DNA of 64,000 bases from a virus. Lineage: Duplodnaviria > Caudoviricetes. A program made the translations under genes and the position numbers. Shown here piece by piece: positions 1 through 64,000 of this stretch (its first letter is position 1; the number at the start of each line of letters is the position of its first letter). The DNA is taken from the IMG/VR virus record IMGVR_UViG_3300036820_000018, positions 672 through 64,671 of that record; one strand, 5' to 3'. The notes below the pieces were generated by a model. The model had not been told where the DNA came from, ran no database searches, and saw only the letters and a program-made list of their open reading frames with translations.

Positions 1-275
1 ACCTCGAACATGAGGGGGCCGGTCTCCCCATCTAGGCCAGCCTTCTTGCCAGCTACGGACCAGTCAGGGCAGGGGGGCGAAGCTATGAGGCCCTCAGCTC
101 CTCTGAAGGCCTCTGGGGGATAGACGGTCACGTCAGCGCGGATCGTCGTCAGTCCAGCCGCAGAGCGTGTCTGACAGGCCCAAGGGTCCATCTCGAGACC
201 GATCGGAGACAGCCCTACTGACTCAGCGCCCTTGTCCCACCCTCCCGGTCCAGCGAAGGGGTCCACGACCATCAC
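1..275 (-). CDS. DNA (cytosine-5) methyltransferase, N-terminal part (runs off window start)
   Basis: Manual translation MVVDPFAGPGGWDKG...LIASPPCPDWSVAG contains motif I (FAGxGG) and catalytic motif IV (PPC); not in the ORF track. Confidence 0.9.
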   Translation of the reverse strand, partial: MMVVDPFAGPGGWDKGAESVGLSPIGLEMDPWACQTRSAAGLTTIRADVTVYPPEAFRGAEGLIASPPCPDWSVAGKKAGLDGETGPLMFE

Positions 276-433
276 GCGGGCAGCGCTTCGATCCCGAGAG
301 TGACGCCGTTGGCGGCGTGCTTCTCACGCAGGTTGAGCCTCCAGGTCCAGCGCTCCCCATGCTCGCCTCCTGCGGCCTTGAAGGCCCTGGTTGCTGGCTC
401 GCCGCAGATAGCGCAGATCAGGTCACCGTCCAC
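272..433 (-). CDS. small hypothetical protein with CxxC
   Basis: Manual translation MDGDLICAICGEPATRAFK...; its stop overlaps the MTase start (GTGA). Confidence 0.5.
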   Translation of the reverse strand: MDGDLICAICGEPATRAFKAAGGEHGERWTWRLNLREKHAANGVTLGIEALPA

Positions 434-764
434 GAATGAGCATCTCCCTTGGGGGGAAGGCTGGCCCGTCAGGGAAGTGGCACTTGCGACCGGTCACGCA
501 GTCAAAGGCCATATTCCCTATCTCGTCGATATCGTCGCTCTCCTGGGCCTGGAGAGACGCGTACCAGCACGACCAGCACGGACCCGGCTCCTCGACACCC
601 TTGGCGACTCTCCAGGCCTGCCACACCACCGCAGGGGCGACCGCTTCGTGGAAATCACGGTGGCTGCAGATGCAGCCCTCTTCGACCCAGTAGGGATTCT
701 TGAACCCCGCCTCGGCCAGCGCCTTATTCAGACGATCGACAAAGACTTCGACATCAAGACCCAT
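423..764 (-). CDS. hypothetical protein
   Basis: 113-aa ORF packed within the minus-strand operon. Confidence 0.6.
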   Translation of the reverse strand: MGLDVEVFVDRLNKALAEAGFKNPYWVEEGCICSHRDFHEAVAPAVVWQAWRVAKGVEEPGPCWSCWYASLQAQESDDIDEIGNMAFDCVTGRKCHFPDGPAFPPREMLIRGR

Positions 765-1104
765 GAACTAACCATCCCGTCTCAAAGGCAAGTGTTGGGT
801 GATCGTGCAGGAATCTGTGACACCCTCTGTCAAGGTAGGCCAGGTTGTCGAGGCTGTTGTCCCCGCCCTGTGACCTCCTAAGGCGATGATGGATGTCTGT
901 GGCAGGTGACTCTCCACAACGTTCACAGAGGCTCCCACAGCGTTCTGAGAGCCTGCCTCGTAGAGCGTTCATCTCGGCCTCGAAGGCCTTGCGACGCTCT
1001 GACATCTTGGGGAGGCGCTTTGAGGACAACTCCATGGCTTTGCGCGGTAGGGGCTTCGCGCGCGTTAGCGGCGTAGAGCGCTTAAGCGGTGTCCTACGCA
1101 TCAC
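754..1104 (-). CDS. HNH endonuclease family protein
   Basis: CERC...DIHHRLRRSQGG...NLAYLDRGCH pattern. Confidence 0.85.
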   Translation of the reverse strand: MMRRTPLKRSTPLTRAKPLPRKAMELSSKRLPKMSERRKAFEAEMNALRGRLSERCGSLCERCGESPATDIHHRLRRSQGGDNSLDNLAYLDRGCHRFLHDHPTLAFETGWLVHGS

Positions 1105-1850
1105 GCTCGAGACGCGGGGATTGCAGTTAGTTCATCCCTGAGTAGTAGTTCTCTATAGAAGGGCAGTTCGGGTATCTCCCAGGTCCACAAAACGGGCTGA
1201 AGGTTGGTGGCCGTCACCCAGGCGACGACTTCGGTCTCTCCTCTTTCGTGACGAACACCCTCCCCCTCTCCCTTGCGGCGACGCTTGCGGTATTTGATCG
1301 CAGTCCCGTCGCAGGAGAGGACGCCCATGCGATGAGCCCGTGCCATCCGTTGAGGAGAGTTGACGCGCCCCATGTGGACCCACTTGCCAGCGTTGCGAGC
1401 TCGGCGGGTAAGAGACGCCGCGCCTTCTGACACCTTCCACTCGCGCCAAGGCGCTCCTCGGTTCTCCATGCCGCCGAGGAACAGGCAGTCGATCTCCCCC
1501 CATGGCCAGTCCAACGCCTCGGCCGCGTCCTGTGCCACGACAGCTACAGGGAACCCAAGATCGCGAATAAGGGGAGCGTACTCAAGGCCCCTGCGCTGAC
1601 TCTCGACGGTGTCGGGATAGGCATCAGGGGCAACGGCGAAGAGACAGCGCTGGCTTCCGATGCCCGCGAGCCAGTCGACTCCGGCCTCTGGCGTCGCGCT
1701 TGCGTGCATTCCCACCACGTCAGCGGCCCAGCACGAGTACCGATGCACCCGACGCCAGTAGCCATTACCGGGCTGAGCCATTAGACCGATGCCAGCAGAT
1801 ATAAGAGCCGGTTCGATCCGGTCGCTCGTAGAGCCCGTGAGATATATCAC
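1101..1850 (-). CDS. putative TGT/DpdA-like TIM-barrel protein
   Basis: Motifs WAAD, VAPD, LFLGG, WVHMGRVN, SCDGT in TGT-like order; near a VUT transporter; GTG start overlaps the upstream stop. Confidence 0.5.
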   Translation of the reverse strand: MIYLTGSTSDRIEPALISAGIGLMAQPGNGYWRRVHRYSCWAADVVGMHASATPEAGVDWLAGIGSQRCLFAVAPDAYPDTVESQRRGLEYAPLIRDLGFPVAVVAQDAAEALDWPWGEIDCLFLGGMENRGAPWREWKVSEGAASLTRRARNAGKWVHMGRVNSPQRMARAHRMGVLSCDGTAIKYRKRRRKGEGEGVRHERGETEVVAWVTATNLQPVLWTWEIPELPFYRELLLRDELTAIPASRA

Positions 1851-2035
1851 GGCTGGTCCTCGCCGTCCCATAAGTAGTGACGCGAGTTATCCAGCATCCA
1901 GGGCTCGGCCAGTTCGCGGCAGATGTACTTCTCCCGATAACCGTCCGACCACATGATGATCTCGCACTCCTTGGAGCACGTGTGCCAGCCGAATGGCGGG
2001 GGGACAGTGGGATCGGTGGATGGATCGTCCTTCAC
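1847..2035 (-). CDS. small hypothetical protein
   Basis: 62 aa with 4-bp overlaps on both sides. Confidence 0.55.
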   Translation of the reverse strand: MKDDPSTDPTVPPPFGWHTCSKECEIIMWSDGYREKYICRELAEPWMLDNSRHYLWDGEDQP

Positions 2036-2610
2036 GCCGGAACCAGCTCAGGGTCTTGGTCTTTGGACGGAAGCACCCTCCGCAACCCATAAGCCAACGG
2101 CCCACCGACCAGCGTCACTATTAGCAACTTGGCAACAACCAGTCCGGCCAACTCACCGTGCCCGTAACCGATCCCCGCCCACTTGAGGAACACCAGCGAG
2201 TCAACGACCGCAGCAACGATCCCCGAAGCAATGACAGCAGGGACGAACCATCTGCGCTGAAGAGGCGTGTAGATCAGGAAGTCGAGCGATTCCGAGATGA
2301 GGAACGTCCCCCCTGATGCAATCGCTATCGCTGGGTCACTCACCCACCAGCTGACCAGAGCCGCCACGACGATCGCTACGACCCCCAGAATGCGACCACC
2401 GCCTCGCTGCACCAGATCACGCAACGGGAACGTCAGAGCCGCCATGTAGGTCCCTGCGGGACATACGAGACCGAACAACGTCGGAAGCGTGTAGGTGTGA
2501 AACGGAGTCGGTGTGGCGCCGGGCATCCCGTGAACGATCAGGTAGTTCGCTAGGACGATCGCTCCTACATAAAGGGCGAGCGCAGCCAAGGCAAAGGGGC
2601 GGAGTTTCAT
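2032..2610 (-). CDS. VUT/YhhQ-like (queuosine precursor) transporter family membrane protein
   Basis: About 6 hydrophobic segments; IVLANY, PAGTY, TFPLRDLVQR, ASGGTFLISESLDFLIY, VDSLVFL; ATG follows GAAAGGGAACC. Confidence 0.8.
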   Translation of the reverse strand: MKLRPFALAALALYVGAIVLANYLIVHGMPGATPTPFHTYTLPTLFGLVCPAGTYMAALTFPLRDLVQRGGGRILGVVAIVVAALVSWWVSDPAIAIASGGTFLISESLDFLIYTPLQRRWFVPAVIASGIVAAVVDSLVFLKWAGIGYGHGELAGLVVAKLLIVTLVGGPLAYGLRRVLPSKDQDPELVPA

Positions 2611-2621
2611 TGGGTTCCCTT

Positions 2622-2855
2622 TCAATCGATTCCCCTGGACTGGTGCCACGGGGTGAGCAGGTCCCCGATAGGGGGGAGCCCGGTGTTGACGTAGCACTTT
2701 TCGGCGTGCTCACACACCTTCTCCGCAGCATCAAGGCGGGCGAGGAGACCACGCAGATATCGGGCCGGGATTTGCAGCGCACTGTCGTCGGGGATTGGGT
2801 CGCGGATAAAGCTGAGGTCCCAGTCGCTGATGACGTCAGCCACGAGCGTTCTCAC
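2622..2855 (-). CDS. hypothetical protein
   Basis: Fills the operon gap; start uncertain. Confidence 0.45.
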   Translation of the reverse strand: MRTLVADVISDWDLSFIRDPIPDDSALQIPARYLRGLLARLDAAEKVCEHAEKCYVNTGLPPIGDLLTPWHQSRGID

Positions 2856-3111
2856 AGTGCTTCGTGTGCCCCTGTGCGGCCTCTCGTGCCCCTGCTTCGT
2901 CGAAGTGCTCACTCCTCGATCCGCAGTCGAGGCATACCCGTATAGCCCCTTTGCTCGTCTCCCAGAGCAGTTGACGCGCCCCGTTCCTGACCGCGTCCTG
3001 AGAGGCAAGCTCGCGAGTCTTGAAGAAACACCGAGCGCTATGGGGAGCCGGTCCGTCGAGGAACAAGTACCACCATCTACGGAAGCTCTCGCGCTTGAGT
3101 TGGACGATCAC
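2836..3111 (-). CDS. hypothetical protein with CxxC...HxxxC
   Basis: 91-aa ORF coupled to the upstream stop. Confidence 0.55.
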   Translation of the reverse strand: MIVQLKRESFRRWWYLFLDGPAPHSARCFFKTRELASQDAVRNGARQLLWETSKGAIRVCLDCGSRSEHFDEAGAREAAQGHTKHCENARG

Positions 3112-3566
3112 TCGAAGTCCACTTCAAGGTCGGCGATCGCCTCGGCTGCAACCGCGTCAGCGACAGCCTCCCAAGTCTCTCGAACGTCCTTGCTGCGGTG
3201 CTCGAAGGCCATCGCTCGGGGTGCCCTGCGGCTTATGTAGGTCTCGTAGGCCAACTTCCCGAGCTTGGGCATCAGAACGGCTCGTTTGTCAGGCGAGTCG
3301 TAGTCCCAGCGCTCATCTACGGTCTTGGTGATGAGGAGCAGGAGAGCCACCTGAGCAGGTCGTAGTCCCAGTCCAGTCAGAACGGCGAAGGTAGTCGCCG
3401 TCGGGTGAAACGGGCCGTAGTCAGGCTCACCTTTGGCGAGGAGGTCTTGTGCTCTAGTGAAGATGTCAACTCTCTGACGGAGAGGCCCTAGAGATTTACG
3501 AGCTGTCTCCTCCGCCATCCGCCTCCCCCGTTCGTCCTCTGTCTCGGCTTTCTTCGGTGGTGTCAT
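3108..3566 (-). CDS. hypothetical protein
   Basis: Start MTPPKK follows GAAAGGGAACC. Confidence 0.65.
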   Translation of the reverse strand: MTPPKKAETEDERGRRMAEETARKSLGPLRQRVDIFTRAQDLLAKGEPDYGPFHPTATTFAVLTGLGLRPAQVALLLLITKTVDERWDYDSPDKRAVLMPKLGKLAYETYISRRAPRAMAFEHRSKDVRETWEAVADAVAAEAIADLEVDFE

Positions 3567-3648
3567 GTCTTGGTTCCCTTTCTTCGTATGTCTCGTCACA
3601 GATCGTGTGGATGTGCTGCCCGTTCTCGCAGAGCCAGATGCCGCTCTC

Positions 3649-5190
3649 TCAAAACATCCCCACTTCTTGTTTGTGACGGTAGACCCCTTCCCAGGGCCAT
3701 ACCTGTCCGCGATGGAGCTCGTTGGGAAATGCTCGCTCATCGCGAGGGCCGCGCCAAGTGTGGAACTCCACCTCTGTCTCCGGGCGGTTCGGAAGAGGGC
3801 GGATCCCGAAGCCGAAGTCGGTCGAGCGTAGCCACAGAGAGGACCCAGTGGGTCGGAGAGATCGCGCCGTCGCTCCCGAGCCGTGACCTGAGTGTGCCTC
3901 GAGGATCACAGCACACTGAGCAACGTCACGGGCGTCGTCGATTGCTGTTGACACGGTCCTCGCTACGAGCTCGTCGTTGGGGTCCTTGGTATGGAGGCGG
4001 TACAAAGGGCCAAGAACGAGCAAATCCGGCTTGTGCGCCACAGCTCGCTCATAGAGCCATGCTCTGTCGTCCTCTGTCGTCAGATCTAACCCCTTCGGAC
4101 GCATGAGGACGTGCATCATTCCTGGCTTGATCGGGTGGCCACTGCGCTCGGCCTGGTCTCGAATCGGCCTCATCTTGCGACGTACCAGATTGGGTGTGTT
4201 CTCGCAGTCGATAAAGAGCACCCGGCGTGGCTCAATCGGGGTGAACTTGAACGGGTGCAGGCCGGCCGCGACACAGATCGAGATCTGACGCAGGGTCATC
4301 GACTTACCCAGCCCCTCGTACCCCGTCAACATCACCCGCTCCCCACGCTCGATCAGCCCGGGGACAAGCCAGTTGAAGACATCTTCCCCCTCCAAGAATT
4401 CCGCCAAGTCAGGAGCCAGGTCCGCCAGTTGCTCATCCTCTGAGACCTGCAAGAGGTCCTCGAGCGTCTTCCCGGCTTGGACATGGTCGGTGACGTCCTT
4501 GCCCTCGGCGGCCTCAAACCGGGTGACGCTCGCCCCACTGGCCACCAGCTCCGCCTCCACCTTCCGGGCGTGCTTTCTTCCCACGTCGTCACGGTCGGTG
4601 ATGATCGCCACGACTGCGCCAGCGAGGGTCTTGGTGTGTTCATCCCGCCAGCCGTCCACGCCCCCCGGGTTACATGTCGCCACCTCCCCCAGGCCTTCGA
4701 GAGTGTGAACGTCCTTCTCGCCTTCCACCACCCAGATGAGGCTCCCCTCTTCGATTCCCTTCAGGAGCCGGGGGAGGTGGTAGAGGGGACGGCGGATATC
4801 ACCGAGCCGCCAGTTCCACCCTGACTTCGCGGTCTTGTCGGGTCGGCGTTGAGGAAAGTTCTTGCCCGAGCACCTGCACACCTCGAAGAGAAGCTCCCCG
4901 TGCTCGTCGGTGTAGCGATAGATATCCAGGGCCGGGCCGCGCGGAGTCCATTCATCGCTACCCTCCCGGGCAGGCAACACAGCGGAGCGCGGCAAGTCGA
5001 GTGCTCGCAGAATCGCATCCTCGGGGCATGAGGCGAAGCAGTTGAGGAGCACCCCCCCGAGGAGGCCCTCTTTGATCGAAAGGCTCGGGTTCGTGTCATC
5101 GTGGGCGGGGCATTGAGCCTGGTAGCCGTCGCCCGAGCGCTTGAACTTCTTCCCATGGCTCTGGAGAGCGTTGAGCACATCTCCGATCAC
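3649..5190 (-). CDS. DNA primase-helicase (Zn-finger, TOPRIM, RecA-like helicase)
   Basis: CPAHDD...CFASC; VVEGEKD; DRDDVG; Walker A GYEGLGKS; FIDCEN. Confidence 0.9.
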   Translation of the reverse strand: MIGDVLNALQSHGKKFKRSGDGYQAQCPAHDDTNPSLSIKEGLLGGVLLNCFASCPEDAILRALDLPRSAVLPAREGSDEWTPRGPALDIYRYTDEHGELLFEVCRCSGKNFPQRRPDKTAKSGWNWRLGDIRRPLYHLPRLLKGIEEGSLIWVVEGEKDVHTLEGLGEVATCNPGGVDGWRDEHTKTLAGAVVAIITDRDDVGRKHARKVEAELVASGASVTRFEAAEGKDVTDHVQAGKTLEDLLQVSEDEQLADLAPDLAEFLEGEDVFNWLVPGLIERGERVMLTGYEGLGKSMTLRQISICVAAGLHPFKFTPIEPRRVLFIDCENTPNLVRRKMRPIRDQAERSGHPIKPGMMHVLMRPKGLDLTTEDDRAWLYERAVAHKPDLLVLGPLYRLHTKDPNDELVARTVSTAIDDARDVAQCAVILEAHSGHGSGATARSLRPTGSSLWLRSTDFGFGIRPLPNRPETEVEFHTWRGPRDERAFPNELHRGQVWPWEGVYRHKQEVGMF

Positions 5191-5384
5191 GAGAAAAACT
5201 CTTTGGCGAGGACCTCAGCGCTCATCAGACCTGCTAGAGCCAACTGGTCTGCCCACCAGTCCGGGACCGAGGCCACTGCCACGTAGAGATCCCAACCTTG
5301 ACCAACCATCTCTCGCACTTGGGTTGTCATGTCTTCGGCAATGATCGCTCGGATGCCTTCGATGGCCTTCAGGCGGTCGGTCAC
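5187..5384 (-). CDS. hypothetical protein
   Basis: 65 aa with 4-bp overlaps. Confidence 0.55.
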   Translation of the reverse strand: MTDRLKAIEGIRAIIAEDMTTQVREMVGQGWDLYVAVASVPDWWADQLALAGLMSAEVLAKEFFS

Positions 5385-6082
5385 GGCTCGTAGCCGATCA
5401 GATTGCCGTAGCTGTCCTCCATCGGCACACGCCGGCCGTTCGTCTTGCAGCGCGGAGGTAGCGGGTCGTCATTCCAACAACCCTTGTTCAGCCAGGTCGC
5501 GGGGTACTTGGTGAACTCTTTCTCACGGTTGGGATCACCTCGGTAGCGCCGTACGCCAGCGAGAATCGTCTCGGGATTCGCGACCTTGACGGCCTTAGCC
5601 CAGGCCTTTTTCGCGGCTGCCTTCTCGAGCTTGAGGGGATACTCGCCGTAGAACTCATCGAAGGCATCTGAACTCGGATTTTCCGAAGGGGTAGATATAT
5701 CTTCAGTCTTCTTTAAAGATCTTTCTTCTTTAGTGGTGGATTGACCGGATACGGATAATCCGTTTTCGGTCGAGGTCGGATTATCCGACTCGATGGGGAT
5801 CTCATGGACCTGGGTCTCAACCCCGTCGAAACTCCCGTCGAGGCTCCTGGTCATGGTCCGGGTGATGTATCCAAACCGCTCCAGTTCGGCAAGCCCGGAA
5901 TACACCGCGTCCCGACCGTCAGGGGCTTCCTTCACCAGCTGACAGACCATGACATTCCAGTTGTCCGGCTTAGTCAGCAGGTAGGCGAGGAGTCCTCGGG
6001 CTTTCCACGAGAGACGCGAGTCCTCCATTGACTGCTTCGCGATCATGACGAAGCGATCGCGTTCGGGGGTACGAACGATCAA
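5381..6082 (-). CDS. phage replication initiator (wHTH)
   Basis: LSWKARGLLAYLLTKPDNW...AVYSGLAELERFGY; C-terminal FDEFYGEYP...AKKAW...YPATWLN; TTG start 7 nt after AGGAGG. Confidence 0.8.
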   Translation of the reverse strand: MIVRTPERDRFVMIAKQSMEDSRLSWKARGLLAYLLTKPDNWNVMVCQLVKEAPDGRDAVYSGLAELERFGYITRTMTRSLDGSFDGVETQVHEIPIESDNPTSTENGLSVSGQSTTKEERSLKKTEDISTPSENPSSDAFDEFYGEYPLKLEKAAAKKAWAKAVKVANPETILAGVRRYRGDPNREKEFTKYPATWLNKGCWNDDPLPPRCKTNGRRVPMEDSYGNLIGYEP

Positions 6083-6099
6083 GGCTGGACCTCCTAAAA

Positions 6100-6225
6100 C
6101 GTCAGGGGTCCGTTCCCAAGACCCGCTTCCGGGACAACGCACGCAGACCGGGGGCCAAGGAAGCGGTTCTCGGCCGCTCCCGGTCTCTGGTCGTGCGTCT
6201 CACACCCTCATCCGTCGATGAGAAT
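6100..6225 (-). promoter_or_regulatory. structured 5' leader (long hairpin with possible pseudoknot)
   Basis: mRNA stems GACGCACG/CGUGCGUU, AGACCGGG/CCCGGUCU, GGCCGAG/CUUGGCC; loop CCGCUUCC is complementary to downstream GGAAGCGG. Confidence 0.6.
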
Positions 6226-6231
6226 CACAGG

Positions 6232-6260
6232 AATGTAAGACTCACTTGCGAATAAGTCAA
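6232..6260 (-). promoter_or_regulatory. sigma70-type promoter for replication genes
   Basis: TTGACT-17 bp-TACATT. Confidence 0.75.
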
Positions 6261-6272
6261 TGGGTTTGCGCA

Positions 6273-6303
6273 ATATCCACAGGAAATCCCCCGTTGTGGA
6301 CAA
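6273..6303. promoter_or_regulatory. inverted pair of DnaA-box-like sites
   Basis: ATATCCACA (+, 6273-6281) and TTGTCCACA (-, 6295-6303). Confidence 0.5.
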
Positions 6304-6304
6304 C

Positions 6305-6334
6305 GAAAAGAGCCCACCCCCGAAGGGATGGGCT
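6305..6334 (-). terminator. intrinsic terminator
   Basis: GAGCCCATCCC-TTC-GGGGTGGGCTC-TTTT. Confidence 0.85.
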
Positions 6335-6363
6335 CGATCCGATCCTGCCGGAAGATGCTGAGG

Positions 6364-6639
6364 TTACTCCTGCTCCATCTCCTCGATCAATGCCGCGTAC
6401 CCGCAGATGTCCACGAGAGAGTCTCTCTGGTGTCCTGCGGTCCACCGAGACATCTTGAGGGCGATCATGCACATGGCTACCTGCGTGGGCGCTACGGGGC
6501 AACCAAGGACCTCTGACCACATTCTGGCGATGCGACCAAAGGACTCGGCGACTCCGCCGTAGTCATCTCTGCGCTGGCCGTGGATCAATCGCTCGGCCTC
6601 GGCGAGGATGTTCTCGGGCTTTGCTTGCTTGTCGGGCAC
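6364..6639 (-). CDS. DUF6378-like phage protein
   Basis: ILAEAERLIHGQRRDDYG...SFGRIARMW...VAMCMIALKMSR...DSLVDICGYAA. Confidence 0.75.
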   Translation of the reverse strand: MPDKQAKPENILAEAERLIHGQRRDDYGGVAESFGRIARMWSEVLGCPVAPTQVAMCMIALKMSRWTAGHQRDSLVDICGYAALIEEMEQE

Positions 6640-6648
6640 GTTTGCTCC

Positions 6649-7449
6649 TCAGAGTCCATATTCGTGACGTAGCTGACGCCATCCTGTGAAGTTCCCTCGC
6701 TCGACGGGGGTCCTTGCTGGGACGGCGACGTGCTCCAGTGGTGACGCGTGAGCGGGCTTGGCAGTGATGAGTCGCCCGAACAAAGCCAGGTCTTCCTCGA
6801 TATCACGCTTGCCGTCATGGGTGAGATAGCTGACACGGGCACAACGGGCAGCTGAGACGGCGCACACATGGTGAGGCACTTTGACCGCCTCCCGATCCTC
6901 GTGGTCGATATAGGGGAGGTGCCATTCTCCGGCGCTGACTGGGCGGGGTCGGCTCCTGAAGAGAGCGGCTTGCATCAGTTCGGCAACCGCCCTGATCTCT
7001 GGCTGGGCCAGAGGAGAGCACCTCTGAACGAAGAAGTTCTCCCACTCAGTGCTCGAGACGATGACTGTGTGCCACATGAAGGGCTCAAGAAGACGGTTGG
7101 TGACCGACTTGTGGACACCCATGAGTGAGAGCGTCGTGGCTGCACTGACAGCATGGTCCCGGGCCTGGAGCCAAAACTCCTCGGCCAGCTCCCGCTTCTC
7201 GACCTCCTCGCCTCCCTGCATCCCCTTCTGCTCAAGCGGGAAGGTAAGAGGTATGGCTGGGTCGTCCATCACCCGAGCGATTTGCTTCTTCACTGGGATG
7301 GCTCGAGAGGAGGCTGAGTTCCTCGAAAACACCCGGTGGGTGTTGAACTCGGCTAGCACGAACCGATGGATCTTCACCTCCATCGTGGTGAGCCGATCGC
7401 CCCTTTCACTGATCGAGTCACATATGACCTTTGCCTCGGGGATACTCAC
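6649..7449 (-). CDS. thyX: FAD-dependent thymidylate synthase
   Basis: EFNTHRVFSRNSASSRAIP signature; HASPLEH. Confidence 0.9.
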   Translation of the reverse strand: MSIPEAKVICDSISERGDRLTTMEVKIHRFVLAEFNTHRVFSRNSASSRAIPVKKQIARVMDDPAIPLTFPLEQKGMQGGEEVEKRELAEEFWLQARDHAVSAATTLSLMGVHKSVTNRLLEPFMWHTVIVSSTEWENFFVQRCSPLAQPEIRAVAELMQAALFRSRPRPVSAGEWHLPYIDHEDREAVKVPHHVCAVSAARCARVSYLTHDGKRDIEEDLALFGRLITAKPAHASPLEHVAVPARTPVERGNFTGWRQLRHEYGL

Positions 7450-8357
7450 GCGTCCTCGTCCTTCTGCTCCGCCAGCAACACCTCGATGACCGCTGAGGCC
7501 TGCCGTTTAGTCAAGTCAGTTGACGACTCGATGCTGATCCCGATGATCTCTTCGCAGCGTGCGAGCCTCACGCTTCTCTCGGTGTCCCCGAATAACTTCT
7601 GGATCATCCCTATCTGCTTCTCGGTCGCAGCGTTGGGGTCTGCCGGTGCTTCAGTCTTGGCAGGAGCAACCCCTGATCTCGCTTCCTGGAGCCTCAAACG
7701 CATTTGCGGCACCGTTCCCCCTTGCTCTAGTCCAGCGGCTCCTAGGGCCTCTGAGAGGGCTCTAGCCGACATCGTGGCGACGTCATCGTCTTCGGCTAAC
7801 GCACGCGAGCCGGGATCTTGGGAGTTTGTCTCTTGGGGCTTGGGGCGGTTCGGGGCTCGGCGCGTGGTCGTGCCCTTCGATCCCCCGTCGTTCTCGACTG
7901 TCGTGCCATCGGCGTCGTCTTTCGGGTCCGCGATGAGGAGCATGTCGAGGAGCAGGTACTTAAATGCTTGGGTTGCCGCCTTGTTGAAGCCCTTGTCACT
8001 GTTGTCGCGACCGATGCCGAGGGTCTGAGCCTCGACTAGGTCAGCGACTCCACCAGGCCCGTAGATCTTCCAGTGGATCTCGATCTTCTCGTCCGTCCAC
8101 GTGGCTCCTGATTTGACCTGGAACTCTCGGGTCTCGACCGGCACGGTCTTCCACGGGATCGGCACGACGCAGTACTTGGCGAAGAGGCCCTGCGCTTCTG
8201 CGGTGATCTCCTCGATGCCTCGGTAGGGGTAGCTCACCCCCTGTCCATCAGTCGTCGGGTGTTTCTTCTTCGCGATCGCCGGCAAGTCCTCCATGATCCG
8301 AGCTAGTGCCTGGATCACGTCGGTGGGCATCGCCCTGTCAGTTGTTTCGTCAGTCAT
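7446..8357 (-). CDS. ERF family single-strand annealing protein
   Basis: YPYRGIEEI...GRDNSDKGFNKAATQAFKYLL...DDAD. Confidence 0.8.
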   Translation of the reverse strand: MTDETTDRAMPTDVIQALARIMEDLPAIAKKKHPTTDGQGVSYPYRGIEEITAEAQGLFAKYCVVPIPWKTVPVETREFQVKSGATWTDEKIEIHWKIYGPGGVADLVEAQTLGIGRDNSDKGFNKAATQAFKYLLLDMLLIADPKDDADGTTVENDGGSKGTTTRRAPNRPKPQETNSQDPGSRALAEDDDVATMSARALSEALGAAGLEQGGTVPQMRLRLQEARSGVAPAKTEAPADPNAATEKQIGMIQKLFGDTERSVRLARCEEIIGISIESSTDLTKRQASAVIEVLLAEQKDEDA

Positions 8358-9118
8358 TGGTTCCCTTTCCTCACTAGTTCCCTTGCTTCTTTGATCGACT
8401 TGTTGTAAGCCATCGACTCCTTAACGAGCTGCTTCATTTCTGGGTTGCGGGTCCAGCGGTAGGCGTGTAGAAGCCCGCAGAAGACCTCGAAGACATCGTC
8501 TGTGATCGGGTAACGCTCGAGTCGGTAGGTCCCGTCGTCACGCACGTAGAGGTCCGCACCCCATTCGATCTTTGGGAGGGGTCGAAGGCCCATGAGGTTT
8601 CCCTCTTCGTCATAGACCCCGATGCCGTCGGCACGGGAGTAGGCACAGATCTGGAGCGAGTGCTCGATCGGATAGATCTTCCCCGCCTTGAGGTCGATGA
8701 TCCCGATGCCGGTTGGCCAGTCCTCTCTGGTGATGGTGCCTATCCAGTCGGGTCGCCCCCCATAGCCGAGACTCGAGAGCACGACGCACTCCTGCTCGAT
8801 CATCTGGGGGTTGTCATCGATGATCCACTTCTCGAGGGCATCGACGAATGGCATCTCCTCGTTAGGGACTTGGATCTCCTCGTCGCGCATCCACTTCTCA
8901 AGGTGCCCGTGGACTCTCGACCCCAGATCTCGGGTCGCATCCCAATCTTGGCGGTAGTTGATCCCTTCACGGGTTAGCTTCGCAGCCGCGCCGGCCATCC
9001 CGCCTGACTTACCGTCGTCGATGAGCCCGCTGATGGTTGTGACGTTCACGAGTTCCTGGCCGCCGAGCCGATACTTGTGGTTCTCGGCGGCTTGCAGGTC
9101 GGTCAGTTTGGAAGGCAT
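8354..9118 (-). CDS. PD-(D/E)XK exonuclease
   Basis: NVTTI, GSRVH, YGGRPD, IIDLKAG, QICAY; paired with ERF. Confidence 0.8.
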   Translation of the reverse strand: MPSKLTDLQAAENHKYRLGGQELVNVTTISGLIDDGKSGGMAGAAAKLTREGINYRQDWDATRDLGSRVHGHLEKWMRDEEIQVPNEEMPFVDALEKWIIDDNPQMIEQECVVLSSLGYGGRPDWIGTITREDWPTGIGIIDLKAGKIYPIEHSLQICAYSRADGIGVYDEEGNLMGLRPLPKIEWGADLYVRDDGTYRLERYPITDDVFEVFCGLLHAYRWTRNPEMKQLVKESMAYNKSIKEARELVRKGNQ

Positions 9119-9173
9119 GTCGTCAGGTAAGCCGGTGGTTGTGTCATCGGATGAATGGTACTACTCTGGGGCG

Positions 9174-9344
9174 ATGCCCGCACCGAAGCGTGAGTACATG
9201 ACCCTGAATCTCCGCCTTTACCCGGAGGTCCATGACAGGGCGACGAAGCTGGCCTTCCGAAAGCGGATGAGCCTTAACGCACTTATCAACCAAGCGCTTA
9301 TGGAGTTCGTCACAGACGAGGAGGCTGACCATGAAGACGATTGA
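9174..9344 (+). CDS. ribbon-helix-helix (Arc-like) regulator
   Basis: TLNLRLYPEVHDRATKLA...SLNALINQAL. Confidence 0.75.
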   Translation: MPAPKREYMTLNLRLYPEVHDRATKLAFRKRMSLNALINQALMEFVTDEEADHEDD

Positions 9345-10167
9345 CGGGGTGCCTCAGCACGTCCGGCGCAAGCCCTTCCCGAAGATCCCTCAGGAGCACC
9401 TGCTCTGGGACTTCTTAGCTCGATGCCGCAAGATCGGGCTCAGCGAGTACACCATCACCAACCGGACCACGACATGCAGGCCGTTCTTGCTGCGGTTCCC
9501 CGATCCCACAGTCGTCACTGAAGACGACGTGCGCGAGTTCATAACGAGAGGTTCGACCCCAGAGTCGCGACGACAGATCCGTAACCAGATCAATCAGTTC
9601 TACATCTGGCTGATCAAGGAAGGGCAGGCGACCTACAACCCCGCTGCTGAGATCAGGATGGCGAAGGTGCCGGGGCTTCCCCACCCATGCCCTACGTGGG
9701 CTCTCAGAGCCGCCCTAGAGACAGCTGCGCCCCGGACTAAGGCGTTGATCCTCCTGGGGGCTTACGGAGGCCTACGGATCGGTGAGATCGTCGGGTTATG
9801 CGTGGAGGACATCGACTTCGAGGCTCAGAACATGAAGATCCGCGGCAAGGGAGACAAGCTGAGGATCGTCCCGATCAACTCAGACCTTATGGCTGCCCTG
9901 AAAGAGGTGCTGCCCGAGTCAGGCAAGGTGTTCTTCGGAGCCGAGACTGTGCGCGACCTCATCACAGAGCAGTTCAAAAGCGTCGGGGCAAAGGTCACAC
10001 CTCACGACTTAAGGCACTGGTGCGGGACGACGATCTACCGCACGACTCAGGACCTCATGCTCGTGGCGCGGATCTTGGGGCACTCGGACATTCAGACCGC
10101 GTTGATCTACACGAAGGCAGATACCTCGAAGGACCGCGAGAGGTTGGAAGGGTTGGCGACGGCGTGA
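9331..10167 (+). CDS. tyrosine recombinase/integrase
   Basis: GLRIGE, GKGDKLR, HDLRH, LGH...TALIY catalytic residues. Confidence 0.92.
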   Translation: MKTIDGVPQHVRRKPFPKIPQEHLLWDFLARCRKIGLSEYTITNRTTTCRPFLLRFPDPTVVTEDDVREFITRGSTPESRRQIRNQINQFYIWLIKEGQATYNPAAEIRMAKVPGLPHPCPTWALRAALETAAPRTKALILLGAYGGLRIGEIVGLCVEDIDFEAQNMKIRGKGDKLRIVPINSDLMAALKEVLPESGKVFFGAETVRDLITEQFKSVGAKVTPHDLRHWCGTTIYRTTQDLMLVARILGHSDIQTALIYTKADTSKDRERLEGLATA

Positions 10168-10388
10168 GGCTAGCGGGAGTCCGCAAGGCGATCCTCATCT
10201 TCATCACGGCCTACACGGAGCAGCATGGCTTCCCTCCCTCAGTCAGGGAGATCGGCAAGGCTGTCGGGCTCACCTCAACAGCGTCAGTCCACTACCACCT
10301 GTCGAAGCTCCAAGTCGAGGGGTACCTGACGAAGAACACCGCTGGCCCGAGGACAGTCGTGGTAGCGAAAAATGTTCAAGAGAGCTAG
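10164..10388 (+). CDS. LexA DNA-binding domain-only protein
   Basis: ILIFI...HGFPPSVREIGKAVGLTSTASVHYHLSKLQVEGYL...PRT; no peptidase domain. Confidence 0.85.
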   Translation: MRLAGVRKAILIFITAYTEQHGFPPSVREIGKAVGLTSTASVHYHLSKLQVEGYLTKNTAGPRTVVVAKNVQES

Positions 10389-10653
10389 ACCCGAAGCTAC
10401 CAAGGCGCCGCCCGTCCTCCCGCCGAAGCCACCCAAGCCCCCGAAGTTGTGGGTGCTCAGAGACACCGAGACGGTCTTCACTGCTCCTGACGGCCGGACC
10501 ATCCCGATCACATTTCTGTGGGAGGTCTTCAAGCAACTGGAGGCCTCTCAGTGGGATCTCATGGAGAGGGGCTATGTCGTCCGGCGCTTCGCTGAGTATC
10601 TGGGTGTGAAGAAAGAACCACACAACGAAAGCCCGCCACCCCCTAATGGATGA
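10372..10653 (+). CDS. hypothetical protein
   Basis: 93-aa ORF before the terminator. Confidence 0.55.
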   Translation: MFKRARPEATKAPPVLPPKPPKPPKLWVLRDTETVFTAPDGRTIPITFLWEVFKQLEASQWDLMERGYVVRRFAEYLGVKKEPHNESPPPPNG

Positions 10654-10669
10654 CTGACCCCCAGACGCG

Positions 10670-10709
10670 AAAAGAAGCCCTCCTCCCCGCAGGGAAGAGG
10701 GCTTCTTTA
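10670..10709. terminator. bidirectional intrinsic terminator
   Basis: AAAAGAAGCCCTC...GAGGGCTTCTTT between convergent operons. Confidence 0.8.
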
Positions 10710-10751
10710 GTTCAGCGGATAGAGCACCGGTTTCGCACCGGGCCGAAGGTT
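10701..10751 (+). pseudogene. truncated tRNA-like sequence
   Basis: 7 nt-TA-GTTC-AGCGGATA-GAGC-A-CCGGT-TTCGC-ACCGG-GCC-GAAGG-TT, then breaks off. Confidence 0.4.
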
Positions 10752-10754
10752 ATG

Positions 10755-11459
10755 TCAGAACGGAACCGGAGTCACGGTAAAGCCAGCGACACCGACTGAG
10801 GCTGCAGGGTCCCCACCTTCCCACCCGATGAACCAGTTCCCTGGTAGCCCATCTGTTGTGAGAAGCGCCTGATAGGCACCGACGTCATTGCGGATGATGG
10901 CCCCGACCCCGCCGTAGGTCCAAGTCTCTGAAGGTGCCCCTTCCCCTGCGACAAAGGTCAGAGAAACGACCCCGGGATCGGTGGGCATTCCTTCGGACTG
11001 CGGGGGGAACTGCGTGAAGGTTGCCTGGGTCATCACCGCGTTGCCCTCGTAGAGAGGGTTCGTGCAGGGGAAGCAGATGACCTGACAAGTAGCGGGGCCT
11101 ATGGCTATAACCGCGGAAGTGACGACCGAGTCAGAGACGCTGACGACGTCAGAGACACCGACGGAGGGCAGCCTCTCTTGGACCAACACGGTGTCATAGA
11201 GAAAGACCAGGACCGCCGAAGGACCCGCTGCGTCTGTGACAAGAACGATGTCGACGACACCGGTCGCCTGTACTGGGATCCCGACTCTGTCGGTCACATG
11301 AACCGTGTCGGAGACAACCGCCCCTTCTCCAGCACTGGCATCGTGGACGAGCACGATGTCTGTGATCATCGTCGGAGCAGCCCCACCGAGATAGCCCGGT
11401 GCGGCTAGCCCCGGTGCGGCTAGCCCTGGAGCGGCAGAGAAGGCAGGGATGGCAGGCAT
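10755..11459 (-). CDS. putative tail-tip/fibre-associated protein (paralogue of 13100-14008)
   Basis: D(T/I/V)VxVxD repeats plus C-terminal beta domain ending VGVAGFTVTPVP. Confidence 0.65.
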   Translation of the reverse strand: MPAIPAFSAAPGLAAPGLAAPGYLGGAAPTMITDIVLVHDASAGEGAVVSDTVHVTDRVGIPVQATGVVDIVLVTDAAGPSAVLVFLYDTVLVQERLPSVGVSDVVSVSDSVVTSAVIAIGPATCQVICFPCTNPLYEGNAVMTQATFTQFPPQSEGMPTDPGVVSLTFVAGEGAPSETWTYGGVGAIIRNDVGAYQALLTTDGLPGNWFIGWEGGDPAASVGVAGFTVTPVPF

Positions 11460-13099
11460 TACTTCGGCGGGTAGTAGCTCGTCGTTGTGATGGTCGGGGT
11501 CCCGTTAGTCCAGCTCGGAGTAAAGCCTCCTCGAGCAGCGAGAGCGAAGTGAATCGAATTGCCAGCTTGGGCTGTCCCGCAACTGATTTGGTTCGCTGGA
11601 GCTCCGACCGTCGCGGTACATGTCGCTCCGGTCGCTGAGTTCGCCGTCATATGCACGAAGACTGGCATGGGATTCGGGTTGTAGATCAGAGTCCCGCTCC
11701 CAGACAGCGTGCACTGAGTGATATTGCTCGAGTTGTCGATCCACGGGGCGATCACGTTCGGCGGCCCGGTGATCCCCTTTAGGAGGGCATTGTTCTCTGT
11801 CGACAGATCAGCAAAGAAGTTCGGGTAGGCATTGGTGGCGCTTGGGGTGCCCTTGTTGACCACTGGGTTGGTGATGGTCACGTTCTGGACGTTGACGAGG
11901 TCAGGGTTGAAGTGCCTGATGCTGATGTCCGAAGGGAACTGGCTGGTAGACGACTGGGTGTAGTCGAAGAACATCAGAGGCATCTGAGCCTGGGTGCCCC
12001 ACGGGCGGATGATGTCGATGAACTCGATCGTTATGTCGTCACACCGTCCGAACCAAATCGCCACACACGCATACTGGCTGGCTGCCGAAGAAACGTTGGA
12101 ATGATTGACGTAGAGGAGCCCGATCCGCATCGAGTGAGTGTCGCCACCAGGGGAAGACCAGTAGGTGCCGAGGTTGAGGGCTGCAGCAGCTTGGCCGCTA
12201 CCAATGATGAGGGCGGCGTTCGCGTTGAAGGCGTAGTGATCCAGAGTGTTCTGAGAGGAGTTTCCACCGCTTGCGGACTGGTCGTAGTTCAGGCCCTGGA
12301 CAAACCCCGCGACAGTGAGGAAATCAGTGTGGACGAAGCTCGTGGACTCAAAGAGGATCGGGGTCTGGCCGTACTGGACCGGGGAAAGGCTCGACCCACC
12401 GTGCGCTGTCGGACCGTTGAAGCAGAGGTTCTGAACCATCCCGCCTTGGAGAAAGGACCCTGACCCCGAGGTACTGCCACCCCAGATAATGCCGGGGTAC
12501 CCCTGGAGGTTCGGGAAATTCAAGACACATGAGGACTTCCCGAGAGTCAACCCGGGCGGGGTGTCAGAAGCGAAGATCACACCGTCTGACCCCTGGGTGA
12601 TGCTCCCCGCTGTGCCCGTCTCAGAGAACATGAAGTTCCCGTCGGGGATCCAGACCTTGGTCGGCTTCCCTGTCGCCGCAGCGTTGGCTGCAGCCTGTGT
12701 GAAGGCATTCTGCAGCTGAGTGTCGGAGAAGGTCGAGCCTGACGGGTCCATCCCGAACTCCACAACCCCGTTGAGGGTGTTGTAAGGCGAGATGTTGTTG
12801 ACGAACTGCGACAAGATCACGATCAAAAGAGGAGCGCCGGGGCTGTGGGTGAAAGAGAACCCAGGGCTCGCCAAGGTAAGAGACGTCTGAGTTGCAGTCG
12901 CTATGACGACAACGTTCTCAGGGTTGGAACTCCCATAGTCGACAAGCAGCCCGTAGATCTCATTGTCTGCGAGGACTGGCCAATCACCGTTAGTGATCGT
13001 GATATTTGCCGCGACCCCGCCTGGGTTCACGGTGCCCTGGAGAGTGGCCGTGCAGTAGTCCGAGAACACGAACTGGCCCGGGACAATCGGAGCACCCAC
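11459..13099 (-). CDS. tailspike-like beta-helix protein
   Basis: VVEFGMDPSG...DTQLQNAF...KVWIPDGNF resembles a pectin-lyase-fold cap. Confidence 0.7.
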   Translation of the reverse strand: MGAPIVPGQFVFSDYCTATLQGTVNPGGVAANITITNGDWPVLADNEIYGLLVDYGSSNPENVVVIATATQTSLTLASPGFSFTHSPGAPLLIVILSQFVNNISPYNTLNGVVEFGMDPSGSTFSDTQLQNAFTQAAANAAATGKPTKVWIPDGNFMFSETGTAGSITQGSDGVIFASDTPPGLTLGKSSCVLNFPNLQGYPGIIWGGSTSGSGSFLQGGMVQNLCFNGPTAHGGSSLSPVQYGQTPILFESTSFVHTDFLTVAGFVQGLNYDQSASGGNSSQNTLDHYAFNANAALIIGSGQAAAALNLGTYWSSPGGDTHSMRIGLLYVNHSNVSSAASQYACVAIWFGRCDDITIEFIDIIRPWGTQAQMPLMFFDYTQSSTSQFPSDISIRHFNPDLVNVQNVTITNPVVNKGTPSATNAYPNFFADLSTENNALLKGITGPPNVIAPWIDNSSNITQCTLSGSGTLIYNPNPMPVFVHMTANSATGATCTATVGAPANQISCGTAQAGNSIHFALAARGGFTPSWTNGTPTITTTSYYPPK

Positions 13100-14008
13100 C
13101 TAGACCTCCATAAACGCGGGGAGAGGGGCCACCGAGATTCCGGCGACTCCGACGGCAGAACAAGGTGTGCTGCCAACCCATTTAGTCATCCATGATCCGG
13201 GGAGCCCAGAGGTGCTCAGGACTGCGTAGTAGTAGCCGACCCCGTTACGGAGAGCAGTGACGTTGACAACGGTCCCATCCCCCTGTCTGATTGTGAGGGT
13301 GACAGATCCAGGATCGACAGGGACCCATTGAGCCACAGGTGCGTCGAGCTCCGCAGCAAGGAACTGAACCTCAGCCTGCAGGGCACATCCCTCGATCAAG
13401 TTCCCTCCAATCGGGGCGATGAAGACCTGAGCGATCCCAGCGACAGGGGCGAGGGAGACGGACCCTTCCGCTAAATCCGCGACCAGCGCCTGATCAAAGA
13501 TGAAAACGTGAACCGCTGAAGCTGAGTCAAAGACGAGCACCGTGTCGTGGGCAAAGGCCATCGTGACTGGTGTCGATGCTGAGTCAGTGACCAGCACTGT
13601 GTCGTAGATGGGTACAACACCGAAGCCAACAGCAGAGTCAGTGACGAGAACGGTGTCACGGACAGCGACCTCTTGCCTTGGAGCGTAAGCAGAAACTGAG
13701 TCGGCAACAGTGACAAAGTCAAAGACGTACGCACCGTGGAAGATGAGATAACCACCTGTGGTGGCAGCGCCGGTCAGGGCCTGGCCCGTCCCGAGCCGAC
13801 GGATCGTCGAGCCGGTACGCGCGTTGCCAGTAGCCCGAGGTTGTGCAAGAGGCGCCTGAGAGCTGAGGGGGCTAAGAGGGTTGACGGGCCATCCCGTCGA
13901 GCCCTCCCCTGTCCTCTTCGCTCCTGTCCCTACAGAGCCTGGAGATCCGCCTGTGTACTGACCCCCGGTGAGCCCTTGGCCTGTCCCACCTCGGCCTCTC
14001 TGGGGCAT
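13100..14008 (-). CDS. putative tail-tip/fibre-associated protein (paralogue of 10755-11459)
   Basis: DTVLVTDSA repeats plus C-terminal domain ending VGVAGISVAPLP. Confidence 0.65.
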   Translation of the reverse strand: MPQRGRGGTGQGLTGGQYTGGSPGSVGTGAKRTGEGSTGWPVNPLSPLSSQAPLAQPRATGNARTGSTIRRLGTGQALTGAATTGGYLIFHGAYVFDFVTVADSVSAYAPRQEVAVRDTVLVTDSAVGFGVVPIYDTVLVTDSASTPVTMAFAHDTVLVFDSASAVHVFIFDQALVADLAEGSVSLAPVAGIAQVFIAPIGGNLIEGCALQAEVQFLAAELDAPVAQWVPVDPGSVTLTIRQGDGTVVNVTALRNGVGYYYAVLSTSGLPGSWMTKWVGSTPCSAVGVAGISVAPLPAFMEV

Positions 14009-14011
14009 GGC

Positions 14012-15160
14012 TTATGAGAGTCTGAAGGCGAAGGCGGTCTGGCTGCCAACGCTACCTGTGGCCAAGCTGGCTCCTGTGGTGCTCGCCCCGGGGGTGATGT
14101 TCAGGCCCACCGTTGTTGAGGCAGAAGTCACTACTGCTATCCCCATCGCTGTTGCCCCACTGACGTGAGAGGCGAAGGCGGGGGATATCCCGGTCTGGGC
14201 GCCTAGCGGAGTGATCGTCCCACCTGAGTCGATCGTTAGCTGCACCTTGAACGAGTCCGACGCTGTTGAGTTGGTAATAGTACCTACAGCGAAAACCAAC
14301 CATGTCCCGGTTGCGAGAGCTAGAGCGAGCCCGGTAGGGGTGGTAGTACCTGCGGAGAGGCTGACGCCACCGCTGGGGGGAGCCCCTGTGAGAAGTGAGC
14401 CGGCCGATGGTGTCCCGAACCCGTAGTAGTAGGCCGTCCCATCGCTATAGAGGTCGACAACCTGGTACTGAGACAGGTAGATCGGTGAGTTGACCCCGTT
14501 CAGATTGAGGGTCTGGGGAGTGACCTCGACTTCAGTCGCGTTCAAGTTCAGAATGCGGACGTGCCATCCGTTGGTCGGGGCTGTCGCAGGCAAAGTCCCG
14601 ACAAGGCTTGACCCGTTGAAGGTGAAGTAGTTCCCCGTGTCACCTGTAACGAAGGGGTAGTTGGCTGTCTTCGCTACGACGGTCGAAGAAGCTCCTCCTG
14701 AAGACTGAATGACAGTCATGGACTTGTCAGTGATCAGGTTCGTGACGATCGCAGTCGTTGATGTCGCTACGTAGATCTCGCCGAGAGCCACAGAACTTGA
14801 TGGAATCGATGGCTTGACCGGGTAGTTCCCCGTGGTCGCAGGAGAGCCCTCCACAACGACGAGCCCTGTCCCCACGGTGTAGACGACAAGGTCCCTACGG
14901 TCGCCTGAAGTCGAGGCTGCAGCGACGGTGAGAGGAGATCCTCCGGTCGCAGTCACCGAGTAAGTGGACGCTCCGTAGAGGACTGTCCCCGATGAAACAG
15001 CAACCTTCATATCTGAGCCGGTGTCCTGAGACACCTGTGCCCCTGAGATCACCCCATTGCCGTTGATCCCCGCCTGGATGATGGCGTAGTCGGTTTGGTC
15101 ACAGACGGTCTGTCCGTAGAAGGCAGGACCGCTCTGTACGTTCGGCAATGTCCAAGTCAT
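14012..15160 (-). CDS. tail fibre / minor tail protein
   Basis: G/S/T-rich; GVISG...RRDLVV...ALGEIYV...ITDK head; KTANY...TLP module. Confidence 0.7.
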   Translation of the reverse strand: MTWTLPNVQSGPAFYGQTVCDQTDYAIIQAGINGNGVISGAQVSQDTGSDMKVAVSSGTVLYGASTYSVTATGGSPLTVAAASTSGDRRDLVVYTVGTGLVVVEGSPATTGNYPVKPSIPSSSVALGEIYVATSTTAIVTNLITDKSMTVIQSSGGASSTVVAKTANYPFVTGDTGNYFTFNGSSLVGTLPATAPTNGWHVRILNLNATEVEVTPQTLNLNGVNSPIYLSQYQVVDLYSDGTAYYYGFGTPSAGSLLTGAPPSGGVSLSAGTTTPTGLALALATGTWLVFAVGTITNSTASDSFKVQLTIDSGGTITPLGAQTGISPAFASHVSGATAMGIAVVTSASTTVGLNITPGASTTGASLATGSVGSQTAFAFRLS

Positions 15161-15218
15161 TAGCGATTCCTTTTAGCAAGAGAAGACATGTGGAAATGGA
15201 CAAAAGCCCAGGTCGGAC

Positions 15219-16295
15219 CTAACTCCCGGACACGGTGTCGGTGACCGTTGCTTGGTCAGAAACGTGCTGCACTGAAAATGGCGCAGAGAAGGATGTCTCT
15301 AAGAACATCGTGATCCCTGAGCCCAGGACCACCCCAGCGAAAGCCCCCATCGCATAGAAAGACAACGGCGATCCCTGGGCTGTCCCGAGCGTATAGACCG
15401 CTGTGATCGTGTAACTCGCGGGGCTAACCGAGCTGGTCAGGGCGTAGGTACAGATCTTGCGGCCCATCCCAGAGATTGAGGATTCTCCCGAGAGAGAAAC
15501 GTCGCTCGGCGAAGGGGTGATATTGGTAGTGGTAATCCCCATGTACCAGGCAGCCACTGAACCACCCGAGGGGACGCCGAAGAACCCTGAAGCGTTCGGG
15601 GTAGTCCCTGCTGCGCCTGTCTCAGGCATCATGTACCACTGATCAACCGTGAAGGTCGGAGAAGTTCCTGAAGTATGCGAGATGATGTTCCCGAAGACCA
15701 TGCCTCCCGAGGCGAGCGAGGCGTAGATCCGATAGTCCGCGAACTGATTCGCGCTTAGCCCTACGCTTACTGTGCCCTGAAGGGTGGTGCCCGTTGCGGA
15801 CGAGCTCGTTCCTGTGGTGCCTGTAGAGCCTCCACCGAGAGCGTTGCCCCATAAGGCTCTTCCGGTGTTAGTGAGTAGAGCGTCAGGCCCTATGGCCCCT
15901 TGAGGAACCCCAGGAGCCACATCCTTAGCTCCGACCCTGCGCCAGTAGTCCTCGTAGTCACCTGGTCTGCCCACGGGGCACTGGTAATACTCAGAAAGCA
16001 CTCGAGCAATGTCGTCATGATCAGACCAGACAAAGGCAGGGTCGCGACGAGAGTGAGCATTCCAGATCCCAGCGTGGGGATGGGTGACAGCGACGAGAGC
16101 CTCGTGGTCGGGCATGTGGGTGGGCTGACCCACTGAGACGCGCTCGATCTGAGCGAGTTCGGCTCCAGAAAATCCCTCTGCGTGGGTGTACGCCGCGGGA
16201 ACGTGGACATAGGTGATGGCCTTGTTCCCAGCCCCAGGCCCTGTAGGCCGGTGGTTGCCGAACTCGATGTTGACTGGCCTATCAAGGACTGGCAT
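15219..16295 (-). CDS. minor tail/structural protein
   Basis: G/S/T-rich protein in the tail module. Confidence 0.6.
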   Translation of the reverse strand: MPVLDRPVNIEFGNHRPTGPGAGNKAITYVHVPAAYTHAEGFSGAELAQIERVSVGQPTHMPDHEALVAVTHPHAGIWNAHSRRDPAFVWSDHDDIARVLSEYYQCPVGRPGDYEDYWRRVGAKDVAPGVPQGAIGPDALLTNTGRALWGNALGGGSTGTTGTSSSATGTTLQGTVSVGLSANQFADYRIYASLASGGMVFGNIISHTSGTSPTFTVDQWYMMPETGAAGTTPNASGFFGVPSGGSVAAWYMGITTTNITPSPSDVSLSGESSISGMGRKICTYALTSSVSPASYTITAVYTLGTAQGSPLSFYAMGAFAGVVLGSGITMFLETSFSAPFSVQHVSDQATVTDTVSGS

Positions 16296-16304
16296 TGAGT
16301 CTCC

Positions 16305-16577
16305 TTAGACGTGAGGAATCGGGGCAGGGACAAGCGCGACGCCCACAGGAGGAGCGGGGGCAGCCGCTGCAACGGCTTTGGCCTTGGCAGAAGTGGCCGC
16401 TACCGAGGCGACGTGATAGCCCGGGATGGCGATGAGAGCCGCTGAGATGGCCAGGAGCACCCCTTGAGCAGCAGTCGAGAGGTGCGACCCGTAGATCGGG
16501 GTGAGGACCGCTCCTGCGACCCCTGCGAGGGAGTGCAGGACAGAAACGATTAGCGGGAGGTTGACGTTGACCTTCAT
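16305..16577 (-). CDS. holin-like membrane protein
   Basis: Two hydrophobic segments in 90 aa; GAAAGGGAACC upstream. Confidence 0.55.
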   Translation of the reverse strand: MKVNVNLPLIVSVLHSLAGVAGAVLTPIYGSHLSTAAQGVLLAISAALIAIPGYHVASVAATSAKAKAVAAAAPAPPVGVALVPAPIPHV

Positions 16578-16693
16578 TTTGGTTCCCTTTCTCACGGTGA
16601 TTTGCTATCGAGACGAAGGCTGAATGCCGTCTTGAATGCTTGAGCGGCTGGCGATTGGCCAGAAGTCGCTCAGGAGTCGATGCCAGAACCAAC

Positions 16694-17941
16694 TCACGGC
16701 AGTGCAGCAACCGCCGGCCCCTGCACCGGACTGACCGGGCAGTACACGTACCGCAGTCCCTTCGCCACGTTCTGACAGACGGTCACTCCTCGAGGCGACC
16801 AGTCCACGCCCTGGCGGTTGAGCGGGAAGGCGTTGTCGTCGATCTCGGTCGTCTTGGCATCGACAGGTCCCCAGATCCACACGCCAGGCCGACTGAAGTT
16901 GGCCGACGATGACTCCTCGGTTGCCGTGTTCGAGTCGATGCGGATGTTCTCCGACGCAAGCGCGGGGTGAATCAGGACGGTCATCTCGCCTGTGATCGTG
17001 TTGTTCGAGAACTGCAGACGGTCGATCGCGCTCCCCGTCTGGGCCGACAGGACCGCGGCCGAATGGGTGTCGTTGATCGTGTTGTGCAGGATGTCGAGAT
17101 CGTCCTGGTAACCACCGACGGCATCGACCTCTACGTCGAAGACTGCGTCGGGGACGCCCGAGAGGGTGTCATCGGAGAACGTCACGTGATTGGCGAGGAT
17201 GATCGACAGCCCCTGACGGCCGGTACCCGAGCAGGTCGAGTCAGTGACCGTGACGTTGGTGGCGGGGTACTCGTAGCCGACGCCGCCGGATGCCTCATGG
17301 AGAGACTGAGCATCGACGCAGTCGCCGTATGGGTCGGACATCTTGGTGTCGGTGACCTCTGCGTACTGGGTGCCGTCGAAGCTGATGAAGGTGTCCTGCT
17401 CAGTCGGACCGCCCGCCGTCCCTTTATTCGGCCCACGGAAGGTCATGTCCTTCACGGTGATGTGACAGCCCCCCTCGAAGACGACGGGCTCGACGATCGG
17501 CTCAGTGCCGGGATCAGCGAGGAAATCTGTGTCGCTGGCCTTTGTGAACCCGCGGTTGCCGCAGTACGCCGCACCGTTGGGGAGGGTGTCGAAGGTGTCA
17601 CCGACAAGGGCCGCTGTCTCCTTGATGGTCCCGTTCTCCAGGGTGAAGTTCCGGAAGTCGCGCAGGAACATCGACCCGTTGACGAGGAAGCAGCCGCCGG
17701 AAAGGTCTACGACTTCACCTGTTCGTGGCAGTGAGTAGAGCCATTTCGCCAGCGCCTTGGTGTCATCAGACGCGCAGGTCTGATTGATCGACGCAGGCGG
17801 GCTCACCACGTTGGTCGCCACGGCTGGTTTCTGAGCCGCAGGAGCCTTCGTCGTGGTCGTGGCGGCGTGCGTCTGAGAGCAGGCGGCGAGGGCCACAGCG
17901 GCGAACAGAGCCACCAATAACGGGAGAATGCGGCGCCTCAT
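16694..17941 (-). CDS. lipoprotein with right-handed beta-helix domain
   Basis: MRRRILPLLVALFAAVALAAC lipobox; GDCVD, NVTVTDSTC, RQGLSI, DVE, ILHNTI repeats. Confidence 0.75.
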   Translation of the reverse strand: MRRRILPLLVALFAAVALAACSQTHAATTTTKAPAAQKPAVATNVVSPPASINQTCASDDTKALAKWLYSLPRTGEVVDLSGGCFLVNGSMFLRDFRNFTLENGTIKETAALVGDTFDTLPNGAAYCGNRGFTKASDTDFLADPGTEPIVEPVVFEGGCHITVKDMTFRGPNKGTAGGPTEQDTFISFDGTQYAEVTDTKMSDPYGDCVDAQSLHEASGGVGYEYPATNVTVTDSTCSGTGRQGLSIILANHVTFSDDTLSGVPDAVFDVEVDAVGGYQDDLDILHNTINDTHSAAVLSAQTGSAIDRLQFSNNTITGEMTVLIHPALASENIRIDSNTATEESSSANFSRPGVWIWGPVDAKTTEIDDNAFPLNRQGVDWSPRGVTVCQNVAKGLRYVYCPVSPVQGPAVAALP

Positions 17942-18002
17942 GCTGGCGGGGCTGGCGCATCGAGCTGGCGCAGTAGGGATGCGAGGCGTTGGGTGTCGAG
18001 TG

Positions 18003-18878
18003 TCATGCTGCGCTCCTTTGCAGTCGAGCGTCGAACGCCGCTTTGAACGACCTCGCTGCAGCCGGTTCGACTGGTGCAGTGACCGCTGGTGCGCCGTTGA
18101 TCCGGAGGCTAAAGGCCTGTAGCCCGAGGGTGATTTGACCGTTCGTGTAACAGATCTCCGCACCATCGCTCATCTGCCAGAGGTAGGCGTTGGGCAGGTA
18201 ACCGTTGCTCTGGGCCCACTTGGCAAAAGCCAGAAGGTCGGTGTGGTCCGAGGTGTAGTTCTTGGTCGCCTCGAAGGTGATGATGTTCCCCGCCGAATCG
18301 TTCCCGACCCAGACCGTGTAACTCTCGCCAGAGAGGGTGATCGTGCCGGGGAGTTCGGTGCCAGCGGGGACCTGGTTGCAGGTATAGGCCCAGATCATCA
18401 TCTCGGTGGACTTGCCCGACCATTCCGTCGAGCCGCCCCACCAAGGATCGTTCGCGTATTCGTAGTCATTGCCAGTGCAAGAGGGGGTCGCGTAAGCGCG
18501 GTAGTTGGAGTACATCGAGGTAAGCGAGGAGAGCGGCGTCGCTGCGGCGAGGGTCTCATTGGCGTCGGGGAAGGACTGGACGCGCCCACCTTCGCCCCCA
18601 CCTGAGGATGCCGAGGCAGTGACGTAGAAGGAGTTCTCAGCGCAGGCATAGAGGGTTTGGGAGATGTTGTAGTTGTCCCAGACGTCGTTCGAGACATCGT
18701 TCGCCCCGCCGTATCCGACCACACCCGACGGGGACGAAGAGGTGTAGTTCGGGTCCGTGCAGAGGTGGAAGCCGGGCCCTGCACCAGTCGCATCGAGCGA
18801 ATAGTTCTGGCTCGACGGCACCATCACCGCAGCGGTTGCGAGTCCGAGAGCGACGATCAGAGCGAGGAAGATCTTCAC
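18003..18878 (-). CDS. secreted GH12-like glycoside hydrolase
   Basis: Signal peptide; SNDVW, VQSFP, YANDPW, TEMMIW, DGAEI (two Glu at GH12-like positions); GTG after AGGAGG. Confidence 0.75.
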   Translation of the reverse strand: MKIFLALIVALGLATAAVMVPSSQNYSLDATGAGPGFHLCTDPNYTSSSPSGVVGYGGANDVSNDVWDNYNISQTLYACAENSFYVTASASSGGGEGGRVQSFPDANETLAAATPLSSLTSMYSNYRAYATPSCTGNDYEYANDPWWGGSTEWSGKSTEMMIWAYTCNQVPAGTELPGTITLSGESYTVWVGNDSAGNIITFEATKNYTSDHTDLLAFAKWAQSNGYLPNAYLWQMSDGAEICYTNGQITLGLQAFSLRINGAPAVTAPVEPAAARSFKAAFDARLQRSAA

Positions 18879-18908
18879 TGCGTACCTCCTGTGTGAAACG
18901 CTTAAGGG

Positions 18909-19160
18909 GTGAAAGTGACGCGCATCCAGCGGCTCATCTGTGCAGAATGCGGCCAGATGCAGAGGGTCAAGAACCAAGCGGGTTGGTCCTCACCGTGCTT
19001 CGACTGCGGGCCGACTACGTGGTTTACTCTTTCGACGAGGGCGCCCGAGAGAACCCTTACGGTCGATCCGATCTGGGACGCTTCTACGGGGACGTGGCCC
19101 TCATGGGAGGTCGAGATGGATGCCTTCGAGGCCTACCTAGAAGCGTTATGGCAGGACTAG
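18909..19160 (+). CDS. small Zn-finger-like protein on the opposite strand
   Basis: CAEC...CFDC; fills an otherwise empty gap. Confidence 0.5.
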   Translation: MKVTRIQRLICAECGQMQRVKNQAGWSSPCFDCGPTTWFTLSTRAPERTLTVDPIWDASTGTWPSWEVEMDAFEAYLEALWQD

Positions 19161-19603
19161 GGGATGCTGGTAGGGCAGTCGAACTTCGTGCAGAGGAACC
19201 GCAGTTCACTGAGGGCTTGTGACTCTTCGGCCTCTAAGACCTTCACCGTCGCTCCCGCCTCGACGAGGATCGAATCCACGGTGGTGTCGCCTCTGGCTTG
19301 GAGCGCCTGCTCTGCCTTCATCTGAGTGACCAGAGATTTGATGTCTGCGTCTTCTCCGACGACCTGAGTGACCAAGCTGTCAATCGCATTGATGGTCGCA
19401 GTGTGATTGACCTGAGCTGTAGCGATTCCCTTGACGAGAGCATTCGTCTCGGCATTCGTGTGCCCTTGGCCGATCTGGTAGGAAACGTAGATCCCAATCA
19501 TCGCCACGATGAGCAGAGTGGCGAGCACCGCGGTGAGGACCTTCCACCTGTCTCTGTGCTCTTGCTTCCTCACGATCTCTTGAGTCTCTTGGTCCTCGCT
19601 CAC
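19157..19603 (-). CDS. membrane-anchored coiled-coil protein (lysis accessory candidate)
   Basis: One TM segment, heptad-like region, terminal CxxxxC. Confidence 0.6.
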   Translation of the reverse strand: MSEDQETQEIVRKQEHRDRWKVLTAVLATLLIVAMIGIYVSYQIGQGHTNAETNALVKGIATAQVNHTATINAIDSLVTQVVGEDADIKSLVTQMKAEQALQARGDTTVDSILVEAGATVKVLEAEESQALSELRFLCTKFDCPTSIP

Positions 19604-19661
19604 AGGGCATCCGACGCAGGAGTTGAGATCGCACCTACGGCAGATCCGCAGATCGGGACGC

Positions 19662-19958
19662 TCATTTGGCGCTCCCTTCGAGCCGCTTGACGCGGGCGTC
19701 GATTTGAGGGACACGGGTATTGAGACCGTCGTGATGTCCCTCGTCGTCATCGAATCCCATGACGATGTCACAGACTCCGCGGTTCCAGCTACCCGCGTCA
19801 TCGCGCCATCCGGTGATCCGTCTGTTGGTGAGCCACGTAGAGCGGTTCCTGTCGAGACTCTTTCGGTACCACAGACCGACTGACGCCGCCACAGTTACCG
19901 CCGCAGCAGCGATGACAAAAATGTTGACCACGCTTTCGCTCACTGCTCCAACGATCAT
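19662..19958 (-). CDS. membrane protein (holin-like)
   Basis: N-terminal TM segment; C-terminal IDARVKRLE. Confidence 0.55.
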   Translation of the reverse strand: MIVGAVSESVVNIFVIAAAAVTVAASVGLWYRKSLDRNRSTWLTNRRITGWRDDAGSWNRGVCDIVMGFDDDEGHHDGLNTRVPQIDARVKRLEGSAK

Positions 19959-19979
19959 GCGACACCGTGCCCCCCACAG

Positions 19980-21080
19980 TTAAGAGCCATAGCTGACCAG
20001 GCGCACGTCCATCCAAGTGAACGCGGACTCGGCGGGGTCCGGTTCTAGCTGTGAGGACAGGGTGGAATAGCCAGCGATGGCGAGGTTGTCGAGAGCAGCA
20101 CAGGTGACGTCCTGAGCGATTGTGATGGTGGTTGGAGAAGAGGAACTCGGGTTGTTGTTCGCCCCCTTGACGAAGTTCCCAGAGCTCCCTGAGTACTGCC
20201 AGACACCGCCGCCTACCTGAGAACTCCCCGAGAACGAAGCGTTGGCTGGGAAGCGGACCGCACCAGAACAGTGGTAGATCCCGGCGAAGGGGACCTCCAA
20301 GCTGGCATAGCCGAGGGCAGTGTTGCCCGCCATGCCGCCTTGCTGACCACCGATCGTCCATGACGCAGCCGTTCCGAACGGCAGCCACGTGCTAGTCGTG
20401 GACATATTGGCCGCGCCGCCGTTGTACTGGATGCGGCCATAGGGGAGCACACCGGGCATCTGGCTGCCCATGACCTGGAAGTTGGTCCCGTCGCAGAAGA
20501 GTTCGAGGGACTGCCCTCTCGCGTAGAGGAAGTAGGAGTTCGAGGAGTTGATGTTCCCCGAGGTTGCCGCGATGATCGAGCCTGAGGGGGGCGTGATTCC
20601 TATGCCATTCGCAGAGGTGTCGGTCTTGACGAACTTGAAGCGCTGGCCCAACGCCGGAGAGGGGAGGGTATATCCGGTGGCCCCACCGCTCGCATTACAG
20701 AGTTTGCAGTCGCCTGAGAGCGGATTGACCACAGCCCCGGTGTTCTCCACGAACGCATTCCATACCGAGTCCGCGTAGTACGGGTCGATCTGAACCGTCT
20801 TCGTTGTGGCAACTCCGCCCACGCTGAACGCGAGGATGTAGTAACCCGGGCTTGCCCAGAAGGTGAGATTCCCATAACCGTCGGTTGAGACAGGGTTGCT
20901 AACCGATGTTGCCGAAGACGTCGGGCCGTTGTAGAGGGTCGCTGTGCCGGCCTCAGTGGTCCCGTCAGGGGTCAGGTAGACCGTGACCGGGCTAGAGGTG
21001 ACAGGTGCTCCTGTCGAGGAGAGGATCGCATCGGCGAAGAGCCCATAGAACGGGGTGCCTGCTGAAATCAGGTTTGCCAT
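19980..21080 (-). CDS. tail fibre / receptor-binding protein
   Basis: VTVY...NPVSTDGYGNLTFWA head; YTLP...FVKTD module; VPFAGIYH C-terminal domain. Confidence 0.7.
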   Translation of the reverse strand: MANLISAGTPFYGLFADAILSSTGAPVTSSPVTVYLTPDGTTEAGTATLYNGPTSSATSVSNPVSTDGYGNLTFWASPGYYILAFSVGGVATTKTVQIDPYYADSVWNAFVENTGAVVNPLSGDCKLCNASGGATGYTLPSPALGQRFKFVKTDTSANGIGITPPSGSIIAATSGNINSSNSYFLYARGQSLELFCDGTNFQVMGSQMPGVLPYGRIQYNGGAANMSTTSTWLPFGTAASWTIGGQQGGMAGNTALGYASLEVPFAGIYHCSGAVRFPANASFSGSSQVGGGVWQYSGSSGNFVKGANNNPSSSSPTTITIAQDVTCAALDNLAIAGYSTLSSQLEPDPAESAFTWMDVRLVSYGS

Positions 21081-21087
21081 CTATCTC

Positions 21088-22788
21088 CTAAGCGATTCGG
21101 GTGCAGATGACGAAGGTGGCCTGGAGCGTGAACGGTGAAGCAGAGAGCGCATACTTCGCCTTGACCGTCCCAGCGGAGTTCGTACGGGTGTCGAGGTCGA
21201 AAGTCCCCGCTGTGGTGACAACGAGCAGACCGCTGATCGGCATCGTCACGCCGTTCTCCGTTGCAGTGCCAGTCGGGAGAAGTAACTGGGCTCCCGGAGC
21301 GGTCCCCGAAATGACCGCGGTGCCACTTGACTGCAGGACGTACCAGACGTTGTCTCCGATGGTCGTCCCACCTGAGATTGTGATTTGCCCGGTGATCAGC
21401 CAGGTCCCTATAGCCAGCGACGGGGTTGTGAGAGCTGTCTGTAAGGCAGACGTTGTCGGGATGGTGAAGTCAGCAGCGCCGGGCAGTGTCGTGTAGTTCG
21501 AGGTGAGGCCTATGACAGGGGTCGGGGTGAGCCCAGTGGCCCCCGTGATGCCGTAGCCGCCTCCGGTCACTACCGGGATCTGGCCCACGTTCGCAGCGTG
21601 GGTAGAGGCCGTCCCCGCCAAGAGCCCAGTGATCTTCTGCGAGTTGTTCGACCAGTTTGCTGCCGGGGGGTGAAGGTTCGCTATCTGGTCGAGGGTCCCT
21701 GACTCGACGACAACTGCTCCGGTGGTCGGAGTGATGACGACTGAGGCGTCCCCGGCCGCAACCGAGGAAACAGCCCCACCCCCGCCAGAAGGCACCTGCC
21801 AAGTCCCATCCCCCCGCAAGAACTGCGTGGTGCCCCCAGGAGGACTTGAGATGGTGGTCCCTTGGATCTTCGCCACCGTGGTTGCGTTAGAGCCCGAGGA
21901 CGCCGTTACGTCGCCTGTGAGGGCAGCGCGTTCGAGGTTGGTCGTCGGTCCTGTCGGGCTGGTGATCGCGAGCGTCGTGCCCGTTGAGGTGATGTCGGAG
22001 ATCGTGCCTGAGCCTGAGCCCGACGGCACGTCCCACGTTCCGTCACCGCGGAGGAACTGAGTTGTCCCTCCTGGAGGTGCACCGATCGTGGTGCCTTGGA
22101 TCGAAGCAAGAGTGGGGTCGGGGTAGGTGCCGGAAAGGTCACCCCCGGCAGGTCCCGTCGCTCCACTGCTCGGGGGCGGACCAGACACCCACATGCCGCT
22201 CGCCGCGGTCAGTACGTTCCCGGTAGCGCCTGGAGGAATGGCCGCGTCTATGTCTTCAGCGGTGACCTCGACCTGAGTCTCGTAAGGGGTCCACACACCG
22301 CTGGTCTTCTGGTAGAGCGTCGCTGAGGTGGTCGCGTGGTACCAGTCGCCATCAGAGCCCAGAGTGCCAGGAGGAGGCTCTGAGCCCCCCCACAGGGCTC
22401 CAGGGCCCGCTGTGTGACGGCCGGCTGAGTCCACCCCGCCTAGAGGAAGGGGATAGGGCGTCGCCGAGCCGTACATCTTCCCACCGACGAAGCGACTGGT
22501 CCGATTGCGCCAGGTCCCTCGGATGAGCCACACCGTGTCTCCGATAGTCGGGACGTAGGGGTGTGACCATTTGACGTTCTGCGTGACTCCAGCAGGGTCG
22601 TCCTGATTGTTCTGCGTACCTGCAATATCGACATCGAGCGTCGCGGGAGGCCCGATGTTGATCGCCTTGACGACTCCCCATTGGATGGTGTCGTGGACGT
22701 AATTGCCGAGGTTGCGGCGTTGCTTCTGCACCGACTTCTGCGTCATCACGCGCGCTGAGTGCATGGTGCGAGAGTTGGAGGCCTTCAC
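21088..22788 (-). CDS. minor tail / fibre protein with internal repeat
   Basis: YVPTIGDTVW; GSDGDWY; duplicated IQGTTI..PPGGTTQFLRGDGTW.VPSG. Confidence 0.7.
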   Translation of the reverse strand: MKASNSRTMHSARVMTQKSVQKQRRNLGNYVHDTIQWGVVKAINIGPPATLDVDIAGTQNNQDDPAGVTQNVKWSHPYVPTIGDTVWLIRGTWRNRTSRFVGGKMYGSATPYPLPLGGVDSAGRHTAGPGALWGGSEPPPGTLGSDGDWYHATTSATLYQKTSGVWTPYETQVEVTAEDIDAAIPPGATGNVLTAASGMWVSGPPPSSGATGPAGGDLSGTYPDPTLASIQGTTIGAPPGGTTQFLRGDGTWDVPSGSGSGTISDITSTGTTLAITSPTGPTTNLERAALTGDVTASSGSNATTVAKIQGTTISSPPGGTTQFLRGDGTWQVPSGGGGAVSSVAAGDASVVITPTTGAVVVESGTLDQIANLHPPAANWSNNSQKITGLLAGTASTHAANVGQIPVVTGGGYGITGATGLTPTPVIGLTSNYTTLPGAADFTIPTTSALQTALTTPSLAIGTWLITGQITISGGTTIGDNVWYVLQSSGTAVISGTAPGAQLLLPTGTATENGVTMPISGLLVVTTAGTFDLDTRTNSAGTVKAKYALSASPFTLQATFVICTRIA

Positions 22789-24065
22789 GTCGTCCCGCTG
22801 AAGTTGTTGTTGGTCAGGATCCGGCCGGTGCAGTTCATCACGTCGTCGTAGGTGAAGGTATGGGTGATCGTGTCAAGAACGACGAAGGCGTTAACGAGCC
22901 CGACGCGCTCTCGAGTAACCGTCACCACATCGTCGACGTCGAAAATGGGGTTGGGCGGGGTGGCGACAGTCACGGTCCATGCAGTCGAGAGAGCGACTTG
23001 CAAATCGCTGTTCGCCATCGGCTGCGCCCCCACGTTGGTGACGAGACTTGACTCCACGAAGTTCGGCACGTCTCCGAGCGCCCCGCCCACCCAGGTAGGT
23101 GACTGCGGGTTGTTGTCTGCTGCTTCGGCGAGGATCGGGGAGCCGGAAGTTTCAATCCCATCCCCGTTGTAGGTCGCGTCGTTCGCGGTGCCTGTGCCTT
23201 GGATGACGATGTCGTTGTAGATCCCGTCTCGGGTCATCACCACAGAAACTTCGACAGGGGTCGAGTAGGCCGAACCGAACAAGGCACCTGAACCTGTGCC
23301 GGGGAGGCCGATGATGTCAGCCTCGACATCGGTGAAGTTCCAGGTGATCGGCTGGGTGAGGGGATTGGGGACTGGTTTGCCGGTGACGATCCCGTTGACG
23401 TCGAAGTACAGCTCGTAGCCGATTGCTGTCGCCATGTCCAAGGCGGCTTGCCAGGGATCTGAACCCTGGTCATAAGACGCAGTCGGGACGATCGCAGTCG
23501 TCGGGGCGATGTTGTACTGAAGCGGCTGGACGCCTGTTTGTTGACTCCAGACCATGTTGAGAAGCGTCTGGATCTCGGTGACGAAGTTCCCCGACGAGGT
23601 GGCCGGGAAGTTGTACGGGTTCTTCAGCGCTCGTTGAGCGATCGTCCACCCTCGGTCGTTCAGATCCAAGGTGACCGTGCAGTCCTCGCCTGTGTCGTCA
23701 ACCGTTGAGGTGGTGATGACAAACAGACCGTTCGGTACCCACTGGGTCGCCGGCGTGGGAGTCGTGACCTGAGAGAGGATCCCGGTCTCGATGAAGATCT
23801 CTGACCCGAAGGGCGCGAGCATCGACCCTGGGTTCACGGGCATCAACGTCGGAGGAGGGATTGTCGGGATCACCTCGATGGTGATCTCTCCTGTGCGTCT
23901 GAACTCCGCGTTGCGGTCGACAGTGAACGAGCCTGTCGATGCGTCAGCAAGGTAAGGACCACCCTGGGGGACGCCGCCTTTGAGAACCGTGAAGCGCGCC
24001 TCGACGAGCATCGCCCCATAACGCAGAGCATCGATGAAAGCCGCGGAAGGGGATATAACGGGCAT
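22785..24065 (-). CDS. baseplate hub / Tal-like minor tail protein
   Basis: VDRNAEFRRT, PFGSEI, WVPNGLF, ELYFDVNG, IYNDIV; position after tape measure. Confidence 0.7.
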   Translation of the reverse strand: MPVISPSAAFIDALRYGAMLVEARFTVLKGGVPQGGPYLADASTGSFTVDRNAEFRRTGEITIEVIPTIPPPTLMPVNPGSMLAPFGSEIFIETGILSQVTTPTPATQWVPNGLFVITTSTVDDTGEDCTVTLDLNDRGWTIAQRALKNPYNFPATSSGNFVTEIQTLLNMVWSQQTGVQPLQYNIAPTTAIVPTASYDQGSDPWQAALDMATAIGYELYFDVNGIVTGKPVPNPLTQPITWNFTDVEADIIGLPGTGSGALFGSAYSTPVEVSVVMTRDGIYNDIVIQGTGTANDATYNGDGIETSGSPILAEAADNNPQSPTWVGGALGDVPNFVESSLVTNVGAQPMANSDLQVALSTAWTVTVATPPNPIFDVDDVVTVTRERVGLVNAFVVLDTITHTFTYDDVMNCTGRILTNNNFSGTT

Positions 24066-25801
24066 CAGACGGGCGGCCGCGATTGCGACACAAAAGTGAT
24101 TGCAGTCGTCCGGTGCATGTTCACGATCGTGGACGGCAACAGAGTTGAATCGAGCGTCTTATTGCCCGTGCCTGTGCTCATTCCGCCTGTCTGGGGTCCT
24201 ATGCGGAAGAACCCGCTGTCGGTGCCTCCGAAGGGCAGGGAGATGAAGACGGTGGCCTGGCTGTTCAACAAGGCTTGGAGTCCCAAGTAGGTCGGCTGGT
24301 CGAAGGTCTCGAAGGTTCCTTGTCCGTCGAGGCCGCCAATAGTGCTGGCGACGATGTTCGGTGGACTCTGTCCCATCACGAGGTGAGCCGTGGACTGCTC
24401 GGTGACCTGCGGCTCCCATTGAATCGCCTGAGCCGCGATCGCCGTAGCCGAGGGGTTGAGCGGGTTGAATGCCCAGCACTTGGTGGTGACGAAGTGCACA
24501 GCCGACGAGGACGCTGTGGCAGAGATCACCGAAGCATTCGTGCCTGTGATCACGATGATCGACGCGACGTAGGTGTACTGGACCCCTGGGATGACCTCGA
24601 AGTCTTCGACGATCACCTGGTAGGGCGAGGTCCCTGGGATCGGAGCAGGATTGACCGGAGAGGCGTTTCTGACGTAAACGCTCGACCCGTCTGACCCGTT
24701 GCGCAGGATGATCGCGTTCTGCAATCCGTTGTAAGGGGTGTTCGCTCCGGTGACCAACAGGCTGATGATCGGGCACGCTGAGCCAAGCACGTCTGTGGTC
24801 TGGGTCGCGACGATCGTCGGAGTGGTTGGCGGGGTGTAGCTCGTCGAGAACGACGAGTGCGACCATCCTGACCACTGGCCTCCTGTCTCAGTGACCGCGA
24901 CGTATGCCCGCCAGCTGATCCCGCTCGGAAGGTAGATCGGGACAGCGGAGAGGTCGAGGCTGTAGACATAGGATCCGCCGAGCTGGCCTGAATCATAGAC
25001 CGACGTGCTGCCGTCTGTAGTGTTGATGGCTGACGGAAGAGTCGGAGATCCTCCGCTGGTGATGTTGTAGACGATCACCCTGTAGGAGGTCTGCTGTGCG
25101 CCAGGAGCCAGTGTGAGCGTCCAGGTGATCAAAGGGTCTGCTGTAGCGATTGAGCCGCTAGGAGCCGTCACAGTGACGCTAGGGGCCACTTGAGCGTTGA
25201 TGGTGAAGTACCCCGCTATCGCTCCAACACCGTTTGAGTCCTTGGTCTGGATGGACCACTGGTAGATATTGCCGTCCTGCCACGGGGAGTTCGTTCCTGT
25301 GACTGCTCCGGTAGTGACGTGACCCGTCCCCCCCGTTTGAGAGACGAACCTCACCACCGCGACCGTGGATGAGGTGACCGAGGAGACGATGTAGGTAGCT
25401 ACCCCGACGCTTGTGACCACCGCAAGGCTTGTCCCTGCAACAAACCCCGCAGTCGAGAGCACCGTGAGGTTGGTGATCGAGGCCGCGAGAGTCGAGGACA
25501 TGTTCGCGTTGGTCGAGATCGCACCGGTCGGGAAGGTGTAGCTCCCTGTCGAGCCTGAGTTGTAGACAGGCGTCGATTGCCAGGTCCCTGTGGACACGTT
25601 CCAGAACTGGGCTATCGACCCACCGTTGGTGATCCGAAGGAACGCCCACCCGCTTTGAGTGAGGCCGGTCTGGCCTGGGTTGTACTGCCAGGTGAAGGTG
25701 GGTTGGTTGGAGAGATCGAGATATGTCCCGTTCGCTGGGGTGAGAAGCGTGGGGGCCAATGAGACCGGGTTGACCAGCCCCGCGACCACCAGTACGGGCA
25801 T
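24065..25801 (-). CDS. minor tail protein (FN3/Ig-like domains)
   Basis: APTLLTP, FTWQY, YQWSIQT, SGWS repeats. Confidence 0.7.
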   Translation of the reverse strand: MPVLVVAGLVNPVSLAPTLLTPANGTYLDLSNQPTFTWQYNPGQTGLTQSGWAFLRITNGGSIAQFWNVSTGTWQSTPVYNSGSTGSYTFPTGAISTNANMSSTLAASITNLTVLSTAGFVAGTSLAVVTSVGVATYIVSSVTSSTVAVVRFVSQTGGTGHVTTGAVTGTNSPWQDGNIYQWSIQTKDSNGVGAIAGYFTINAQVAPSVTVTAPSGSIATADPLITWTLTLAPGAQQTSYRVIVYNITSGGSPTLPSAINTTDGSTSVYDSGQLGGSYVYSLDLSAVPIYLPSGISWRAYVAVTETGGQWSGWSHSSFSTSYTPPTTPTIVATQTTDVLGSACPIISLLVTGANTPYNGLQNAIILRNGSDGSSVYVRNASPVNPAPIPGTSPYQVIVEDFEVIPGVQYTYVASIIVITGTNASVISATASSSAVHFVTTKCWAFNPLNPSATAIAAQAIQWEPQVTEQSTAHLVMGQSPPNIVASTIGGLDGQGTFETFDQPTYLGLQALLNSQATVFISLPFGGTDSGFFRIGPQTGGMSTGTGNKTLDSTLLPSTIVNMHRTTAITFVSQSRPPV

Positions 25802-26170
25802 TTAGCTCAGCCTTTCTCGCATCTTCTCCGCGAAGCCTTGTGCGATCTTGTGACGGTTCAACAGGTCTCGGTGCACGCGTTCATCGACAAGGTCGAGTTG
25901 CTCTTCTCGAAGGCTTATGCCGCGGATCGCAGCTCGCTCCGCTTCGACCCTGACTGCCTCACGCACCGCTGTGTGGCCCTTGGTGCCCCCGTCTCCCCAG
26001 TCCCACCGTTCCCTACGGAAGGCTTGTAGAGCCTCAGGGGTGAGCTCTGAGGCCCACCAGGACCATTTGCACTCATCACAGCGCCAGGGAGGGGTCTCTG
26101 GACCCATCGCGTTTGGCTGGAGGACTCCACCACATGAAGGGCACTGCTGGTGATAAGCGATGTCGCTCAT
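25802..26170 (-). CDS. Zn-ribbon hypothetical protein
   Basis: CPSCGG...WRCDEC; coupled to tape measure stop. Confidence 0.6.
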   Translation of the reverse strand: MSDIAYHQQCPSCGGVLQPNAMGPETPPWRCDECKWSWWASELTPEALQAFRRERWDWGDGGTKGHTAVREAVRVEAERAAIRGISLREEQLDLVDERVHRDLLNRHKIAQGFAEKMRERLS

Positions 26171-29100
26171 GTCCTCGTCCCCGCACCTGCGCTCAGAGAG
26201 GCGAGAGCCTGCCTGGCGAACTGCTCAGCAGATCCTTGCTCGATGGCTGTCTTGATTGAGCCAGCGTTCCCGCCTGGGGCGTAGATGTTGAACTCGGCGT
26301 TGACGACGAGGTTCATGCCACCACCGCCGTACCCCGAGCGGCCGCCAAGGGCGAACGGCACGGTCTTCAGCCGGTTCGAGGTGTCTAGAAGTGCGCTAAT
26401 GGGCCTGCTCTGGTTGTTCCTCTGCCCGACCTCTAAGCCTTCCATCATCGCCTCGCCGACCTTTATGAAGTAGGGCGACGGGCTACCGATCAGCCCCCCG
26501 ATGAGGGGGAGTTTCTTAATGGTGTTGATGATTCCGTTGATGATCCCTGTGAGGTGAGGGATTTTGCTCTCGAGCCCGTGGATGAACCCGGTGATCAGGG
26601 CAACCCCGGCGTCAATAAGCCAGGTGCCAGCCTTGCCGAAGAAGCTGATCAGTTTCCCGGGCAGTCCGAGGAACCACTTCTGCACCTGGAGGTAGAACTT
26701 CGCAATCCCGACCAAGAACCCTGAAAGCGAGCTTCCCCCTGAGCCGACCAGCCAATGGACGGCGTCAGAGAAGAAGGATCGGAGCTTGCCTGGCAGATTC
26801 AGGAACCAAGTCCAGAGCTTCGGGGCAAACCCGAGGATACCGTTGATCATCCCCGCGATGAGGTGCTCGCCCGTGGGGACGAGCCATCCGACAGCGCTAA
26901 CAACGAGCCCCTCGATGATGCCCGGCATCTTGACGAATAGGAAATAGAGGACCTTGAGTTCTAGCTCTGCCTCGCGCACCATCAGGATGATTGCCTCTCC
27001 GACGGCTTGTCCGAGAAGGTAACCGAGACTGCCGATGGCCTTCAGAGCCAGATCAGGGAGCGTCTTGAACACCGCTTCTATATCGCCTGGAAGACTTTCA
27101 AAAAACGAGACAATCTCTCCTGGGAGCGCCTTGAAGAAGCTCAGGAGATCTCCGAAGCCCTCTTCGACATGCTTAGGGATCGAGGTGAAGAACTTAACAA
27201 AGGGGCCAGAGAACCATGCCCCGACGCTCTTCATGAACCCCCACACGGTGTTCCAGTGCGTAGCAATCAGCTCTGCCGCGGCGAGAAAGGGGCCAACAAT
27301 CGGAATCGCCGCGAGGCCCAATGCTGAGACCAGGGAGTGACTCTTGATGAAAGACCAGACCGTGTTCCAGTGCTTAACAAGCTCATAAATCGCAGCCGCG
27401 AAGGCCAGGATCGCAAGGGTGATCAGCCCGATGGGATTCGCGTCCGCCGCGATATCCATCGAACCTAGGGCTCCGTCGAGGGCGGGGATAGCGGTAGTGG
27501 CGAGGGTGATCATCCCCTGAGCGACGATTTTCAACGCGTCGGTGAGGGCACCAAACCCGATAGTTGTGATGACTCCTCGAAGCGCTGAGAACCGCAGGAG
27601 AAGAAGCCCGATCCCAAGGGCATCTGCACCACCGGGGATCCCCCGGGCGAACCTCATTAGGGCGTTGATCACTTTGAGAGCATCGGTCGCGAGCTTGATC
27701 AGGAGCGGGGCTGCACCGATGTAGATCTGGGTCATGATCGAGCCGAACTGGATCAGAACCTGGATCAGTTCGAGCACCTCTTGCTTGTGGAGCTTGAAGA
27801 CCGTGCTGAGACCGGTGGAGTCACCTGCCGTCGTGAGGACCGTGTGGAGTCGATTCAGGTAGCCGGTGAGCAACACGACGATTCCCTCGCCGAGTCCTGC
27901 TGTCTTCCCGAAGATGTCCGCAACGTCTTTGATCAGGATCTTGAGGAAGGCGTCCCAGGTCCGCCAGAGGGAGATCATGCGCTCGATCTCGCCAGCGAAC
28001 TTGCTCCAGCCCGAACCGTTCAGTCGAGTGAAGAGCCTGTCAAGACTGGCTATAAACCCACCTGTCTGAGGGGCAATGAGGCCAATCATTCTGATGAGGA
28101 GCTCGACACCTTGGTCAAAGGCCTGCATCGCTGTCGGGAGATCTTGTTGGAACTTGTTCTCAAGCTCAGTAAAGATCGCCAGTCCCGGTCCAGAGATCCA
28201 AGCAAACAGGGGTTGAAGGTCTGTTTGGATGATCTTGGTGTTCTCAGCCGCATACTTCCCGATGATCGGGAGGAACTTGTCGGCTACATGGACGGCCTGA
28301 GTGATGATCTCAGCCCCGTATTTCTCCGCTAAGCCCGTGTACTGATCGAAGAGAGACTTGAAGGTCTGGATCGCATCTGCGGCCCCTACGACGGCCTGAC
28401 GAGCGATGGGGTTGAACCCTGAGAGAGCCCCGTTGAGTTCTCGGGCGGCCACAGCTGCCTCGGTTGACTTCGCGCCGTAGTCCTGGATAGCGGCAGTCAG
28501 GTTGTTCTGGGCACTGAGGACGTTCTTTATGTCACCCGAGGCTTGGCCGATCCCGGCCAAGTCGGTACCCAGCCCAACGCCTTCAGTCCCAAGTGCCCCG
28601 AGGCCGAGCAGCCCCGCTCCAATCCCACCTCCAGCGAGGGAGCCAGCGAGGCCTACTCCGGTGAGTGCCAGATGCTCAGGACCGAAGCCGGCGAGAGCCC
28701 CGAGAGACATGAACCGAGCGCTGAAGAGCGCCGACAACGTGCTGAGAGGACTAAGGAGCCGATTGATGAAGGACCCGCTTGAGTCTCCCCACAGCGAACT
28801 GGTGAGGGTGCTCGCCAGGACGCCTCCGAGGAGACCTCCATCCTTGTTGCCGCCTCCGCTAGCTAGTCCTGCCAGAGCAGGCGACAGAGCTGGGAGTGCG
28901 AAGAGCAACCGCTTGTCGATGCTGTCACCCATCGCGTCGAGAGCGGCGAGCTGAGCCTCGACGGCGGCGACGTTCTTGAGTTCGAGGTCGATCGCTAGAT
29001 CTCGAGAGTGGGTGATTGCGTCAAGCTCAGCGAGGATCGAGTTGATGTGGGCCTGGCTGATCTGCGGGTCGATCTCGACAGCGCCCATCGCCGCCAACAT

Positions 29101-29475
29101 CGCGGAGAGCGATTCCATCTGAGCCAACGGACGCTCGTCGTAGACCTCAGGGTTGACCGCGATCTTGTATTGCTGAGCAGCGAAGGTCTGAAGAAGCGCG
29201 TCAGACGCGGCTAGAGATCCTGCGAGAGCCCCTTGGTTGACCTCAACGAAAGCATTCTTGACGGTCGGCTTCTTCGCCCAACTATCGAGGAAGGCTGAGG
29301 CTGAAGTGAGATCCGCAATGAGCTTTGCGTCATCGACCCCGACCTGTGTGTTCGTGGTCTGCTTGCCGAAGTCGGCGATAGCGGCCTCGTCCGCGGCAAG
29401 GGTCGCGAGGAGGTCACGATCATCGGCTGTGACCGAGATCACGATAGGCGGGAGGTAGCCCCCGTCAATAGCCAC
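26167..29475 (-). CDS. tail tape measure protein
   Basis: 1102 aa, Ala/Gly/Leu-rich, ANPIGL...HWNTVW, periodic F/W repeats, SPSPYF. Confidence 0.92.
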   Translation of the reverse strand: MAIDGGYLPPIVISVTADDRDLLATLAADEAAIADFGKQTTNTQVGVDDAKLIADLTSASAFLDSWAKKPTVKNAFVEVNQGALAGSLAASDALLQTFAAQQYKIAVNPEVYDERPLAQMESLSAMLAAMGAVEIDPQISQAHINSILAELDAITHSRDLAIDLELKNVAAVEAQLAALDAMGDSIDKRLLFALPALSPALAGLASGGGNKDGGLLGGVLASTLTSSLWGDSSGSFINRLLSPLSTLSALFSARFMSLGALAGFGPEHLALTGVGLAGSLAGGGIGAGLLGLGALGTEGVGLGTDLAGIGQASGDIKNVLSAQNNLTAAIQDYGAKSTEAAVAARELNGALSGFNPIARQAVVGAADAIQTFKSLFDQYTGLAEKYGAEIITQAVHVADKFLPIIGKYAAENTKIIQTDLQPLFAWISGPGLAIFTELENKFQQDLPTAMQAFDQGVELLIRMIGLIAPQTGGFIASLDRLFTRLNGSGWSKFAGEIERMISLWRTWDAFLKILIKDVADIFGKTAGLGEGIVVLLTGYLNRLHTVLTTAGDSTGLSTVFKLHKQEVLELIQVLIQFGSIMTQIYIGAAPLLIKLATDALKVINALMRFARGIPGGADALGIGLLLLRFSALRGVITTIGFGALTDALKIVAQGMITLATTAIPALDGALGSMDIAADANPIGLITLAILAFAAAIYELVKHWNTVWSFIKSHSLVSALGLAAIPIVGPFLAAAELIATHWNTVWGFMKSVGAWFSGPFVKFFTSIPKHVEEGFGDLLSFFKALPGEIVSFFESLPGDIEAVFKTLPDLALKAIGSLGYLLGQAVGEAIILMVREAELELKVLYFLFVKMPGIIEGLVVSAVGWLVPTGEHLIAGMINGILGFAPKLWTWFLNLPGKLRSFFSDAVHWLVGSGGSSLSGFLVGIAKFYLQVQKWFLGLPGKLISFFGKAGTWLIDAGVALITGFIHGLESKIPHLTGIINGIINTIKKLPLIGGLIGSPSPYFIKVGEAMMEGLEVGQRNNQSRPISALLDTSNRLKTVPFALGGRSGYGGGGMNLVVNAEFNIYAPGGNAGSIKTAIEQGSAEQFARQALASLSAGAGTRT

Positions 29476-29951
29476 TAGGACCCCACGATCGCAGCAGAGA
29501 TGCGCTCAACGGCGAGCGGGGAGATCGACGGTGTCACCTGATCCCAGGCCCTCAGCATGTAGTGAGCGCCGAACTGGTGGACGCTGTGAACGATCACCTC
29601 GGAGCTTCCGTACTCGTGCTCCATGTAGTGACCGGTGTCTGAGAAGAAGGCCAGATAGGGATGACCGAAGATCGTGCCTCCGAGTTCACGCTGCCTGCCG
29701 TAGATGATCGTTGGGCCAACCTCGGCCTCGTAGATCCCCTGTGCGCCTCTCGGGCCTTGCACGTCGATCGAACGTGCAAGGTCCCCTGGAGGGTTCGTCG
29801 AGTTGTCGGGGTAATCCCCCACGGGAGCGTTCGCTATCCCGGCTAGTTGATAGAGGTGGATCGCGTCCGCGGCGATGGCCTGAGTGGCCTGGTCGATGCG
29901 TTGGGCGAGAGCCCGAAGGCCGGCGATCGTGCCAGCAACCTCAACTGGCAT
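29475..29951 (-). CDS. HK97 gp10-like tail completion protein
   Basis: NAPV...PGDLARSI...VGPTIIYGRQRELGG...YMLRAW. Confidence 0.7.
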   Translation of the reverse strand: MPVEVAGTIAGLRALAQRIDQATQAIAADAIHLYQLAGIANAPVGDYPDNSTNPPGDLARSIDVQGPRGAQGIYEAEVGPTIIYGRQRELGGTIFGHPYLAFFSDTGHYMEHEYGSSEVIVHSVHQFGAHYMLRAWDQVTPSISPLAVERISAAIVGS

Positions 29952-30262
29952 TAGTTGGCCTTTCCTCGTTTGCGCGCTGCCGCGGCCATGACCCGTTGCA
30001 TCCGGGTGTCCTTGCTTGCGCCTGAACTCTGCTTGTCGATCTCATCGCGCTCTCGACGGGCGTCCATGATTGCGAACTGAACGTCGTAGACGGCGTCAAC
30101 CACATGGACTTTTGCCATGAACTCGGTGTGGTCTACGACGGCTCCGGGGAAGAGCTTTCGCCACTGATAGGACTGGTATCTGCGGGAGAGGTCAGAGGAG
30201 ACGGGCTCTGCGCTTGCACCTCGGAGGGTGAGGTCGAGGACGAAGAGCCCCCAGTAGGGGTT
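29951..30262 (-). CDS. tail assembly chaperone, -1 frameshift extension
   Basis: Open -1 frame PYWGLFVLDLTLRG...RKRGKAN*; its TAA overlaps the next ATG. Confidence 0.65.
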   Translation of the reverse strand, partial: NPYWGLFVLDLTLRGASAEPVSSDLSRRYQSYQWRKLFPGAVVDHTEFMAKVHVVDAVYDVQFAIMDARRERDEIDKQSSGASKDTRMQRVMAAAARKRGKAN

Positions 30263-30696
30263 GCGTTCTCCTTGTCATTGCCTTGAGGCTCGAAGTTCTC
30301 AGGCATCGCCGCGCTCATGGCCTCGCCACCTGCTGCTTCGACGAGAGCGCCGTAGATGTCTCTCGGCAGTTTCCCGAAGTCAGCGAAGGTCCGGGGAAGG
30401 GGACGACTGAGAGTCCATGAGTGCAGAGTCCCGAAGGCTGACGCCTTACGGAGATTCTGCATCGCCATGGTCTCTTCAAAGGTGAGAGCGAGCGCCTCGT
30501 AGTCTGCCCTGACCCGAGCGGCGAAGCTCTCGTCGCTCTCGCCGTCCTCCTGGGTGGGAGAAACCCGTCCCGCTATCTTTGCCATCGCCGAGCTGGCAGC
30601 TGTGAAAGCGGCCTGAATCAGCGCTTCGTCATCCCCTGTGAGGTCGTTTCTCTCTTTCAAGAGAGCGGTGCCCCCAGGGATATCTACTTCCCTCAT
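30133..30696 (-). CDS. tail assembly chaperone
   Basis: Directly after tail tube gene; LHSWTL; S/T/P-rich tail after candidate slip site. Confidence 0.75.
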   Translation of the reverse strand: MREVDIPGGTALLKERNDLTGDDEALIQAAFTAASSAMAKIAGRVSPTQEDGESDESFAARVRADYEALALTFEETMAMQNLRKASAFGTLHSWTLSRPLPRTFADFGKLPRDIYGALVEAAGGEAMSAAMPENFEPQGNDKENATPTGGSSSSTSPSEVQAQSPSPLTSPADTSPISGESSSPEPS

Positions 30697-30732
30697 TGGT
30701 TCCCTTTCGTGTTGGTTGATGCTGCGGTCGGC

Positions 30733-32181
30733 CTAATAAGCCGAGGCGACGGAATTTGCCACGGTGAGGATGCATGGTGACTCCCCACCTGCTGTCGCGT
30801 CGGTGGTGGTCGGGAGGAACCCGAACTCCACTGGGGTCGTCGCGTAGTCCCCGGTGCGGTCGAGCTCACCAGTGATGAACTGAGCGTTGCTCGAGTGGAT
30901 GTTGAGCGCCGCGCCCGCGACCTGATCGAAGATCGTGAAGTCGAAGGCCTGCTCAAGAGCATTGAGGTAAGCGTTCAACTGCGGAGACCCGGGCTGCTCG
31001 ACGAAGGTCAGCTTGCCTGTGGCGACCTGGGGGCCGGCAAAGTAGCTGAAGTACTGCTGCTGACCCGTTAGAGCCGGGATGCCCTTCACCCCACGTTTGA
31101 AGTCAAACTCCCATTCGGTGACCGTTGGGACGTAGTTCGAGGCGTAGCTGTTCCCGCCGAGCAGGGTGTAGAAGGACCACGGAGCAGGTGACTGCTTGCC
31201 GGTGTAGGACACTGTCGGAGGGCTGATGTTTGGAGTGGCGGGGTTGCCCATCCAGGTGCAGGTGTACTCGACCAGCCCTGTGCCGTTACCCTTGATCGTC
31301 AGCTCGTCGAGTTGCATGGCGGTCATCTCGCGCCATTCCTCACCGTCGAAGTCCCAGAGGGTGAACGATGGCGGCTGAGAGCCGATCAGGGTGACCAATG
31401 CCCCTACGACACCGTTGCCTGTGCCACCAGTCTGGCTGACGAAGGTGCAGCCGGTGAAGGTGGTACCGCTCCCGCCGAGACCGGTGTAGGTGAAGATTGC
31501 TGCCCCCACCGAAGTGTTGACCTGGATCTGTCCTGAAGAGAAGAATCCCGTGGTTGACAAAACCGTGATCGTGGTCAGGGCGCTGACAGCGGTAGTCGCC
31601 CCGTTGTATGTGGTACCCAGACCTGAGTTCTGAACGCTGAACTGGTGCTTGGAGAGCTGGGTGATGGCCGCGTTGGCCACCTGCGTGAAAAGCACCGGGG
31701 AAGACAGAGTCAAACTTGTCGAGCCGCCGCCTGACGCTATCTGGTGAGTTTCCACGGTCCCATTGGCGTTGGATCCGAAGGTGATCCACATGCCGTTGGT
31801 GAAGGTGCTGGCGCTGACAGTGATGGCCGCTGACCCAACCGTGGATGTGGAGAGCGTCACCCCTGTCACGGTCACTGCGGTGTACTTGTCCGGCGAACCG
31901 AACTCGCCCATCAGAAACAGAGGGAAGCTGTCGAGGTAGGGAGGTGCACTCCAGCCGTGGGTGTCGTCGCGGATCCCGGTGACGTATTGGTACGTCTCGA
32001 CCATCGACCCCTGAAGAGTCTGGTCGGGGAGGATCATCAGATTGGGCTTGTACTTCGGGCCCTTGACTGGGATCGCGTAAGACGGGCCGCCTGAAGGCGG
32101 CGTGCCTTTGGTGATCTCGCGTCCAATGGCGATCTCGGTTTCGGCGACGGCATATGCCTGGCCGTTGTAGAAGGCGGGCAT
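30733..32181 (-). CDS. major tail tube protein with inserted beta domains
   Basis: IAIGREITKGT start; QPPSFTLWD; position in module. Confidence 0.8.
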   Translation of the reverse strand: MPAFYNGQAYAVAETEIAIGREITKGTPPSGGPSYAIPVKGPKYKPNLMILPDQTLQGSMVETYQYVTGIRDDTHGWSAPPYLDSFPLFLMGEFGSPDKYTAVTVTGVTLSTSTVGSAAITVSASTFTNGMWITFGSNANGTVETHQIASGGGSTSLTLSSPVLFTQVANAAITQLSKHQFSVQNSGLGTTYNGATTAVSALTTITVLSTTGFFSSGQIQVNTSVGAAIFTYTGLGGSGTTFTGCTFVSQTGGTGNGVVGALVTLIGSQPPSFTLWDFDGEEWREMTAMQLDELTIKGNGTGLVEYTCTWMGNPATPNISPPTVSYTGKQSPAPWSFYTLLGGNSYASNYVPTVTEWEFDFKRGVKGIPALTGQQQYFSYFAGPQVATGKLTFVEQPGSPQLNAYLNALEQAFDFTIFDQVAGAALNIHSSNAQFITGELDRTGDYATTPVEFGFLPTTTDATAGGESPCILTVANSVASAY

Positions 32182-32184
32182 GTG

Positions 32185-32493
32185 TTACTCCTCAGGGTCG
32201 TCGTCAGCCGAAGGGCCAGACGGGGTGGGTGTTGAGACAACAGGTGGTACAACCGCAACGGTCTGAGCTTGCGGCGGAGGGCCGTCTGAGCGGGGGACCT
32301 CGGCATCTGAGACCTCGAGGTAAGGCCCGAAGTCGGCAGGAGCCTCGTTGCCCTCTTCGTCTTTCACCGGGTCTCCGACTTCGACCTGTGCGCTCTCGCC
32401 GGGGTGAAGCCCGACAGTGCGACCTTCGATGTCCTTCAAGCTCGGCCAGTGACGCCACGAGTCGCTCTTGTTGGTGACGGTTTTGACAGACAT
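32185..32493 (-). CDS. hypothetical protein
   Basis: 102 aa with AGGAG RBS. Confidence 0.6.
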   Translation of the reverse strand: MSVKTVTNKSDSWRHWPSLKDIEGRTVGLHPGESAQVEVGDPVKDEEGNEAPADFGPYLEVSDAEVPRSDGPPPQAQTVAVVPPVVSTPTPSGPSADDDPEE

Positions 32494-32503
32494 GGGTTCT
32501 CCT

Positions 32504-33043
32504 TTAAATGCCGGTGCCGACGAGCTGCTCCCATGCTTGGTAGCGCATGGAGCCGTTGATGAAGATCGTCAGTCCGTCGGGGTCGGTGTAGGGCTGGAGC
32601 ATCCGGTGGTCCACGCCTGTGCCCACCTCGCCACCTGACATCCAGATGATCCCTGAGGGGCCTGGCTTCTGGTTGTTGCGGATCAGGATGAAGAGGGCGT
32701 CGACGATCGCGTCGTAGTCGAGCTGAGCGATCAGACCGTCACCTGAGACGTTGACGAACCAAAGTTCGAGGGCGAGTTGGTGCTTGTTGAAGTCATCGAC
32801 TGCGCCGAGGCCGGTGAGAGCGACGCGCGAGCGCTGATCGTCGGGCATGTTCACGACGATCACGCACCCAGAGCCGTTCTCGTTGCTCTGTGAGGTCACC
32901 TGGTAGGCCAGACCGTTCATGTGGTCGGTGTAGGCCTGCTCTTGAAGGATGACCGGGCGAGCGGCGAACACTGTCCCGACGTTTGCGATGTTCGCCTGTT
33001 GGATCTGCTGAGCGATGATCTGGCGGACCTGGACTCGGCCCAC
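32504..33043 (-). CDS. putative tail terminator
   Basis: Size and synteny. Confidence 0.55.
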   Translation of the reverse strand: MGRVQVRQIIAQQIQQANIANVGTVFAARPVILQEQAYTDHMNGLAYQVTSQSNENGSGCVIVVNMPDDQRSRVALTGLGAVDDFNKHQLALELWFVNVSGDGLIAQLDYDAIVDALFILIRNNQKPGPSGIIWMSGGEVGTGVDHRMLQPYTDPDGLTIFINGSMRYQAWEQLVGTGI

Positions 33044-34066
33044 CTAGACCTTCGACTTCGTGCGCACCATGTAGGGCTTCAGAAGCTTCATCGCCTTGCC
33101 GTAGTCAGTGGTTGCGCCGGCTTGGCCGAGCGCCTTCCCACTGGGCTGACCCCCCGGAGTAGTCGGCATGACCTGAGCCATTGACCCTCTCCCCTTGATG
33201 AGAACGGTGGTGAGGCTGATACAGGCCTGCTCGATGTCATCGGGGAGGGTCGTGACGGGGGTGAAGTCGGGCGCTATGGGGAGGACGTGGCCGTTCTGGA
33301 AGGCGCTCGTGGTGAGGGTGCAGAGGTTCGCTGACGGGCTTCCCGGGGTGATCCCGGCGACCAAGACGAACTCGGTCAGGGCCTTGTCCGCGATGCGGAA
33401 CGTTGTCATCCCCGGAAACACGCCCCAGAGCCCCCCAGAGCCGTTGGTGGCCTGAACCACACAGGTCGTCGCTCCCTGGCTCACAGGCTCAGCCAGGACC
33501 GTGTGGGGGTAGCCGTAGACATAGGACCAGACCGCGTAGGCCGATCCTCCGTAACCGCCCCAAGGGGTCACTGGAGAGCCGACATCGCCTGGACGGACCG
33601 GGTAGCCGTAGAGGGGCACGTAGATCGTGCGGATCCCAGTGGTCACAGCAGCCGAGAGGGAGGACCCGATCGAAGTGACGTTGCCCGGGTACGAGCCGAC
33701 GTCGATACCGATGACCGGCCCGATCGGCTTGTAGTTGCAAATCAAACTGAGACGACCGTTGCGCACCTTGACGGTGTCTGATTCGACCGACAGCCCGGCA
33801 GCGGGAGTCACTCCTGTTGCTGCTGCGCTGGCTCCGAAGCAGATCTGCCCAACCCAACGCGACGCTCGACGGATCTCATCAGCGAGGACGAAGGCCTCTT
33901 GACCGGGGTTGTTCTTCGAGGGGATCAGGAGCGAGGTGTTGATCGCAGTGGGGGCGAAGCCGTAGACCGAGTTCGAGATCAGAGGTGCTGAAGGGGCTCC
34001 AACAACCGCGAGATTCGGGGGGACGATCGGTGTCGTGAGCACGACAGGCGTGTAAGGCAGCGTCAC
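33044..34066 (-). CDS. head-tail adaptor with inserted domain
   Basis: IRRASRWVGQIC...YVYGY...LPDDIEQAC...AMKLLKPY. Confidence 0.7.
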   Translation of the reverse strand: MTLPYTPVVLTTPIVPPNLAVVGAPSAPLISNSVYGFAPTAINTSLLIPSKNNPGQEAFVLADEIRRASRWVGQICFGASAAATGVTPAAGLSVESDTVKVRNGRLSLICNYKPIGPVIGIDVGSYPGNVTSIGSSLSAAVTTGIRTIYVPLYGYPVRPGDVGSPVTPWGGYGGSAYAVWSYVYGYPHTVLAEPVSQGATTCVVQATNGSGGLWGVFPGMTTFRIADKALTEFVLVAGITPGSPSANLCTLTTSAFQNGHVLPIAPDFTPVTTLPDDIEQACISLTTVLIKGRGSMAQVMPTTPGGQPSGKALGQAGATTDYGKAMKLLKPYMVRTKSKV

Positions 34067-34110
34067 GCTGTGCTCCTCTGCTAGAAAAAGGCGATGGAAC
34101 CTGAGCCAGA

Positions 34111-34443
34111 GTGAACAAGCACAAGGCGAAGAAGGCTCAGATGAAGGCGCTGACACAACTCACGGCGCTGGTCCCTCAGAACGTTCCGCTCAGGAACAGC
34201 TACGACCGGTATGTCGGCACATCAAGGGCGAGCTACTTCGAGCTCCACAACTACCGTCACCGTGATCGGAACTTTCTCCCGACCAATCTCGACATGCTCG
34301 TATTCGGCGGTGATGGACTTAGTGACCCACCCATCAGCCTGAAGTCTGTGGAGCAGATGAGTGACGTTGTCGACCGTGTCGCTGCCATCGACGCGCTTCT
34401 TGCCCATTCAGATGTGACACCCATCGTGACCCGCAGGACGTGA
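34111..34443 (+). CDS. hypothetical protein on the opposite strand
   Basis: 110-aa ORF filling a gap in the structural operon. Confidence 0.55.
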   Translation: MNKHKAKKAQMKALTQLTALVPQNVPLRNSYDRYVGTSRASYFELHNYRHRDRNFLPTNLDMLVFGGDGLSDPPISLKSVEQMSDVVDRVAAIDALLAHSDVTPIVTRRT

Positions 34444-34611
34444 ACAGCGAATCGTTTCGCTGGTCCAGGGACTCTCTGGGACCCAGTGGTCACACCTTGG
34501 GTACTCGCGCCAACGCAGTAATCGCATCTTGGGATAGTAAATGGCCCGGTCCTCGGGAATGCAGAACACCGGGTTCTCCGCGTCAATACGGTCCGAGTCG
34601 TAGCAGCGCAT
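34408..34611 (-). CDS. small protein with CSRxxGHxGxH motif
   Basis: Motif shared with 60946-61197; TGATG coupling. Confidence 0.55.
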   Translation of the reverse strand: MRCYDSDRIDAENPVFCIPEDRAIYYPKMRLLRWREYPRCDHWVPESPWTSETIRCSRPAGHDGCHI

Positions 34612-34865
34612 CAGAGTGGGCCTTTTGCTTGGTTTATCTCGGCCTTCCGGAGGTCCTCAAGATAGAGACGCCCGGTTGATGAGAGCACCGGCCGAGATAG
34701 CCCCACGATCAGTTTCTGCTTCCACAAAGCATCCACATCGTAGAAGGCGATGGGACCGTATCGCCCTTCTAGCGATCTGCGGGAGGTGCCTCCCCAAGCG
34801 ATGTCCTTAAGGATCTCATCCCGACGTGCCTTTACGACTGTCCGGGTTCCGTGCCCTCTGACCAT
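34611..34865 (-). CDS. small basic protein, possibly wHTH
   Basis: ORF after GAAGG; LSSTGRLYL. Confidence 0.5.
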   Translation of the reverse strand: MVRGHGTRTVVKARRDEILKDIAWGGTSRRSLEGRYGPIAFYDVDALWKQKLIVGLSRPVLSSTGRLYLEDLRKAEINQAKGPL

Positions 34866-35028
34866 CAGGCACCTTCGCACAATGAGGATCGCAAAAGCAA
34901 TCCATCAACGGTTGAGGCCTCGGGGAACCCAGCTAGCTCTCGCAGAGCCCAGGGGCTCTTTCGCCGGGGGTCCCCGAAGACCTCGAATGAATATTATTCA
35001 GGGCTACTTCACTATTCCACGGAGCCCA

Positions 35029-35532
35029 TCAGTGATATCCCCCACAAGCGCATCCTTCAGCGTACTTGTGATGGTGAAGCACCTCTGAGTGACGATGAGG
35101 CTCGGCTCCGAGGGTACGCAGGATGTGCAGCACCCGACCGTCTAGGCGCTTCCAGTTCCCCGGACCACAGATCGAGCCGTTGTCGTCGATCTGATTCGCT
35201 CGGGCAATCGCATCGGGGAACCGCTTCATGAGCGAGGACCGAAACCGTGTACACCCCAGCGCGTTGTCCACGAGAGATCCCATGATCCCGCGATAGGGGC
35301 TCACCGACCACTCACACAGACACGACTGCGCCTCTTGCAGAGCCTCGACCTTGATCTCAATGTCGTGCTCGATCACAAGGAACGTTCTGTACTCGCCCCA
35401 GAGCCGTTCTAAGAGCTTGGCGTAGGCCGTGTCACTCTCACTGACGTCGAAGTGTTCTGCGTCAGGACAGAGGTCTGAGAGGGCGCTGAGGGAGATCGGG
35501 TGTGTCTCGGTGTAAGGGACGATGACCCTCAC
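35029..35532 (-). CDS. small glycosyltransferase-like (GT-A fold) protein
   Basis: MRVIVPY, LVIEHDI (DxD-like), ALGCTRF, LD, terminal VLHH. Confidence 0.6.
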   Translation of the reverse strand: MRVIVPYTETHPISLSALSDLCPDAEHFDVSESDTAYAKLLERLWGEYRTFLVIEHDIEIKVEALQEAQSCLCEWSVSPYRGIMGSLVDNALGCTRFRSSLMKRFPDAIARANQIDDNGSICGPGNWKRLDGRVLHILRTLGAEPHRHSEVLHHHKYAEGCACGGYH

Positions 35533-35918
35533 TAGGCGGCAGGACCAGCTGCCTTAGCTTGAGCAGCGGGCTGGGACTGCGCCTGCTTGAGGGTCTGGGA
35601 GGGGACTTGAGCCGCTTGCCTTTGCTTCTGCGGCAACGCGTCCCCATCGTCTTCTTTGATCCGACCCGCGACCACCTCTTCGTTGACCTCGTCAGGCGTG
35701 TAGAACTTCTCGCCCTTTTGGCCCCTGAACTTGGTGAGGGCTTGACCGACCTCTTCGGGGACTTCGATCCATCCGTCTTCGTCGGCCTCGTACTTGCCTC
35801 CCTCGTGAGAGAGGCCCGAGCCGCCCGAGGGGTTGAGACGGGTCTCGAAGATACGCCGGCCCGGACGAAGCGGATCCTGGACCCTGACTTGCTGCTCTTT
35901 GAACATCTTGATGTACAT
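35532..35918 (-). CDS. hypothetical protein following the capsid gene
   Basis: YEADEDGWIEVP; GAAAGGGAACC upstream. Confidence 0.7.
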   Translation of the reverse strand: MYIKMFKEQQVRVQDPLRPGRRIFETRLNPSGGSGLSHEGGKYEADEDGWIEVPEEVGQALTKFRGQKGEKFYTPDEVNEEVVAGRIKEDDGDALPQKQRQAAQVPSQTLKQAQSQPAAQAKAAGPAA

Positions 35919-35949
35919 CGGTTCCCTTTCGTCTGCGAAGGATGCCCAA

Positions 35950-35989
35950 GAGCCGCGAGAGGAAGTGGGAACCAGACCTCTCGCGGCTC
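35950..35989 (-). terminator. stem-loop after capsid gene
   Basis: GAGCCGCGAGAGG/CCTCTCGCGGCTC 13-bp inverted repeat, weak U-tract. Confidence 0.65.
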
Positions 35990-36006
35990 AAGGACGACTT
36001 GTGTGG

Positions 36007-37530
36007 TTAGGCCAGTCCTGCGGCGATGTTCGTCAGGACGCCCATAACCGGCGCGGCCCGATTCTCAAAGGCCGTGATCGACCTGATTTCAAAGTCGTAT
36101 CTCGGACCACCGTTAGCGGTGCCCTGTGCGATCCGCGACGCTCCGTAGTCGAAGCGCCAGAAGTCGATCAGGGTCTCGACGCTCAAAGAGGTCGAGATGT
36201 TGGCTCCCGGGAACGGGACCTCGTCGACGACAGCGACGATCTGACCTGGGGGAAGGTGCGGCTGGAGCTCCAAGGTGATGGGCTTGCCGTTCACCGTCTT
36301 GTTCAGGTAGATCGCGACCGCACCACCGGCCACCATGCGAGCACGGCCCGATGAGTCAGTCGGGACCAACCACGTCACGGCCTGTGGGTTGTCCAACAGG
36401 GCATTCGCGATGTCGTTGATCGACTGAGACCCCATCAAGAGTCGCGTCGGGGTGAGCTGGTAGGTGTCGTAGATAGCCCGGTTCATGACGTCGATCTGCT
36501 CGATCGCCGCACCCTGCACGCTCAGCTGGGCTCCGTCGAGGGACTGGTAGTACGCCCCTTGTGTGGTGCCTGTGCCTGGGGTGATGAGGTTGGTGAACGT
36601 CAGGCCGTTACCAAGCTGGTCGGGCTGAGACGCGTAGTCCCCGAGGATCGAAGCCGTGAGGCCGTTCATCCAGTAGGACTGGTAGGACACATCTGCGGTC
36701 GGCACAGAAGTCGGCCCCTGCAGCCCGGAGTTGTAGATCCCAGACAGTGAGGGAACGTTCTGAGCAACCGTCGGGATGGCCGTGATCGTCACGGTGTTGG
36801 TCGTGGTCGTGGTGTAGTAAAACTCCGCACCCGACGAAGACCCGACGTACCAGTCATAGGCCGCAGCACCCTTGACAGCAGTCACCAATCCGGCCACTGA
36901 GGCCGTTGAGCCTGTGGTCGCCTGTGACGCCTCAGAGGAAGCAACCTGGGAACCGCCTCGGTAGTAGTTCACTCCCGAGCGTGCAGCCACCTTGACGTAG
37001 ACCGTCGCTGAGCCTGAGATCGTCCCGCCCGTGGTCGACGCAGCAAGCGTCGGGGTGGCGATCGTCGGCAGAGCGAAGTTCTGCGCGTTGAGCTGGTGGA
37101 TGTCCATACCGATCAGCACCTGGTTGATCGTCTGCATGGTGTCTACAGCCAAGGCATCCGCGTACCCCTGGGCAGTGGCGAGCGCGTCTTCAGACACCGT
37201 GCCACCGAGGGCCAGAGGAACGAACTGGCTCGCGAGGTACTGGTTCTGGATCTTGACGAGCGCACCGGCCTGCTCAAAAGGCGTACCGATGTCGGGCTGG
37301 AGGTTGTTGATGTTGAGCAGGGTCTGCCAGAAAGCGAACCTTGCGCCTTGGTCGGCCCCGTGTCGGGGAGTCGAGTTGAAGAAGGGCGTGTCGACCGGTA
37401 CCAAGCTGTAGAGCTTGGGGTCGAGCATCACACCCGCGATGCCTGTTCCGGTCGTGATGCCGTTCGTGGCGGCCTTGACCATCGACAGTGTTTCCTCGGT
37501 TATCCCGAGGGTGTCGGATCCCCAAGACAT
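36007..37530 (-). CDS. major capsid protein with inserted beta-sandwich domain
   Basis: Follows protease and scaffold; LVPVDTPF...; insert TPTLAASTTGG...AVKGAAAYDWYVG; ends GVLTNI. Confidence 0.85.
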   Translation of the reverse strand: MSWGSDTLGITEETLSMVKAATNGITTGTGIAGVMLDPKLYSLVPVDTPFFNSTPRHGADQGARFAFWQTLLNINNLQPDIGTPFEQAGALVKIQNQYLASQFVPLALGGTVSEDALATAQGYADALAVDTMQTINQVLIGMDIHQLNAQNFALPTIATPTLAASTTGGTISGSATVYVKVAARSGVNYYRGGSQVASSEASQATTGSTASVAGLVTAVKGAAAYDWYVGSSSGAEFYYTTTTTNTVTITAIPTVAQNVPSLSGIYNSGLQGPTSVPTADVSYQSYWMNGLTASILGDYASQPDQLGNGLTFTNLITPGTGTTQGAYYQSLDGAQLSVQGAAIEQIDVMNRAIYDTYQLTPTRLLMGSQSINDIANALLDNPQAVTWLVPTDSSGRARMVAGGAVAIYLNKTVNGKPITLELQPHLPPGQIVAVVDEVPFPGANISTSLSVETLIDFWRFDYGASRIAQGTANGGPRYDFEIRSITAFENRAAPVMGVLTNIAAGLA

Positions 37531-37615
37531 TGGGGGTCTCCTTTCTGTGCCAGGGCGCGCTTAGGCAGACCCAGTGGCACGAACAGGGGGAATGCGCCTT
37601 TAGGGGCGCTGAGAT

Positions 37616-39229
37616 CTAGCTGATGCCAGAGCTTGCTTTCACCGCAGCGATGGCCTGTGGGTAAGGCATCCCTCGCGCGTGAAGCCGCTCGACAACCTTT
37701 GCGTGCTCGGTTGACCGGTTCATGACGGCCTTCTGGAGCTCGTAAGGGTCATTGCCCTTCTCAGCCTCAGTGACCTTGTCGTCGAGAGCCTTGAATACCG
37801 AAGTTTCACTTGATGCTGCTGCACGCAGGGCGGCCACTCCACCCATTGCGTTGATGCCGGCCTGGTTGAGCACGGGGAGGGCTTGGGGCTGGCTGGCCAT
37901 TTTCTGGAGCAGCTCGTTGCCTTCCAGCACCGACTTCGCCAATGCTTCAAAAGCGCCAGGTGCCGCCTTCGCTGCCTGCTTGGCAGCCTTTGCAACACGC
38001 TTCGCTTCGAGCTTCGCGGCGAACACGGGGTCAGTCTTCGCCTTCTCGGCCATCGCCTCTTCATCCTTGGCGTTGGCCTTTTCCTTCATCTTCATCTTCT
38101 TCTTCTCTGCTTTGGCTTCGGCGGCCTTGCGCTCTGCCTTCTGGGCCCGACGAGCTTCGTCGCGCTCGTCCAGAGCCTTGAAAAGCTCGTCAACCTGCAT
38201 GTCCTCTATCTCCTTGGTAGTTACGGATTGAGGAGGCAGGCCCAGAATGCGCCTTGCCTCGGGAACTGATATCGCCTGGCTTTTAACGAGCAGGGCAACA
38301 GCCTCTGCTTTCGCCTGGCTTTCCTTAGAAGCAGAAGGGGACTTCTCCTCTGCCTTTTCACGCTGAGCCAGTTCGTCGATTAACTCACCGGCTTCATCTG
38401 CGAGATTTGCGTCGTGCTTCTCCCATTCGGCATCGCCGGGGGACTTGCGAGCGTTGTGCTCGGTCTGTGTCTTGGCCTCTGATTCGGCCTTCGCGTCGTC
38501 CGCGTCACCGTCAGGAGCCGGGTCACCTCGACCGTCGCCTTCTTTGAAGGACTTACGGGAGTTCGCTCGAGTTTGAGACTTCGCCTCGTTGAGAGGGAGT
38601 GTCTTGTTCGGAGCAGTCGATCCGTGTCCTTCACCGTCTGCTGTGGGAGCGGGGTGGCCCTCGAAGGCGACGTGCATGGTTCCGAAGCCCTCGCGGGTCA
38701 CGTCCATGTGCACAGCGCCCATGTGCGGGTGGTTCTCTCGGGTCTGCTCGTCTGAGGGGCGCGAGACCCCACCGTCTTGGTGGGATTCCTGGGATGCCCC
38801 TTCCTTCTTAGCGTCTCCCTCCCCGATGTCGGGGTAGCGACGGTGGACAGCGGCCTTGATCTTTGACTGCTGTTCAGGAGAGGCGTTGTGCAGCATTGAC
38901 AGAGCAGCGCGAGCGTGGTTCTCGTCGTGGATCGGATACTCGCGAGAGTCGGGCAGAGCAAAAGCTGACTTAGGGAGGGCGTTGCGGGCCTTGGCCTTGA
39001 GCTTCGCCTTCTCGACAAGAGTATCGAAGTCGCTGAACTGCTCTTTGCAGGCGAGGCATTTGGACTCTCCGCAGAAGCCATCGAAGCGAGCTTTCTTCAA
39101 CTCGTCCTTGCCGACCTCATCGACTGTGGCCGCAGCTTTGGCAAGCAACCCCGGAAACCCGCTCGCGCCTTCCTTGACCAGGTGAAACTCGTCTGGATCG
39201 AGATCTGTGAACTCGGTCATGATGGTCAT
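37616..39229 (-). CDS. capsid scaffold-like protein with a DUF6582-like module
   Basis: K/A/E-rich coiled coil; RNALPKSAFALPDSREYPIHDENHARAAL. Confidence 0.7.
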   Translation of the reverse strand: MTIMTEFTDLDPDEFHLVKEGASGFPGLLAKAAATVDEVGKDELKKARFDGFCGESKCLACKEQFSDFDTLVEKAKLKAKARNALPKSAFALPDSREYPIHDENHARAALSMLHNASPEQQSKIKAAVHRRYPDIGEGDAKKEGASQESHQDGGVSRPSDEQTRENHPHMGAVHMDVTREGFGTMHVAFEGHPAPTADGEGHGSTAPNKTLPLNEAKSQTRANSRKSFKEGDGRGDPAPDGDADDAKAESEAKTQTEHNARKSPGDAEWEKHDANLADEAGELIDELAQREKAEEKSPSASKESQAKAEAVALLVKSQAISVPEARRILGLPPQSVTTKEIEDMQVDELFKALDERDEARRAQKAERKAAEAKAEKKKMKMKEKANAKDEEAMAEKAKTDPVFAAKLEAKRVAKAAKQAAKAAPGAFEALAKSVLEGNELLQKMASQPQALPVLNQAGINAMGGVAALRAAASSETSVFKALDDKVTEAEKGNDPYELQKAVMNRSTEHAKVVERLHARGMPYPQAIAAVKASSGIS

Positions 39230-39687
39230 GCGACGCTCCTTGTAACTCGGGCGAGGGATTCAGGGCTGGCTTCGTCGACGAGGCAGGCTCCCTGGATCGA
39301 ACCTGACCCCCAGACACCGACTTCGACCTCTTCCCAGGTCTTCTGGGTGCAGATGACCCCGATGAGCCAATCGCCCTCTTCGATCTTCTGTTCTGATCCG
39401 TCGATCGCTTTCATCACCCAAGGGACTGAGTTGCGGTAGACGTAGTTCTCGACAACCTTGAAGGCGTCTTCACCACCAGGCTTGTGGCCGGTGCCGCCCT
39501 TGAATCCGTTGGCCGCAAAGCGCCAGCAGGCTTTCTCGACTACTCGGGGGGACGCGAGGTCAATCCGACCGTCAGCACCCTTACGAGGCATCTTGTTGGG
39601 GCTGTAGCCGACCATCAGCAAGAACCGGTCAGGCGATCCCTCAGGCGCGAAGACTTTCTTCAGGTTCAGCTTGTTCTTCTTCGACAC
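39226..39687 (-). CDS. XkdF-like prohead protease
   Basis: VGYSP...D...VEKACWRF...H...VVENY...GDWLIGV...W...GSIQG. Confidence 0.75.
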   Translation of the reverse strand: MSKKNKLNLKKVFAPEGSPDRFLLMVGYSPNKMPRKGADGRIDLASPRVVEKACWRFAANGFKGGTGHKPGGEDAFKVVENYVYRNSVPWVMKAIDGSEQKIEEGDWLIGVICTQKTWEEVEVGVWGSGSIQGACLVDEASPESLARVTRSVA

Positions 39688-39844
39688 GGGCTACGTCCTT
39701 GATCCGTTCCATCTCGACGATGGAGGCGAAGCGTTGGGCCTTGACCGGGTCAAAGCGCTTGCGTCGCGCCTTTGAGCCTCGGTAACCCATCGCTCTCTGT
39801 GCCTGACGCCTCTGGTGGCGCTTTAAGTGGAACTGTTCGGTCAT
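39641..39844 (-). CDS. small basic hypothetical protein
   Basis: ATGA-coupled ORF. Confidence 0.45.
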   Translation of the reverse strand: MTEQFHLKRHQRRQAQRAMGYRGSKARRKRFDPVKAQRFASIVEMERIKDVARVEEEQAEPEESLRA

Positions 39845-40206
39845 CGACCTTCGATTGAGATTGAACAGGTCACCGAGGTGCCTGTCAGGGTCCACCTAAG
39901 GCGTGCCTGGGCGGTGAAGACGGCGTTGGAGCCAGGGGGGATGCCGGTGCCCGAGGACTGAGCGCACCCTGGTCCCAAGAACACTGAGCTCGTCCCAGGG
40001 GCCGAGAGGGCAGCAGCGCTCTCGTAGCACGGGTACCAGGCTTCGTCATAGCCGAGGCGCTCAAAGAAGAACGTGATCGCGCCTGAGCCAGACACCGCGG
40101 TGACCGTGACGTCGAGGGCGACCGTGGTGATCGCATTCGTCGCGAAGTTCGGGGTGACTCCTGGCGTAGTGATCGCGGTGGCCCTCTGGCTGTAGAGAGA
40201 GGCCAT
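39841..40206 (-). CDS. small beta-sandwich structural-like protein
   Basis: LDVTVTAVSG...ARLRWTLTG...SIS. Confidence 0.6.
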   Translation of the reverse strand: MASLYSQRATAITTPGVTPNFATNAITTVALDVTVTAVSGSGAITFFFERLGYDEAWYPCYESAAALSAPGTSSVFLGPGCAQSSGTGIPPGSNAVFTAQARLRWTLTGTSVTCSISIEGR

Positions 40207-40667
40207 TAGAAGTTGAAGTAAGGGATTTTGCAGAGCGCCCCGTTGATCACCGTGAGGATGTAGCCCACAGGTGCTCCCGGGAGGCCTCCTGCGTCGCTCC
40301 AGGTCCAGGCCGGTGAGCCCGTGTAGGTGATCGCGATGGTGGCACCGGCAGGGAGGAAATAGAGGCCGTCAGCGGTTCCAGCGGAGACTCCGTTGATCGA
40401 GACCCCGGTCACGGTGCCACCTGTCAGGTTCACCAGGACTCCGGTGGAGTTGGTGTTCGTGACAGGAGTGGTCGTTGTCGGGAAGCTCGGAGTCGTGACG
40501 GTTGGGTTGGTGCCCGCTGTCGCCGAGGTGTAAGTCGAGGCCCCGGTGAACCCGGTGAAGGCCGCGTATGCGGTTACGGCCTTCGTGGGCGTCTTCGCGA
40601 TGAAGTTAGAGGCCTCGTTCTCTTTGGCCGTCAGGTTCTTCAGGTATGGAGCAGGGGTAGAAGCCAT
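40206..40667 (-). CDS. Thr-rich structural-like protein
   Basis: VTNT...GGTVTGVSING...LPAGATIAITY. Confidence 0.6.
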   Translation of the reverse strand: MASTPAPYLKNLTAKENEASNFIAKTPTKAVTAYAAFTGFTGASTYTSATAGTNPTVTTPSFPTTTTPVTNTNSTGVLVNLTGGTVTGVSINGVSAGTADGLYFLPAGATIAITYTGSPAWTWSDAGGLPGAPVGYILTVINGALCKIPYFNF

Positions 40668-40679
40668 GAAGGCGTCCTT

Positions 40680-41033
40680 TCAGTCTGGTGAAATCGTCTT
40701 CCAGGGGACCAAAACGGTCGTCGGAGAGTCGTGCATAATCTGAGCGGTGCCTGCGGAGTTGTCTATCAAGACGGCGACATTGTGCTTTGCGCAATAAGCG
40801 GCTTTTGCCTTTCCCGGAGGATTGACAAAGACCTTCAACTTGTCGTAATGACCTTTCATCCCTAAGCCAGCGAGCTTTTCTTTCTTCATTTTCTTTTCGG
40901 CTTTGGTGACCGGTAAAACGTGGCTCCCGCTTAGCACCGTGACTTTGTGCCCGTGCTTATGAAGCTTTCTCATGAGCTCCCGGATGGCCGGGCTGGAATC
41001 GAGCGTGCCATCCAAATCGCACGCAATCTTCAT
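40680..41033 (-). CDS. cap-less HAD family phosphatase
   Basis: IACDLDGTL, VLSG, K, LIDN; visibly lower GC than neighbours. Confidence 0.75.
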   Translation of the reverse strand: MKIACDLDGTLDSSPAIRELMRKLHKHGHKVTVLSGSHVLPVTKAEKKMKKEKLAGLGMKGHYDKLKVFVNPPGKAKAAYCAKHNVAVLIDNSAGTAQIMHDSPTTVLVPWKTISPD

Positions 41034-41374
41034 GGAGTTAGCTCGCCATTAGTGATCCAACCGTGCCAATGTGACCCGTCTCGGTAGGACTGGCCATTCT
41101 CATCGACACGCCAGCACTCCACGTCGATCGAGGGGATGACCGTCAGGTTCGGAGCAGTGCCTGAGACGTCCCACATGCCGTGTGGAGGGGCTGCAGCAGC
41201 GTCAGTTGTTCGCCACGAGATCCGACTGGGAAGACCGGGCTCAATGGGCTTCGTGTTCGGCAGGACGATCCACCAACACTCTCGACCGTCTTTGTCACCG
41301 GACTCGTAGCGCCACATCATCCCCGGCTCTTCGTCCTCAGGAAAAGGTTTGTCGACAATGCGAAGTGCAGTCAT
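41030..41374 (-). CDS. DUF6527-like protein
   Basis: WDVSG...LTVIPSI...HWHGWITNG. Confidence 0.55.
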   Translation of the reverse strand: MTALRIVDKPFPEDEEPGMMWRYESGDKDGRECWWIVLPNTKPIEPGLPSRISWRTTDAAAAPPHGMWDVSGTAPNLTVIPSIDVECWRVDENGQSYRDGSHWHGWITNGELTP

Positions 41375-42072
41375 CGCTGGCTCCTGGCCGGCGCGACTGA
41401 GCATCGGCACCGAGGGTGGATCGGAGGCATCGCTGAAGCGTCCGAGATCGGGTGTGGGTTGGCGTCTTTGATGTCCACGCACACAGGACAGGCTCCGACG
41501 TGGTTGAGCAGATCGAACATCGCGATACCTGCACGCTTAAACAGGTCGACCGAGGCCGTGGTCATGGCCCTGTTGACCTCTGTCCTCGATATCAGGGCCG
41601 CTCTGTCAGGGTCATTGATCAGTAGACCGATCTGTTCAGCCAACTCGGTGACGTCTGCGTCGGTCCAAGGGACGTGAGCGACCCGTCCGGCGACGAAGGC
41701 CTCGACCAGAGAGACGATGAGGTCCCTTGTGTGGTCAGAGATGCCCTTTATCAGGCCTCCGAGTTGCTGAGAGACGTTCTCGAGGCCCGGAACAGTCCCA
41801 TGTACCCGTCCGGGTGCCCACGCGGACCAGTCAACGGCGTTCACGGCGCCTTCGAGGGCGTCCCCAGTGGCCTTCTGAACGCTTACACCGTGTCCAGAGG
41901 CATCTTTGGCTCCCGCAAGCCATGAATCGGCCCACAGACGCTCTAGGGCGGTCCTGAGAGGCCCTGTGTCGAGCGGTATCGAGGCTATGAGGCTCTCGAT
42001 GACCCCTCCGGGGGTTCCGACTGGGCCTGTGATCCCTTCGACGCGTTGAGCGATCTGTCTCGGGCGCACCAA
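41371..42072 (-). CDS. MuF-like minor head protein
   Basis: RAALISRTEVNRA...CPVC...PPIHPRCRC. Confidence 0.85.
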   Translation of the reverse strand: MVRPRQIAQRVEGITGPVGTPGGVIESLIASIPLDTGPLRTALERLWADSWLAGAKDASGHGVSVQKATGDALEGAVNAVDWSAWAPGRVHGTVPGLENVSQQLGGLIKGISDHTRDLIVSLVEAFVAGRVAHVPWTDADVTELAEQIGLLINDPDRAALISRTEVNRAMTTASVDLFKRAGIAMFDLLNHVGACPVCVDIKDANPHPISDASAMPPIHPRCRCSVAPARSQR

Positions 42073-42149
42073 ACGGCGGATTCCCTTAGCGATCTTGGGC
42101 GTGTGGAAGGAAACGAGGTCTTCCTCTCGATGTCCGCCCGGCCCGGGCC

Positions 42150-45100
42150 TCAGGACACTTTTGGGCGGTTCACCTCGGCTTTGACGATCATCACCGTGTC
42201 GCCGGGTTCTAGGGGCTCAGGGAGGATCAGACGGCCTGAGTAGTCGATCGTGGCCTTCTGAGCTTGCTCCAGGATTGGCTCTAGGACCTCGAGGCCTTCA
42301 CGGACCTTGTCGCGGATGACCTTGTCGTCGAGATCGTCGGTGTCCCACCAAGAGACTGCCGCGATCTCGTCTCCGTCAGGCTCCCCGAGGGAGACATCGT
42401 CCTCAGAGTCCGTCGAGTAGACGAAACCCTGGAAGATCCCGTCGTCTGAGCGCCAGGTGCCAACCATCTTCGCGTCGGTGGGCATCTTGCAGCCCGTCTC
42501 TTCGGACCATTCACGCACAGCTGCGTCGTGAGCCGACTCGCCATCGTCTAAGTGGCCAGCTGGTGTCTCCCAAGAGGCTCCATTACCGTCATCGTCTTTG
42601 TTGCCGCGACGGACGAGCAGAACCTTGCCTGAGTCTCGAGCGACGAGAGCAACTCCAGCGACTTCGGGACCCTTGGAGTCGTGAGCCTTAGCGGCCCCGC
42701 CGAAGGCGAAGACCCGGCACTCGTCTCCGCGGTGGACCGAGAGATGGGTGAAGGTGACAGGCGTGGGCGGGATCGGAGCCGGGAGATCTTCGTTGGAGTC
42801 CATGTACGCGAGCGTCATATGCGGATGAAAGTCGCTGTGCTGGCTCCCGTTGAACTGCTCGAGAGGTCCGCGAAGGGCTTCGATGCCCGGGATCTCGGGC
42901 TTAGCCCAAACCGGAATTAGCCAGTCACTCGACTCAGAAGCAGGGAAGGTACCCCGGCCACCGATAGTGCCTGACATTGGTCCACGCTGGGCGCTCGCGA
43001 CTCTGGCAGCTACCGCACAGATCTTCTCGAAGGTGGCGTCATCAGCGATCTTGCCGCAGTAGACGATCGTGATGTGCTGGTCGGGGACCCCATTCTCCAT
43101 CACCGGGATCAAGCCAGGGGGAACGTCGAGGGAGACCATCGTTGAGACCGGAGAATGCACCCCAGCCGTTGCCTTAGCGAAGGCCGCGTCAACCTCTTCG
43201 CGGGTTGTGGCCTTAGACAGCTCTGTCCAGACCGCGTCATAGACCCGTGTGGAAATCGCTGAGTTGTCGAAGTGACGCGGGAGGTCGTTCTTGGCGACGC
43301 GCTTTTGTGAGGCACGCTTCCAGCGCTTTAGGTCGAGCTTCTCTTCGATCTCGTCTTCAGGATCGTCGGGGTCCTCTGCGTAGTGAGCGCCCGCGATACC
43401 TGTCGCGATCCCGATCCCAGCGGTTGCCTCTTTAAGAGTCCTTCTCGACGCCGTTCCCTGATCTACGCGTCCGGGGGCTGCGGACCCGCGCGGTCTGGCG
43501 GGATTGGACCCGTTGGACGCGGCGGGCTTCTTTGCGCCCACTAGCGGTGCGGTCGGTGCTGGAGTTAGTGGGCCGGGGCCGAGTGGCCCCCCCACTTTTG
43601 GGCGTGCCGGGACCTTTCGCCCAGCGGCCGTGTCGTGCTGCCTCGCCTGGCTGTAGGCAGGAGGACCTGGAGCATCGGGATCTGGGCCCGGGGTGCCGGG
43701 AAGGACGAGCTCGATCGGCCGAACGGTCCCTGGACGTGGGGCTCCGGTCAAGGGGTCCACGTCTCCCGCGACACCGAGCAGGTAAGAGATCGGGATCGGG
43801 CCGAGGCGGTTCGAGTCGAAGAACCTCGGCACCTTCTCCTCGGGATTGATCGGGTAACCCAGGACCTTGTCTCTGACTTCGTCAGGAGACTCTGCGCCGA
43901 TCGAGACGTAGATCTGGTGAGACTGCGCCTCCATGAGGCGGTCTTCCTTCTCGCGACCGGTGTCGAAGCGGAGCTGCACCGGGAGACCGAGGTCCTCCTG
44001 GGTGATCGCGTCCATGATGTCTTCGTAGTAGCCGACGTGGGGAAGTGAGTTGATCCTGAACTGCGTGTCCATCTGGGTGTCAGAGGTGCTGCGGTTCACG
44101 TCGTCGGTGAAGCCGAGGTCCTGGGGCATCATCATGAATGCACCTGTAGTCCGGCGCATCACGTACTCAGCGATGTCAGGGTCGAACTGCTGCGGCTTGT
44201 AAAACTCGATCTCGGTGCCGTGAGGCAGCCATCTGAGCCCCCAGCGCTCTGACTGGTCCCCGTAGGTCCAGTCGTTGTAGTCCTCTTGCCATTCAGCAAG
44301 AGAGTCAGGGTCTGACTGGTCCTCGGGAGCCATCGCGAAGGCCTCAGGGACGTTGCCCGTGGTGAAGAACTGCAAGAAGTAGGTCTGGAGGCGCAGGTCG
44401 GTGTTCGCGTTGACCAGGACCGTCTCGATCGGTGCGATGCCATAGGGGTCCTCTGTATGAGGCCACATGGGCTCGTAGATCAGGTCCTCAGATCTCAGCC
44501 AGTCCCAGGGGATTCCTTGGATGAACTGCTGGAAGGCCGGAGCCTCGCCGATCGGCTCTGCACCGAAGTAGTCAAGCATCGGGGCGAAGAGCGTCCCGTC
44601 GGCTACAGGCAGGCTGATCAGGCGACCTGCGCGATCACGCTGACGGTAAAGGGTCCCGCAATCGAAGCGCCAGACGTCGGTCGCGTGCTTGCAGAGCCAG
44701 TTACGAAGCGTGTTGCCCGAGCCCGCGATCACCTTGCCCGACTCAGGGTCGAGCCTCTTGTCGGGGCGACGCCAGAACTCTTTAGCGGCCGCGATCTCTT
44801 TGACGCAGTTCTCCTCGTACCCGTCCATGACCTCGAAGCGCACTCGCATCGAGCGGAGGTCTTGGATCGCGTGGCGGTAGCAGATGGTCGCCACGTCGTA
44901 GGAGGTGATCAGGTGCCGGATCGTCTCGAAAGGCATCCGGCCAGGGCGCGTCTGGGTCGAGATGTTGCGCCCGGTGTCGTAGTCGCGCTCTCTCGGCCTG
45001 CGATTGTAACCGAAGTACGGGGTCAGTGGCCTGCCTGGGGCAAATGGCGAGACCCAGTCAATGCCCTGCTCGTGCAGAGCGTTTTCGATCTCGATCGGGG

Positions 45101-45386
45101 TGATCGTGGACCCCGAGGGATTGATCGAGTTAGCTGTCTGGCGAGCGAGCACCTGGGCAGAGACGGGCTTTGAGCGAGCAAGGTGAGCCGTGGTTCCTGA
45201 CTGTGCGCCCTGGACGTTCCAGACCGAGTTGTTGCGCAGGGCCTTCGCGACGAGATCGACCTCGCGACGTTCTCTCGGACGCAGGTCCATAAGGGCCAGG
45301 TCGTTTTTCGCGACCTTGATGGCCTTGGCCACGGTCTCAGAGTTGTCCCGTGGGGCGCGCAGACGCTCAGTCAACCTCAGAGCCAT
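42150..45386 (-). CDS. portal protein fused to 2H-phosphoesterase and Nudix hydrolase domains
   Basis: Portal core (PYGIAPIE, FFTTGNVP, PQDLGFTDDVNRST) after terminase; HITI and HMTL; Nudix box GHLDDGESAHDAAVREWSEETG. Confidence 0.88.
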   Translation of the reverse strand: MALRLTERLRAPRDNSETVAKAIKVAKNDLALMDLRPRERREVDLVAKALRNNSVWNVQGAQSGTTAHLARSKPVSAQVLARQTANSINPSGSTITPIEIENALHEQGIDWVSPFAPGRPLTPYFGYNRRPRERDYDTGRNISTQTRPGRMPFETIRHLITSYDVATICYRHAIQDLRSMRVRFEVMDGYEENCVKEIAAAKEFWRRPDKRLDPESGKVIAGSGNTLRNWLCKHATDVWRFDCGTLYRQRDRAGRLISLPVADGTLFAPMLDYFGAEPIGEAPAFQQFIQGIPWDWLRSEDLIYEPMWPHTEDPYGIAPIETVLVNANTDLRLQTYFLQFFTTGNVPEAFAMAPEDQSDPDSLAEWQEDYNDWTYGDQSERWGLRWLPHGTEIEFYKPQQFDPDIAEYVMRRTTGAFMMMPQDLGFTDDVNRSTSDTQMDTQFRINSLPHVGYYEDIMDAITQEDLGLPVQLRFDTGREKEDRLMEAQSHQIYVSIGAESPDEVRDKVLGYPINPEEKVPRFFDSNRLGPIPISYLLGVAGDVDPLTGAPRPGTVRPIELVLPGTPGPDPDAPGPPAYSQARQHDTAAGRKVPARPKVGGPLGPGPLTPAPTAPLVGAKKPAASNGSNPARPRGSAAPGRVDQGTASRRTLKEATAGIGIATGIAGAHYAEDPDDPEDEIEEKLDLKRWKRASQKRVAKNDLPRHFDNSAISTRVYDAVWTELSKATTREEVDAAFAKATAGVHSPVSTMVSLDVPPGLIPVMENGVPDQHITIVYCGKIADDATFEKICAVAARVASAQRGPMSGTIGGRGTFPASESSDWLIPVWAKPEIPGIEALRGPLEQFNGSQHSDFHPHMTLAYMDSNEDLPAPIPPTPVTFTHLSVHRGDECRVFAFGGAAKAHDSKGPEVAGVALVARDSGKVLLVRRGNKDDDGNGASWETPAGHLDDGESAHDAAVREWSEETGCKMPTDAKMVGTWRSDDGIFQGFVYSTDSEDDVSLGEPDGDEIAAVSWWDTDDLDDKVIRDKVREGLEVLEPILEQAQKATIDYSGRLILPEPLEPGDTVMIVKAEVNRPKVS

Positions 45387-46960
45387 TAGCCCACCTTTAC
45401 GGGAGGTGCGACCTCCTCGGGACTTGCTTGACACCACACGCAGTAGGTGCGATCGGGATTCCAGCGGTGGTCACAGATCATCCGAGCACGCTTGCGCTCT
45501 GAACGAACGCCTTGGCGACGACGGGCCATCCGGCGCTCCATGCGAGCCTTGTCATCGAGGATCGCCTCCTCACCTCGATGCTCTAAGCGCTGGGCTGCGT
45601 CACGTTCCATGAACTCTCTGAAGTTCGCCCCGACTCCACCTTCGGAGGTGATGAGGAGGTAGCATCCCATCCCGATGGTGACCGCTTGGTCGTCGTGACC
45701 ACCTCTTGTGTGATCGAGGCGTGTGACACCTGGGGAGGACTCTTTGAGCTTTAGGGCGAGAAGCTCTTCTTTCAACTCTCGAGTGTTCGGGATGAAGATT
45801 TGGCGGTTCCTGAAGGTGCTCGTGAGAGCGCTCGCGACCTCACCGACTGAGGAGGCCGTGAACTTGAACTCTTTGGCCCGCACGCCTCTGCGGTTGAGAC
45901 GCTGCACCCCGTCAACGAACTGCTGAGGGTCGGCGTGAGCGTGTGCCCGGTTGTACCGAAAGGATGCCTCGACGATCCAGTCAACCACCCTGTCGATCTG
46001 AACGGGCTTCTTCTTCGATCCCCTCCAGCGCTCGACGTGGTCGACGACGACGCGCTTGGGACCTCTCGGGGCCTTGGGGTCGTAGGGCTCCTTGTGCATG
46101 ATCGTCATGACCGTGGCGTCGTTCACCACACCGATGTCAACGAGGATTATGTACTTAACGCCCTTTTGCGGATCGAGGGTCGTATACGGCTGAGCGGCTG
46201 CTTCCCAGTCCTCTTCGCGGATAGCTGCGTCTTCGTCCTCTGACCAGAGGTTGAGGACCAGGCGGTCGTATTCAGAGGGACGAAGCTGGAAGCGCAATGA
46301 AGCGAGCTCGTCGGGACTCAGCCAAGGGACCGGGCCGGGGACTTCGTGGACTCGCCACATCTTGTCCACCGAGCACTTGTCGATGACCTCTTTGGACCAG
46401 TGAGAAGGCTCGCCGGCCGAGCTCATCACCACGAGCTTGCAGTTAGGGACCTTCGGAGCAGCTGATTGGAGGGCCGACCATACGCGTCGCGCTCCACGAG
46501 TGTCTGGCCACTGACAGAACTCGTCAGCTACTAAGAAGTGAGCGTCGCGCAGGCCCCAGGACCCTGAGTCTGACTGGGCCAGGACGCGGATCCATGCGCC
46601 GTTCGGAGCAACGATGCGCTGGCTCTCGACGATGATCGCACCTTCGAGCTCTTCGGTACGGGCTACAAAGCCCGCTGCGGCGTCGATGATGATCGCGGCC
46701 TGATTAGTCGAGGCAGCGACGATGTGACCGTTAGCGAGGGGCCTGGCGTCTGTCATGAGCCAGGAGAGGCCGAGACCAGCGATGTCCGTCGATTTTGAGG
46801 CACCTCTTGCTCGGGTGAGGAAGTGCCACGTCGCTGCGGGGCGCTCGTTTAAGAGGATGGCTTCGGCGTCGGTCTTCTGGAAGGACCTCGCTACCTCACC
46901 CCAGCGGTCTCCGGTTTCGACCCGGAGCCCATACATGAGGTCTAGGGCGCCCTCACTCAC
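45386..46960 (-). CDS. terL: terminase large subunit
   Basis: RARGASKS Walker A, LVADE Walker B, SSAG, VDIG...D, HDDQ. Confidence 0.9.
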   Translation of the reverse strand: MSEGALDLMYGLRVETGDRWGEVARSFQKTDAEAILLNERPAATWHFLTRARGASKSTDIAGLGLSWLMTDARPLANGHIVAASTNQAAIIIDAAAGFVARTEELEGAIIVESQRIVAPNGAWIRVLAQSDSGSWGLRDAHFLVADEFCQWPDTRGARRVWSALQSAAPKVPNCKLVVMSSAGEPSHWSKEVIDKCSVDKMWRVHEVPGPVPWLSPDELASLRFQLRPSEYDRLVLNLWSEDEDAAIREEDWEAAAQPYTTLDPQKGVKYIILVDIGVVNDATVMTIMHKEPYDPKAPRGPKRVVVDHVERWRGSKKKPVQIDRVVDWIVEASFRYNRAHAHADPQQFVDGVQRLNRRGVRAKEFKFTASSVGEVASALTSTFRNRQIFIPNTRELKEELLALKLKESSPGVTRLDHTRGGHDDQAVTIGMGCYLLITSEGGVGANFREFMERDAAQRLEHRGEEAILDDKARMERRMARRRQGVRSERKRARMICDHRWNPDRTYCVWCQASPEEVAPPVKVG

Positions 46961-47397
46961 GAAGAAGAGGCGCGCAACGCTCGCCCGTTTGCCCTCAGAC
47001 GGTCTATCTGGTTGATCGAGGAGGCGCTGAAGGCCATCGACATCGACTGGTCCTTCATCAGAGCAGCGCGACCAGAGGGGGAGAGGCCGAGGCGGTCAAC
47101 ACACTTCATGGCGTTTGTCTCAGCCTGGGTGGCTGCCTGCCAGACGTAGGGCTTGACCTTGGCGGGTCCGTACTTCTCAGCGGTGGCCATCGCCCAGTTG
47201 TGAAGCATCCGGGCTCGTGCTTCTGCGCGACAGAACTGCATCACGGCGGCTTCGTCGGAGTCGAGGAGCCAGGGGTACTTGCCGATCAGCTCGTCTAGTA
47301 CCTCTTGAGCGTGGAGACCGACGAGGACTTCGTTGTTCGCCCCGTGTCCTGTGTTGGTCCGACTGATGGCTACGACGACTTCGGCTTGGTCTGGCAC
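46957..47397 (-). CDS. terS: terminase small subunit
   Basis: Directly upstream of terL; RLGLSPSGRAAL (P27-like); start uncertain. Confidence 0.7.
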   Translation of the reverse strand: MPDQAEVVVAISRTNTGHGANNEVLVGLHAQEVLDELIGKYPWLLDSDEAAVMQFCRAEARARMLHNWAMATAEKYGPAKVKPYVWQAATQAETNAMKCVDRLGLSPSGRAALMKDQSMSMAFSASSINQIDRLRANGRALRASSS

Positions 47398-47441
47398 TTG
47401 ACACCCCCTGGGGGCCGATCTAATACTTTCATCAATACCCA

Positions 47442-47984
47442 ATGACTAGGACGGGAATGACCATTCAGCCCCACGAGGTACCCGAGACCATTCGGCGGCT
47501 AGCACCGAGCGATCACAACGACATCGACTGGGAGAGAGCACGGATGGTCAAGCGCTATCCCCCCGGGACCCCTGAGCGAGTCGCTGAGGCGGTGAAGAGG
47601 GCACGAGCGAAGAAGGCATCTGAGTACGCGGCGGTGGCCGAGCTCCTGCATTGCAGCCGGAGCAGCGCTCAATATCAGATCGACAAGGCCAAACGCCTTG
47701 GACTCATCCCCATCCTCACCAGAGCACCTGCGCGGATGCACACCTTCAAGGTCGAAGACGAGATCTGGGAGAAAGCTGCAGACATCGCGGCGCTCAATGG
47801 AACGTCTGTCTCAGCGCTGATCGTGGACTTCTTGGTCAGCCTGGACTACCGGGTGAATATCAAGAAGCCGAAGAAAGCTCTACACGAGGTGGACCGCACA
47901 TCTTGCATCCACGACCCGAAGACCATCGGGGGTCTCGTGTATTGCCGCATATGTGGAGTACGACTCAACCAAGCGAGGGAGTGA
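47442..47984 (+). CDS. HTH plus RHH transcription regulator
   Basis: AAVAELLHCSRSSAQYQIDKAKRLGLI; HTFKVEDEIWEKA...SVSALIVDFL. Confidence 0.65.
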   Translation: MTRTGMTIQPHEVPETIRRLAPSDHNDIDWERARMVKRYPPGTPERVAEAVKRARAKKASEYAAVAELLHCSRSSAQYQIDKAKRLGLIPILTRAPARMHTFKVEDEIWEKAADIAALNGTSVSALIVDFLVSLDYRVNIKKPKKALHEVDRTSCIHDPKTIGGLVYCRICGVRLNQARE

Positions 47985-47985
47985 A

Positions 47986-48261
47986 ATGCGATACCGCAGC
48001 TACAAAGTCACACCGACCAAGAATGGCCGGATCAGGGTCACGAGCAGGGGACCGTTCGCCTCTATGGGGATCGCTTGGTTCTGGATGATCCTGATCGTGT
48101 TCGTGTTCATCGTTGAGTGGAAGGCTACCTTGGTCATCGGTGGTGGGATCCTGCTCCTGGCTGGACTCGGTCACGCTCTGAGGCCAGGGATCCGCAAGGG
48201 GATGGCTCAGGCCGAGGCGAAGAAGGTCTCTAAGAGCCAGTCGAGGGTGCCTCGAGTATGA
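47986..48261 (+). CDS. membrane protein
   Basis: Two hydrophobic segments. Confidence 0.55.
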   Translation: MRYRSYKVTPTKNGRIRVTSRGPFASMGIAWFWMILIVFVFIVEWKATLVIGGGILLLAGLGHALRPGIRKGMAQAEAKKVSKSQSRVPRV

Positions 48262-48498
48262 GCGCTCACTGGTGGGACAAGACCAACCGGCTCGTCGATG
48301 TCACGATCTGGGGGATTGCTCTCACGCTGCTGATCTGCGCTCTCGTCTTTCACGTTTAGCAGAACCAGCTCCAGACAGGCGGTAAGGGGACGACCCTGCG
48401 TAGCTTCTCGCAGGAGTGCTCGGACGGAAACGTCTGTTGAGGTTCGGCTGTGGTGCTCGTGGTGTGACCGCAGGGCCAGCGGACGAAGTATCGGATCA

Positions 48499-48690
48499 TC
48501 ACGGCCACCAGATTGTCAGAAACCCGCAAGCCAAGAGCGTGAGCCCGAGAGGGATCAAGCCGGCCCAAGGGGTGACAGCGGTGCGCACTCCGTTCCAGAA
48601 CGTGGCGAGTAGGAACGTGAAGGCCGCGAGCAGGAAGAACGCTAAAGCGATGCCCTGCTGAGCGGTGACGGTGGTCGCTAGGAGCCTCAT
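48499..48690 (-). CDS. small membrane protein
   Basis: Two hydrophobic segments in 63 aa. Confidence 0.5.
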   Translation of the reverse strand: MRLLATTVTAQQGIALAFFLLAAFTFLLATFWNGVRTAVTPWAGLIPLGLTLLACGFLTIWWP

Positions 48691-48775
48691 GGCTTGCCTA
48701 TACCCATCATCGAAGCGTCAATCAGATGGTCAAGGATCGGGCCTCGAGGTCCAGGGCCTTCAAGGCACCGATCCC

Positions 48776-48855
48776 TGGTAGCGGAGGCAGGATTTGAACC
48801 TAGCGATTTCCGGCTTATGAGGCCAGCGGGGACGACCAGACTCCCCTACTCCGCA
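48776..48855 (-). tRNA. tRNA-Met (CAT), initiator-like
   Basis: Cloverleaf GCGGAG/CTCCGC, GGGG/CCCC D-stem, CTGGC-CTCATAA-GCCGG, GGTTCAAATCC, encoded CCA. Confidence 0.92.
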
Positions 48856-48971
48856 TCGAAGTGCCGGTCTTTCCCGGCTGTCAGCGTCTCTCCGCAGTCG
48901 TCGCCATAGTTAGTGGCCGGCGTTCGCCATCTCATTTGGTTTGGGCGGGGGGCTGCCCCCCAAATGAAGCC

Positions 48972-49733
48972 TTAAGAGGCAGTGACGTCAGGAGACGGCT
49001 CGACGGTGGTCGGAGTCGTCTCTGTCGGGGGGACCGAAGGGTTCGCGTCTGGGTCTTCAGTCACCGGAGTGCCGAGAACGTCGGAGACAGGATCGGACGA
49101 GGGAGTCGTACTCGTCGGGGTCGATGTCGAACCGTCCGTAGATGAAGTGGACGCGTCCGAAGGCTCCTCCGTAGAGGCCGAGACGGTCGTAGGCCCCGAC
49201 ACACTGAGGCTGAGCGCTGCGGCGTCGCCGGCAGTGACTGTGACCGCGACCGCAGGGGGAAGGGCGAAGGGGTTGCCTGCGGAGTCTGTGACCGCAGAGC
49301 CGTCTGAGTTGGTCAGAGTGATGATGGAGAAGTTGCAGGACCCTTCTGAGACGGGGTTGGCCTCTCCGGTGAACTCACCTGCGGTAGAGCCCGCTACGAG
49401 TCCCGAGGGGACACACACCGCGGTGTTGTCGGTCGAGACGACAGGGACGATCGGGTCACCTGTGACTGAGTCGTTCGGGCCGGTTGTGGGGTCACCGTGG
49501 TCGTCTGCGAACTGAACCGCGATATTGCCTTCTTGGTCGACGGTGAAGGAGGTCGTGGGCATGTTTCCTACTTTCAGGGAGAGAGTGAGGGCGACTGCCT
49601 CGGGTTTTTTAGGGATAAGGGCTTCGAAGAGGATGTGGCGGATGTCGTTCAGACTGCGAGCGATATTCGCGAGCGCTTTGACGTCTCGGTCGCGCCGTTG
49701 CGACTCATACCAATCGCTGTCGAAATCGCTCAA
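48972..49733 (-). CDS. acidic protein with Ig-like domain and S/T/P tail
   Basis: Beta-rich core; low-complexity C-terminus. Confidence 0.6.
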   Translation of the reverse strand: MSDFDSDWYESQRRDRDVKALANIARSLNDIRHILFEALIPKKPEAVALTLSLKVGNMPTTSFTVDQEGNIAVQFADDHGDPTTGPNDSVTGDPIVPVVSTDNTAVCVPSGLVAGSTAGEFTGEANPVSEGSCNFSIITLTNSDGSAVTDSAGNPFALPPAVAVTVTAGDAAALSLSVSGPTTVSASTEEPSDASTSSTDGSTSTPTSTTPSSDPVSDVLGTPVTEDPDANPSVPPTETTPTTVEPSPDVTAS

Positions 49734-50305
49734 CGGATCACGACACGTTTCGCCGATGGGTCACAGAGGTAGCAATGACAAGGCGCTGGGTGCTTGCGAC
49801 CCTTCTTCGTCAGACCGTCAGGACCCGGGCCGTTGCGTCGAGTTGGCTTCGGCTTCGGGCGGAGACGCTTTGCCTCAACGGACTTCTGAAGGATCGGGAT
49901 GACGTTTGACTGCGCCTCGACCTTTTCGACGAACTCACGCTTTGAAGCAGCAGCACAACCGGGGCACGATGGGATCCCTCGGCGGATATGAGCACGGTAC
50001 CCGTCTGCAGTCCCGTGATTGATCCACTGTGGAGGCAAGTCAACCGGGGGCGGAGGTGGGTTCATCCGCTCCTTGCGAACTTGAGCCTCTTCCTCAGCTG
50101 CTTGCTTAGCAGCGAGGCGACAGTCAGCGCACTTGCTCCCATACACCGCTGTGTCGTGACAGCGTTTGCAGCGATCGTGCTCGTAGACCGGGCGGTCTCG
50201 ACAGGTCTGACACTGCCGATGAATCTTCGGGCTATGAGGCCGCTGGGGTCGTTTGAAGTCCGGGTAGGACTCAGGCGGCTGAAGTGACTTAGGGAGCTTG
50301 TTCAT
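49730..50305 (-). CDS. multi-Zn-finger protein
   Basis: Several CxxC; HGTADGYRAHIRRGIPSCPGC. Confidence 0.65.
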   Translation of the reverse strand: MNKLPKSLQPPESYPDFKRPQRPHSPKIHRQCQTCRDRPVYEHDRCKRCHDTAVYGSKCADCRLAAKQAAEEEAQVRKERMNPPPPPVDLPPQWINHGTADGYRAHIRRGIPSCPGCAAASKREFVEKVEAQSNVIPILQKSVEAKRLRPKPKPTRRNGPGPDGLTKKGRKHPAPCHCYLCDPSAKRVVIR

Positions 50306-50384
50306 GAGATTAGAGGCCAGAGATCGAATGTGAGTTGTTGAGTACTCGCTACTCGATTGTCTGGCCTACAGATGGTCTAGCAGA

Positions 50385-50762
50385 TCAGATGCTGAAAAGC
50401 ACCCCTTCAGTGACCCAAGCCTGGAACCTTTCATCCCCATAGGCGAGATCGAGCATCGGCACAACGGTGATCACAGGGAACTCCCCGTAGATCTCGTAGA
50501 AGGCCCCATCAGCCATCGGGCAGTCAAGACACAGCCAACCAGCAGGAGTCATCAAGGCTCTATGCGGGAAGGGCCGGTGAGCACCTCTCTCGGGTGAGGC
50601 GTGCGTGAAGGTGTCGAGCCACTTCCACACAGCCCCGTAGTCCGGCCACCATTGATCGTCGTAGGCGTGACTTATTCGAGCGACCTCGTGCAACTGTGCT
50701 GCGCCCTCCCACGTCGGGGCCTTAGGAGAGCGAGGGTAGATCTCCACACAAGTCTCACTCAT
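50385..50762 (-). CDS. hypothetical protein
   Basis: 125 aa; TGnTACTCT just upstream suggests a leaderless mRNA. Confidence 0.55.
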   Translation of the reverse strand: MSETCVEIYPRSPKAPTWEGAAQLHEVARISHAYDDQWWPDYGAVWKWLDTFTHASPERGAHRPFPHRALMTPAGWLCLDCPMADGAFYEIYGEFPVITVVPMLDLAYGDERFQAWVTEGVLFSI

Positions 50763-50832
50763 GGGCTCAGAGTATCAGAGGGGGTCTTCACATGTATTGA
50801 GCGATTTAGGTGACTAAGCGCGTCAGGTCATC

Positions 50833-51393
50833 GAGCTCGAGGGGGAAAACCCCTACACCCAGGCACTACTGCACTCCACTTCACTCCCCGTGGAGTGCAG
50901 TTGTGGCAGGTGTCAACTCGCCGGCTTTCTGGGCACCACTCAGCGTGGTTGGCCGATCAGACAGAGCTGTCTAGCCAGGGTCCTGTGCAGCTGTCTATGT
51001 TCTTGCACTTCTTGCACTCTGCTGTGTAAGTCACTCTCTGACTCTGTGGGGTGTCTTTGCCTTAGATGTTTTGAAGACACATACGGTCACCCGAAGGGTG
51101 ATCCGAGCGATACCCCGATACCTACGCAGATGCAGACAGACTGCTTGCGTATCCCCCCTGGGTTTGCCTTGCACGCTGCTTGTTCAGACGGATTGTGCGC
51201 TGGCCCTGCACTGCGTCGTCTGAAGGCTCTTAGTCGGGGCGGAACCGTCCCGTATTCTAGTAGAGGGTGGTCTAGCACTGGTATGAGCTCCAGGTCAAGA
51301 ACCACCCCTAATCGATTCTGGATTCAATCCAGATAGATAGGTGCTGCTCAAGGCCTATGTTTACGCGTCGTGCCTGCTAGTGACCTCGAGTTT
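50833..51393 (+). ncRNA. candidate large structured non-coding RNA
   Basis: At least 9 helices plus a long-range closing stem; no credible ORF. Confidence 0.45.
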
Positions 51394-51408
51394 TCTTGTC
51401 CTTGCCTC

Positions 51409-51437
51409 TTGCTTTCTTATGCATCAGTATGTACACT
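51409..51437 (+). promoter_or_regulatory. sigma70-type early promoter
   Basis: TTGCTT-17 bp-TACACT. Confidence 0.75.
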
Positions 51438-51477
51438 TCGATAAGTAGTTGAGCGTAAGAGACAGAAGGGACGAGAC

Positions 51478-52517
51478 ATGAGCAACACGAAAACAGTACA
51501 GGTCCGAGATGTAGTCAGGCTCTCAGACAGAGTGCGTGCGGTGGTATCTGAGGTTTGTTCAGACGGCACCGTCGAGGTCGAGTGCGCTTGGTTCGTCGAC
51601 TGCACCGAGACAGCTCGAGTCATGATCGATCACCTGATCCTCGGCGAGATCCCCACCTGCTTGAAGCACGCGCAGATGACGGCAACGTCGTGAGGCTTAC
51701 CCAACGCGGCCAGGCGGTCGCAGCGGTCATCGCCTGCGGTCTATGCCTCTGGGGCATCCAGAGCTTGCCTGACGGCTCTCCTAGTGCCCCTGTGGCGTCT
51801 CACACGGTCTGCTACGCCCCTGGTGGGTCGACTGTCGTGCAGATCGCTGGCCACACGCTGAAGGGCTTTCACGAGATCCGGTGCGCGTCGTGAGTGAGTC
51901 TTGGAGCGGCCTATCTGGGACGTTCGTGCCCAGAAACAAGACCCTTGAGTCTGAGCTGGGATTCAGAGCCTGCGTAGCCATCACGAACGAGAGCTACCTA
52001 GCTTCTGCCTTGCGCATGGCCACTATCAGAGACCGTTGCCGCATGGCTCACCTCTGGGGTGTGCTGAGGGCGTCTAGGAAGGGGTTGTAATGCAACGAGC
52101 CAACACGTGGAAGGTCACTACGCAGGACTGGACGTACTGGTATCCCACCGAAGAGGCGGCGCAGCTGGCTGCTAAGGGATTCGCTCTTCAGGGGTGTCCA
52201 GCGGTAGTGACCCGAGACACTTCAAACCGCCGATAATAGGAAGGGGTTGTGATGAGCGCATGAGCGCATGTCCGCATTGCGGCTCAGATGTAAGCGCCCG
52301 AGACATAACTGATTACGACGCGGCATTGATATTCTCCCACCAGCTCGCACAGCTTCAGCGAGACATGTTCGCTCTTCGCGGGGAGAACGGAGCTCTTCGC
52401 TTCGCTCTGCGGAAATCGGCCAGCGCTATGAGATTTGCTCTCAATGGATGGTCCAAACAATCCGCCGACGCTGTCTTCGATGCCCTACGGCATGCTGACG
52501 CCCTCCAAGACACTTAA
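51478..52517 (+). other. run of small early genes (51478-51693, 51690-51893, 51890-52090, 52090-52236, 52260-52517)
   Basis: Coupled ORFs with GTGA/TAATG overlaps. Confidence 0.6.
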
Positions 52518-52601
52518 AACCGTCGATAGTCAGCGTCGGGTCTGTCTCGGCAGGCCTGGCGGTGTCTACCTGACACCTACTAAGCGAAGGGACGAGTAAA
52601 A

Positions 52602-53228
52602 GTGACAATGACTGAGGCGAAACCAGAGATCACCTACGGATCAGGCTCTAAAGAGGCTCACACTGCCCGCAAGCTGCTTAAAGGCATAGGCGTCACCGAT
52701 CGACTGTTCGTGTGTAATGTCGACGGCGAGCGTTGGGTCACAGATTCCTACTTTGCTGCCAAGCTCAACGAGTCTCCGGCTCGTGACCTGTGGTGGGGAC
52801 TAGGCGAGCCGGACCTAGGACGCTGGGCTTTAGGCAGCCCCGGCGGGCCCGCATCTGTCTTAATGGATCCTCAAGCGCGTCCGAATCTTGGCATGGTCCT
52901 AGGGGACATCACAACTGCTGACGTGTTCACGCTTGAGCAGGTCGAGATGGAGGCTGTCCCCGTCTATATCGAGCATGATGATCGCGCCTGCCCGATCTAC
53001 CGTTCAGAGTCCGGCACGCTCATGTCCATCAACTCGGTCTTTTTAGACGCCTTTAGGGCTCCTCGGAGCCGTTATGCCGAGCTGGTGCTGTCTCAGCCCG
53101 CCGGCACCAAACACGGATCACACAAGCCCGTGAGGGTGTCTCGGAAGGGTTCCTACACGTCACAGAAGGACGGGCGCGTGGAAACACTCACGATGGTCGG
53201 CGTCGTTATGCCTATCAGGCTGTCCTAG
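52602..53228 (+). CDS. hypothetical protein, possibly beta-clamp-domain-like
   Basis: WVTDSY...INSVFL...KPVRV...GVVMPIRL. Confidence 0.6.
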   Translation: MTMTEAKPEITYGSGSKEAHTARKLLKGIGVTDRLFVCNVDGERWVTDSYFAAKLNESPARDLWWGLGEPDLGRWALGSPGGPASVLMDPQARPNLGMVLGDITTADVFTLEQVEMEAVPVYIEHDDRACPIYRSESGTLMSINSVFLDAFRAPRSRYAELVLSQPAGTKHGSHKPVRVSRKGSYTSQKDGRVETLTMVGVVMPIRLS

Positions 53229-53310
53229 TCAGTAGCACCACGGTCGCTCACTTGAGACAGTGAGCTTCCGCGGTGAGGCTGGCTTACCGATATGAGAGAG
53301 GGACGAGAAC

Positions 53311-53946
53311 ATGGGCGAGTACGCAACACGCAAGTCAGACGGGCAAGATGTCAAAATCGGCACTTGTGAGGACATGTACTACCTGAGATGGGATCAGGCG
53401 CACCTGGTGAGGGCCAATGCCGGCAGTGTGGATCCGATCGAATACAAGAACGAGCTGCGCTTCAGGTTCCCGTTTCCGAATGAAGACGATGTCAGGCCTG
53501 GCGAGTTTGAAGACTTTGAGCGTGGCATAGCTGTCTGGGGTGTCGAGCCTCCTGAGGGTGTCGAACACTACAAGGTGCAGTTTGTAGCCTCTGCCGGATA
53601 CAACGTAATGCTGCCTTGTCCTGAGGGCCCGGGACAGGTTGAGGGTGTCTCGCCCCATCGCAACGGCTTTCGCGGTGCGGTGCTGATAACTCAGCAGCGT
53701 TGGTGGAATGAGCAGTTGATCACGGTCTGTGAGTGTGGCGGGTGTGGTGCCAAGTACCGCATCGAGGAGACGTGGCAGGCGGACGAGATCGCAGTGGCTC
53801 TTAGGTCCGAGGCTGACCGTAGAGAGCACCAAGCACGCATCGGGCCGCACTACCGTCCAGATGAGGACGTGAGCCACGAGGGCAGGTTCTGGCACCAGAT
53901 GGCTGACCGCGTCCTAGCTGGCTACAAGAGCTCCGTCAACGTCTAG
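53311..53946 (+). CDS. hypothetical protein
   Basis: 211 aa; VKIGTCEDMYYLR; CxCxxC. Confidence 0.7.
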   Translation: MGEYATRKSDGQDVKIGTCEDMYYLRWDQAHLVRANAGSVDPIEYKNELRFRFPFPNEDDVRPGEFEDFERGIAVWGVEPPEGVEHYKVQFVASAGYNVMLPCPEGPGQVEGVSPHRNGFRGAVLITQQRWWNEQLITVCECGGCGAKYRIEETWQADEIAVALRSEADRREHQARIGPHYRPDEDVSHEGRFWHQMADRVLAGYKSSVNV

Positions 53947-54040
53947 CTCGTCCCTGGCGTTGACAGCCCCTCGGCTCGGCTTCCATTCCCCGAGCCCTGG
54001 GGGTGCGAACGGCACCGACGAATCAACAGAAAGGGACGAG

Positions 54041-54421
54041 ATGACCGACGAACAAACCGCATATGTGGAGGGGCTGAGAGGCCTCGCAGATTTCCTTGAG
54101 CTGCGCCCTGAGCTGATACCGATCAACTACGTGAGCCTGTGGCACTTCGTAGCCGCTGACCAGTTCGGAACGCTGGCGCAAACGATGGGGGGGTCAACCA
54201 AGACGGCAAGCGACAAGTACCTAGGCCTTGACCGCAAGTTCGGACCGCACAGCCTAAATCTGCGCGTCGAGCGCGAAGAGGTGTGTGAGCGCGTGGTCAC
54301 AGGCACCGAGATAGTCGAGATTGACGACCCCGACGCCCCGCCTGTGCCAAAGATCACCGTGGAGCGAGACAAGGTCGAATGGGTGTGCCCGCCCTCGTTT
54401 TTAGCTCTGGGTGAGTCGTGA
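54041..54421 (+). CDS. hypothetical protein
   Basis: GLRGLADFLE...REEVCERVVTGT...VEWVCP. Confidence 0.7.
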   Translation: MTDEQTAYVEGLRGLADFLELRPELIPINYVSLWHFVAADQFGTLAQTMGGSTKTASDKYLGLDRKFGPHSLNLRVEREEVCERVVTGTEIVEIDDPDAPPVPKITVERDKVEWVCPPSFLALGES

Positions 54422-54603
54422 CCCTCTGCGAGGCTTGCAGGAACTACGAACACGCTGAGTGTCTCGAACCTGTCGCGACGCGCATGGAGCACGACACGGG
54501 CTATCACATCGTCCTCGTGTGCTGCTGTGGAATGCACGACATCTTCGCTGCTCAGTCTGAGGCAGCCATAGAACGAGCAGAGGTGGCACGAGATGGCTAC
54601 TAG
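54418..54603 (+). CDS. small Cys-rich protein
   Basis: CxxC..H..C...CCC. Confidence 0.5.
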   Translation: MTLCEACRNYEHAECLEPVATRMEHDTGYHIVLVCCCGMHDIFAAQSEAAIERAEVARDGY

Positions 54604-55714
54604 AGGCCTCATCCGATCAATCAAGGGCCGAAGCCCTACTCAACCGAAACCCAGACCTCAGGTGCAGAACCTCGAGGACTTACGAGCCTGGGCGAGGGAG
54701 CAGGCTGCGGCTAGACCAGCGGAACCCGCCCCCTCGTCAGACCGGGCCGTCTCCGTCCAGGAACCTACCCCAAGCGTCAGAGATCGACCCACCGCTATCT
54801 CAGACATGGTCGGACAGAAGGCGCTTGTGGGGCAACTCAGGCTTATCTGTGCCGGTTCGATCTTGCGAGGGACCCCTATGCCGCACTGCCTGATAACGGG
54901 CCCTAGCGGGCATGGGAAAACGACCTTGGCTTCGATCATTGCGAATGAGATCGGAGCCCACCTGGTCTGTACGAATGGGATGCTGTTGCGCCGGCCTGGG
55001 GACCTCGTCGGGCTTCTCGTGAAGATGCGCCCTAACTCAGCCTTACTGGTGGACGAGATCCATAGCCTGCCTAAGCCCGTCGCTGAGGTGCTTTACGAGG
55101 TGCTCGAGGACGGGAAGCTCTCGACGCTTGTCGGTAGTGGTGCTGAGACTGTGGCCGTCACACATCAGATGGAAGGGTTCGTCTGCATAGGAGCGACGAC
55201 GAGGCCCGGACTCTTGAGCGCCCCCTTTCGTGGTCGCTTCGGGTTCGTGGGTCAGGTCGACCCGTACTCAGCTGACGAGTTGGCCGAGATCGTCACTAAG
55301 GCTTGGCAACGCGCTGGGGTCGAGGCATCTGAAGGTGAGGCTCTCGCGGTAGCTACTAGATGTCGCTACGTGCCACGCAGAGCCCTTCATTTGGCCGAGA
55401 GAGTCTTGGACTGGACATCGGTCGCCGGGATAGACGGCGTGCCCTCTGGGACCGTCTCAGCGGCTCTGGCAGCCTTTGGGATTGACGAGCTCGGACTAGA
55501 CGGCAACGACTGGCGAGTGCTCGCGGCACTGACCCAAACCTTTTCAGGGCGCACCGTCGGACTCGACGCTCTAGGTTCTGCGCTCGACATGGACGCGGCC
55601 AGCATCGAGAACGAGATAGAGCCCTACCTGATTCAGAGCGGGTACATCTCGCGAACCAAGTCGGGTCGGATGGGTCTACCCCTCGCGTATGAACTATTCA
55701 GGGAGACAGCATGA
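54593..55714 (+). CDS. ruvB: Holliday junction branch migration helicase RuvB homologue
   Basis: RP...VGQ, GPSGHGKTTLA, VDEIH, LYEVLED, IGATTRPGLLSAPFRGRFG, PRRA, IDELGLD, IEPYLIQSGYISRTKSGR. Confidence 0.92.
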   Translation: MATRGLIRSIKGRSPTQPKPRPQVQNLEDLRAWAREQAAARPAEPAPSSDRAVSVQEPTPSVRDRPTAISDMVGQKALVGQLRLICAGSILRGTPMPHCLITGPSGHGKTTLASIIANEIGAHLVCTNGMLLRRPGDLVGLLVKMRPNSALLVDEIHSLPKPVAEVLYEVLEDGKLSTLVGSGAETVAVTHQMEGFVCIGATTRPGLLSAPFRGRFGFVGQVDPYSADELAEIVTKAWQRAGVEASEGEALAVATRCRYVPRRALHLAERVLDWTSVAGIDGVPSGTVSAALAAFGIDELGLDGNDWRVLAALTQTFSGRTVGLDALGSALDMDAASIENEIEPYLIQSGYISRTKSGRMGLPLAYELFRETA

Positions 55715-58700
55715 GCGAAATAGCAGAGATCGAAGTCGTGAGTCAGGGGAAGTTCGGTGGGACTCTCGAAGCGAAGCTCATCACACGCCCTGAGTTCGGC
55801 TGCACTCTTTGGGAGGCGACGGAGTGACGACCGCGCGGGGGCCAATCGAACGTGACCGCGTAGCGATAGAACTCGGCCTTTTTGAGGCTTATGAGGGCTA
55901 TGAATGGTGTCGTTGGCATCGCAACAAACGCGGGACCACTGTCCATAGGCGCGACTGCACGCGTAGAGGTGCCTCGCTCCCCTGGTTCTGGGCGCAGGAC
56001 AGATTTTCTACAGATGACGAGTTACTGGAGGGTCTTACCTTCGTCGAGTGGACGAAGCCGTGCAGCTACTGCCTCTCCAACTGCGACAAGGATCTCGTTT
56101 GCACCCGAGTAGGCGACAATCGTGCCTGACCTCTTGCCCTATCAGGTCCTCATTTCCGATCTAAACGGCTCAAAGCGTCAGATCGTACAAACGGAGTCCT
56201 ACGACGCTGCAAGGCGTATAGCGGCACACAGGGTGCGTCAGAACGCCTCGCGGTACTCGACTCAGGTCGTCTACTCAGCAGTCATAAAAGACGGGGAGAC
56301 TCTCTGTGAGTTCTTCCGCCGCGAAGACAAACAGGGCAAGATTCATGTGAGTGAGAGAAAGGGGACCTGATGAGTTTTTGTTTATCGCCCCCTCGCAGAG
56401 CGGTTCGGGTGACGGGGTGAGGCCGACCGACACCTGCGAGTGCGCTGACTATCGCAGAGACCATCGAGACGGCCCGTGCGCCTTCAAGGACGGCTGCAAG
56501 GAATTCCGATTGATACGGCCCGCACCAACACGTCAGGAGCTAGAGGCGGATGTGGACGGGCATTACAAGCACTTCAGGTCGGTGCCCGATAACTCAACTC
56601 CCGAGAGTCGTCTCAAGTTCCTCTTGTGGCATCACGAATACGACCGAGGACCGGGAAGGCGTTCGAAGTGACAAAACAACGAGCGTCCGTGGTGATGGGG
56701 TGAGGCCGCGGCACCGTACCTGCGCCCCAAACGCTACGCCCGGCGAGTGCGTCTACAGCATGCCCAAACGGTGCGGTGCGCCTGCTACTTATTGGATCGC
56801 CGCGGGGCCTGATTACTACCAGCCGCTGTGCGAAAGGCACACGTCGAAAGAGTTCATGCCGCCGAATATCGAAGTGCACAAGGGGCTGCCGGTCACACCC
56901 CCACCCGACAGCCTAGAGATGGAGGATGCGTGACAGTTGAAGAGCACGACGATGACAGATGCCAGACGTGTGGTGGCGACGGCTACGAGGTGTGTGAGGA
57001 CGTCAACAGTTCCGGAGGCTGCTGGGAACCTGACTGCAATGGCGATATACACACCTGCCCGAATTGCAAGGGATCAGGCAGGGCAAAGGACCAGTGGTAC
57101 TGGTGATGACCCCCGACGTGAACCCGAGTCACGTGCTCGATGAGCTGGAGGGGGCGCTTGCGAAGTACACCGCCATAGAGAGTCATCTCCCGGCTCTTAT
57201 TGGCAGCGCCCGTCATGAGATCCCCGTAGCCGTTAGCGACCTACGCAAGCTCCTCGCCGTCGCCAGAGCCGCTGTTGCGTACCGGGAGTGGTGGAACGCT
57301 AAGGGAGTCGCCCACGTCAAGCACTCTGACGTGCAGGCAGACCTCCTGCGCACCACAGCCGCACTGGGGGATGCGACCGGTGAGTGACGACACAGTGCAG
57401 GGTCTCGCCGCTCTGGTCTTGCGTACAAAGCAAGCGCTCTCAGAAGGTGGACGCCCTGATTTAGCCGACAAATGCCGAGCAAGTGTGGACGAGCACGGAT
57501 CGGTATGTCTCACCTTCAGCGAGATTGTCACCGGGAAGTCCTCACCCGAAGTCCTGAAGGCGTTGAGCATCGATCCCAAGTGGATGCCGCACGCCCCACC
57601 AACCGAAGGAGCTGAGTGACGATGGGTGAGGTGCGTAGATTCCGTGTCGGCGGTCTGTGTCCACGAGGTGGCAGTCATGTCTGGCTAATCACAGACGAGG
57701 ACGCCGGGGCATGCGGGTCGAAGTCGTGGGATCTCTTCATCGAGGTTGAGGACGAGGACGTTCCCTACCTGTTGGAAGAGATGTCTTGGCTGAAAGGAGC
57801 TGAAGTGCGACCGGCAGCTACATATCCCGAGGAGTTGGACTTCGCCAATGTTGATCTTGACCCAGATGCGCCACCGATTGAGGAGCAACTGGAGTACATG
57901 CGTCAGCATCGCCCCCAACCACAAGGAGACCTGAGTGAGTGAGACGGTATTGACTCCCTCCTTGCAGCGAACGCTGCGCATCTTGCAAACGGGCGGCGGA
58001 TGGAAATACCCGCAGCCCACCGAAGCGATTCAGGCGAAACTAGACACGTTGTTGGTGCTTGGCCATGCCTATCTAGTGAACCGCTCAGACGGCACCTATC
58101 TTTTGGCGCTCCATCCCAACAACCCACGTCTGTGCTGGTGTAACGAACCTTCTCGTCAAGGATTCGCTCACCGCTCACATGAGTGTCTGGAGATAGGAGT
58201 TCAGTGAACCTCACCGCCGCTTGCAATACGGGAGCACGCTGTGTCTGCAATCACGGACCCTGTGACTGCTCATGCCATGGAGTGGGACTCGAATCCATAA
58301 TCCAGCAGGCCATTGAGGAGTGGGCAATCATAGCGAGGGGACCTCATCTACGAGGCAATAACCCGTCACTTGCTCACTACATTGCCACCAGAGTGACTAT
58401 CCCCGACCCGAGGGAGGCGTAGATGGGTGAGCACGTACATGAGGGCGACTTCTACGAAGAAGACGAGCCGATCGAAGACATCCTCGCTGCTTGGGAGAGA
58501 AGCACTGAGCACGTCGTCACTGAGAGACCGGCTCAGACGTTCAGCGGTGGAACGACGATCGAACTGAAGCCACCAGAGTGACCCCCGAACCCGCACACAC
58601 GCACACGATCGATGGCTCAGACGAGGTCTATCAACACTCGCACATCGACCCGGAGTGCTCTCACCATTGGCGAGCGTGCCCAGTCCATACACCTGAAGAC

Positions 58701-58866
58701 GGTTCAATGCCGAACGTCAACGTGGTCACCACGTGCATCTATGGAGGCGCTGAACTCAAAGACGGCGGCACCTGGAACGACGACACGTCTAAAGAGGTTT
58801 GGGACCGAGTGCTCAAGAAGATGTCGTGACCACCGAACCCGCACAAGACGCCAAGGGGAGCGCTAA
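55711..58866 (+). other. run of small hypothetical genes, many Cys/His-rich (e.g. 55824-56129, 56122-56370, 56417-56671, 56700-56933, 56930-57106, 57106-57387, 57380-57619, 57616-57942, 57935-58207, 58578-58829)
   Basis: Tightly packed coupled ORFs; 56930-57106 has DnaJ-type CxxCxGxG repeats. Confidence 0.6.
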
Positions 58867-59470
58867 CCCGAAGAGGGAACGGCCCTAAGACACTGGGCTA
58901 GGCCCTCCAAAGGCTCCCCGTTGAAACGCTCGACCGACAGAGTGTCTCCACTCTCCTTCTTAAACGTCACCCTGATCTGGAACCAGGCTTTGACCGTCTG
59001 ATCGCGCTCGATGCTCGCTGACCAAATACGCCAGTCCGACAGCGGAGCTCGAAAGAAATACTCCTCCACAGCTGCATTCGGCTCTGAGGCATCGCCAGGT
59101 GTCGAAGATGAACTCTCTGACTGTGAGTCGATGTCGTTGAGGATCTGCCTGAGCGCGTCGACTGACGTGTCGCTCATCGGGAAGAGGTGCCCGACTAACT
59201 CGTGCCTCATGAGTTTGTCCCATGTCCCCATCATTCGGGACACTCGCGCTCGAAATCAAACAACGGAGCCTCAAAACGGTCCAGAGGGTCTGTGATCATC
59301 ACATAGCCCTTAGGAGGGCTCGGGACCAACATGACCTCTCCGAGGCTCTCAGGGGCTAAGACGACGTTCAGGCCCTTAAGTCCAGAGCAGTTGTGAGTGT
59401 TCTCTTGATGTTGTCGGCAGAACGGGCAGTGTCTCACCTCAGTCACGACTACGGCGGTGGAGGAACGCAC
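58863..59470 (-). other. two small hypothetical genes (58863-59243, 59231-59470)
   Basis: Packed ORFs downstream of the lysin. Confidence 0.5.
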
Positions 59471-59485
59471 CTGTCCAGTCGCGTC

Positions 59486-60343
59486 TCACGACTCGATTGT
59501 GTAGAGAGCCGCGTTAGGAGCCTCGTGGTGGATCTGGTCAGTCACGTCAGTCGCGAGCCAGCTCCCGGTCCCCTTGGGGTTCTTGAACACAAGCAGGTGT
59601 CCCTCGTTGTTGGGGACAGTGCTCACGCCGGCGACGTACGCATTTCCCTCTGAGTCAAATGTGACTGTCGGTGCCATGTCCTTGATCTCCTCTGGTATCG
59701 GGGGAAAGGGTGGTTTGGGCGTCGGGGGCTTAGGGACGATCTTGGGCCATAGCCCGTCGTAGTTCCAGGCCCCGAAGCGAGTGACGTTGTTAACGACCTC
59801 GTCGATGTCTACCTGCTTGCCCGCGATGTAAGTCGGGTTGGCGAGCTGTAGGAGGTCCGCGAAGCGAGAGACCTGACCGTTAGACCAGGCTTCTGTCTGC
59901 CAGTAGTAGCACTGAACGAGGTCTTCATCCGCAGCTTCGTTGACGATCAGGATTCCCCCATAGGGACCTCCGACGTAACCCGACTCCGCGACGACAGACC
60001 TGAAAGCTCGTAGGTAGTCCAGACAGACGCTTATTTGGGCCTGTGAGACGTCAAAGTCAAAGGCGACGTAGATAGCTGAACCAGGGGGTTGGCCGAGCGC
60101 ACGAGCGAAGGCAGCGGCCCCCACACCGTCTGCCATGCCCTGAGCAGCGCCACCTAAGGCAGCTTGAGCTTGATCCTCCCAGACCGTGACGATGCCCATG
60201 CCTGCTTCGGTGTAGCCGTTGGCCTCTGCTCGAGTCAGAGCCTTCCCGTTAGGCAGTGAACAGGCGTAGCGGCAAACGAAGAAGATCCCCGCCTCTAGGA
60301 GCTCGGCGGGGGTAGGACCGCTTTCAAAGTCGCAGCCCTTCAT
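59486..60343 (-). CDS. endolysin, DUF1906 (GH25-like) peptidoglycan hydrolase
   Basis: FVCRY, KALTRAEA, IVTVWE, AIYVAFDFD, GPYGG, WQTEAWS; Pro linker and C-terminal domain. Confidence 0.8.
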   Translation of the reverse strand: MKGCDFESGPTPAELLEAGIFFVCRYACSLPNGKALTRAEANGYTEAGMGIVTVWEDQAQAALGGAAQGMADGVGAAAFARALGQPPGSAIYVAFDFDVSQAQISVCLDYLRAFRSVVAESGYVGGPYGGILIVNEAADEDLVQCYYWQTEAWSNGQVSRFADLLQLANPTYIAGKQVDIDEVVNNVTRFGAWNYDGLWPKIVPKPPTPKPPFPPIPEEIKDMAPTVTFDSEGNAYVAGVSTVPNNEGHLLVFKNPKGTGSWLATDVTDQIHHEAPNAALYTIES

Positions 60344-61720
60344 GCGTCCGCCCAGATCATCTTGTAGCCCTCAGGAATGGCACCTATGGCTCGGAGGGCA
60401 CCTTCCATCTCTCGGAGATAAGCATCAGCCTCGGTGGTGAGCTCCAGTTCAAGATTCCCCCTCCTCCCCAAGGCAGGCCGCTCAGACCCGAACGGGTTCC
60501 CCATCTTCTCTGCTTGAGCCTCGGCCTTGGACTGCATCAGGGCTTCGATCTCAGGGTCGTGGGGGTCGAAACTCACTGCCCTATGTCCTCCTCCCCCATC
60601 CCCACTAGCCCCTTCAGCAGGTGCTCGGGCATGGCCTGGAGAGCCGCTCCGCGCATCACGGCCCGATATTGCTCCTCCGTCCACACCTCGACCTCTTCGG
60701 AGTGAGCAGCTATGCCGTCGACCCAGAGGGGCAGCATCCGAGCCAAGGAGCGGATCGTGGCATTGAAGGCAGCGCTGGTCTGAAACAGTCTCTGGCGCTC
60801 AGGGTCGAGACCGACAAGGGCGACTACGAGAGCTTGGAATCGTTGGTTCTCGCTCACGCCGCACCTCTGTTCACATAGAGAATGATCCCACCCGTGACGA
60901 GGGAACAGAGCCCCACCCATGCTCCGATAGCCCATAGCCAGTTCATCAGATGTGAACCCCTTCGTGACCTTCGACGCGAGAACAGCGTCGCTTACAAAAG
61001 TGGGAGACGCCTAGGAATCCTTGCCCGCTGTCGAGGTCCAGCCACCAGAGGGGGCAATGAGGGAAGCTTCCGGTGATGTGACGGAGGAGAGCAGGGGCAC
61101 CGTCCGGGTAAAGAGGTGGCCGATCTTCCGGGGGGTGAAAGAAACGACGGGCCTCCTCCATACGGAGACCGTCTTCGTTGTCGGGGAAGACCATCACCTG
61201 AGATTCAACTTGGTCTCAACGACTTTGAGTTGCGACTCAAAGATCGCCATCAGATGGCCGTGCCACTCTAGGTGAACCTTCTCGTCGACTACCGCGCACC
61301 CGCACTTCGGACAGGACTTGAGCCCTACTCCACCGACCGAGATACCTGCGTCGATAGTGAAGCCAGTGGTTGCTCCGACGTCGCGCAACGGCTCGAAGAT
61401 CACTGAGGTGAGACGGCTGACGTGCTTGTGCTCAACGTCTTTCGGATAGATGTGGACGTGGGACCAGGACCCATCTTCGTCTGAGTGCTCGTGTGACCCG
61501 ACTACGTGCTCGACGTGCTCTCGGCTGGACGGCATGATCAATCCTCCCAGGGATGCATGGCTCTGTGCTCGACGAGGGTGTCGCGGTTCTCTTCGAGCAG
61601 GTCGAACTTCGCGACCGTGACGAGCTTCCATTCACAATCCCGGCACTCGTAGCGATAGGCCAAGGCCCCAGGCCCCCGGTACGGTCCCACGCGCATGAAA
61701 CCATCGAGAGTGTCTTTCAT
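60340..61720 (-). other. small hypothetical genes (60340-60576, 60573-60857, 60946-61197, 61194-61535, 61538-61720)
   Basis: Coupled ORFs, several with Zn-binding motifs. Confidence 0.55.
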
Positions 61721-62571
61721 CCGATTGCCTCCGATGGCGGCGGGAGCGTCCTTGCTGCTCTTAGGCGGTCGATCTCTTCAGCTACGTCCTCGGGGTGCTC
61801 TTCGGCGTCTTTCTTGAGCCAGAGCTGTCTCCACCCGAGCCAGCGCTGAAAGTCTGCCCCGCCTGCTGAGTCCTGGTTCTCTTTCTTGAGCTTCCACGAG
61901 GTCCACGAGAGGTAGCACTTGTTGTCGAGGCCGCGCTTCAATCTGTCGTTCGGTGTCCCTACTACCTGATACTCACAGGCCAGGCAGGTGCCGACGAGGG
62001 CTTCTGAGGGAAGGATCGGCTTGGGCATCTTTGTGATGCGTCGGTAGCAGCGTTCGACGTGGACTAGCTCTCGAAAGACGACACGCAGGCGGAACTCGAT
62101 CTCTTCGACGGAATCTTGAACGGGGTCGGCCCACCGTCGCCCTGATCCCGAGCAACGCCTACAGACCCCTGTTCCCCCGTCAGGAAGCGACACGTAGCCC
62201 CAGGAGCCGACTTGGAACCCACACGTCGGTGTCTCGCCTTGATGGATAGAAGCCTTGGCCAGGAGGCCACAGAGGGAGCAGACCGTGCATTCGAGACAGA
62301 TATCGCCCTGGCGCAGTAGAACGGCAGAACCCACAGGATCTGAGTGTCCCTCAGAGCCCGCAGAGCCGCTCACCCGCCCTGCCCCTTGTACCGACCCACC
62401 TTGGGGGTAGCCGTCGATCTGTAGGGGCTCCTCGGCTCGCAAGAGCAGGTCAGCGAGGAGCGAGAAATGCCTCTTCCCTTGAGGTACGCGAGTGTCGGAT
62501 TCCTTTAGGAGGTCTCCGAGGATGCCGATCGCGTCTTCTACACGCTCTTCGAGCCGGCCGATATTTGTCAC
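61717..62571 (-). CDS. Zn-finger hypothetical protein
   Basis: CxxC pairs; CLAC...RLKRGLDNKCY. Confidence 0.65.
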   Translation of the reverse strand: MTNIGRLEERVEDAIGILGDLLKESDTRVPQGKRHFSLLADLLLRAEEPLQIDGYPQGGSVQGAGRVSGSAGSEGHSDPVGSAVLLRQGDICLECTVCSLCGLLAKASIHQGETPTCGFQVGSWGYVSLPDGGTGVCRRCSGSGRRWADPVQDSVEEIEFRLRVVFRELVHVERCYRRITKMPKPILPSEALVGTCLACEYQVVGTPNDRLKRGLDNKCYLSWTSWKLKKENQDSAGGADFQRWLGWRQLWLKKDAEEHPEDVAEEIDRLRAARTLPPPSEAIG

Positions 62572-62750
62572 GCACGCCCCTCATAGAAGGCCTTGACCCT
62601 CTCGTAGTCCCCGGCGATTGCCTCACACTCGCCGACCGCCTGCATTGTTGCGAAGGTGATGAAATCCGAAAAGCTGGTGTTCAACTGCCTGCACACCTTT
62701 CGTAGCCGATCTATCTGCTCAGGGGTGAACTGGACGTCCCGCGCGCCCAA
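62568..62750 (-). CDS. RHH-like small protein
   Basis: VQFTPEQIDRLRKVC...SFSDFITFA; true start uncertain. Confidence 0.55.
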   Translation of the reverse strand: MGARDVQFTPEQIDRLRKVCRQLNTSFSDFITFATMQAVGECEAIAGDYERVKAFYEGRA

Positions 62751-62755
62751 CGGCC

Positions 62756-63406
62756 TTAAACGTTTGCAGGTTGGGCGTCGGCGTCGAAGAAGTCCTCAGC
62801 CGCGGCACGCTCACGCTCTTCTTCTGAGAGGGAGAGGTCGTTCAGGGTCTCGGTGGTGCCTAGAACCTCGCCCACGGTGTCTTGCGCGATCCGGTCGGTG
62901 ACGTCCTCGCCCCATTCGTTGTAAGTGTGGCCAGGAATCGTCTCGCGGGTGCCCTCGGATACGTAGCCACCGAACTCGCCTGTGCTGATGTCTTCGGCGT
63001 CGTCCTCTTCGACTGTCGGGATCTCTGTGCCATCTGTCGTCTTGAGACGCATCTGGCCCTTCTTCTCCGCTGCTTCTTTCTCGGCCTTGTCGGCGATCTT
63101 CGCGATCATCGTGTCAATGGCCTTGCGCGACCTGGCGCTGTCATCGGGGACTACGGCGATCGTGTCGAAGACGAGCACGCGCTCATAGCCCATGAGTTTG
63201 CCGGGGTCATCAACAGAGAGGATGTTCTCGAAGATCTCCTTCGTCTGGACATAAAGGGTGGATGCGACGATCTCTTGGCCTGGCTCAACGTCGAAGGGAG
63301 CAACCTGCATTGTCTGGTTCATCGCTCGCGCGCCCTTTTCGACGCGGGTGCTTTGGCGCAGGATCGGTAGACCCTTGTGCATCCCAAGTTCGGCTTTGTC
63401 GGTCAT
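62756..63406 (-). CDS. acidic hypothetical protein
   Basis: MTDKAELG start after GAAAGGGAACC. Confidence 0.7.
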   Translation of the reverse strand: MTDKAELGMHKGLPILRQSTRVEKGARAMNQTMQVAPFDVEPGQEIVASTLYVQTKEIFENILSVDDPGKLMGYERVLVFDTIAVVPDDSARSRKAIDTMIAKIADKAEKEAAEKKGQMRLKTTDGTEIPTVEEDDAEDISTGEFGGYVSEGTRETIPGHTYNEWGEDVTDRIAQDTVGEVLGTTETLNDLSLSEEERERAAAEDFFDADAQPANV

Positions 63407-63909
63407 TCGGTTCCCTTTCGTCTGAGGAGCGCTACTCGGAGCTTGTACAACTCGATGCGAAGATCGTTCTTCCAATCATCGCTCATTTCAACGGCAGCCA
63501 CTAGTAAACCAGGAGTGTCAAGAGAATAGGCGTCTGAGCACGGGAAGACTTTGGCCACTCGAGCGACCTCACAGACCTGCGCATCGTCCTTCCAAACTCC
63601 TGCGTCAGTGAGCGAGTCGAAAACGGCTCGCTGGAGCTTGTCGCAGTCCGGGCGTGTGGCTGGCCTTGTGACGCTCTTAGGGGCGCTCTTAGGTCGGGGC
63701 ATGGTAAAGACCAGGTAGATCGCTACGGGGCCCTCTAGGGGGCCGTGGTTGGGGACTGTCCCACAAGCGTCAACGATCTTCTGCCGCCAGGGTCGGGTCT
63801 TCGAGGATGCTTCGGTGAGAACCGGTCGTTTCGTCGCTGGATGGATGAACACTCGCTTGGAGCCCTGGGGGGCCGGGATTCCGAAGACGAGGGTGCTGAA
63901 GCCGTTCAT
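63403..63909 (-). CDS. rusA: RusA family Holliday junction resolvase
   Basis: GIPAPQGSKR; RPDCDKLQRAVFDSLT...VWKDDAQV. Confidence 0.9.
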   Translation of the reverse strand: MNGFSTLVFGIPAPQGSKRVFIHPATKRPVLTEASSKTRPWRQKIVDACGTVPNHGPLEGPVAIYLVFTMPRPKSAPKSVTRPATRPDCDKLQRAVFDSLTDAGVWKDDAQVCEVARVAKVFPCSDAYSLDTPGLLVAAVEMSDDWKNDLRIELYKLRVALLRRKGTE

Positions 63910-64000
63910 ATGAGGCCCCCAAGCACGGCAGCGGCGAGGGGCGGGGGCACAGCGTTGCCGATCTGTCGCGCTTGCTCGGTCTTCGTACCCTGCCAGGGGT
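63906..64000 (-). CDS. DNA (cytosine-5) methyltransferase, C-terminal end
   Basis: PWQGTKTEQARQIGNAVPPPLAAAVL (motif X). Confidence 0.88.
   Translation of the reverse strand, partial: PWQGTKTEQARQIGNAVPPPLAAAVLGGLI

Follow-up and report, generated by a model that had tools for sequence, protein, structure and literature searches.

The portal gene in the stretch of viral DNA that was analysed (64,000 nucleotides, referred to as the window) is best explained as a portal-2H-Nudix gene that ends in a probable -1 frameshift cassette, through which a share of the ribosomes probably reads on into the frame of MuF. The source is a soil phage of Actinomycetota (virus record of 64.7 kb), whose cultured relatives are the Arthrobacter phages Sonali and Mufasa8. 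According to the proposed model, most ribosomes would stop at the TGA codon and release a 1078-aa portal-2H-Nudix protein. A fraction would shift backwards by one base at C CCA AAA (42165-42159), aided by the SD-like sequence GAGGTG five bases upstream, and would read 262 more codons to yield a 1338-aa portal-2H-Nudix-MuF protein. One message would in this way supply portal subunits with and without MuF in a fixed ratio. The cassette at the portal/MuF junction is new, and no description of a frameshift of this sort in portal genes was found in the literature searched, whereas fusions of 2H and Nudix domains to portal or MuF proteins, and the prediction that they are packaged and injected, have been published before.

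The features are listed in Table 1. The portal frame (42150..45437, minus strand) is uninterrupted for 1095 codons when counted from a GTG. Translation probably begins with the ATG at 45386, whose overlap with the stop codon of the terminase gene reads TAATG, and the 1078-aa product counted from it is identical to the database protein P0002. The gene directly follows the TerL gene in the head module, as a member of the portal family should. The position of the Lys/Ala/Glu-rich 537-aa protein suggests that it is the scaffold.

Table 1. Features of the portal gene and of its neighbours in the head module (positions are those of the window)
Feature	Position	Strand	Basis or remark
Terminase large subunit (TerL)	45386..46960	(-)	phrog_9, E 5.1e-25
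Portal-2H-Nudix gene	42150..45386	(-)	zero-frame product 1078 aa; stop TGA 42152-42150
Portal core	43761..45125	(-)	phrog_2662 (PHROGs), E 3.3e-20
Pro-rich linker after the portal core	43440..43700	(-)	sequence
Look-alike of the capsid N-arm motif, TLKEATAGIGIATGIAGAHY	43380..43439	(-)	comparison with the capsid protein
Conserved helical segment, ends ..TREEVDAAFAK-A, then first cargo border	43170..43337	(-)	comparison of relatives
2H phosphoesterase domain	42687..43172	(-)	HxT motifs, Pfam, AF2, Foldseek
Nudix hydrolase domain	42327..42659	(-)	Pfam, PDB, Foldseek
Putative -1 frameshift cassette	42150..42182	(-)	sequence and comparison
-1 frame continuation through MuF / SPP1 gp7-like domain	41371..42162	(-)	262 codons after P-K
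XkdF-like prohead serine protease (Peptidase_S78_2, PF14550)	39226..39687	(-)	40.4 bits, cut-off 24
537-aa Lys/Ala/Glu-rich protein, between protease and capsid genes	37616..39229	(-)	no family match
Major capsid protein, HK97 fold	36007..37530	(-)	N-arm motif at 37506-37408

The portal core was assigned to the portal family by its PHROGs match and by its relation to gp3 of phage Sonali (39% identity, E 2e-99 in tblastn). Sonali gp3 passes the Pfam model Phage_portal (PF04860) at 77.1 bits; residues 315-524 of the window protein score 27 bits, below the cut-off of 39.1 (residues of the Pfam portal, 2H and Nudix domains are numbered from the GTG at 45437). An HMM made for the portal core matched all 120 of 120 relatives. 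Portal C-termini point into the capsid interior, and the C-terminal arms of this portal would lie inside the head.

Fold and motifs carry the 2H assignment, while the scores against curated profiles stayed under their cut-offs (25.4 bits against 27 for 2_5_RNA_ligase2, PF13563, on residues 788-885; 22.5 against 65.7 for TIGR02258 of NCBIfam). The domain has two HxT motifs, HITI (43076-43065) and HMTL (42821-42810), and across 43 relatives the His and Thr residues of each motif are either invariant or at least 90% conserved; 1060 relatives of the domain were found, and PF13563 matches 38 of the 43 at E <= 0.001. The AlphaFold2 (AF2) model has pLDDT >90 across the domain, and its top Foldseek match in the PDB is 5h7e, the CPDase of D. 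radiodurans (E 7.9e-8, TM 0.61 on the target); a PDB sequence search at E <= 0.1 gave no match for this part. T4 Acb1 is an anti-CBASS nuclease with the 2H fold, a free early protein and not a virion fusion; the two phage proteins share this fold and two HxT/S motifs. The domain was not placed in the Acb1 family, as there was no Acb1 entry among the 43 Foldseek PDB matches listed, where the closest solved fold is a bacterial 2',3'-cyclic phosphodiesterase, nor a PDB sequence match.

The Nudix box GHLDDGESAHDAAVREWSEETGC (42557-42489) is intact and fits G-x5-E-x7-R-E-U-x-E-E-x-G-U with W and C, not I, L or V, at the U positions. Residues 927-1037 score 68.9 bits with Pfam NUDIX (PF00293, cut-off 21.1), the domain matches PDB entry 1sjy (E 7.4e-9), and Foldseek matches include DR1025, RppH, Dcp2 and ADPR pyrophosphatases. 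No NCBIfam equivalog reached its cut-off for either enzyme, the best for Nudix scoring 39.3 bits against 200. Both enzymes are predicted to act on nucleotide-derived host molecules. A first-pass annotation of this DNA had described a portal-2H-Nudix gene with a Pro-rich linker at 45386..42150 (-), the two HxT motifs at these places, an intact Nudix box and an XkdF-like protease gene; the ORF, profile matches, motifs and folds bear out each of these, and modelling of the cargo part with AF2 and Foldseek, which it had proposed domain by domain, agrees with the 2H and Nudix identities.

The same annotation took the tandem of two enzymes as the notable part. Tandems proved to be common: the orders 2H-Nudix, Nudix-2H, Nudix-Nudix and 2H-MuF all occur among 120 portal relatives, and 16 of 43 large proteins carrying this type of 2H domain also have a Nudix domain. 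Thus, of the earlier interpretation, the domain identities and the presence of portal-fused cargo in the head stand, the latter as an idea already published, and the claim that the tandem is unusual does not. The passages of Iyer et al. on such fusions (2017, PMC5512222; 2022, PMC9503650) report fusions of MuF or Portal with 2H and NudE-like Nudix domains, encoded beside the terminase, and predict packaging, injection and breakdown of immune nucleotides, as well as processing of ADP-ribose and RNA ends. The portal-2H-Nudix architecture may already be within their architecture lists; a portal-MuF frameshift, a junction motif and a capsid-like motif in the portal arm do not appear in these passages.

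In an alternative reading the cargo remains attached to the portal and is not delivered at all; the fusion would serve co-expression and the enzymes would act late in the producing cell. Carried on free portal protein, they would blunt defences triggered by structural proteins, and the head content would be a by-product. Translational coupling of the portal gene to the terminase gene in a late operon would suit this, but a free-standing gene would suit late expression equally. Portals stay in the virion at ejection, and the free shuffling of the domains (2H-Nudix, Nudix-2H, Nudix-Nudix) shows that the enzymes need no fixed geometry. However, enzymes of these types are found joined to MuF as well, and to polyvalent virion proteins with ART, GNAT and Zeta-toxin domains, fusions read as injected effectors in the passages of Iyer et al., and MuF, which is described as supporting the start of infection in SPP1, is placed on the same chain. 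Retention of the cargo on the portal is improbable on this evidence.

The last K-A..P-K stretch of the portal ORF coincides with the cassette. AAA GCC (K-A) is followed by the SD-like GAGGTG (42176-42171), a 5-nt spacer and C CCA AAA (42165-42159), which is an X XXY YYZ slippery heptamer in the zero frame; the next base is a G (42158), and GTG TCC TGA are the nine bases to the end of the stop. Read in the -1 frame, cgC CCA AAA Gtg tcc TGA gives PKSVLRPGPGGHREEDLVSFHTPKIAKG.., and this overlapping ORF encodes a conserved protein, MuF. From this arrangement ribosomes are predicted to slip at C CCA AAA. The MuF ORF as listed starts at TTG 42072, and the -1 frame has no ATG, GTG or TTG before this codon. 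The stretch upstream of it resembles the in-frame junctions of fused relatives (..LPKVLRPGPGGHREEELVQF in P0007 and ..PPKVPRPGPGGAREQ in P0006).

Without recoding, portal and MuF would be two ordinary genes, the latter translated from TTG 42072, and the heptamer and the open -1 frame would be leftovers of a recent split. AAGGGA, an SD-like sequence 9 nt upstream of TTG 42072/GTG 42069, would fit such separate MuF starts, but the conserved MuF segment RPGPGGHREEDLVSFHTPKIAKG lies upstream of, and out of reach of, every start codon in the frame. The RNA 3' of the heptamer folds no better than shuffled sequences (z 0.46 for the window, z 1.13 for its closest viral relative, L004), which also favours two ordinary genes. 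Contigs from 3 soil runs of 2 other studies contain the junction at about 96% identity and with no indel. Since independent runs carry the same layout, the junction is not an assembly error. These contigs carry 21 substitutions, of which 19 are synonymous; one is silent in both overlapping frames, and one, located upstream of TTG 42072, is silent in the -1 frame. Such synonymous changes in the overlap and in the supposed spacer argue against two ordinary genes.

The cassette was followed in a census of 130 distinct viral and metagenome loci, which are related, so that the counts overstate the number of independent events. A zero-frame CCCAAAA is present after the portal core in 77 loci, despite its rare codons, and absent in 53. 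L004 (71% identity) has ccC CCA AAA Gtg TGA and 258 codons of -1 frame into MuF, and in eight split loci the -1 frame runs 252-489 codons into MuF; in the -1 frame, homology to the fused relatives sets in one or two residues past P-K. Of 22 split loci, 14 have MuF in the -1 frame and 8 have it in the +1 frame, where the cassette would be useless. The latter would be expected of genes split without recoding; however, the final 150 nt of the portal ORF contain a canonical zero-frame heptamer in 12/14 of the -1 and in 1/8 of the +1 loci.

The junction P-K is encoded by CCA AAA with a preceding C and a following G in 43 of 59 fused and in 7 of 7 split -1 instances. In the remainder of these ORFs CCA accounts for 8.7% of the Pro codons and AAA for 15.4% of the Lys codons, and 8 of the 176 other Pro-Lys pairs use CCA-AAA. 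Of the 56 fused loci with a junction heptamer, 23 have a -1 stop no more than 1 codon away and 46 have one no more than 11 codons away (median 4); the corresponding values for control positions are 5.9% and 18.8% (median 46). The best anti-SD pairing within the 30 nt upstream of the heptamer has a mean of -8.0 kcal/mol (n=61), compared with -4.7 for 1830 control positions, and reaches -6 kcal/mol or better before 90% of the heptamers and at 31% of the controls. P-K-[AVG] is also conserved as protein, and constraint at that level could explain part of the signal; codon use, the early -1 stops and the isolate genomes described below indicate conservation beyond the protein requirement. In fused relatives the same cassette would act in reverse, early -1 termination giving a portal without MuF.

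Isolate genomes (25 loci) contain both arrangements. Four Kitasatospora prophages are split in the -1 frame at CCCAAAAG, with 20 zero-frame codons left and 259 in the -1 frame, while portal and MuF are fused in the loci of Streptomyces, of Arthrobacter and of a complete Pseudarthrobacter genome, which carry CCCAAAAG and reach a -1 stop within 1-14 codons. Other X XXY YYZ heptamers occur close to the junction in three of the 25 loci: two have GGGAAAA, with G as the next base in one and A in the other, and one has CCCAAAT. The split -1 layout with an intact heptamer in lineages 40-71% identical to the window and in four isolate genomes, the retained rare codons and the enrichment of early -1 stops in fused relatives make it very improbable that the junction functions without recoding.

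Sonali gp3 (995 aa) and Mufasa8 gp3 (1000 aa), annotated as 'portal and MuF-like fusion protein' or 'portal protein', belong to the same portal clade (39% identity) and share with the window protein the Pro-rich linker, the Nudix domain, the helical segment and ..GGGxPKA.. encoded with C CCA AAA G, after which MuF follows; as in the window, an XkdF-type protease and the same capsid family are encoded downstream. They differ in that they have no 2H domain, the Nudix domain precedes the helical segment, and portal and MuF are in one frame. Their -1 frame stops 9 codons after the heptamer, so slipping would shorten and not lengthen the protein. Zero-frame reading yields the long product in fused relatives, and here the model needs efficient slipping or a portal that tolerates MuF on every subunit.

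The cassette shares the X XXY YYZ heptamer with dnaX (tau/gamma) and with the phage tail chaperones G/GT, in which a -1 frameshift was reportedly described by Xu, Hendrix and Duda in 2004, and the upstream SD-like element with E. coli dnaX. Early termination, as in the fused relatives, is of the dnaX type, and extension into a downstream ORF, as in the window, of the G/GT type. Unlike these systems, the candidate concerns portal and MuF, shows both polarities inside one family and has no downstream stem-loop that could be found. A portal-MuF frameshift makes biological sense because the portal of SPP1 carries gp7 into the procapsid: as described for SPP1 (PMC6316719), gp7, a MuF/gp7 protein with a supporting role at the onset of infection, is bound by the portal, which takes a few copies of it into the procapsid. 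In that account the tie between gp6 and gp7 is non-covalent and between products of separate genes, whereas in the window it would be covalent and on a share of the subunits set by frameshifting.

The first-pass annotation explained the K-A sequences as cleavage sites, proposing that the XkdF-like protease cuts after Lys at the domain borders and that 2H and Nudix, freed in the head, are ejected along with the DNA and degrade immune nucleotides ahead of any phage gene expression. All the K-A sites it listed are present in the portal protein (AFAK-ATAG, GAAK-AHD, QAQK-ATID), MuF (SVQK-ATG), the 537-aa protein (LLAK-AAA) and the capsid protein (SMVK-AAT), and a further one, IVK-AEV, lies near the portal C-terminal end. 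Seven K-A in the window portal are unremarkable against the 3.95 expected from composition, but the enrichment at cargo borders, for which it had proposed a comparison of homologous portals, is real, about 4x in 120 proteins: K-A occurs <=20 aa upstream of 43/84 and <=22 aa downstream of 41/83 cargo domains (related sequences, the counts not being independent), against a background of 11.5% in 2400 random 22-aa windows of the same proteins. The HK97 protease cuts the capsid protein after Lys, and the portals of P2, lambda and Mu are trimmed by their own proteases. In the AlphaFold2 model of the cargo part, the three border sites of the window lie within regions of pLDDT <50 or at the margins of such regions, which are probably flexible, and the window has the XkdF-like protease gene, which had no match in the PDB sequence search or in NCBIfam. 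The K-A before the modules is, however, part of conserved module leaders (e.g. K-A-x-x-G-Y-x-L-S-P-R-S-G-M for 2H), which recombination scars would fit equally. The C-terminal K-A..P-K stretch is better explained as RNA, namely as the SD-like element and slippery heptamer of the cassette, and the K-A after 2H resembles a decayed version of this junction (AKAHDSKG, compared with AKAGGARPKA at the C-terminus of P0010-12). Production of the portal with and without MuF by the proposed frameshifting argues that the junction is managed by translation and not by proteolysis, as a frameshift would be pointless if a protease split the parts there. Release by cutting at the K-A borders is therefore unlikely. 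In addition, Microbacterium phages with portal-MuF fusions are reported to be without a maturation protease (PMC7302621), so such fusions need no cleavage.

Cleavage somewhere in the portal arm, for example at the capsid-like linker motif, is possible, though not favoured. The capsid N-arm motif (37506-37408) reads ..TEETLSMVK-AATNGITTGTGIAGVMLD.. and recurs in the portal linker with the pattern K-(E/A)-x-T-x-G-I, and the capsid and linker copies co-vary. The capsid N-terminal Lys is conserved in the 46 related capsid proteins aligned, mostly as K-A and in one group as K-G, at the same kind of site. The look-alike and this conservation favour a protease, but the residue after the conserved Lys in the linker motif varies (A, E, D, C, G), which does not favour a K-A rule.

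The Pro-rich linker contains a second zero-frame C CCA AAA G (heptamer at 43602-43596). It is quite doubtful that two cassette copies would give three isoforms and that, jointly, the motif shared by capsid and linker would be the site at which the XkdF-like protease releases the enzyme arm. If so, slipping at 43602-43596 would yield a portal that lacks the cargo and ends in a short basic tail, ordinary translation the portal-2H-Nudix protein, and slipping at 42165-42159 the portal-2H-Nudix-MuF protein, and the cut would free the whole enzyme arm, with or without MuF, as a polyvalent effector leaving the head with the DNA.

The open frame that holds the portal gene extends beyond its probable start (see the table): translation almost certainly begins at the ATG at 45386, which overlaps the stop of the large terminase gene (TAATG) and has a purine-rich stretch before it. 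The product is a protein of 1078 amino acids (P0002 in the protein collection). Residue numbers used here count from the GTG (P0001); subtraction of 17 converts them to ATG numbering. A PHROGs search identified the portal with an E value of 3.3e-20.

Features of the portal gene and of the neighbouring head genes (window positions unless residues are indicated)
Feature	Position	Strand	Remarks
Portal open frame from GTG	45437-42150	-	1095 codons
Phage_portal (Pfam)	residues 315-524		27 bits, cut-off 39.1; weak
2_5_RNA_ligase2 (Pfam)	residues 788-885		25.4 bits, slightly below cut-off 27
NUDIX (Pfam)	residues 927-1037		68.9 bits; clear
HITI motif	43076-43065		2H
HMTL motif	42821-42810		2H
Nudix box	42557-42489
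Linker heptamer	43602-43596	-	Pro-rich linker
Motif shared with capsid, portal linker	43439-43380	-
Motif shared with portal, capsid N-arm	37506-37408	-
MuF / SPP1 gp7-like ORF	41371-42072	-	downstream of portal gene
Four small ORFs		-	between MuF and protease ORFs
117-aa ORF	40680-41033	-	between MuF and protease ORFs
153-aa ORF	40206-40667	-	Thr/Gly-rich
XkdF-type protease	39226-39687	-	PF14550, 40.4 bits
537-aa Lys/Ala/Glu-rich protein		-	after protease; probable scaffold
Capsid protein, 507 aa		-	AlphaFold2 model has HK97 fold
Tape-measure protein		-	farther downstream
Two ORFs upstream of tape-measure gene	30133-30696, 29475-29951

The window covers 64,000 bases of a linear virus record that is 64,671 bases long and rated 82% complete. 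The best PDB matches of the capsid model were the capsids of phages SU10, Pa223 and SPO1; neither the capsid protein nor the protease had a useful hit in PDB sequence searches, and the protease and the 537-aa protein matched no NCBIfam family. The 117-aa ORF has relatives in 26 of 82 related phage loci and no PHROGs family. The 153-aa ORF matches two PHROGs, a tail-spike family and an unknown one, at their C-terminal ends, and a head module is an odd location for such a sequence. The only related cultured phages found were the Arthrobacter phages Sonali and Mufasa8, whose gp3 is a single-chain portal-Nudix-MuF protein; a literature search on these two phages found no relevant papers. Prophage relatives were present in Streptomyces, Kitasatospora, Streptacidiphilus, Arthrobacter and Pseudarthrobacter genomes. 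Because the cultured relatives infect Arthrobacter and the prophages reside in these genera, the host is, as judged from its relatives, very probably an actinobacterium. The public runs containing the window sequence are soil metagenomes, with no RNA data set among those listed.

Residues 755-1095, which include both enzyme domains, were modelled with AlphaFold2 using an alignment of 19 rows. The 2H part had pLDDT values above 90 and its best solved match was the 2',3'-cyclic phosphodiesterase of Deinococcus radiodurans (5h7e, E 7.9e-8, TM 0.61 for the target), and the Nudix part matched DR1025, RppH, Dcp2 and ADP-ribose pyrophosphatases. Acb1 was not seen among the 43 PDB matches listed for this model, and NCBIfam had no equivalog near its cut-off for the 2H or the Nudix enzyme. 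The first-pass annotation had thus identified both domains correctly, and the 2H motifs, the Nudix box, the K-A (Lys-Ala) dipeptides and the XkdF-like protease gene were also found as it described them.

A full HMMER scan with the 2H domain returned 1060 cluster representatives at E <= 0.001 (92 at E <= 1e-30), mostly embedded in proteins of 500 to 2900 residues. When 43 of 150 listed 2H proteins, picked by size (504 to 1966 aa), were scanned with Pfam, 16 contained NUDIX, 15 Phage_portal, nine Phage_Mu_F and six an Arr-type ADP-ribosyltransferase domain; GNAT, Zeta-toxin, ART-PolyVal and other domains occurred in one or two proteins each. This domain company corresponds to what Iyer et al. 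2017 describe as polyvalent proteins. Fusions of 2H and NudE-like Nudix domains to MuF and Portal are in print (Iyer et al. 2017, PMC5512222; 2022, PMC9503650), and according to passages of the same papers these domains are probably packaged and injected and serve to counter nucleotide signalling. The portal-enzyme fusion itself is therefore already known, and the general injection inference is not new either. Seven very large 2H proteins of 1275-2372 aa (P0140, P0141, P0143, P0145, P0146, P0148 and P0150) have two 2H copies each, and P0140 has a Nudix domain besides.

The distribution of cargo was surveyed in 120 of 164 portal relatives with small HMMs made from the window's own segments. All 120 had the portal core, 79 Nudix, 63 MuF and nine 2H. 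The order 2H-Nudix was found in the window phage and P0007, Nudix-2H in P0010-12, 2H-MuF in P0016, P0025 and P0113, and Nudix..2H-MuF in P0100; among the matches listed, the closest relatives (P0003, 4, 5, 8, 15) were Nudix-Nudix, and portals without cargo were also seen. To judge from these sequences, the tandem payload is one of many module shuffles. The first-pass annotation had singled it out, together with the release sites, as the notable part; for the tandem this view is not borne out by the variety of module orders and the frequency of NUDIX among 2H proteins. In 13 relatives (P0032, P0034, P0036, P0040, P0043, P0062, P0085, P0087, P0092, P0096, P0100, P0103, P0113) the portal core was interrupted by 300-400 residues. 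Because several of these carry LAGLIDADG, Hint or intein-splicing Pfam domains, inteins appear to be common in the portal genes of this clade.

K-A dipeptides had been interpreted as prohead-protease release sites bordering the cargo domains. The window portal contains seven (3.95 expected), and in homologous portals they are enriched at cargo borders, being found at 43/84 upstream and 41/83 downstream borders versus 11.5% of random windows. The border sites are predicted to be flexible. They are not isolated dipeptides; they belong to longer conserved units, namely ..TRE.VD.AFAK-A at the end of a helical segment, K-A-x-x-G-Y-x-L-S-P-R-S-G-M as a fixed 2H leader and, most prominently, the tail motif K-A-x(2-5)-P-K-[AVG]. 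This last unit occupies three places: the extreme C-terminus of portals without MuF, the position immediately after AFAK-A in portals without cargo, and the cargo/MuF junction of fused portals, in which portal and MuF share one frame. Its regular expression matched 33 of the 120 portal relatives versus 2.2 +/- 1.5 after residue shuffling, and among the 74,471 residues translated from the window its single occurrence is the one that ends the portal. The sequence AKAHDSKG after the window 2H domain aligns with AKAGGARPKA, the live cassette ending P0010-12. Judging by this alignment, the junction seems to have been the insertion point of modules, which took copies of it along.

The end of the portal gene reads cgC CCA AAA Gtg tcc TGA. 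Here, 9 bases before the stop, the zero frame holds a canonical X XXY YYZ heptamer, with the element GAGGTG five bases before the heptamer. From the heptamer the -1 frame reads PKSVLRPGPGGHREEDLVSFHTPKIAKGIRRLVRPRQ.. and runs 262 codons through MuF. This frame has no start codon ahead of the TTG at 42072, and the stretch preceding the TTG shows homology to fused relatives, at their in-frame junction. A trans-frame product would comprise 1076 + 262 = 1338 aa, and the polyprotein is probably larger than had been thought. In the closest viral relative (L004, 71% identity) the cassette is arranged in the same way. Two matches to CCCAAAAG were found in the window versus 1.13 expected, a count that is not significant by itself; what counts is their placement, both being zero-frame matches within the portal gene. 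In the window and L004, the 77-79 nt from the heptamer did not fold more stably than shuffled sequences, and the cassette coding sequences were too diverged for an alignment reliable enough for RNA covariation. The two ORFs upstream of the tape-measure gene contained no zero-frame canonical heptamer.

Viral and metagenome loci were pooled and duplicates removed, leaving 98 distinct loci with portal and MuF, 76 fused and 22 split between frames. In the split loci the MuF frame was -1 in 14 and +1 in eight. The final 150 nt of the portal ORF contained a zero-frame canonical heptamer in 12/14 split -1 loci (CCCAAAA in 8, TTTAAAA in 2, GGGAAAA and CCCTTTC in 1 each) versus 1/8 split +1 loci. In eight split loci with CCCAAAA the -1 frame extended 252-489 codons into MuF, and homology to fused relatives started one or two residues past P-K. 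Past the portal core, zero-frame CCCAAAA was found in 77/130 distinct loci, usually 70-90 codons ahead of the MuF domain. Of the 56 fused loci with a junction heptamer, 23 reached a -1 stop within one codon and 46 within 11 (median 4), versus 5.9%, 18.8% and a median of 46 for 50 random positions per ORF. The junction P-K was encoded by CCA AAA, with C before and G after, in 43/59 fused and 7/7 split -1 instances, whereas elsewhere in the same ORFs CCA made up 8.7% of Pro and AAA 15.4% of Lys codons, and CCA-AAA encoded 8 of 176 other Pro-Lys pairs. Anti-Shine-Dalgarno pairing in the 30 nt upstream averaged -8.0 kcal/mol for heptamers versus -4.7 for controls (n=61 and 1830), and was -6 or better for 90% and 31%, respectively; in many loci the K-A-G-G codons (AAG GCG GG..) provide the SD-like element.

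Genome contigs supplied 25 loci. Four Kitasatospora prophages were split -1 with the heptamer, beyond which the zero frame has 20 codons left and the -1 frame 259. Streptomyces and Arthrobacter loci and a complete Pseudarthrobacter chromosome were fused and combined the heptamer with an early -1 stop; Sonali and Mufasa8 also contain the heptamer, with a -1 stop after 9 codons. In three of the 25 loci a different slippery heptamer lies near the junction, a swap as expected of a functional site. The eight split +1 loci (L012/L013, L026, L038, L147, L149 and others) have overlaps of 14-152 nt, seven of them without a canonical heptamer; separate initiation, other recoding or errors are possible explanations.

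A sequencing error at the A-run was rejected: the run is exactly four A's long in split and fused loci alike, and a homopolymer miscount was therefore ruled out. Contigs of three independent runs from two other studies cover 41900-42500 at about 96% identity without an indel. This strain from soil metagenome runs differed at 23 of 601 bases, with no gaps, and 19 of 21 substitutions were synonymous; the one at 42153 was synonymous in both overlapping frames, and the one at 42124, in the supposed spacer ahead of the TTG at 42072, was synonymous in the -1 frame. Transcriptional slippage at the same run was rejected, since four A's are too short for it.

An RNA signal or relics of one better account for at least part of the pattern taken for K-A release sites. 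From the first-pass interpretation the domains, the fusion and the packaging idea (the latter two in print) stand, the tandem as a notable feature does not. No description of a portal-MuF frameshift was found in full-text searches of articles mostly outside subscription journals; frameshifts in the passages of phage papers found concern tail genes (including PMC6316719). Within the literature searched, a conserved portal-MuF slip cassette acting in both directions in one family would be a use of a known type of recoding not described before.

The late operon runs from terminase through the portal with its two enzyme domains, the slip cassette, MuF, protease and probable scaffold to the capsid protein. 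Ribosomes would mostly make the 1078-aa chain and sometimes the 1338-aa chain, and the dodecamer would hold its arms inside the procapsid. Because the arms would lie there, the enzymes would adjoin the DNA end that exits first. Cleavage by the protease somewhere in the portal arm has a little less than an even chance, and cleavage at the K-A borders is unlikely. By analogy, the targets are most likely nucleotide-derived host molecules such as the immune second messengers, ADP-ribose derivatives and damaged RNA ends named for these domain families (PMC9503650; PMC5512222). In SPP1 the portal binds gp7 and brings a few copies into the procapsid, and phage without gp7 infect poorly (PMC6316719). 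There gp7 joins the portal non-covalently, whereas the slip site would give the same outcome covalently, placing MuF on a minority of portal subunits in the split type or stripping some of MuF in the fused type. Known phage recoding sites set tail-chaperone or capsid-variant ratios, and a conserved portal/MuF slip site would carry this logic to the packaging vertex. It would explain how a few MuF copies, with any cargo fused to them, are combined with a twelve-subunit ring. Its presence in Arthrobacter phages in culture and in prophages of Streptomyces, Kitasatospora and Arthrobacter makes the site directly testable. For annotation, the 'portal' and 'MuF' genes of split loci in this clade should be merged, and a shorter product is to be expected from fused loci. 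The locus also illustrates cleanly how 2H and Nudix modules are shuffled on a virion protein, and it sharpens the question of release versus tethering of cargo.

A lead to docking or processing of the portal arm came from the capsid protein. Its first 40 residues are highly conserved in 46 related loci (..TEETL..I.K-A-Q-T-x-G-I...T-G-x-x-G-x-D-L), and a look-alike, TLKEATAGIGIATGIAGAHY, is present in the portal linker of the window. A profile of the capsid motif detected the look-alike in 55/120 portal relatives at E <= 10 (about 38 at domain E < 0.05). In 80 IMG/VR and two annotated phage loci it matched 46 capsid ORFs and 40 others at E < 0.01; by size and position all 40 are portal ORFs, and the motif was on no other ORF. 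The capsid and portal copies co-vary: identity between them was 0.583 within loci versus 0.494 +/- 0.020 across loci (20 distinct pairs), a value reached in 1 of 5000 permutations. The shared motif may mean that capsid and portal have a docking partner in common, for instance the scaffold or shell, or that they have a protease site in common. In the capsid monomer model pLDDT is below 50 at residues 1-11 and 16-43 of the N-arm, so that nothing can be read from it about where the motif binds; a complex prediction of capsid residues 44-507 (alignment A4) with portal linker residues 662-716 scored 0.00 (mark 0.32) and is silent either way.

A second zero-frame C CCA AAA G lies in the Pro-rich linker of the window portal, 53 codons past the core; AAGGTC precedes it by 11 nt. 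This heptamer may serve as another slip site, yielding a bare portal, or it may be a chance occurrence in a Pro/Ala-rich stretch. CCCAAAA was found at the equivalent place (42-55 codons past the core) in 9/148 distinct loci, where the -1 frames run for 36-80 codons and encode Arg/Gln-rich tails.
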